From: a virus
Lineage: Duplodnaviria > Caudoviricetes
Virus record (IMG/VR): IMGVR_UViG_3300032270_000211
Coordinates: 1 to 28,213 of that record
DNA length: 28,213 nt
Reading direction: 5' to 3' (one strand)
Shown here: positions 1-28,213 of the stretch, in pieces
How the letters are laid out: every line of letters begins with the position of its first letter
How positions within the stretch are numbered: position 1 is the first letter of the stretch
The notes under the pieces: generated by a model
What the model was told of the DNA's origin: nothing
The model's input: the letters and a program-made list of their open reading frames with translations, nothing else
Database searches by the model: none
Position numbers and translations under genes: made by a program

Positions 1-105
1 CAAGAAATGCAGCAAATGCCGCCTGAAATGGGTATGATTCCACCTGAATCGGCTGAAATGCCGCCAGAAATGATGAATATGCCGCCCCAGGAGCCAATGG
101 TATGA
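1..105 (+). CDS. C-terminal low-complexity tail of probable portal protein (5' truncated)
   Basis: Frame 1 is open from the window start (QEMQQMPPEMGMIPPESAEMPPEMMNMPPQEPMV*). Its TGA at 103-105 overlaps the next ATG. The Q/M/P/E-rich tail and the position upstream of scaffold/capsid suggest a portal; the identity is an inference. Confidence 0.55.
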   Translation, partial: QEMQQMPPEMGMIPPESAEMPPEMMNMPPQEPMV

Positions 106-464
106 ACGCCGCAGACTTTGTAGGTACGCTGTTTTTAGGCCGTGATGTGGCTCATTCAGTGCATCTAAACACCCGCAGTTACGCCAAACACAAGGCGCTG
201 CAAAAGTTTTACGACGGTATTGTTGATCTGGCAGACAAGTTTGCTGAAGCCTACCAAGGCAAGTACGGTCTGATTGGCTCTATTTCGTTGCAGTCTGCAA
301 AAAAACAGGGCAACATCGTTGAGTTTTTAGAAGGCCAGCTAGACGAAATACATTCTGCGCGCTACAAGGTCGTTGATAAGGAATGCACCGCAATCCACAA
401 CATTATTGATGAAATTGAAGCGCTGTACATGTCAACGCTGTACAAACTGAGGTTTCTTGCATGA
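102..464 (+). CDS. Dps/ferritin-like four-helix protein (DUF5856-like)
   Basis: AHSVHLNTRSYAKHKALQKFYD...DKFAEAYQG parallels the Dps H..H...H...Y...D..AE pattern; ATGA overlaps at both ends. Confidence 0.7.
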   Translation: MNAADFVGTLFLGRDVAHSVHLNTRSYAKHKALQKFYDGIVDLADKFAEAYQGKYGLIGSISLQSAKKQGNIVEFLEGQLDEIHSARYKVVDKECTAIHNIIDEIEALYMSTLYKLRFLA

Positions 465-1240
465 CGATACCCGTATCTCAAACCAAGTTTGGTAAAAATG
501 AACCGTTTGAACTGCAAGTTTCACGCGGCGAAGTTCCCGATCATCGGTCGGTAGTAGTCTTTGGTTACAACCCCGATGTAGATACGTCTGAGGTGACGGT
601 ATGGCCGTTGCCATCTATTATTTCGCACCCTGCCGCCGCGCTGCAGATGAAAGTAAGCTCTACTAATGCCAACGATACGGCAGCAGGCACGGGCGCGCGC
701 ACAATCGTTATTCAAGGTCTAAACAGCGGTTACGCAGAGATATCGGAAACGGTGACGTTAAACGGCCAGACTGAGGTTTTAACGACAAACCTTTTTCTTC
801 GTGTAAATTACGCGTATGTTGCTACCGCAGGCAGTACTAATTCAGCCGCTGGCGACATTTACATTGGTACCGGCACCGTCACGTCCGGCGTACCTGCTAC
901 AACTTACAACGTCATTAAATATGATTTTAACAACACCGTAACCGGCCACTATACGATTCCTGCGGGGTACACAGGTTATCTAGCTCAAGGACTTTTTTCG
1001 GCAGGTCAGGCTTCAGGTTCTACGCAGGTGCGCGGGCGGTTGTTAACTGTGGGCACTGACCGTATTCGTCGCACAGCAGCGGTGACTACGGTCAATAACG
1101 GCGTAGCAGATTATGCGTTTGAGTATCCAGTACCCATATTGGAAAAGACGGATATTGAGGCCACAGGCGTAGGCAGCGCCAGCAACAATGGCGTGTCTTG
1201 CATGTTTATTTTGGTTTTAGTTAAAAATATTACGGGTTAA
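461..1240 (+). CDS. hypothetical virion-associated beta-rich protein
   Basis: 259-aa T/G/V/A-rich ORF coupled to the upstream gene, within the structural region. Confidence 0.6.
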   Translation: MTIPVSQTKFGKNEPFELQVSRGEVPDHRSVVVFGYNPDVDTSEVTVWPLPSIISHPAAALQMKVSSTNANDTAAGTGARTIVIQGLNSGYAEISETVTLNGQTEVLTTNLFLRVNYAYVATAGSTNSAAGDIYIGTGTVTSGVPATTYNVIKYDFNNTVTGHYTIPAGYTGYLAQGLFSAGQASGSTQVRGRLLTVGTDRIRRTAAVTTVNNGVADYAFEYPVPILEKTDIEATGVGSASNNGVSCMFILVLVKNITG

Positions 1241-1242
1241 TC

Positions 1243-1509
1243 ATGGCAAATTACACTTACATTACGGCTTCGGCCAACATTAAACCGATGGCGGGTAAAC
1301 TGAAAGGTATTTTTGTCAGCGCAGCTTCTAGCACCCCCACTATTACGGTTTACGATTCAGCTGCAGCGACTACGACTGACATTATTTTGGGCACTTTTAC
1401 ACCTGTTGGGGCTACGTCATACATACTGCCGATAGAAGGCGCGTACGCTAAAAACGGTATATACGTGGTCATCAGCGGCACGGTAAACGCCACTGTAATT
1501 TACGAGTAA
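1243..1509 (+). CDS. small hypothetical structural protein
   Basis: 88-aa beta-rich ORF tightly packed in the operon. Confidence 0.65.
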   Translation: MANYTYITASANIKPMAGKLKGIFVSAASSTPTITVYDSAAATTTDIILGTFTPVGATSYILPIEGAYAKNGIYVVISGTVNATVIYE

Positions 1510-1519
1510 AGGTAATTTT

Positions 1520-3460
1520 ATGGCGTCATATACTCTTTCACCCGTCGGCGGCGCTGGCGCGCAATTTTTTGACAATAATGGAAATCCATTATCTGGAGGA
1601 AAACTGTACACCTACGCTGCGGGGACTACTACGCCATTAACTACTTGGACTACGCCTGCAGGAACGGTTGCTAACACTAATCCAATTATTCTGGATTCAG
1701 CAGGCAGACCACCGCAAGAAATTTGGTTAAGCGTCCTTTACACATACAAATTTCAGTTAAAAACAAGCGCCGACGTTTTAATTGCAACTTACGACAATAT
1801 CCCCGGTCTGCCACAGCCAGCAGTAACTAACAACGCGTCTACAATTTATTACGAACAAGGTAATACAGTAACCGCAGGGTCGTTTGTAATTGGCAGAACC
1901 TACATGATTGCCACGTTGGGGACTACCGATTTTACGGCGATTGGTGCAACAGCTAATTCAGTTGGTCAAATATTTGTTGCTACTGGCGTTGGAAGTGGCA
2001 CAGGGACGGCTTACAACTCCCAAACAGTACAAGCAAAATTACAGCAGACAATTAGTGTCACTGATTTTGGCGCTACGGGTGATGGAACAACTAACGATAC
2101 CGCTGCAATTCAAGCAGCCATTATCGCGGCAAAAAATGATGGCGTCCCCGGCGTTAGCGTTGGCGTAAGTTTGTATTTCCCCGCTGGTATTTATGCAATT
2201 ACGGGCTTAATTATTTACCCGTTTCAACATTTGATTTTTGACCCAGGCGCGGTTCTTAAAATGACCGCTTCTGGTATAGCGATTCGTACTTCGTCCGTGC
2301 AAGCGCAGGTAGCTCCGACGGGCAACATTACTCGCGTTTTAATCGACAACCCCCGTATTGACATGAACAATCAAACGGGTTTTGGACTATTGCTTGAGTG
2401 TTGCACAAACGCGGTTGTTAATAATGCGCAGATTACAAACGTAGCGGCCGCAACATTTCAGTACAGCGACGGCTATGACCCTGTTGGCACTACTTGGGCT
2501 AGCATAGGTATTGTTTTAAAAGGGATTACAGACACGTATGGTTGCTATTACAACAGCGTAAATAATTGCCGTATAAACAGTTTCGGATCTACTGCTACCA
2601 GCAACGCGGGTATTTGGCTGGGTACTTCAAGAACTGGCGAAAATCAACGCGCAAATTTTAATCAAATCAACCAAGCTGTTTGTTTAAGTTTAGCAACCGG
2701 CATTGATGTTGCGTTAGGCGGCGATAACTTTATTCTCCAGCCAGAAATGTCATTGTGTGATGTAGGTATTAGAGTCGGTAATATTGCTGATTTTTCTTCT
2801 CAATCAAATAGAACTTGGATTCAGCAACCTTATCTTGAGAGTTGCACCACTGCGGGTATTCAATTACGCAGCAACGCGCAAGATACGGTTATCCAAGGTT
2901 TCGGCGGCTTGTCTGGCACATCGACGATTGTTGATGATTCTGGCGAAACAACTAGCATTTTTGCGTCTAATACTGACAGCGCCGTAACCAATGGATACAC
3001 ACGTTTTTACTATGGAAGCGTTCGTTTTCCTGGTATACAAATTCCCGACGCTGATGTAAATGCGCTAGACGACTACCAAGAAGGTAGTTTTACACCAAGA
3101 ATAACTTGTTTAGGTACCGCGCCAACATCAGTAACATACGTTACGCAATTTGGTAAGTACACAAAAATTGGCAATGTTGTTATGGCGCAGCTTAATTTAG
3201 AATGGAGTGCAATGGCTGGCTCTCCCGCAGGTCAAATGGCTATTGATAATTTGCCTTTTGCACCTTTTGGCGCGGGGGCTATTACTGCAATTTTTCCTGC
3301 AAGCAGCGTTGGTGGGACAGGTGGGGCTTTTGTTACAGGTTTAATGGCAAGTACCGGCGAAATTAGAATGTATAAATTTGACGGAACAAACAATGTGACA
3401 TGGGATTTTGACCCAGCGGCACAAATTCGTTGCTCAATTACCTATTTTACGGATAGTTAA
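1520..3460 (+). CDS. tailspike / receptor-binding protein (N-terminal particle-binding domain, pectate-lyase-like beta-helix, C-terminal fibre domain)
   Basis: N-terminal FFDNNGNPLSGGKLYTYAAGT...NPIILDSAGR; SVTDFGATGDGTTNDTAAIQAAI and LYFPAGIY are the typical start of a Pectate_lyase_3-type beta-helix; SD AAGG upstream. Confidence 0.85.
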   Translation: MASYTLSPVGGAGAQFFDNNGNPLSGGKLYTYAAGTTTPLTTWTTPAGTVANTNPIILDSAGRPPQEIWLSVLYTYKFQLKTSADVLIATYDNIPGLPQPAVTNNASTIYYEQGNTVTAGSFVIGRTYMIATLGTTDFTAIGATANSVGQIFVATGVGSGTGTAYNSQTVQAKLQQTISVTDFGATGDGTTNDTAAIQAAIIAAKNDGVPGVSVGVSLYFPAGIYAITGLIIYPFQHLIFDPGAVLKMTASGIAIRTSSVQAQVAPTGNITRVLIDNPRIDMNNQTGFGLLLECCTNAVVNNAQITNVAAATFQYSDGYDPVGTTWASIGIVLKGITDTYGCYYNSVNNCRINSFGSTATSNAGIWLGTSRTGENQRANFNQINQAVCLSLATGIDVALGGDNFILQPEMSLCDVGIRVGNIADFSSQSNRTWIQQPYLESCTTAGIQLRSNAQDTVIQGFGGLSGTSTIVDDSGETTSIFASNTDSAVTNGYTRFYYGSVRFPGIQIPDADVNALDDYQEGSFTPRITCLGTAPTSVTYVTQFGKYTKIGNVVMAQLNLEWSAMAGSPAGQMAIDNLPFAPFGAGAITAIFPASSVGGTGGAFVTGLMASTGEIRMYKFDGTNNVTWDFDPAAQIRCSITYFTDS

Positions 3461-3461
3461 T

Positions 3462-3575
3462 ATGAATACGCAAAATTCTACGCCTGAAACAATTTCTATT
3501 GAGGCCGCTCTCGTTGAAGCTATGCACACAGGGGATTGGGCGTATTATTTTGAGTTAATAAGTCAGATGCCTTGA
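3462..3575 (+). CDS. 37-aa ORF after the tailspike (not in ORF track)
   Basis: ATG 1 nt after the tailspike TAA; MNTQNSTPETISIEAALVEAMHTGDWAYYFELISQMP*; fills the gap up to the promoter. Confidence 0.5.
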   Translation: MNTQNSTPETISIEAALVEAMHTGDWAYYFELISQMP

Positions 3576-3599
3576 CACAAAGTTAAGATGTTGTAGTAT
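3572..3599 (+). promoter_or_regulatory. sigma70-type promoter for scaffold/capsid genes
   Basis: TTGACA (3572-3577), 16-nt spacer, TAGTAT (3594-3599), about 45 nt upstream of the scaffold ATG. Confidence 0.6.
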
Positions 3600-3601
3600 T
3601 A

Positions 3602-3641
3602 ACTGTACCGGCCCAGTAGACCGGGGGATTCTTTAGGAATC
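3602..3641 (+). promoter_or_regulatory. structured 5' leader of scaffold gene (possible pseudoknot plus SD-occluding hairpin)
   Basis: ACTG 3602-05 pairs with CAGT 3614-17, crossing CCGG 3608-11 paired with CCGG 3621-24; GATTC 3627-31 pairs with GAATC 3637-41 and covers the AGGA SD. Confidence 0.45.
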
Positions 3642-3645
3642 GACA

Positions 3646-4425
3646 ATGTCAGAAGAGATTCAAAACGAGTTAGCGGAAGTACCCGCGCCAGAACAGGCAC
3701 CGACGGCAGAGCCTGTAGCTGAAGAAACACATGCGCCGGAGAATGATGAGTCAAAGCCAGCCAAAGTCTTCACACAAGAAGAACTAGACGCTGCCATTGG
3801 CAAAAGGCTTGCAAGAGAACAGCGTAAGTGGGAAAGAGAACAGGCACGTCGAGCGCAAGAAACGCCTGCCGTATCTGCGGAACTCCCGCCGGTCGAAAAT
3901 TTTAATTCTGTTGATGAGTACGCCGACGCATTGGCTGTACGAAAAGCAGAGGAATTATTGGCCAAACGTGAAGCTGATCGTGAACGCATGAGTGTGATTG
4001 AGGCGTATCAAGATCGTGAAGAGGACGCGCGGGCTAAATATGAGGACTTCGAACAAGTCGCATACAACCCTGCACTGCCGATCACGAACGCGATGGCTGA
4101 GACTATTCAATCGTCCGATATCGGCCCCGATCTGGCTTATTACTTGGGTACCCACCCAAATGAAGCCAGCCGGATTTCACGTCTGTCGCCAATTTTGCAG
4201 GCTAAAGAGATCGGCAAACTAGAAGCTAAAATTGCTTCAGAACCGGTCTTAAAAAAGACAACTAGCGCCCCACCACCCATCGCGCCTATTAGTGGCCGTG
4301 GCTCTGGCTCTTCGTCTTACGACACGACTGACCCTCGTTCTGTAAAGAGCATGAGTACGTCAGAGTGGATCGAAGCGGATCGCCAGCGTCAGATGAAGAA
4401 GTGGGAAGCTCAACGTAATCGCTAA
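3646..4425 (+). CDS. capsid scaffolding protein
   Basis: Acidic, helical E/A/K/R-rich protein (FTQEELDAAIGKRLAREQRKWERE) directly upstream of the major capsid gene. Confidence 0.85.
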   Translation: MSEEIQNELAEVPAPEQAPTAEPVAEETHAPENDESKPAKVFTQEELDAAIGKRLAREQRKWEREQARRAQETPAVSAELPPVENFNSVDEYADALAVRKAEELLAKREADRERMSVIEAYQDREEDARAKYEDFEQVAYNPALPITNAMAETIQSSDIGPDLAYYLGTHPNEASRISRLSPILQAKEIGKLEAKIASEPVLKKTTSAPPPIAPISGRGSGSSSYDTTDPRSVKSMSTSEWIEADRQRQMKKWEAQRNR

Positions 4426-4445
4426 CTTTTTTTAGGATATAAATC

Positions 4446-5660
4446 ATGGCAAACTCGATTCTTACCATCGACATGATTACTCGGAAGGCTCTCGAAATCC
4501 TCGAGAACAACCTGGTACTCACTCGTAACGTTAACCGTCAGTATGACGACTCTTTCGCCGTTGAAGGCGCAAAAATTGGTTCCACACTGCGTATCCGTTT
4601 ACCGGATCGCGCTCTGGTAACCGACGGTGCCGCCCTGCAAGTTCAGGACGACAACGAACAGTTCACCACACTGACTGTTGCTTCGCAGAAGCACATCGGC
4701 GTGAACTTTACCTCCGCCGAACTTACCATGCAGTTGGATGACTTCGCAGAGCGTGTTCTGAAGCCTCGTATTTCTCAGCTGGCTTCGTCGATCGATGCTG
4801 ATGTTGCTAATGCGTACAAGAGCGTTTACAACTCGGTGGGCACGCCTGGCACCACACCTTCGACTTCGCTCGTTCTGCTGCAAGCCCAGCAGAAGCTGAA
4901 CGAAAACGCTGCTGTGATGTCACCACGCTACGCAACTGTTAACCCAGCTGCTAACGCTGGTCTGGTTGAAGGCATGAAAGGTCTGTTCAACCCAACCAAC
5001 ACCATCTCCAGCCAGTTCAAGAACGGCATGATGGGCACGGGTGTTCTGGGCTTTGAAGAAGTCAACATGTCTCAGTCGATCAAGCAGCACACCACCGGCA
5101 CACGTTCTACCAGCGACACCATTCTGGTAAACGGCACTGTGTCGACCCAAGGTCAGTCAACTATCAGCATCGATGGCGGCACTGGTTCGGCAACCGTTAC
5201 TGTTGGCGACGTGTTTACTATTGCTGGCGTGTTCGCGGTTAACCCACAGACTCGCGAGTCCACCGGTTCGCTGCAGCAGTTTACCGTGACCCAAGCTAAC
5301 ACCGCTTCCGGCGGCGCTTGGACAAACATCGCTATTTCGCCTGCTATGTACACATCTGATAACGCTCTGGCGACTATCAATGCGTTCCCACAAGACGGCG
5401 CAGCAGTGACTTTTGTCGGCGCAGCTTCGACTCAGTACGCTCAAAACCTCGTCTACCATAAAGATGCGATCACTTTTGCTACCGCCGACCTGTTGCTGCC
5501 ACAAGGCGTCGACATGGCCTCGCGTCAAGTACACAACGGCATTTCGCTGCGTGTTGTTCGTCAGTACGACATCAACAACGACCGTCTGCCTTGCCGTATT
5601 GACGTGCTGTACGGCTTTAGCACGATCCGTCCACAAATGGCTTGCCGCATGTGGGGTTAA
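4446..5660 (+). CDS. major capsid protein, P22 coat (gp5)-like
   Basis: MANSILTIDMITRKALEILENNL..., KIGSTLRIRLP and C-terminal RIDVLYG..IRP are characteristic of the P22 coat family; SD AGGA with U-rich upstream sequence. Confidence 0.92.
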   Translation: MANSILTIDMITRKALEILENNLVLTRNVNRQYDDSFAVEGAKIGSTLRIRLPDRALVTDGAALQVQDDNEQFTTLTVASQKHIGVNFTSAELTMQLDDFAERVLKPRISQLASSIDADVANAYKSVYNSVGTPGTTPSTSLVLLQAQQKLNENAAVMSPRYATVNPAANAGLVEGMKGLFNPTNTISSQFKNGMMGTGVLGFEEVNMSQSIKQHTTGTRSTSDTILVNGTVSTQGQSTISIDGGTGSATVTVGDVFTIAGVFAVNPQTRESTGSLQQFTVTQANTASGGAWTNIAISPAMYTSDNALATINAFPQDGAAVTFVGAASTQYAQNLVYHKDAITFATADLLLPQGVDMASRQVHNGISLRVVRQYDINNDRLPCRIDVLYGFSTIRPQMACRMWG

Positions 5661-5663
5661 GTC

Positions 5664-5700
5664 TTGGTGGGGGCTTTGGCCCCCATTAACAACATTTTTT
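5664..5700 (+). terminator. stem-loop after capsid gene (partial terminator or mRNA stabiliser)
   Basis: 11-bp stem TTGGTGGGGGC/GCCCCCATTAA with loop TTTG; the T6 tract is offset by 5 nt. Confidence 0.55.
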
Positions 5701-5713
5701 AAGGATACTTATC

Positions 5714-6112
5714 ATGGCAATTCCAAATGGCGCTGGTGGTTATCAACTTGGCGACGGCAATGTTTCTGAGGCAACGCTGACTGTTCAGGGCGCTCCTACC
5801 GCACTGACCGCAGCTGCAACTGCAACTGCTGCTCAACTTTCAAACGGTCTGTTTACTTTTAACGGCACTGCTGGCAATCTGACTCTGCCTACCGTTGCTG
5901 ATCTGGAAGCAGGCATTCCAAACGCTGTCAAAGTTAATGCTGCGTTCGACTTCTACGTTATCAATATCGATGCCGGTACTGACGACGTGACTGTTGCAAC
6001 AGCTACTGGCTGGACTCTGGTGGGCGCTATGGCGGTGACTGAAAATACTTCAGGTCACTTCCGCGCCCGCAAGACCGGCGACGGCTCCTGGACGCTGTAT
6101 CGCATTTCTTAA
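5714..6112 (+). CDS. probable capsid decoration/cement protein
   Basis: 132-aa A/T/G-rich ORF right after the capsid gene; strong SD AAGGA. Confidence 0.65.
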   Translation: MAIPNGAGGYQLGDGNVSEATLTVQGAPTALTAAATATAAQLSNGLFTFNGTAGNLTLPTVADLEAGIPNAVKVNAAFDFYVINIDAGTDDVTVATATGWTLVGAMAVTENTSGHFRARKTGDGSWTLYRIS

Positions 6113-6126
6113 TTTAAGGAGCTATC

Positions 6127-6453
6127 ATGCCTAATACCAAACCGATTGGTGTTGCCTATGAAGATCAGCAACTGGACGGTGCGGTTATCGGTAAGTCAGG
6201 TGGCACCGTAGGTTTTTATGGCGCAACGCCGGTAACTCAACCTGCCGCGTTGACCGCTCAACTGACTACGATCACCAGTACGGCTCCCGGTACGCCGGAC
6301 TATGCAATTCAAGACCTCACTCAAACTACACCTTTTGGTTTTGCGACCAAAGATGAAGGTAACACCGTGTTGTCAGTAATTGCTAATCTGCAGGCTCGGC
6401 TGGCCCAAGTAGAAGCACGCTTGGAATCGCTGAATCTGATTGCTTCTAACTAA
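6127..6453 (+). CDS. probable head fibre/decoration protein
   Basis: VGFYGATPVTQPAA motif and C-terminal coiled coil ending LESLNLIA; SD AAGGAG. Confidence 0.6.
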   Translation: MPNTKPIGVAYEDQQLDGAVIGKSGGTVGFYGATPVTQPAALTAQLTTITSTAPGTPDYAIQDLTQTTPFGFATKDEGNTVLSVIANLQARLAQVEARLESLNLIASN

Positions 6454-6456
6454 GCA

Positions 6457-6482
6457 GGCGGGGCGGCTAACGCCGCCCCGTT
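6457..6482 (+). terminator. GC-rich stem-loop at end of head-gene block
   Basis: 11-bp stem GGCGGGGCGGC/GCCGCCCCGTT with loop TAAC; no real U-tract. Confidence 0.5.
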
Positions 6483-6487
6483 CACCT

Positions 6488-6682
6488 ATGCATATATATT
6501 TACAGCATCCAATCCACGGTACTAAAGTTGCTACGATGGAGATGGAAGCCGAATTTGATGAACAAAACGGCTGGCTTCGGTATAATCCCGACACGCCTTC
6601 AGAGCCTGAAGCGGCGGCACCAGCCAATGAACTGGAAGTTAAACGTCGTCGTGGCCGTCGTCCCGTAGAGGCGGCAGCTTAA
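6488..6682 (+). CDS. small hypothetical protein (64 aa) with basic C-terminal patch
   Basis: ATG at 6488 after the hairpin (MHIYLQHPIHGTKVAT...KRRRGRRP) is a more plausible start than 6440. Confidence 0.7.
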   Translation: MHIYLQHPIHGTKVATMEMEAEFDEQNGWLRYNPDTPSEPEAAAPANELEVKRRRGRRPVEAAA

Positions 6683-6692
6683 AGGAGCAAAT

Positions 6693-7406
6693 ATGGCCAC
6701 TACTGCTGGCGATCAAATCAATCGGGCGTTGCGATTGCTGGGCGTGTTGGCTGAAGGCGAGACGTCTTCGGCGTCAGTAATGCAAGACGGTTTGACCGCT
6801 TTGAATCAAATGATTGATTCATGGAACACCGAACGTCTGGCCGTTTTTTCGACTCAAGACCAAATATTTAATTGGCCTCCAAACGAAATTACCCGCACGC
6901 TTGGGCCTACAGGCAACTTTGTGGGTAATAGACCCGTTTTAATTGACGACGCAACGTATTTCCGCGACGCCAGCACCAACGTGTCGTACGGCATCAAGTT
7001 GATTAACCAGCAGCAGTACGACGGCATTGCGGTCAAGACGGTAACCAGCACCTACCCGCAGGTCATGTTTGTGAACAACACGTTCCCAGACATCACCATG
7101 ACGATCTACCCCAAGCCAACGCGTGTGCTGGAGTGGCATTTTGTGTCGGTTGAAGAGCTGACGCAACCCGCTACATTAAACACAAATTTAGCTTTTCCCC
7201 CAGGCTATTTGCGCGCTTTTGTGTACAACTTGGCTATGGAATTTGCCCCGGAGTTCGGCGTTGAGCCGTCCCCACAGGTGCAGCGGATTGCCATGACGTC
7301 CAAGCGCAACCTGAAGCGGATCAACAATCCTGACGACGTGATGTCCATGCCGTACTCGCTGGTCGCTACTCGTCAGCGCTTTAACATCTACGCTGGTAAC
7401 TACTAA
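6693..7406 (+). CDS. head-to-tail adaptor, P22 gp4-like
   Basis: TAGDQINRALRLLGV...GLTALNQMIDSW and YNLAMEFAPEFG patterns; expected position; SD AAGGAG. Confidence 0.75.
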   Translation: MATTAGDQINRALRLLGVLAEGETSSASVMQDGLTALNQMIDSWNTERLAVFSTQDQIFNWPPNEITRTLGPTGNFVGNRPVLIDDATYFRDASTNVSYGIKLINQQQYDGIAVKTVTSTYPQVMFVNNTFPDITMTIYPKPTRVLEWHFVSVEELTQPATLNTNLAFPPGYLRAFVYNLAMEFAPEFGVEPSPQVQRIAMTSKRNLKRINNPDDVMSMPYSLVATRQRFNIYAGNY

Positions 7407-7408
7407 GT

Positions 7409-7864
7409 ATGCCTAACGCTTTAGCGCCACCAAGCAAGAATAAACTGGCTCAAGGTTTGCGCCTTACGCCAGATTATTCTATTGCGCCTGAAGCGGAGTT
7501 AGGCACTTGGACTGCTGCCGACGAAAAAGCGTTTCAAACAGGCATTCGGCAAACCCCTTGGTATGCCCAATTCATCAAAAAATTTGGTGGGCCGCCTGAC
7601 TTAAACTCACCAGAATACAATTACCGCGCAGCGTGGAAATCAGGGATGCGTCCGCAAGATTACGAGTTTGATAGAGAAATGCAACATTGGGGTAGCGTTA
7701 CACCCCAAGGTAAAAGCGTTAAATCTACTAGCCATCCAACTGCTTGGATGGAAGATTATATGAGCGTAACTGGCCGTGACCCCCACACACCGGGCGCCAT
7801 GACCCCCGCGCAAATAGAGGCAATACAACGCGGTTTAGTGTACCGATACGGTGGCATGAAATGA
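7409..7864 (+). CDS. hypothetical protein between adaptor and tail stabilisation genes
   Basis: 151-aa ORF filling the gap exactly; contains YNYRAAWKSG..P...HW...K...HPT. Confidence 0.7.
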   Translation: MPNALAPPSKNKLAQGLRLTPDYSIAPEAELGTWTAADEKAFQTGIRQTPWYAQFIKKFGGPPDLNSPEYNYRAAWKSGMRPQDYEFDREMQHWGSVTPQGKSVKSTSHPTAWMEDYMSVTGRDPHTPGAMTPAQIEAIQRGLVYRYGGMK

Positions 7865-9294
7865 AAACGCCTATCCTTGGCCAAACCTATGTGGCTCGCA
7901 GCCTTAACGCTGCGGATAGCCGCATGGTGAACTTGTACCCCGAAGTTACCCCCGCGCCAGAAGGCATGGAACCTGCGTACCTAAACCGGGCGCCGGGGTT
8001 AAGTTATTTGGCAACCATAGGCGAAGGGCCAATTCGCGGCTTGTGGACGTTTGGCGACTATGGTTACGTCGTGTCTGGCAATAACCTGTATAAGATAACT
8101 AGCACTTATACGGCCACGCTTTTAGGTACTATTTCCGGCACTGGGCCGGTGTCTATGTCAGATAATGGCACTCAGCTTTTTGTTGCCGCTAATCCTGAAG
8201 GTTACATTTATAACGCGTCGACTAACGTATTTTCACCAATTACTGATCCTGATTTTCCAGGTGCGGTGACGGTAGGCTACATTGACGGCTATTTTGTTTT
8301 TAATGAACCAAACAGCCAAAAATTGTGGGTTACCAGTTTGTTGGACGGGCTGTCCATAGACCCTTTAGATTTTGCCAGCGCCGAAGGCTCACCCGACGGC
8401 GTGGTTAGCTTGATTGTAGACCACCGCGAAATTTGGGTGTTTGGCACTAGCAGCACTGAAGTTTGGTACGACGCCGGCACGGCAGACTTCCCATTGCAGC
8501 GTATTCAAGGCGCATTTAACGAGATAGGGTGTGCGGCGCCTTACTCGGTAGCTAAGATGGACAACAGCGTGTTTTGGTTAGGCGCTGATGCGCGCGGGCG
8601 CGGTATTGTCTATCGAGCTAACGGCTATACTGGCCAACGCATTTCTACCCATGCGGTTGAATGGAAGATTCAACAGTATGGTAACTTGGCCGACGCGATT
8701 GCCTACACTTACCAGCAAGACGGCCATAATTTTTACGTACTGATTTTCCCCAACGCCAATACGACTTGGGTGTACGATGCTTCCACGCAGGCATGGCATG
8801 AGCGGGCTGGCTGGTATAACGGATCGTTTACCCGGCACCGCAGCAACTGTCAGATGGCGTTTAACAATAAAATTATTGTCGGCGATTACGAAAACGGAAA
8901 CATCTATGCGTTTGATTTAGATGTTTTTGCCGACAATGGTGAAATCCAGAAATGGTTGCGGTCTTGGCGCGCGCTGCCTACCGGGCAGAACAACCTTAAA
9001 CGTACCGCTCACCACACGCTGCAATTAGAATGCGAATCAGGTACCGGGCTTAATTCAGGCCAAGGCGATGACCCCCAAGTTATGCTGCGCTGGTCAGATG
9101 ATGGCGGCCATACGTGGTCAAACGAACATTGGGCTAACATGGGCAGAATCGGTGAATATTACTACCGAGTGTTCTGGCGCCGGTTAGGTATGACGCTAAA
9201 GCTGCGCGACCGAGTGTATGAAATTTCTGGTACTGACCCCATTAAAATAGCCATTATGGGCGCTGAATTGCAACTCAGCGGCACTAATGCCTAG
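7861..9294 (+). CDS. tail hub / packaged-DNA stabilisation protein, P22 gp10-like
   Basis: 477-aa beta-propeller-like protein; FASAEGSPD, TWVYD...WHER, LRWSDDGGHTW and WRRLG motifs of the gp10 family. Confidence 0.88.
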   Translation: MKTPILGQTYVARSLNAADSRMVNLYPEVTPAPEGMEPAYLNRAPGLSYLATIGEGPIRGLWTFGDYGYVVSGNNLYKITSTYTATLLGTISGTGPVSMSDNGTQLFVAANPEGYIYNASTNVFSPITDPDFPGAVTVGYIDGYFVFNEPNSQKLWVTSLLDGLSIDPLDFASAEGSPDGVVSLIVDHREIWVFGTSSTEVWYDAGTADFPLQRIQGAFNEIGCAAPYSVAKMDNSVFWLGADARGRGIVYRANGYTGQRISTHAVEWKIQQYGNLADAIAYTYQQDGHNFYVLIFPNANTTWVYDASTQAWHERAGWYNGSFTRHRSNCQMAFNNKIIVGDYENGNIYAFDLDVFADNGEIQKWLRSWRALPTGQNNLKRTAHHTLQLECESGTGLNSGQGDDPQVMLRWSDDGGHTWSNEHWANMGRIGEYYYRVFWRRLGMTLKLRDRVYEISGTDPIKIAIMGAELQLSGTNA

Positions 9295-11614
9295 CCCACC
9301 CAATCTTACCAATATCACGCCGCCACGCGTGCCGCTTATTGACGAGCGTACGGGGCTAATATCGCGTGAATGGTACCGGTTTTTTCTTAATCTTTTTAAT
9401 CTGACAGGTGGCGGGGCTAACGTCACGTCTTTGACAGACCTTCAATTGGGGCCGCCCGCGCCGCAACAAGAAGACATCATTGATATTATTGTCGATGTTG
9501 AAACAGCTAAGATTCAACCTACCCAAGAGTCTGCGCTAGAGCAAATTGCTGAACTTGCTAAACAAGTTGAAGCTCTATCGGTTTTGCCTTTGACTAGCTG
9601 GGTGCTATCCGAACTTGCCGAACTACAAGCGCAAATTGACGGGATGTTAGCTACCCCTGCTTCAATCCCTGTTGTCGCAGCCGCGTTGACTAAAGTTGAC
9701 GATACCAACGTTACGCTGACCTTGGGCGGGTCGCCCAGCACGGCGTTGCTTGCCGCCACTAGCTTGACGTTGGGCTGGACAGGGCAGCTAGCAACTTCGC
9801 GCGGCGGTACAGGGTTGTCGTCTTACACCGCCAACGGTGTTGTTTACGCCAGCAGCACTAGCGCGCTTGCCACAGGGTCGGCTTTTACGTTTGATGGTAA
9901 CGGCGTAGCCATATCTGTTAATAGTTCAACTGATGGGCTGCGCGTCACGCAAACCGGCACTGGCAATGCGCTGTTAATTGAAGATAATACAAATCCTGAT
10001 GGATCGCCCCTTGTAGTTGATTCTATTGGTAGAGTAATAGCTGGGTATACCTCTTCTATTTCTGCAGATGATGCTGGAGGCGCAAACAGAACAACGTGGG
10101 CATACCAAGCAAATAACACTACGGTGAGCGGCGCTGGTTATTTGGCTACTTATTGGGCTGATAACGCGGTGGGCGCCGGTGGCCTTTCTATTGGTAAAAG
10201 TCGCGGCGCTTCTGTAGCAACAAGAGCTGTTGTTCAAAACGGTGATGAGATTGGGCAAATTGGTTTTGTTGGTGATGACGGAACAAACTTTATATCTGCG
10301 GCGGGTATTTTTGCGGCAGTAGACGGCACACCCGGCACTAACGATATGCCCGGACGTTTGGTATTCAGCACTACGGCTGATGGCGCAAGCGCGCCTACTG
10401 AACGACTTCGTATTGCAGCTACGGGTGCTTTGGCGGTTAATGGAGCCGCAAACTACGGCACTTCTGGGCAGGTGTTAACCTCTGCGGGTAATGCGCCGCC
10501 TACATGGACAACGCCTACAACTGGCACAGTAACTTCAGTTGCTCAAACATTTACCGGCGGGTTAATTTCTGTCAGCGGATCCCCAATTACAGGTAGCGGC
10601 ACACTAGCTCTAACGGTTGCCGGAACGTCTGGCGGCATCCCTTATTTTTCCAGTGCGTCTACTTGGACAAGTTCCGCCGCGTTAACTTTTAACGGCACTA
10701 ACCTTACAACTACTGGCAGCGCAACAGCAACCGCGTTTATACCTTCAAGTTCAACAGTACCCACAAACGGTCTGTATTTGCAAGGCACCAATGCAGTTGG
10801 GCTTGCAACTAATTCAATCGAAAGATTTAGGGTAGTAAGCACTGGTCAAGCTATATTTACTGTGGCAGATATGACTGCCGCAAACCCTTCCGCAGTTATT
10901 GTAAGTGCCACAGGTAAAGCGGCGCAAACTGGAAATATGGCGGGTCTAATATCCACCATAAACACAGATGCGACTTACGCAGGGTCTACTGTTATTGGTG
11001 TTTATGCAAACATTGGGTCTATTGTTGTTGCGCCGACAAATGCGTACGGTTTTTATGTTGCGTCAGATTGGACAAGCGCGACTAATAACTATGCCTATTA
11101 CAGTAACGTAGCCTCTGGGGCTAATCGCTGGAATTTTTATGCAAATGGCACAGCGAATAACTATTTTGCTGGAAACGTTGGCATAGCCAACACTTCGCCA
11201 GCTTGCGCCCTAGATGTTACCGGCGGTATCCAGACTAGCCGCACTGGAGTCACAGCGCCGGCAGCTACTGATGGAAATATTTTTAGTGGGACGTATACGC
11301 CTACATTAACAAACACGACCAATATTACCGCTAGCACAGCAAATACTACGTATTACACAAGAGTTGGCAACATGGTGATGGTAAGTGGTCGGGTAAGTAT
11401 TGACCCAACAGCAGCAGGTTCGATTACGCTTGGTGTTTCTCTGCCAATAGCAAGTGACATCAGTAATAATTGCTGGGGCGTATGCAACAATCAGCAAGGC
11501 GATGCTATTGCAGTTACATCTGATAATACAAACGACAGAGCGAGTTTTATAGGTGTAGTGGCTGACGCTGCTAATAGAGTCTATTCATTTACATTTCAAT
11601 ATCAGGTGGCTTAA
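9287..11614 (+). CDS. tail fibre / needle-like receptor-binding protein
   Basis: N-terminal PPRVPLID..TG.ISREWYRFF anchor and coiled coil, then G/T/S/A-rich fibre modules (RGGTG, ERLRI), and a C-terminal GTYTPT...YTRVGNMV domain. Confidence 0.8.
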   Translation: MPSPPNLTNITPPRVPLIDERTGLISREWYRFFLNLFNLTGGGANVTSLTDLQLGPPAPQQEDIIDIIVDVETAKIQPTQESALEQIAELAKQVEALSVLPLTSWVLSELAELQAQIDGMLATPASIPVVAAALTKVDDTNVTLTLGGSPSTALLAATSLTLGWTGQLATSRGGTGLSSYTANGVVYASSTSALATGSAFTFDGNGVAISVNSSTDGLRVTQTGTGNALLIEDNTNPDGSPLVVDSIGRVIAGYTSSISADDAGGANRTTWAYQANNTTVSGAGYLATYWADNAVGAGGLSIGKSRGASVATRAVVQNGDEIGQIGFVGDDGTNFISAAGIFAAVDGTPGTNDMPGRLVFSTTADGASAPTERLRIAATGALAVNGAANYGTSGQVLTSAGNAPPTWTTPTTGTVTSVAQTFTGGLISVSGSPITGSGTLALTVAGTSGGIPYFSSASTWTSSAALTFNGTNLTTTGSATATAFIPSSSTVPTNGLYLQGTNAVGLATNSIERFRVVSTGQAIFTVADMTAANPSAVIVSATGKAAQTGNMAGLISTINTDATYAGSTVIGVYANIGSIVVAPTNAYGFYVASDWTSATNNYAYYSNVASGANRWNFYANGTANNYFAGNVGIANTSPACALDVTGGIQTSRTGVTAPAATDGNIFSGTYTPTLTNTTNITASTANTTYYTRVGNMVMVSGRVSIDPTAAGSITLGVSLPIASDISNNCWGVCNNQQGDAIAVTSDNTNDRASFIGVVADAANRVYSFTFQYQVA

Positions 11615-11782
11615 ATGAATTATGAGTTGACCTATTGGACTCCTCCAGACGGCGAGCACAAGTTAGTTGTTAGCTATGAAGATGGGACTGTTAAGGAATA
11701 TACTATGGCCAACAAAGAACAATACGCCGTGGATTTTCCAGACCGCCTTGCAGATATTGTAGCTATGCAATGGGGCGCTTAA
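11615..11782 (+). CDS. 55-aa ORF after the tail fibre, possible fibre assembly chaperone (not in ORF track)
   Basis: ATG immediately after the fibre TAA; MNYELTYWTPPDGEHKLVVSYEDGTVKEYTMANKEQYAVDFPDRLADIVAMQWGA*. Confidence 0.6.
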   Translation: MNYELTYWTPPDGEHKLVVSYEDGTVKEYTMANKEQYAVDFPDRLADIVAMQWGA

Positions 11783-11835
11783 CTCGCAACATTAATTAAA
11801 TACCAAGTAACGTCGTCATTTATTTAGAGGTTTTT

Positions 11836-12171
11836 ATGACAGTCACTGTTAAAGTACTAATCCCTGCCAAAACGGCAGAAAATAGTCAGACCACGCAGTA
11901 CACTGCGGCTGGGGTGACCACCATTATCGACAAGTTTACGGCCACTAATTACAGCGCGTCTGCCGCTACGATTAGTGTCAACTTGGTAACTGGTGCCGAT
12001 ACGGCGGGTAACCAAAACTTAATTACCAAAACGAAAACATTGCAGCCGTCCGAAGTCTACACATTTCCAGAAATTGTAGGCCAGGTCTTGGCACCGAGCG
12101 GTTTTATCTCTACTATCGCGGGGACTGCTAGTGCGATCAATATTCGGGCATCGGGTCGCGAGGTAACGTAA
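11836..12171 (+). CDS. hypothetical virion protein
   Basis: 111-aa T/A-rich beta protein; SD GAGG. Confidence 0.7.
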   Translation: MTVTVKVLIPAKTAENSQTTQYTAAGVTTIIDKFTATNYSASAATISVNLVTGADTAGNQNLITKTKTLQPSEVYTFPEIVGQVLAPSGFISTIAGTASAINIRASGREVT

Positions 12172-12174
12172 CGT

Positions 12175-13044
12175 ATGGGCGCTATTGAACTTTTTGATGC
12201 TGACGGCACGGCGGTAGCTACCGCCGAAGCCATGCGTCAACGAGTCGTTGCGCTGCAAGATTCATTGCTGGAAATGCCGCAGGCCGATATCGTGACAACA
12301 CACACGTTTCTGCCTGGCGTGTATGAACGAAAGATTACGATACCGCCTTGGACAGTTTTGACAGGCGCTGCGCATAAGACGGATTACCGCGTGCGGTTGG
12401 AAAAGGGCACGATTGCGGTGAACCGTGATACGGAAGTGGTTGTGTTGACGGCGCCATGTGAGTTTGACGCCAAAGCAGGTGAACAGCGCGCAGGCCGCGT
12501 GTTTGAAGATGAAGTGGTTTGGGTGGATGTGTACGACAACCCCGACGATTGCCAAGACATACCGACGTTAGAAGACAGACTGTACGTTGTGCCGGAGTGT
12601 GGATTGGGCGATACTCGACGTCAGTTAGCGATTGAATCAGCGCAAACAGACTATCAGTTGTTTTTAAAGCAGTTGGGTATGGATCAGCCCACAATGGACG
12701 CGATAGTAACCATTGAAAGTGATCTAGTTGATATGCCGGAAGGGCACGATGTAGAGTTAAAAGCGTCGCCAGTGCACGGTATGGGCATGTTTGCTACGCG
12801 GTACTTTTTTGCCGGCGAAGTTATTTGCCCCGGTCGATTGGATGGTAAGCGTACTCCGGCAGGCCGGTACATTAACCATTCGCACGACGCAAACGTAATA
12901 CCGTACAAGTTTGGTGACGATTTATACGTGATTGCTTTAAAAGATGTGGGGGTTGGTGGGGAACTTCTAATAGATTACCGAGACGCCATCCGTGCAAATT
13001 TTGGCTTTTACTTACCCAAGGAAACATTATGTCAGGATTCATAA
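12175..13044 (+). CDS. cupin-like domain fused to SET-domain (lysine methyltransferase-like) protein
   Basis: C-terminal SET motifs SPVHGMGMFA, RYINHS and ELLIDY; N-terminal HTFLPGVYER..IP...LTGAAHK...APC...G.QR.G..FED.VW cupin-like pattern. Confidence 0.85.
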   Translation: MGAIELFDADGTAVATAEAMRQRVVALQDSLLEMPQADIVTTHTFLPGVYERKITIPPWTVLTGAAHKTDYRVRLEKGTIAVNRDTEVVVLTAPCEFDAKAGEQRAGRVFEDEVVWVDVYDNPDDCQDIPTLEDRLYVVPECGLGDTRRQLAIESAQTDYQLFLKQLGMDQPTMDAIVTIESDLVDMPEGHDVELKASPVHGMGMFATRYFFAGEVICPGRLDGKRTPAGRYINHSHDANVIPYKFGDDLYVIALKDVGVGGELLIDYRDAIRANFGFYLPKETLCQDS

Positions 13045-13718
13045 CCGGTAGCGTAATTAGCGCATACGGCTCTAACCAAGCGGCTAAAAAACAACTTGAA
13101 GGGCAGCGCGAGGCTACGGCCGCGCAAGAGCGCATGTTTTACCGGCAACTGCAGTTGCAAGAGCCTTTTCGGATGGCTGGCGTTAACGCGCTGCCCGAAC
13201 TAATAGCTGCATCACGGTACACGCCGTTCAGCATGCAACAATTTAAAGCCGATCCCGGCTACGCGTTTCGGTTGCAAGAAGGCTTAAAATCGCTTGATCG
13301 CAGTGCTGCAGCACGCGGCGGCTTGTTATCGGGCGCCACGCTAAAAGGCGCTTTGCGCTACGGTCAAGATATGGGCTCGCAAGAATACACTAACGCGTTT
13401 AACCGCTATCAAGCTGAACGCGCGGCGCGGCTAAACCCACTGCAAAGTTTGGCAGGCATGGGGCAAACATCGGCTAATACATTATCAAACGAAGCGGGTC
13501 AATACGGCCAAAACATGGCGCAAAGCGCTACTCAGATGGGCAACATCCGCGCGTCTAATTACGTCAATACAGCTAATGCGCTGACAAGCGGCTTAAGTGG
13601 ATACTTAAACCAACAGCAAAATCAGCAAATGATGGATAGGTTTTTCCCGCAACAAACACCTAATGCTGCACCTACTTACGGGTCGCCTTATGACCTTAAC
13701 GCTCAAAATTATGGTTAA
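13029..13718 (+). CDS. DNA ejection (pilot) protein, P22 gp7-like
   Basis: A/G/Q/N-rich; DPGYAFRLQEG, AAARGGLLSGATLK and LQSLAGMGQ patterns; first of three ejection genes; SD AAGGA. Confidence 0.75.
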   Translation: MSGFITGSVISAYGSNQAAKKQLEGQREATAAQERMFYRQLQLQEPFRMAGVNALPELIAASRYTPFSMQQFKADPGYAFRLQEGLKSLDRSAAARGGLLSGATLKGALRYGQDMGSQEYTNAFNRYQAERAARLNPLQSLAGMGQTSANTLSNEAGQYGQNMAQSATQMGNIRASNYVNTANALTSGLSGYLNQQQNQQMMDRFFPQQTPNAAPTYGSPYDLNAQNYG

Positions 13719-13721
13719 TTT

Positions 13722-15521
13722 ATGGCCGGCATAGACTACAGCATCCCAGGGCAAATTAAAGGCATTCAGCTTGAATCGCCGATGAACGCTATGGCGCAAG
13801 CCATGCAGCTGCGCAACTTGCAAGAAACATCGCAAATAAATGCGCTCAGAGCGCAAGAAACTTCGCAGATGAACGCGCTAAAAACGCAAGAGTATCAGCG
13901 CGGGGTGGAGCAGCGCAATGCTTTGGCGCGCATTCATTCAGATCCTAACGTAAAAATTGGTTCCCCAGAATATTTGGAGCGCATATATAAAGAAGCGCCG
14001 GATTTGTATAACGACGTAGCAACTAAAATTGCAAACCGAGAAAATGTGTTGTCTCAAATAGAAACGCGCGAAACTACTGCCGACAAAAGCAAATTTGAGT
14101 TAAATCTAGCAAAGAAAAAAGAAGAAACAGACGCTTTAGATCTTCGGTTAAAACAGTTTAACGAAGCGTTTCCTGCGTACAGTCTTCAATCTGAACAGGA
14201 TGTTGAAGATCGTATTGTGGCTATGGCTAATGATGAAATTCTCGGCCCACTATCCACACGTTTTGGCCCGTTAGGGGATACTATTGCTCGCAATAAAGCC
14301 GAATATAGGCGCGACCCTCGCGGCTACGTTCAGCGTATGTCTGGGGTGTCTGCGGACAAGATTTTGGCAGCCGCTGAAGAACGGGACAAAGCCGCCTATC
14401 GCAGTTATCGACTTAACGAAATTTATGCTGGGCGTCAACCGCTTGACGAAGAATCTTTCCTTAAAAACCGAAACGTACCGCAAACAACAACGCCAGCACC
14501 GGCAGCAGTTTCGGCAACAGCTACAACGTCGGAAGCGCCAGCAGCAGTTACTACTGCGGCTGACGGAACCCGAGTGATGCCTAGCGTTACTGTGGCGGGT
14601 CAAACTGAAGGGTTTGATTACCTTGACCCCACAGTTAAACGGTTACTTCAACTAGCTGCTGAAACTAAAGATTCAACTGAAGCTACTGCGTTAAGAGAGA
14701 CCGCCGGTAAGATTCAAGCCGCGTTTGAAAAAGATGTTGAAGAACAACGAAAAGGAAAACGGCTTACAGGTGATTTCTTAAACGTAACAATAGCAGAAGA
14801 CCAAATAGCCGAGCTTGAAAAAAATCCGAATCCAGTTAATCTGAGAAAGATAGCTAATTTACGGCAGCAGATTAAAGCCGCGAATCTTGGTAAAGGTACT
14901 AATGTTAATGTTGGCGTAAAACTGCCGCCGCAAGAAAAATCATTTGAAGAAGAACTTGGTAAAGGTCAAGCTAAAAAAGTAATAGAAAATAAAGAAAAAG
15001 CCGAAGACGCGCGCGACATGCTGGATACGGTCAGCATTGGCCGGAACATTCTTAAGTCAGGCGCTATTACGGGTGCAGGCGCGGATTTCTTTGTCGGTCT
15101 TAACCAAGCACTTAAAACGGCGGGAGTTGATTTTGGCTACGCGGATGCGTCGGCCAACTCGCAAGCGTACACCGCCAATATGGCGCAGAACGTTGGTAAG
15201 CTGATTAAACTGTTCGGTGCTGGTACAGGTTTGTCTAACGCCGACCGAGACTACGCAGAAAAGATGGCGGGCGGTAAGATTGCCCTTGACAAGGCTGCGC
15301 TGCAAAAAATATTGGATATTCAAGAACGTGCAGCGCGTAACGTTATTAAACGGCACAATCAAAACGTTAAAGATATTAAAACTAACGTTCCCTTGACTGT
15401 AGATATTGAAGAAACCGGACAAGCGGCGGCTAAAGCGCCTGCCGTAGGCACGGTGCAAGATGGGTATAAATTTAACGGTGGCAATCCTGCGGATGCAAAA
15501 AACTGGACAAAGGTGAAATAG
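13722..15521 (+). CDS. internal virion / ejection protein (gp20 position)
   Basis: 599-aa helical protein; C-terminal VGTVQDGYKFNGGNPAD..NW; synteny. Confidence 0.65.
   Translation: MAGIDYSIPGQIKGIQLESPMNAMAQAMQLRNLQETSQINALRAQETSQMNALKTQEYQRGVEQRNALARIHSDPNVKIGSPEYLERIYKEAPDLYNDVATKIANRENVLSQIETRETTADKSKFELNLAKKKEETDALDLRLKQFNEAFPAYSLQSEQDVEDRIVAMANDEILGPLSTRFGPLGDTIARNKAEYRRDPRGYVQRMSGVSADKILAAAEERDKAAYRSYRLNEIYAGRQPLDEESFLKNRNVPQTTTPAPAAVSATATTSEAPAAVTTAADGTRVMPSVTVAGQTEGFDYLDPTVKRLLQLAAETKDSTEATALRETAGKIQAAFEKDVEEQRKGKRLTGDFLNVTIAEDQIAELEKNPNPVNLRKIANLRQQIKAANLGKGTNVNVGVKLPPQEKSFEEELGKGQAKKVIENKEKAEDARDMLDTVSIGRNILKSGAITGAGADFFVGLNQALKTAGVDFGYADASANSQAYTANMAQNVGKLIKLFGAGTGLSNADRDYAEKMAGGKIALDKAALQKILDIQERAARNVIKRHNQNVKDIKTNVPLTVDIEETGQAAAKAPAVGTVQDGYKFNGGNPADAKNWTKVK
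13821..13892 (+). repeat. 33-nt imperfect tandem duplication (QETSQINALRA / QETSQMNALKT / QE)
   Basis: Units at 13821-13853 and 13854-13886 plus a partial third copy. Confidence 0.75.
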
Positions 15522-17285
15522 ATGGCCGGCCCTTGGGAGCAGTACCAAACACCCGCCGAAGCCCCTAAAGGGCCGTGGAGCCAATACGGCGAAGAGCAGT
15601 CGTTGCCGCCGATAACCGTTACGCCGGAATCTATGACTGTTGGCGAGCTACCCGGCCCTCGCCGCGAATATAGCGCGTTTGAAGTGCCATTTCAGGCGAT
15701 CAAAAACGCGCCTTCTAGCGCCGCGCGTTTTGCGGGCGGTTTGTACGATGTAATTACACACCCAGTACAGACCGCTAAAGGTGTGCTAGACATCGGCGCA
15801 GGCGCTATTCAAAGCGTGTTACCGCAAACGGTGGTGGACTGGGTCAATCGTTTTGAAGCCAATCCTGAAGCCGGACGTCAAGTTGTTGAAGCAGCGCGTG
15901 CTGCTGGCGGCGTTATTGCAGACCGCTGGGGCGGCTACGAAAATATTAAGCGCACGCTGGCTGAAGACCCTGTTGGCGCTGCTGCGGACTTGTCCACGCT
16001 GCTGACAGGCGGCGCGGGCGCGGTGCGTGGTGTGTCTAAGTTTGCCCCCGCCGCCGTTCCTACGGCTGCCGCGTTAGAACGTGCCGCCACGTTTACCAAC
16101 CCGTTGTCAGCGGTAACTATACCGGCACAAAAAGCATTGGCGTTTAAAGAAGCCGTTTTGCCGGGTAAATTGACTAGGCAACAAGAGCTTAACGCCGTTC
16201 GTGACACCACATTGCGCGCCGGTCTTGAAGAAGGTTACATGGCAACGCCTGGTAGCGTGACGCCACAAGGCCGCAACATCATCGCCGAACGTATGGCGGG
16301 CAAAACAAATCTTGAGCAGTTGATGTCTATCAACAATCAAGACGTCACCAATAAACTGGCTCGCCGCGCAGTTAATATTGATGAAACTGCGCCGCTGACG
16401 TCTGAAAATATGCGCGGTATCCGCGCAGCGGAATACGAAAAGGGTTACAAACCTGTCGAGCGTATCGGTGAAGTGCCCGCTGACGTACAGTATTTTGTTG
16501 ACTTAAATAACGTCAAGTTAAAGTACACCGGCCCGCAAAAGTCTTTTCCCGGCGCAGTGCCCGATGAAGTAACTAAACTGTTTGATATTTATTCGACAGA
16601 TAAGTTTAACTCTAAGGACGCGGTGCAGGCGATTCGCAATTTGCGTGAAGACGCTAGGGCAAATTTTCGCAAAAACGAAAACGCAACGGCTAACGCGCAG
16701 CTTGATATAGCTAATGCGCTGGAAAATCAGATGGAGCGGGCTATAGCCGCTACACCTACGCCTAACGCTAATACGTTGCTTGAACAGTTTCGATTGTCCC
16801 GCCAGCGTATGGCAATCTCTCACACGATTGAGGACGCTATCCGCGAAGGTGGCGGGGCTGTAGAAGCTAAAAAACTTGCCCGCGATTTGCAAAGCGGCAA
16901 ATATTTGTCTGGCGACTTAAAGACCGCTGCTGAATTTGCCAACGTGTTCCCCCGCGTGTCTAAAACTGCTGCGGAAATTGGTACGCCTGGCGCGGGCACT
17001 ATGCTTGGCGCGCCGTCTGGTATTGGCGGCGCGTTTGGTACGGGGCTAGGTTATTTGGCCGGCGAAAGCCAAGGCGCCGTGACCGGCGGTATGTTGGGCG
17101 CATATGGCCCACAAATGGTGTCGGCGGGGATGCGTAACTATTTAATGTCGCAAGGCGTGCAAAATAGATTGATACCTACTTACGAATCTACGCTGGGACG
17201 TTTAGCGTCAGATGTTACCGCCCGAAACGCGCTGTTAGCTACGCAAGCCGGTAACGTCACAAACCAAAACAAAATGAGGAAATAG
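15522..17285 (+). CDS. internal virion / ejection protein (gp16 position)
   Basis: 587-aa A/G-rich protein; repeated GPW.QY at the N-terminus; Gly-rich hydrophobic stretches; synteny. Confidence 0.65.
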   Translation: MAGPWEQYQTPAEAPKGPWSQYGEEQSLPPITVTPESMTVGELPGPRREYSAFEVPFQAIKNAPSSAARFAGGLYDVITHPVQTAKGVLDIGAGAIQSVLPQTVVDWVNRFEANPEAGRQVVEAARAAGGVIADRWGGYENIKRTLAEDPVGAAADLSTLLTGGAGAVRGVSKFAPAAVPTAAALERAATFTNPLSAVTIPAQKALAFKEAVLPGKLTRQQELNAVRDTTLRAGLEEGYMATPGSVTPQGRNIIAERMAGKTNLEQLMSINNQDVTNKLARRAVNIDETAPLTSENMRGIRAAEYEKGYKPVERIGEVPADVQYFVDLNNVKLKYTGPQKSFPGAVPDEVTKLFDIYSTDKFNSKDAVQAIRNLREDARANFRKNENATANAQLDIANALENQMERAIAATPTPNANTLLEQFRLSRQRMAISHTIEDAIREGGGAVEAKKLARDLQSGKYLSGDLKTAAEFANVFPRVSKTAAEIGTPGAGTMLGAPSGIGGAFGTGLGYLAGESQGAVTGGMLGAYGPQMVSAGMRNYLMSQGVQNRLIPTYESTLGRLASDVTARNALLATQAGNVTNQNKMRK

Positions 17286-17507
17286 ATGGACTCGCAAGTG
17301 CTATTTAACATCGCAGTCGCTATCGCCGGGTTCTTTGGCGGCTGGATTCTAAACAACATCCACCGATCCATTGACCGGCTGGACACGGACGTGCGTGCCA
17401 TGCCGCACGTTTATGTTACCCGTGAGGACTACCGTGACGACATGCGCGAAGTCAAAGAGATGCTGGGTAAGATTTTTGACCGCTTAGAGGCCAAGCAAGA
17501 CAAGTGA
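17286..17507 (+). CDS. small single-TM coiled-coil protein of lysis region
   Basis: Hydrophobic LFNIAVAIAGFFGGWIL followed by a charged helical tail; SD GAGGA. Confidence 0.75.
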   Translation: MDSQVLFNIAVAIAGFFGGWILNNIHRSIDRLDTDVRAMPHVYVTREDYRDDMREVKEMLGKIFDRLEAKQDK

Positions 17508-17508
17508 G

Positions 17509-18219
17509 GTGGATCCACTCACCTTACTAGCTGCCGCTAATGCGGCTGTCGCAGCCGTCAAGAAGGGATGCCAGCTATACAAGGACATCAAAGGCGCAGC
17601 GGGCGAAGTCAAGGATGTACTGGATGACTTAAAGGCGCAGTTTGGGAAGATACAAAACCCGACGAACGCGCAGAAGATTCAGTACAACGAAGAAGTGCAA
17701 CGGGTGCAGGAGATAGCCAAGGCTGACCCGAACGACGTATTTCTCCAGATCGGTAATGATCTAGGCGCTTTGATGGATGCGTATGACGACATCGGCAAGG
17801 CGTTCTTAGTGCAAGAAGCAGCAGCAACACAGGTCTACACCGGCAAAGATTCGATCGGCAAGCGCGCGCTAAACCGCGTCGTTATCAGAGCTAGGCTTGA
17901 CGCAATGCTAGTTGAATTGCGTGAGACGATGGTCTACAAAGCCCCGCCAGAGTTGGGCGACTTGTGGGGCAAGTACGAGAAGATGTGGCGGCAGATCGTA
18001 GTTGAGCAAGACGAGGCGCACAAGCGTGAGACGGCAAGATTACAGATAGAAGCAGCGCAAAGACGCAGGCTAGCCAGAAAAAGGAAAGAAGAAGCGGTAT
18101 GGGTTGGAGCAATCCTTTTCGTCGTGGCGTGGTACGCAGGAGTAATGGTAATGCTTCGTCTGAGCCAGACGTACCGTGGGCACTCCTTGTCGCCGTGGTG
18201 GTCTTGTGTTTTGTGCTAG
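17509..18219 (+). CDS. hypothetical membrane-anchored helical protein
   Basis: GTG start; MDPLTLLAAANAAVAAVKKG N-terminal helix, coiled coil, basic patch and C-terminal TM segment. Confidence 0.75.
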   Translation: MDPLTLLAAANAAVAAVKKGCQLYKDIKGAAGEVKDVLDDLKAQFGKIQNPTNAQKIQYNEEVQRVQEIAKADPNDVFLQIGNDLGALMDAYDDIGKAFLVQEAAATQVYTGKDSIGKRALNRVVIRARLDAMLVELRETMVYKAPPELGDLWGKYEKMWRQIVVEQDEAHKRETARLQIEAAQRRRLARKRKEEAVWVGAILFVVAWYAGVMVMLRLSQTYRGHSLSPWWSCVLC

Positions 18220-18350
18220 TGATTGCTTTGCCTGTTATGGGCGTCATGTACATGGACATGAACAACGCGCTGTACAAGGCTGCTGAAGAGACACGCAAAA
18301 TGAAAGAATTGCGGCTAAAAGTTTTAACAGAGATGAGGGGCGAACAATGA
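18099..18350 (+). CDS. small single-TM protein (start uncertain)
   Basis: TM WALLVAVVVLCFVLVIALPVMGVMY plus coiled coil; its stop overlaps the holin ATG (ATGA). Confidence 0.6.
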   Translation: MGWSNPFRRGVVRRSNGNASSEPDVPWALLVAVVVLCFVLVIALPVMGVMYMDMNNALYKAAEETRKMKELRLKVLTEMRGEQ

Positions 18351-18634
18351 ACGACGCGACTGATTGGATGACAACCAAGTGGCGCCCGATGATGGCGATC
18401 ACGTACATGATTATCTGCTTGTGCGACTTCGTGCTGTTTCCCGTCCTGTGGACAGCCGTGCAGTTTTGGGAAACGGAAGCGGCGAACGACGCCTTCCGCG
18501 CATGGACGTCCTTGACGTTGCAATCTGGCGGCTTCATTCACATCACCTTCATGGCCATTCTAGGCATCTCTGCTTGGACACGCGGTCAAGAAAAAATCGA
18601 GTCCATCAAAGCCGGGAAAGAAGACGATGCCTAG
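18347..18634 (+). CDS. holin (GTA 3TM-holin-like)
   Basis: W...WRP motif, hydrophobic segments, and ILGISAWTRGQEKI ending typical of this holin family. Confidence 0.75.
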   Translation: MNDATDWMTTKWRPMMAITYMIICLCDFVLFPVLWTAVQFWETEAANDAFRAWTSLTLQSGGFIHITFMAILGISAWTRGQEKIESIKAGKEDDA

Positions 18635-19127
18635 CCCGTGGGTCATCGTCGGCGCGCTAGTGCTCGTCATCGGCTCGTACTTCTACGGGCACCACACGGG
18701 CGTCCAAGTCACCAAGGCAGAATGGGAAGCTGAAAAGGCCGCAGCCGCTATTGAAGCCGGCAAAGTGTTGGCAGCGGAGCAGGCCAAGGTAACTGAGTAT
18801 GAGCATCTGCTGGCGAACACACAAAACAGAGTGGAGAAGGTCTATGTCGACAAGATTCGGGAGGTTCAAGTTGAGCGCAATAGTTTATCTGTTACCGCTC
18901 GTAATGACGGGTTGTTCATCGACGCCGCGTGTCCAGACCATAGTAACGCCGTGCCCAGTGCTGCCCCCAGTACCAGCAGCGATCATGGAGGAACGAAAGC
19001 CCGACTTTCAGGAGAGGCTGCGGAGGCTCTTATCGCCATCGCAGCAGACGCCGACGAAATCACCCACCAACTAACTGCCTGTCAGGAGATATTGAGAAAT
19101 GAAAGAGAACTTCGACGAAGCCCTTAA
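18627..19127 (+). CDS. Rz-like inner-membrane spanin
   Basis: N-terminal TM, periplasmic coiled coil, C-terminal ADADEITHQLTACQ; contains a nested lipoprotein ORF. Confidence 0.8.
   Translation: MPSPWVIVGALVLVIGSYFYGHHTGVQVTKAEWEAEKAAAAIEAGKVLAAEQAKVTEYEHLLANTQNRVEKVYVDKIREVQVERNSLSVTARNDGLFIDAACPDHSNAVPSAAPSTSSDHGGTKARLSGEAAEALIAIAADADEITHQLTACQEILRNERELRRSP
18844..19074 (+). CDS. Rz1-like outer-membrane lipoprotein spanin, fully embedded in +1 frame
   Basis: ATG 18844 with GGAG SD; signal peptide MSTRFGRFKLSAIVYLLPLVMTG-C with lipobox; Pro-rich mature part (TPCPVLPPVPAA). Confidence 0.8.
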   Translation: MSTRFGRFKLSAIVYLLPLVMTGCSSTPRVQTIVTPCPVLPPVPAAIMEERKPDFQERLRRLLSPSQQTPTKSPTN

Positions 19128-19611
19128 AGCAATCCTGAAGCACGAAGGCGGGTTTGTTAATCATCCCAAAGACCCAGGCGGCATGACGAACTTGGGCGTA
19201 ACCAAGAAAGTGTGGGAAGAATGGGTCGGCAAAGCTGTTGGCGAAAGCGAAATGCGGGCGTTGACCCCGGATACAGTGGCACCGATGTACCGCAAGAAGT
19301 ACTGGGATGCGGTCAAGGCCGACGAGCTGCCAACGGGGCTGGACTATCTGATGTTCGACTTTGCGATCAATGCAGGGCCAGGCAGAGCGATCAAGACCAT
19401 GCAGAAAGCGATCGGAACGACGCCTGATGGCGCCATCGGCCCCAAAACCATGCAGGCATTGAAAGACGCCGATCAGAAAGACTTGATCGCTAAGTTCAGC
19501 ATGGAGAAGGAGTTGTTCTACAAGGCGCTCCCGACGTTTGCAACCTTTGGCAAAGGCTGGATGCGTCGGGTAGCAGAAGCGCAATCACATGCGGTGACGA
19601 TGCTGGCGTAA
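19099..19611 (+). CDS. endolysin, glycoside hydrolase family 108 with peptidoglycan-binding C-terminus
   Basis: HEGGFVNHPKDPGGMTNLGVT catalytic motif; FDFAINAGP; DGAIGPKT; FGKGWMRR. Confidence 0.93.
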   Translation: MKENFDEALKAILKHEGGFVNHPKDPGGMTNLGVTKKVWEEWVGKAVGESEMRALTPDTVAPMYRKKYWDAVKADELPTGLDYLMFDFAINAGPGRAIKTMQKAIGTTPDGAIGPKTMQALKDADQKDLIAKFSMEKELFYKALPTFATFGKGWMRRVAEAQSHAVTMLA

Positions 19612-19773
19612 CTGCCGGCAGATTTCACGGTCACGCGTCGACATGTCCGGCGCGATCTCGGCCACACCGCACTCAGCAGGGGTAGGCCGCCGTGGCTCTG
19701 GCACAAAGAACGCCAGAAAGCCCACGGTGGCTACCACGATACCTGCGTAGTAGATGATGACAAGGTCTTTCAT
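19585..19773 (-). CDS. small membrane-anchored protein with Cys pair
   Basis: N-terminal TM then ECGVAEIAPD...EICRQLR; ATGA-coupled to the upstream minus-strand gene. Confidence 0.65.
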   Translation of the reverse strand: MKDLVIIYYAGIVVATVGFLAFFVPEPRRPTPAECGVAEIAPDMSTRDREICRQLRQHRHRM

Positions 19774-19952
19774 ACGCTCAAGAGCCGACCTAAAAACTTC
19801 ACCATCGGCGACTCATTGTAGGGTCGAGCGCCCAGCATAATGTCCTGCACGAACCGCTCTTCAGGCGTTGCAGGGCGCGCGTAGAACTGCGGAATGTAGT
19901 GCGCGCCGATCTTGGGTGGCTCTTCCTTGATAAAGTATCCATCACGTAGCAT
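19770..19952 (-). CDS. hypothetical protein (60 aa)
   Basis: Start moved to ATG 19952 (MLRDGYFIKEEPPKIG), preceded by SD AGGAGG. Confidence 0.65.
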   Translation of the reverse strand: MLRDGYFIKEEPPKIGAHYIPQFYARPATPEERFVQDIMLGARPYNESPMVKFLGRLLSV

Positions 19953-20187
19953 TGTCTTTCCTCCTATCTTCATTTGCGCGGCGAACGTCAACGCCTTTCT
20001 TTTTTATCAACGCTGCCTCGTCATTAGTATAAATCGATTTTCCCACCAAAACGTTGCCTGCTATCCATACCTCGGCTGAGTAGGCATTGTTCTTGCATGA
20101 GTTGCACTTGCGCTGTCGCCGGATGCCGCCTGGTTGTTGCGCAGTGTTTACAACGTGCGTCTTGCTGCCGCAGTGCTGACATTTCAT
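19942..20187 (-). CDS. NrdR-N-like zinc-ribbon protein
   Basis: MKCQHCGSKTHVVNT...IRRQRKCNSC...E matches the NrdR N-terminal CxxC...RRRxCxxC pattern; no ATP-cone. Confidence 0.7.
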   Translation of the reverse strand: MKCQHCGSKTHVVNTAQQPGGIRRQRKCNSCKNNAYSAEVWIAGNVLVGKSIYTNDEAALIKKKGVDVRRANEDRRKDNAT

Positions 20188-20378
20188 GGACGTATTGCCT
20201 TTGCCATAATTTCCAGCCGTTCACGGGCGTCACGCAAGGCGCAGTAGCGTTGGTGCAGGCGCTGCAGATGGGAGCTGCGGCGCTCGTTCAACGTCTCATG
20301 CGTCAGTAGCGCAAATACCTCGTCTTCTGACAATGACGGCAACTGGTCATTCAGTGCGCGCCAGCTTTGCTTTTTCAT
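20184..20378 (-). CDS. hypothetical protein
   Basis: 64-aa ORF overlapping both neighbours in the operon. Confidence 0.7.
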   Translation of the reverse strand: MKKQSWRALNDQLPSLSEDEVFALLTHETLNERRSSHLQRLHQRYCALRDARERLEIMAKAIRP

Positions 20379-20520
20379 CTTCGACCTTTTGTTCTATGGT
20401 TTCTAATTTATCCACCGCACGCATCCAAGCGTTGGCGATCTGGTTGTACTCCTTATTGCGCTGGCGCTCTTCCACCTGCGCGGCCTTTAGTTTGGCCTTC
20501 CAGTAGTCAATTCTTTTCAC
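20347..20520 (-). CDS. hypothetical coiled-coil protein
   Basis: Likely GTG start at 20520 (VKRIDYWKAKLKAA) with GGAGG upstream. Confidence 0.6.
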   Translation of the reverse strand: MKRIDYWKAKLKAAQVEERQRNKEYNQIANAWMRAVDKLETIEQKVEDEKAKLARTE

Positions 20521-20653
20521 GTTGTTCGGCCTCCAGCTCACGCAGATCGTTAGCGACATCGGACACGCCGTGCCAATCGCTGCGGGCGATCATGACATGC
20601 AGATAGTCGATCAGAATCTCACGCTGCGTTTCATACTTGGTAAAGTCCATCAT
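20507..20653 (-). CDS. 48-aa hypothetical protein (not in ORF track)
   Basis: SD AAGGAGG; MMDFTKYETQREILIDYLHVMIARSDWHGVSDVANDLRELEAEQREKN*; ATGA overlap with the upstream gene. Confidence 0.7.
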   Translation of the reverse strand: MMDFTKYETQREILIDYLHVMIARSDWHGVSDVANDLRELEAEQREKN

Positions 20654-20928
20654 TTTGCATCCTCCTTGGGTTTGGTAAATCGAGAGATGGGAATAATACG
20701 CTTGCTGCCGTCCAACATTTCAATGTGCGCAAAGCCCTGCGAGGCCGCCCAGCAGCCGTAGTACGCCCGGTTTAGCCCGTCGATGTCGAAGGCCATCTTC
20801 ATGCCGTGGCACCAACTAGGGCGGTCTTGGGTCAATACCGTCTGTACGCTAATGTCGTTCGTGTACGTCAGGTAATCGGGCTGGGCAGCCAGCGCGGGTG
20901 CTGCCAGTAGTAAAAGTAGGTATCTCAT
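20650..20928 (-). CDS. predicted exported (signal peptide) protein
   Basis: MRYLLLLLAAPALA-A signal peptide with AxA site; two Cys in the mature part; ATGA-coupled to the helicase. Confidence 0.7.
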   Translation of the reverse strand: MRYLLLLLAAPALAAQPDYLTYTNDISVQTVLTQDRPSWCHGMKMAFDIDGLNRAYYGCWAASQGFAHIEMLDGSKRIIPISRFTKPKEDAK

Positions 20929-22274
20929 TTCAGTGCCTCCATCGCTATGTCGGAAATTGCTCGTTTGTCGTGCAGGGCTGCCCAGATCTTTTCGTCAACT
21001 GTCTTCTCGGCGAGTAGAATATAGACCCAGACATCTCGCACTTGACCGGAACGATGGAGCCTGCCGACGGTTTGCTCATAGAGTTCCAACGACCACGGCA
21101 GCGACAAAAAGACCATATGAGCCCCTCCGTGTTGAAGGTTAAGGCCATGTCCTGCTGATTTTGGATGCACAGCGAGAAGCTCGATTTGTCCGGCGTTCCA
21201 TCGTTTGATGGCGTCGGTGTCGTCCAAGGTGGCAAGCTTCGGATAGCGGCGACAAAGTTCTGCCACCTCTTCTTGAAACTGGTAAACGATAAGCGTATTC
21301 GCATGCTGGTTCTCCTCCAATAGTTCATCAAGCCGGTCAAACTTGTGACTGCTAAACCACACCGCCGTCTTGCTTGATGTGAACTGACCCGGCACGTCGC
21401 TCGCCACGCGGGCGCTGTCGTACACAAAGCCGGACGCCATCTGTTGCAACTTTGATGTAACGGCTGCTGCGTTAGCCGCCAGAATCTCAGCCGTTGGAAA
21501 CTGCACCACGAAGTCACGCTTCATTTTCTCGTAGGGCTGTCGATCGTCTAGCTGACTGCGCAGCTCGACCACATGACAGGGCGGCAGCTTGTCTTTGTAT
21601 TCGCCAGGCTCCAACACAAACGTCGCTGGCTTAATCTTCTCCATGACCAACTGCAGGGCGCCTGGGCGTGGCAGCCACTCGCCAAAGTCGCGGTTCATGC
21701 AGACAAAGTATTGCTGCAAGAACGCGCCTTTGGCGCGGCCCAACAGTTTCTCATCCACAATCTTGCATTGGCCGAACACGTCCTCCAGACCATTACTGGT
21801 GAACGACCCGGTTAGACCCCAACGAATTTTGAACTGGTCGATTACCTTGTGCAGCGCCTTGAAACGTGTGCCGGAGGGGTTCTTGAGCTTAGTCAACTCG
21901 TCAAACACAATGGCGTCAAAGTCGGACAAGTCCTGTTCGGCTAACCACTGGATGTTGTCGTAGTTAGTAACCACTACGGCTACAAACGAGCGCAGTGCTG
22001 CCGCTCGATCTTTAGGCGCGCCTACGGCCACGCGGTGATCTAACTCTGGCGCCCACTTAGGCACCTCGATCGGCCACACGTCCGTACACACGCGCTTTGG
22101 CGCCAGAACGAGGAAGCGACTTGCGTAGCCGTCTTTGACCATCGCCTGCATGGCGGTCAGGGTAATGGCTGTTTTGCCTGCGCCCACGGGCGCTAAAATC
22201 ATCGCCCGGTCACGCTCGTATAGGAAGTCAGCGGCTTCATCCTGGTACGGCCTGAGTGTTAATCCACTCATCAA
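20925..22274 (-). CDS. SNF2-like superfamily 2 helicase
   Basis: LRPYQ Q-motif, Walker A APVGAGKT, FDEL, LTGS, AGHGLNLQ and QTVGRLHRSGQ. Confidence 0.93.
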   Translation of the reverse strand: MMSGLTLRPYQDEAADFLYERDRAMILAPVGAGKTAITLTAMQAMVKDGYASRFLVLAPKRVCTDVWPIEVPKWAPELDHRVAVGAPKDRAAALRSFVAVVVTNYDNIQWLAEQDLSDFDAIVFDELTKLKNPSGTRFKALHKVIDQFKIRWGLTGSFTSNGLEDVFGQCKIVDEKLLGRAKGAFLQQYFVCMNRDFGEWLPRPGALQLVMEKIKPATFVLEPGEYKDKLPPCHVVELRSQLDDRQPYEKMKRDFVVQFPTAEILAANAAAVTSKLQQMASGFVYDSARVASDVPGQFTSSKTAVWFSSHKFDRLDELLEENQHANTLIVYQFQEEVAELCRRYPKLATLDDTDAIKRWNAGQIELLAVHPKSAGHGLNLQHGGAHMVFLSLPWSLELYEQTVGRLHRSGQVRDVWVYILLAEKTVDEKIWAALHDKRAISDIAMEALK

Positions 22275-22521
22275 TCATCTCCTTTGACCATAAACACGCA
22301 TAGTTTTGTTTTAAGCGCAACACATCGTTGCGGAATATCTTTTGTAGTTCGGACAGCCGACCGCCTTTGGTTTTCAATTCGACAAACCATGTGCTGCCAT
22401 CAGGCATACAAGCCAAGCGATCACTAACCCCACGTTGTGTGGGAGACTTGAACTTGTACGTCTTACCGCCGGCACGCTCGACCGTCCAAACAAAGTAGTT
22501 CTCGATTTCTTTTTCTAGCAT
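22237..22521 (-). CDS. VRR-NUC domain nuclease
   Basis: EKEIE...GVSDR...FVELKTKGGRLSELQ, a PD-(D/E)xK VRR-NUC signature, next to the SNF2 helicase. Confidence 0.9.
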   Translation of the reverse strand: MLEKEIENYFVWTVERAGGKTYKFKSPTQRGVSDRLACMPDGSTWFVELKTKGGRLSELQKIFRNDVLRLKQNYACLWSKEMIDEWINTQAVPG

Positions 22522-22527
22522 GTCCGA

Positions 22528-22556
22528 AATATAAAGGCTAAAAAAGTATTTGACAA
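22528..22556 (-). promoter_or_regulatory. leftward sigma70 promoter (predicted leaderless transcript)
   Basis: Minus strand TTGTCA (22556-22551), 17 nt, TATATT (22533-22528); ATG begins at 22521. Confidence 0.6.
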
Positions 22557-22578
22557 GGATTATTTTAGGGACTACAGT
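22550..22578 (+). promoter_or_regulatory. rightward sigma70 promoter for replication operon
   Basis: TTGACA (22550-55), 17 nt, TACAGT (22573-78), with an A-rich UP-like tract upstream. Confidence 0.7.
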
Positions 22579-22611
22579 CGAGGCTCAATCACTACACGGG
22601 AGTACAGTCAA

Positions 22612-22791
22612 ATGAATGTAGAAGACATTTTTGATGCAGACGGCACAGCCCTGCAAGCAGCATTAGACCTAATCGAGGTCATCATCAAAACCGATCCCGG
22701 CGTTTACGACGAAACGGCTGCGCCGGTACTGCTGTTGTTGCGTCAACGCCTGTCTAGTTCATGGCGTAACGAGCCAGCGGGGGTGAAATAA
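22612..22791 (+). CDS. 59-aa hypothetical protein, first gene of rightward operon (not in ORF track)
   Basis: SD GGGAG; MNVEDIFDADGTALQAALDLIEVIIKTDPGVYDETAAPVLLLLRQRLSSSWRNEPAGVK*; TAATG overlap with the next gene. Confidence 0.7.
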   Translation: MNVEDIFDADGTALQAALDLIEVIIKTDPGVYDETAAPVLLLLRQRLSSSWRNEPAGVK

Positions 22792-23909
22792 TGAGCCATT
22801 CCAATATCGTCGGCGGTAGCACCGCTAAACGCGTCATCAACTGCCCAGCGTCGGTCAAGCTTGTGCAACAGATGCCACCACAGGTCGAATCCGAACACGC
22901 AGCACGCGGCACGCTCCTGCATAACGTCATTGCCGAACTCTTGGAGTTCGATAAAAGACCAGAGCAGTGCTTAGGCGCGCAGTACAAAGATCAGACACTG
23001 ACACAGGAGCTACTTGATGAAAAGATTATTCCCGCTCTCGCGCTACTCGACGAAGTCGACCCAGAAAAGCAAATGGAGTACATGGTTGAAACCCGAGTTA
23101 GCTATGGCGATTTTCTGCCTAGTGTGTTTGGTAGCACTGACCTACTTGGGCGTAAAGATAAACGCGCTATCGTTCTCGATTGGAAGTTTGGCGATGGCGT
23201 ACTTGTGGATGCTGAAAATAATCCTCAGCTCTTATTTTATGCAGCTGCGGCAATGAGAACACCCGCATGTCAGTGGGTGTTTGAAGGTGCTGAAGAGATT
23301 GAGTGCATCATTGTGCAACCGCCATCAATTCGCCGCTGGGTCACCACACCCGCACGCATCAAAGAGTTCGAACAGGAGCTGCTCTACGCTGTGCGTCTGT
23401 CATCATGGCCAGAGGCGCCGTTTGCAACCGGCGACCACTGCCGCTGGTGTACGGCAAAACCCATCTGCCCACGCATGACCGGCGCAGCTGATCGTGCGCT
23501 GAAGGTGCAGCTAACTAACCTGCCGGCAGAACAGATCGCAACGCAGCTGCGTCAGGCTGATATGTTGGAGGATTACATTAAAGAACTGCGCGCGCTTGCG
23601 TTTCAGATGCTTGAGAACGACCGCGCTGTGCCTGGCTACAAACTGGTCGCCAAGCGTGGCACACGCCAGTGGGTGGACGAGGCGAAGATTGAAGCATGGG
23701 CTGATGCGAATGGCGTAGAAGACGCATACGACACAAAAATTAAATCGCCCGCACAGCTTGAAAAAGTCTTGAAAAAGACTACACTAGATTTCCCGTCAGA
23801 TTTGGTTGTATCGATCTCGTCGGGGAGTACGTTGGCGCCGGAGTCAGACCCGAGGCCAGCGGTTCTGCAAATCGGGAAGCAGTTGACTGCAGCCCTCTCT
23901 AAACTTTAA
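22791..23909 (+). CDS. Cas4-like PD-(D/E)xK exonuclease (DUF2800 family)
   Basis: S.AKR.INCPAS, GTLLH, FGSTD, VLDWKFG, NPQLLFYA and CRWC...CP (four-Cys Fe-S pattern). Confidence 0.88.
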   Translation: MSHSNIVGGSTAKRVINCPASVKLVQQMPPQVESEHAARGTLLHNVIAELLEFDKRPEQCLGAQYKDQTLTQELLDEKIIPALALLDEVDPEKQMEYMVETRVSYGDFLPSVFGSTDLLGRKDKRAIVLDWKFGDGVLVDAENNPQLLFYAAAAMRTPACQWVFEGAEEIECIIVQPPSIRRWVTTPARIKEFEQELLYAVRLSSWPEAPFATGDHCRWCTAKPICPRMTGAADRALKVQLTNLPAEQIATQLRQADMLEDYIKELRALAFQMLENDRAVPGYKLVAKRGTRQWVDEAKIEAWADANGVEDAYDTKIKSPAQLEKVLKKTTLDFPSDLVVSISSGSTLAPESDPRPAVLQIGKQLTAALSKL

Positions 23910-23922
23910 TAGGAGTACAGTA

Positions 23923-24564
23923 ATGTCCAATATGGTCACGTTCAAAGGTGCAAACCTTCCAGCAGTATCTACCCTCTCCACCGCGCTGCGTTCGCTTGAA
24001 ACCGTCGCAGGGCCAGCAGGTTCTGTCATCATTAAGATGGACAAGACCGGCCACTGGGTGTTCGGTGCTGACCAGACTGACGTCGAAGAAGACTCGACTT
24101 GGGCGGTCAACCCGTTCTCGTTCATTCACGGCTTTATCGCTTGGGGTGACGGCGAGGTGTTGGGTGAGAAGATGGTGTCGGTGTCCGAGCCGCTGCCTGA
24201 GATGGAAGCAGCACCACCCAACGCCAAGCGTGGTTGGGAGTCGCAGATCGGTATGTCCTTGAAGTGCGTCTCTGGCGAAGACAAGGACATGGAGGCGCGC
24301 TACACCGTCACGTCCGTTGGTGGTAAGAAGGCCGTGCAAGCGTTGGCGGTTGCGATTGCCGAACAGGTTGAGAAGAACCAGGCCAAGCCGGTGCCTGTAG
24401 TGCGTCTGAAAAAGGATCACTACACGCACAAGTCGTATGGCCGCATCTACACGCCGGTCTTTGAGATCGTCGAGTTTGTGTCGATGGATGGTAAAGCAGA
24501 AGAAGCCGAGGCTGAAGAAGCACCAGCAGCCGAAGCCGCACCTGCCCGCCGCCGTCGCGGCTAA
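23923..24564 (+). CDS. probable single-stranded DNA-binding / annealing protein
   Basis: Lies between the DUF2800 nuclease and the polymerase; aromatic beta-rich core with acidic tail; strong SD AGGAG. Function inferred from synteny. Confidence 0.6.
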   Translation: MSNMVTFKGANLPAVSTLSTALRSLETVAGPAGSVIIKMDKTGHWVFGADQTDVEEDSTWAVNPFSFIHGFIAWGDGEVLGEKMVSVSEPLPEMEAAPPNAKRGWESQIGMSLKCVSGEDKDMEARYTVTSVGGKKAVQALAVAIAEQVEKNQAKPVPVVRLKKDHYTHKSYGRIYTPVFEIVEFVSMDGKAEEAEAEEAPAAEAAPARRRRG

Positions 24565-24571
24565 GTAGTAC

Positions 24572-24653
24572 GGGGGAAAGCGGATGCTGGCTTCGCATAT
24601 CGCGTGGCGTGATTGGGCAAAAGCCGGTTGCAAACAGACGCAGCGAGTACCCC
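24572..24653 (+). ncRNA. candidate structured RNA element 1
   Basis: GGGG/CCCC closing stem, GAA opposite AGTA internal loop, 8-bp GCTGGCTT/AAGCCGGT stem, inner ATCGCG/CGTGAT hairpin, followed by a T-tract. Confidence 0.5.
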
Positions 24654-24663
24654 ACCTTTTCTA

Positions 24664-24736
24664 TGACCCCGGTCATCTAATCATCAGGCTCTTCCTTGGT
24701 CGGTTCGACCTGATGCTGGCAAGATGACGGGGGTCA
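24664..24736 (+). ncRNA. candidate structured RNA element 2 (long interrupted hairpin)
   Basis: Three perfect 7-bp helices TGACCCC/GGGGTCA, GTCATCT/AGATGAC and CATCAGG/CCTGATG around a 20-nt loop; strand uncertain. Confidence 0.55.
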
Positions 24737-24754
24737 CCCTCTTCTATAAAAACT

Positions 24755-25327
24755 ATGAAAATTCTTATCGCTTGCGAATACTCCGGTGCTGTCCGCGACG
24801 CGTTCATAGCCAGAGGTCATGAAGCTATGTCGTGCGACATATTGCCCACCGATGCGCCCGGCCCTCACTATCAGGGCGATATATTTGACGTCATTGACGA
24901 TAACTGGGATTTAATGATTGCTTTCCCGCCTTGCACGCACCTAGCGGTAAGCGGAGCAAAACACTTTGAGAAAAAGCGTGCTGATGGACGACAGCAGCAG
25001 GGCATAGATTTTTTCATGAAGATTGCCAACGCAAACATACCGAAAATAGCCGTTGAAAATCCTGTAGGAATCATGAGTACGGTGTACCGCAAGCCCGACC
25101 AAATTATTCAGCCGTGGCAGTTTGGCGACAAGGCTCAGAAAACAACCTGCCTGTGGCTTAAAAATTTGTCTTTGCTTACGCCCACAAATATCGTTGAGAA
25201 GGGCGAGTTTTACATATCGCCTACAGGTAAAAAGCTACCCAAATGGTACTCCGACAATAAGAGCGCAAAAGTGAGATCAAAAACATTCCAAGGCATTGCC
25301 GATGCAATGGCAGCGCAATGGGGGTGA
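24755..25327 (+). CDS. short phage-type C5 cytosine DNA methyltransferase-like protein
   Basis: ILIACEYSG (motif I variant), AFPPC catalytic PC, ENPV (ENV variant), QPWQFG..K.TCLW; only 190 aa. Confidence 0.75.
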   Translation: MKILIACEYSGAVRDAFIARGHEAMSCDILPTDAPGPHYQGDIFDVIDDNWDLMIAFPPCTHLAVSGAKHFEKKRADGRQQQGIDFFMKIANANIPKIAVENPVGIMSTVYRKPDQIIQPWQFGDKAQKTTCLWLKNLSLLTPTNIVEKGEFYISPTGKKLPKWYSDNKSAKVRSKTFQGIADAMAAQWG

Positions 25328-27288
25328 TACTCTGGCTTGACTTTGAAACCCGGTCGAAGTGCGACCTATCCTCTAAAGGGGTTTACAACTATGCCCAAGA
25401 TGGAACCACCGATGTACTTTGTATGTCCTACGCGTTTGACGACGATGACGTTGTCACCTGGACTCCCGATCAGCCGTTCCCTGACGCCGTTCGGCATCAC
25501 AAGGGGCGAATCTACGCTCATAACGCTGCGTTCGAGCGCCTTATATTCTGGTACGTCCTACAAGTTAATTTCGATCTCACGCAGTTCTATTGCACAGCGG
25601 CACAAGCGCGTGCTAACTGCCTGCCTGGGTCTCTTGAAGACGTCGGACGCGCCATCAGCAGTCAAATGCGAAAAGACCACCGAGGTGGACAGCTTATCCG
25701 ACTACTTTCCATCCCTCGCGCTGATGGATCGTTTAACAATTCGCCAGAGCTAATGGCCGAGATGATCCGCTACTGCGAGCAGGACGTCAGAGCCATGCGC
25801 GCCATCAGTAAGGCCATGCGCCCGCTATCCGACGAGGAGCTGGCCGACTACCACACCAACGAGCGCATCAACGACCGGGGCGTGCTGCTCGACCTGCCAC
25901 TCGCGCAGGCTGCCATCCGGTACGCATCGGTCGAGCTTGAAGAGATCGAGACGCTAGTCGCTGAGTTGACCGAGGGTGCGATCAAGTCCGTGCGCAGCCC
26001 CAAGATGCGCCAGTGGGTGATCGACCGGGTCGGCCCGCAAGCATTAAAGATGATGGAGACGTACAAGGACGGCGACTTGAAGTATTCTATCGACAAGACC
26101 GTACGTGCCAATTTACTGGCTTTTGCCGAGGAAAACCCCGATGAGATTCCGACCACTGTTGCGGACGTCATTCAATGCGCAGATGACCTCTGGGCGTCGT
26201 CGGTTGCGAAGTTCAGCCGCCTTGCGAGCCTGGCAGATGAAGACGATCAACGAGTACGAGGTGCTTTCGTATTTGCAGGAGGTTCTGCCACTGGACGAGC
26301 TTCAAGCTATGGCGCGCAAGTTCACAACTTTACGCGCAAGTGCGCAGCAGCCCCAGATGACGTTAGGCACGCTATGGTCAGAGGCCACAGCATCGTACCA
26401 AGATTTGGAAAACGCGTTACGGATGTTCTCAAAGGAATGCTCCGGCCCGCACTGATACCCGCAGCCGGGAAGCAGTTTGTCGTCGCCGACTGGTCAGCGG
26501 TCGAAGCACGGGTGACCGCTTGGGCGTCAGCCGACCCGCAGGCCGAGGAGGTGTTAGACACCTTCCGCGCAGGCAAGGACATTTACATCCGCGAAGCCGC
26601 CGGCATCTACCGCGTGCCGTATGAGGAGATCGCCGAAGAATACGAAGCCACCGATCAGTCCGAGCGGCGCCAGATCGGCAAGGTCGCCATCCTCTCACTT
26701 GGTTTCGGTGGGTCGATCGGCGCCTTCTCAGCGATGGGTCGCAATTATGGCGTGTTCATGCCTGAGTCCGATTCCCGCCGCATTGTAGACGCATGGCGGC
26801 GCTCAAACGCGTGGGCGGTGCGCTACTGGGAGAAGCTTGAGAGCGCCTACACACGGGCGCTACGCAACCCTAACCGCGAGTTTTCAGCCGGGCGCGTCAC
26901 GTACCTGTACGACGGTCAACATCTTTGGTACGCGCTGCCCAGTGGGCGTGTCTTGTGCTATCCATTTGCTAAGTTTGAGGGTGACGAGATCACCTACGTC
27001 AAAGCAGCTTGGAAGCCGGCAGCTGACGCCAAAGAATGGCCACGGGCACGCTTGTGGCGCGGGCTTGCCTGTGAGAACATAACGCAAGCGATCGCCAACG
27101 ATCTGCTGCGGCACGCTTTACGCCAGCTTCCTGACGTAGTGCTGCATGTACACGACGAGATCGTTCTGGAGACGGCCGACCCTGATGCACCCAATACCCT
27201 AAAGCAAGTGATGCGCGCTGCACCCGATTGGGCTGCAGGGCTACCTCTGAACGCGGGCGTCAAGATCATGACGCGTTATGGCAAATAA
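25318..27288 (+). CDS. DNA polymerase, family A (with 3'-5' exonuclease)
   Basis: LDFET (ExoI), AHNAAFE (ExoII), YCEQDV (ExoIII), ATGR, ADWSAVEAR (motif A), RQIGKVAILSLGFG (motif B), HVHDE (motif C). Start may be GTG 25324. Confidence 0.95.
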   Translation: MGVILWLDFETRSKCDLSSKGVYNYAQDGTTDVLCMSYAFDDDDVVTWTPDQPFPDAVRHHKGRIYAHNAAFERLIFWYVLQVNFDLTQFYCTAAQARANCLPGSLEDVGRAISSQMRKDHRGGQLIRLLSIPRADGSFNNSPELMAEMIRYCEQDVRAMRAISKAMRPLSDEELADYHTNERINDRGVLLDLPLAQAAIRYASVELEEIETLVAELTEGAIKSVRSPKMRQWVIDRVGPQALKMMETYKDGDLKYSIDKTVRANLLAFAEENPDEIPTTVADVIQCADDLWASSVAKFSRLASLADEDDQRVRGAFVFAGGSATGRASSYGAQVHNFTRKCAAAPDDVRHAMVRGHSIVPRFGKRVTDVLKGMLRPALIPAAGKQFVVADWSAVEARVTAWASADPQAEEVLDTFRAGKDIYIREAAGIYRVPYEEIAEEYEATDQSERRQIGKVAILSLGFGGSIGAFSAMGRNYGVFMPESDSRRIVDAWRRSNAWAVRYWEKLESAYTRALRNPNREFSAGRVTYLYDGQHLWYALPSGRVLCYPFAKFEGDEITYVKAAWKPAADAKEWPRARLWRGLACENITQAIANDLLRHALRQLPDVVLHVHDEIVLETADPDAPNTLKQVMRAAPDWAAGLPLNAGVKIMTRYGK

Positions 27289-27314
27289 AAAAGCCGCCTG
27301 GCAGGGCGGCTTTC
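27286..27314. terminator. intrinsic terminator-like hairpin between polymerase and primase
   Basis: AAAGCCGCCT-GGCA-GGGCGGCTTT with A6 on the left (U-tract for the minus strand) and TTTCT on the right. Confidence 0.65.
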
Positions 27315-27332
27315 TCAACTACAAGGACTGCA

Positions 27333-28213
27333 ATGGATTTCCTAGAATTTTATACTAATCTGGCCCCGATGGGGGAGACTGCGCTCGTCATCCGTCAAAA
27401 GCCCAAGTTGAAGGGCGGTCAGGTGCAGCTGCACCCCGATGGCGCGGTGATCTGTACATGGCCGGCGTACCTGCCGGACTATCCAACCAAGCCCGATTGG
27501 GCGATCTACGGCAACACCGCGTCGTTCATCATCGACCGGTTCAAAGACGGCCATGTGTCCGCGTCTAAAGAGAATTGCGACTACGTACTGGTCATGGTGC
27601 TGGATGACGTAGGCGACCCTGAGAAGGCGCCCAACATCCCACCTCTTGCGCCGACTTGGATCATGGAGACGTCCGAGGGGTCGTTCCAGTGGGGCTACGC
27701 ATTCTCGGAGCAGCCGACGAAGGGTGAGTACGCGGCGGCTATTGATGCCATTATCAAGGCCGGCTACTGCGACCCAGGCGCCAACAATGCGGTGCGTAAC
27801 TTCCGCCTGCCGGGGTCGATCAACATCAAGCCAGGCCGCGAGCTGTTCGCGTCGCGTCTAGTCGAGTTCCACCCCGACCGCGAGTTCACCCTGCCCGAGA
27901 TCTGCGCAGCTTTAGGCGTCACGCCGTCCGAGCCATCATCACTAGGCGTGCGTCCTATCCGGCTCTCAGACGATGGTGCGGATGATGTGATGGCGTGGCT
28001 GTCGCATCAGGGCGTGCTGTTGTCCACGCCGAACACGCGAGGGTGGGCGGCTGTCATCTGCCCGAACAAGGATCAACATACGGACGGCAACCCCGAAGGC
28101 GGCTACAGCCCATCGACGCGCTCATACCGTTGCCTGCACTCGCACTGCGTCGACTTCGACTCAAACGCGTTTCTCGATTGGGTCGCCGCCAATGGTGGGC
28201 CAAAGCACGCGCC
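27333..28213 (+). CDS. DNA primase (RepB-like/AEP domain plus Zn-binding motif), 3' truncated
   Basis: ATG 27333 with SD AAGGA, open to the window end; MDFLEFYTNLAPMGET..., VLDDVG, METSEGSFQWGY, RLPGSIN, CPNKDQH...CLHSHC. Confidence 0.85.
   Translation, partial: MDFLEFYTNLAPMGETALVIRQKPKLKGGQVQLHPDGAVICTWPAYLPDYPTKPDWAIYGNTASFIIDRFKDGHVSASKENCDYVLVMVLDDVGDPEKAPNIPPLAPTWIMETSEGSFQWGYAFSEQPTKGEYAAAIDAIIKAGYCDPGANNAVRNFRLPGSINIKPGRELFASRLVEFHPDREFTLPEICAALGVTPSEPSSLGVRPIRLSDDGADDVMAWLSHQGVLLSTPNTRGWAAVICPNKDQHTDGNPEGGYSPSTRSYRCLHSHCVDFDSNAFLDWVAANGGPKHA

Follow-up and report, generated by a model that had tools for sequence, protein, structure and literature searches.

SET domains serve methyl transfer to nitrogen through a terminal tyrosine and a set of SAM motifs, and in the canonical enzymes the 'EY' tyrosine and the i-SET form the peptide groove and the lysine channel. 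In phages T7 and P22 the first ejection gene is immediately preceded by gp13 and gp14, respectively; these belong to the sequence families PF11090 and DUF2824, and we take both to have a GNAT-like fold. A plant Rubisco SET enzyme is said to methylate an alpha-amine. This activity was not found in the available text of the review PMC10293735, in which the N-alpha methyltransferases named are seven-beta-strand enzymes only; NTMT1/2, METTL13 and PrmA use SAM to methylate the alpha-amine after removal of Met, the first residues determining the specificity, and PrmA carries a separate recognition domain. The nearest viral SET protein, vSET (A612L of chlorovirus PBCV-1; 1n3j, 3kma), is a stand-alone enzyme which is packaged and methylates host H3K27, according to the accessible part of PMC7019647. 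The T7 counterpart of the P22 ejection protein gp7, gp14, is described as water-insoluble and as forming an outer-membrane pore (PMC8954989, in the text available); a modification of its tip could thus matter for loading or for membrane entry, although this is a guess.

The locus described here was found in a 28,213-nt window, the whole stretch of DNA analysed, from a P22-like podophage contig (IMG/VR record IMGVR_UViG_3300032270_000211). The structural genes run in the order scaffold, coat, gp4-like adaptor, gp10-like head closure, fibre, a 111-aa ORF, the fusion gene and the ejection gene; two larger genes, for which a family search gave no match, follow and precede the lysis and replication genes. 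We refer to the first ejection protein as the pilot. The features of the locus are as follows:

11836..12171, + strand, 111-aa beta-rich ORF of unknown family, upstream of the fusion gene
12175..13044, + strand, cupin-mini-SET fusion gene, 289 aa; PHROG 34170 over residues 20-273, E 9e-36
12283..12582, + strand, cupin (double-stranded beta-helix), residues 37-136; this is the part of the slot gene that is conserved, and in the present protein it has no canonical metal site
12607..12723, + strand, helix hairpin, residues 145-183, which accompanies the SET core in stand-alone and SET-first proteins as well
12736..12993, + strand, minimal SET core (residues 188-273) that lacks both an i-SET and a Cys-rich post-SET
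12778..12795, + strand, SET motif I GMGMFA, SAM binding
12865..12882, + strand, SET motif RYINHS, SAM binding
12961..12978, + strand, SET motif ELLIDY, with the terminal Tyr268
13018..13031, + strand, AAGGA ribosome-binding-like site and pilot ATG, within the end of the fusion gene
13029..13718, + strand, gene of the gp7-like first ejection protein (pilot), 229 aa, whose N-terminal segment is hydrophobic and which is the putative substrate; PHROG 598, DNA ejection, E 2e-44
13032..13037, + strand, pilot Ser2-Gly3 codons, the SET-linked signature and proposed methylation site (Ser alpha-amine after Met removal)

A first-pass annotation, made from the sequence alone, had placed a cupin-SET fusion after the tail genes and before the gp7-like ejection gene, in the slot of P22 gp14, and this position, which is also that of T7 gp13, stands. 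The 16-nt overlap of the fusion gene with the ejection gene (13029-13044), which it had also recorded, is present; as a meaningful feature it was rejected, since it is not conserved among 88 SET representatives, in which the overlap exceeds 4 nt in 32, is 1-4 nt in 33 and is lacking in 23. From the comparisons set out below we propose, with a probability of roughly 55%, that the SET domain methylates the N-alpha amine of the pilot serine after Met removal, during assembly.

Membership of the SET superfamily, in a minimal form without i-SET, is confirmed. The Pfam SET family scores 35.7 bits (cut-off 22.4) and is the only Pfam match of the fusion protein at E up to 1; thus no relationship to the gp13 and gp14 families was detected. 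Both the N-terminal cupin and the C-terminal SET fold claimed earlier were matched in an AlphaFold model of the whole protein, in which helices connect the two (mean pLDDT 82; pTM 0.54, the placement of the domains relative to each other not being fixed by the model), the SET core giving structure matches of Z 10-12 (7w6a, Z 12.2; 1zkk, Z 11.2, rmsd 2.0, 78 residues aligned). The three hallmarks which had been read from the sequence lie at residues 202-207 (GMGMFA), 231-236 (RYINHS) and 263-268 (ELLIDY), and in place of a Cys-rich post-SET, rightly given as absent, the model has a helix after Tyr268. The helix hairpin had been overlooked; it lies N-terminal to the SET core in every architecture seen and, modelled together with the core, forms one folding unit (pLDDT 96, pTM 0.88) whose best structural matches are MLL1, EZH2 and SET8 (Z 9.5-10.6, rmsd 2.0-2.2 over 78-85 residues; MLL1, Z 10.6, rmsd 2.2, 85 aligned).

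The motifs are not degenerate. Across 135 SET segments of about 33% identity, drawn from the best 150 of 2477 representatives and picked by query similarity, which favours conservation, Ser198, Gly204, Asn234, His235, Glu263 and Tyr268 are kept in 100% and Gly202 and Asn240 in 99%; the motifs are also intact in 49/49 loci which were not selected on them. Purifying selection on the fusion gene is evident among 20 close relatives, dN/dS being 0.09 in the SET core and 0.05 in the cupin plus hairpin. What the domain lacks, a point which had also been overlooked, is the i-SET: in 125 of the 133 representatives matched, GxG and NH are 29 residues apart, as against 63 in MLL1 and 68 in SET8, which corresponds to a loss of about 35 residues (34-39 across MLL1, EZH2 and SET8), and Ala or Gly stands at the position of the 'EY' tyrosine. 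The domain therefore differs from the canonical SET lysine methyltransferases, in which the lysine side chain lies in the peptide groove, and the loss of the 'EY'-strand Tyr with the i-SET could mean weak or no catalysis. With vSET it shares a small viral core, the NH pair, the terminal Tyr and the absence of a Cys-rich post-SET (profile match E 7e-11; Foldseek E 5e-6 to 3kma), although vSET was not among the matches listed in two wide VIA structure searches; in contrast to vSET its core is shorter and comes with the hairpin and a cupin partner, and its gene is tied to that of the phage's own pilot.

The cupin, residues 37-136, is matched by 4e2g (Z 12.0, rmsd 2.9, 93 aligned; Foldseek E 1e-6). 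Metal-dependent cupins carry His-x-His...Glu/His and a second-motif His; the corresponding positions here, by motif mapping, are Ala65, His67, Tyr71 and Arg105, so this cupin does not have the site of a metal-dependent enzyme, whereas many other members of the family retain two or three His at these positions. In the SET-bearing representatives, for most of which cupin motifs played no part in the selection, conservation reaches 99-100% at Arg52, Gly78 and Gly102, and the metal-ligand positions vary. Without a metal site the cupin of this phage is likely to be a binder, and judged from these residues a binding role is more likely than metal catalysis. The earlier suggestions for this half of the protein are thus not supported: a second catalytic unit is at odds with Ala65, Tyr71 and Arg105, and a methyl reader needed by the SET domain is at odds with a cupin-motif scan in which 114/120 loci have the cupin alone. 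The PHROGs label 'short tail fiber/adhesin' of the cupin likewise finds no support in the globular barrel fold or in the gene position; PHROG 12032, PHROG 24280 and many RefSeq records carry the cupin-only family as 'short tail fiber' or 'tail fiber adhesin', apparently a propagated mislabel.

The two folds together also raise a different chemistry, in which the SET domain S-methylates methionine, either free or as the initiator Met of the pilot, and the cupin processes the sulfonium product. BurB, a SET-fold protein, carries out S-methylation, and the fold matches include the BurB-Met complex 9l4t (Z 7.3) and the cupin DMSP lyase DddK (5tfz, Z 10.9). Neither is a top or a distinctive match, however, the cupin of the window has no metal ligands and usually occurs without SET elsewhere, and residue 2 of the pilot is small, and hence Met-cleavable, in 88/88 SET representatives; we regard this chemistry as very improbable.

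The family is large. The fusion protein has 1173 homologues, and in IMG/VR the mini-SET pattern fits about 900 stretches and that of the cupin about 1700. Among the best 150 representatives there are 116 cupin-SET, 17 SET-cupin, 13 cupin and 4 SET proteins, and 80 related IMG/VR loci comprise 49 fusions, 30 cupin-only genes (166-183 aa) and one that is cut off. The cupin is thus the constant part and SET is optional, with cupin-alone forms present even in close relatives; three cupins of 202-205 aa (P0125, P0128 and P0135) end in an eroded hairpin remnant, consistent with ongoing loss of SET. Among cultured phages, the fusion is carried by Rhodoferax phage P26218 and by Pseudoalteromonas phage PH1, both with a pilot that starts MSG, and the cupin alone by RSB3 (ORF39, at the T7 gp13 position), Shewanella phage X14 and RSK1. 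PHROG 34170, the fusion family, includes the protein of the window and records no function, whilst PHROGs 12032 and 24280 are cupin-only. A search of NCBIfam with the fusion protein gave no match, and the ESM Atlas returned only unnamed viral clusters, the nearest named family being Cupin_2 (15-33% of members). No description of the cupin-SET family, or of phage SET enzymes in morphogenesis, was found in the literature, subscription journals and supplements lying outside the scope of this search, and the parts available of PMC9728967, PMC8954989, PMC2938197, PMC9011153, PMC4657236, PMC4517105, PMC10975493, PMC7019647 and PMC10293735 do not describe the family.

A pilot-like gene comes next in 364 of the 386 loci in which the next gene is visible (172/179 SET, 192/207 cupin-only), and 31 of 40 sampled pilots matched ejection, internal or structural virion PHROGs (17/20 SET, 14/20 cupin-only). 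In four loci (L092, L163, L381 and L345) the pilot has an apparent leader before the hydrophobic segment, in some cases ending in a Cys-rich motif; these leaders are possibly cleaved, as is annotated for the P22 gp7 leader.

The start of the pilot depends on the slot gene. For this comparison 685 loci were collected and 360 kept, those dropped having no visible next gene (125), a cut cupin (64), no match (64), SET only (46, including fusions cut by the contig end), a non-pilot next gene (17) or too little upstream DNA (9). Pilots begin with M-S-[G/A/S] in 155 of 172 SET loci as against 2 of 188 cupin-only loci; most cupin-only pilots begin M-x-W/F, with an aromatic residue 3 in 137/188, as in T7 gp14 (MCW). 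Within the clade of the window all 49 fusion loci have MS(G/A) and all 27 cupin-only loci MAG. The difference was retained on dereplication at 70% (59/72 vs 2/118) and in loci obtained from cupin-pattern scans alone (6/9 vs 2/156). The rule was fixed before a later set of loci was fetched, from which those at least 70% identical to earlier ones were removed, and in this set the signature was present in 27/32 SET and 0/67 cupin-only loci. It is not universal, as 14 of 88 SET representatives with intact motifs do not have it.

The link was also tested with independent pairs on two trees. On a cupin tree of 220 rows there were 20 state changes and nine independent supported pairs, of which 7.5 were concordant and 0.0 opposite (median p 0.008, at most 0.125). 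The pilot-body tree (120 rows; 51/59 vs 0/61) gave 11 pairs, 9.5 vs 0.0 (p 0.002). The trees were built with FastTree on 137 columns and contain many open forks, and a looser trait, a non-aromatic residue 3, was not significant on the cupin tree (2.6 of 9 pairs, p 0.25). The presence of SET is thus linked to the M-S-[G/A/S] start under tree control, and the co-variation is confined to residues 2-3: the excess mutual information with SET reached 0.58 for residue 3 and 0.19 for residue 2, whereas none of the 194 columns of the pilot body exceeded 0.12 and the start of the next gene gave 0.08 or less, and the second ejection gene does not carry the signature (1/70 vs 2/113).

The same data bear on the possibility that SET and the first pilot codons are simply inherited as a block, the true substrate being a lysine on another virion protein. 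In the clade of the window the first ten or so pilot codons do move with the slot gene (compare L005 with L052), and the second ejection protein contains 8% Lys. Where SET is not adjacent to the pilot gene (SET-first or split forms) the signature was found in 3/6 loci compared with 71/82 of adjacent ones (p 0.049), thus suggesting that some hitch-hiking is possible; such loci are few, six in this comparison, and still lie above the cupin-only level (p 0.0005). Stand-alone SETs in other morphogenesis contexts, described below, point the same way. However, the signature holds across cupins less than 60% identical (36/44 vs 2/75), occurs in 18 of the 23 SET loci without gene overlap, and falls sharply past residue 3. 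Both codon families are used for Ser2 (TCN 50, AGY 33), and under the ATGA overlap, which forces codon 2 to begin with A, the SET loci encode Ser in 27 cases and Thr in 1 whereas the cupin-only loci encode Thr in 28 and Ser in 24, so that the signal is at the amino-acid level. Block inheritance is therefore an unlikely account of the whole pattern.

The first-pass annotation had assumed a lysine acceptor, for which the pilots give no encouragement. There is no SET-linked Lys column among the 194 pilot columns, no Lys occurs before residue 17 in the 88 SET pilots or before residue 16 in either group, and 33 of the 88 have none within the first 45 residues. As Ser plus a small residue is found almost only when SET is present, the N-terminus rather than a lysine is likely to be what is methylated. 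There is, nevertheless, some lesser chance, perhaps the most serious competitor, that the SET domain recognises the Ser-small N-terminus without methylating the alpha-amine, either as a SAM-liganded binder or chaperone or by docking there and methylating a lysine farther along. Recognition of this kind would account equally for the co-variation and sits well with the missing i-SET and 'EY' tyrosine, and the pilot of the window does have Lys20-Lys21. The invariant terminal Tyr and SAM motifs, however, fit catalysis better than binding, and a more distant lysine is hard to reconcile with the lysine-free pilots and with the lack of an enriched Lys column.

Methylation of the pilot alpha-amine would make the phage enzyme comparable in chemistry to NTMT1/2, METTL13 and PrmA, and their specificity through the first residues after Met removal appears to have its counterpart in the genomic co-variation at residues 2-3. 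The resemblance would not extend to structure or motif; the phage enzyme has the SET fold in place of the seven-beta-strand fold, and the pilot motif is Ser-small as opposed to the X-P-K/R of the N-alpha methyltransferases (PMC10293735, available text).

In the scheme we infer, each step, from Met removal, the amine acceptor and catalysis to the role of the cupin and the purpose, is conditional. Through coupled translation the pilot would follow the enzyme directly. An initiator Met with Ser behind it is a substrate of methionine aminopeptidase, and the host is likely to trim the pilot in this way, leaving a free alpha-amine on Ser. The cupin would probably hold the hydrophobic N-terminal segment of the pilot during assembly, and the SET domain, its lysine groove deleted, may then use SAM to methylate the Ser alpha-amine, the only amine near the constrained residues, a small next residue being needed for entry into the shallow SET site. 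The outcome could be a capped and more permanently cationic tip, which replaces or supplements the usual aromatic residue 3, or protection of the terminus.

Such an enzyme would probably act in assembly inside the infected cell and not as an injected effector, and of the targets suggested at first it is the phage's own ejection protein, by virtue of the SET-linked pilot signature, that is the likely one. Methylation of a host protein, by an enzyme that enters with the virion or is made late in infection, has a precedent in vSET and its action on histone H3K27 (PMC7019647, available part); the SET fold is common to vSET and the phage protein. A host target would, however, leave the pilot signature unexplained, and it does not agree with the position in a late structural operon or with loci spread over phages of very different hosts. 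The virion proteome table of phiPsa17 (PMC4517105, in the part available) does not list gp13, the analogous slot protein of T7-like phages. We consider a host target improbable. No virion proteome of a cupin or cupin-SET carrier was found in the literature searched, in which supplements, which could hold some, were not included.

The slot itself may have a more general role. It had been claimed that many podoviruses carry a GNAT-like gene here; such genes do occur in the slot, but not as a strict alternative, for they co-occur with the cupin. A gp13-like or GNAT gene was found directly upstream of the cupin in 6/129 cupin-only and 1/78 SET representatives (L258, L113, L123, L149, L566, L590 and L595) in a survey which applied Pfam to 29 chosen proteins and seven-seed phmmer to 207 upstream ORFs. 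In L258 the gp13-like gene, the cupin-SET gene and the pilot gene follow in succession. The gp13-like and GNAT genes can therefore adjoin the cupin and are not simple substitutes for it. In Bordetella phage BPP-1, bbp24-bbp23-bbp22 (L687:2480-3810) are a GNAT gene, an eroded cupin and a small pilot-like gene starting MSG, and they stand before the portal gene, not before ejection genes. As a tentative generalisation, for which we would claim somewhat less than even odds, phages may cap the membrane-entering tip of the first ejection protein by means of a SET-fold N-alpha methyltransferase dedicated to virion assembly, the T7 gp13/P22 gp14 slot being a general station for handling the N-terminus (by cupin, GNAT-like protein, mini-SET or combinations of these), each with its own pilot N-terminal code.

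The cupin-SET protein is a real, widespread and uncharacterised form of SET with a specific substrate prediction, and an unannotated but abundant phage family thereby gains a testable, named site. If the prediction is true, it would represent a new acceptor chemistry for SET domains and the first methylation step in phage morphogenesis, and it would give a handle on the role of the gene preceding the ejection genes in T7 (gp13) and P22 (gp14); protein labelling, too, could make use of an N-terminal methyltransferase of 135 residues that reads a two-residue code.

The hairpin-mini-SET unit also occurs as stand-alone genes (the L224:2350-2742 region, L228, L255, L259, L261, L266, L252, L273 and L279). 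These stand just before small or large terminase-like genes, or between portal and scaffold, with no pilot downstream, and some hairpin-SETs are fused to the small gene preceding the scaffold. The SET family is thus not dedicated to pilots, and the stand-alone forms may have other N-terminal substrates.

Around the fusion gene itself, the opposite strand is closed by stops and no excess of repeats, promoters or terminators was found nearby. The 111-aa ORF upstream, which has no Pfam, PHROG or named ESM Atlas family, is carried by only some relatives, whether or not SET is present, and is 71-99% conserved in these; elsewhere the end of the fibre gene takes its place. A second ORF without a match in family searches (151 aa, window 7409-7864) lies between the gp4-like and gp10-like tail genes, and the structural region also includes a Dps/ferritin-like gene (window 102-464; PHROG 858, starvation-inducible regulator, E 1e-25).
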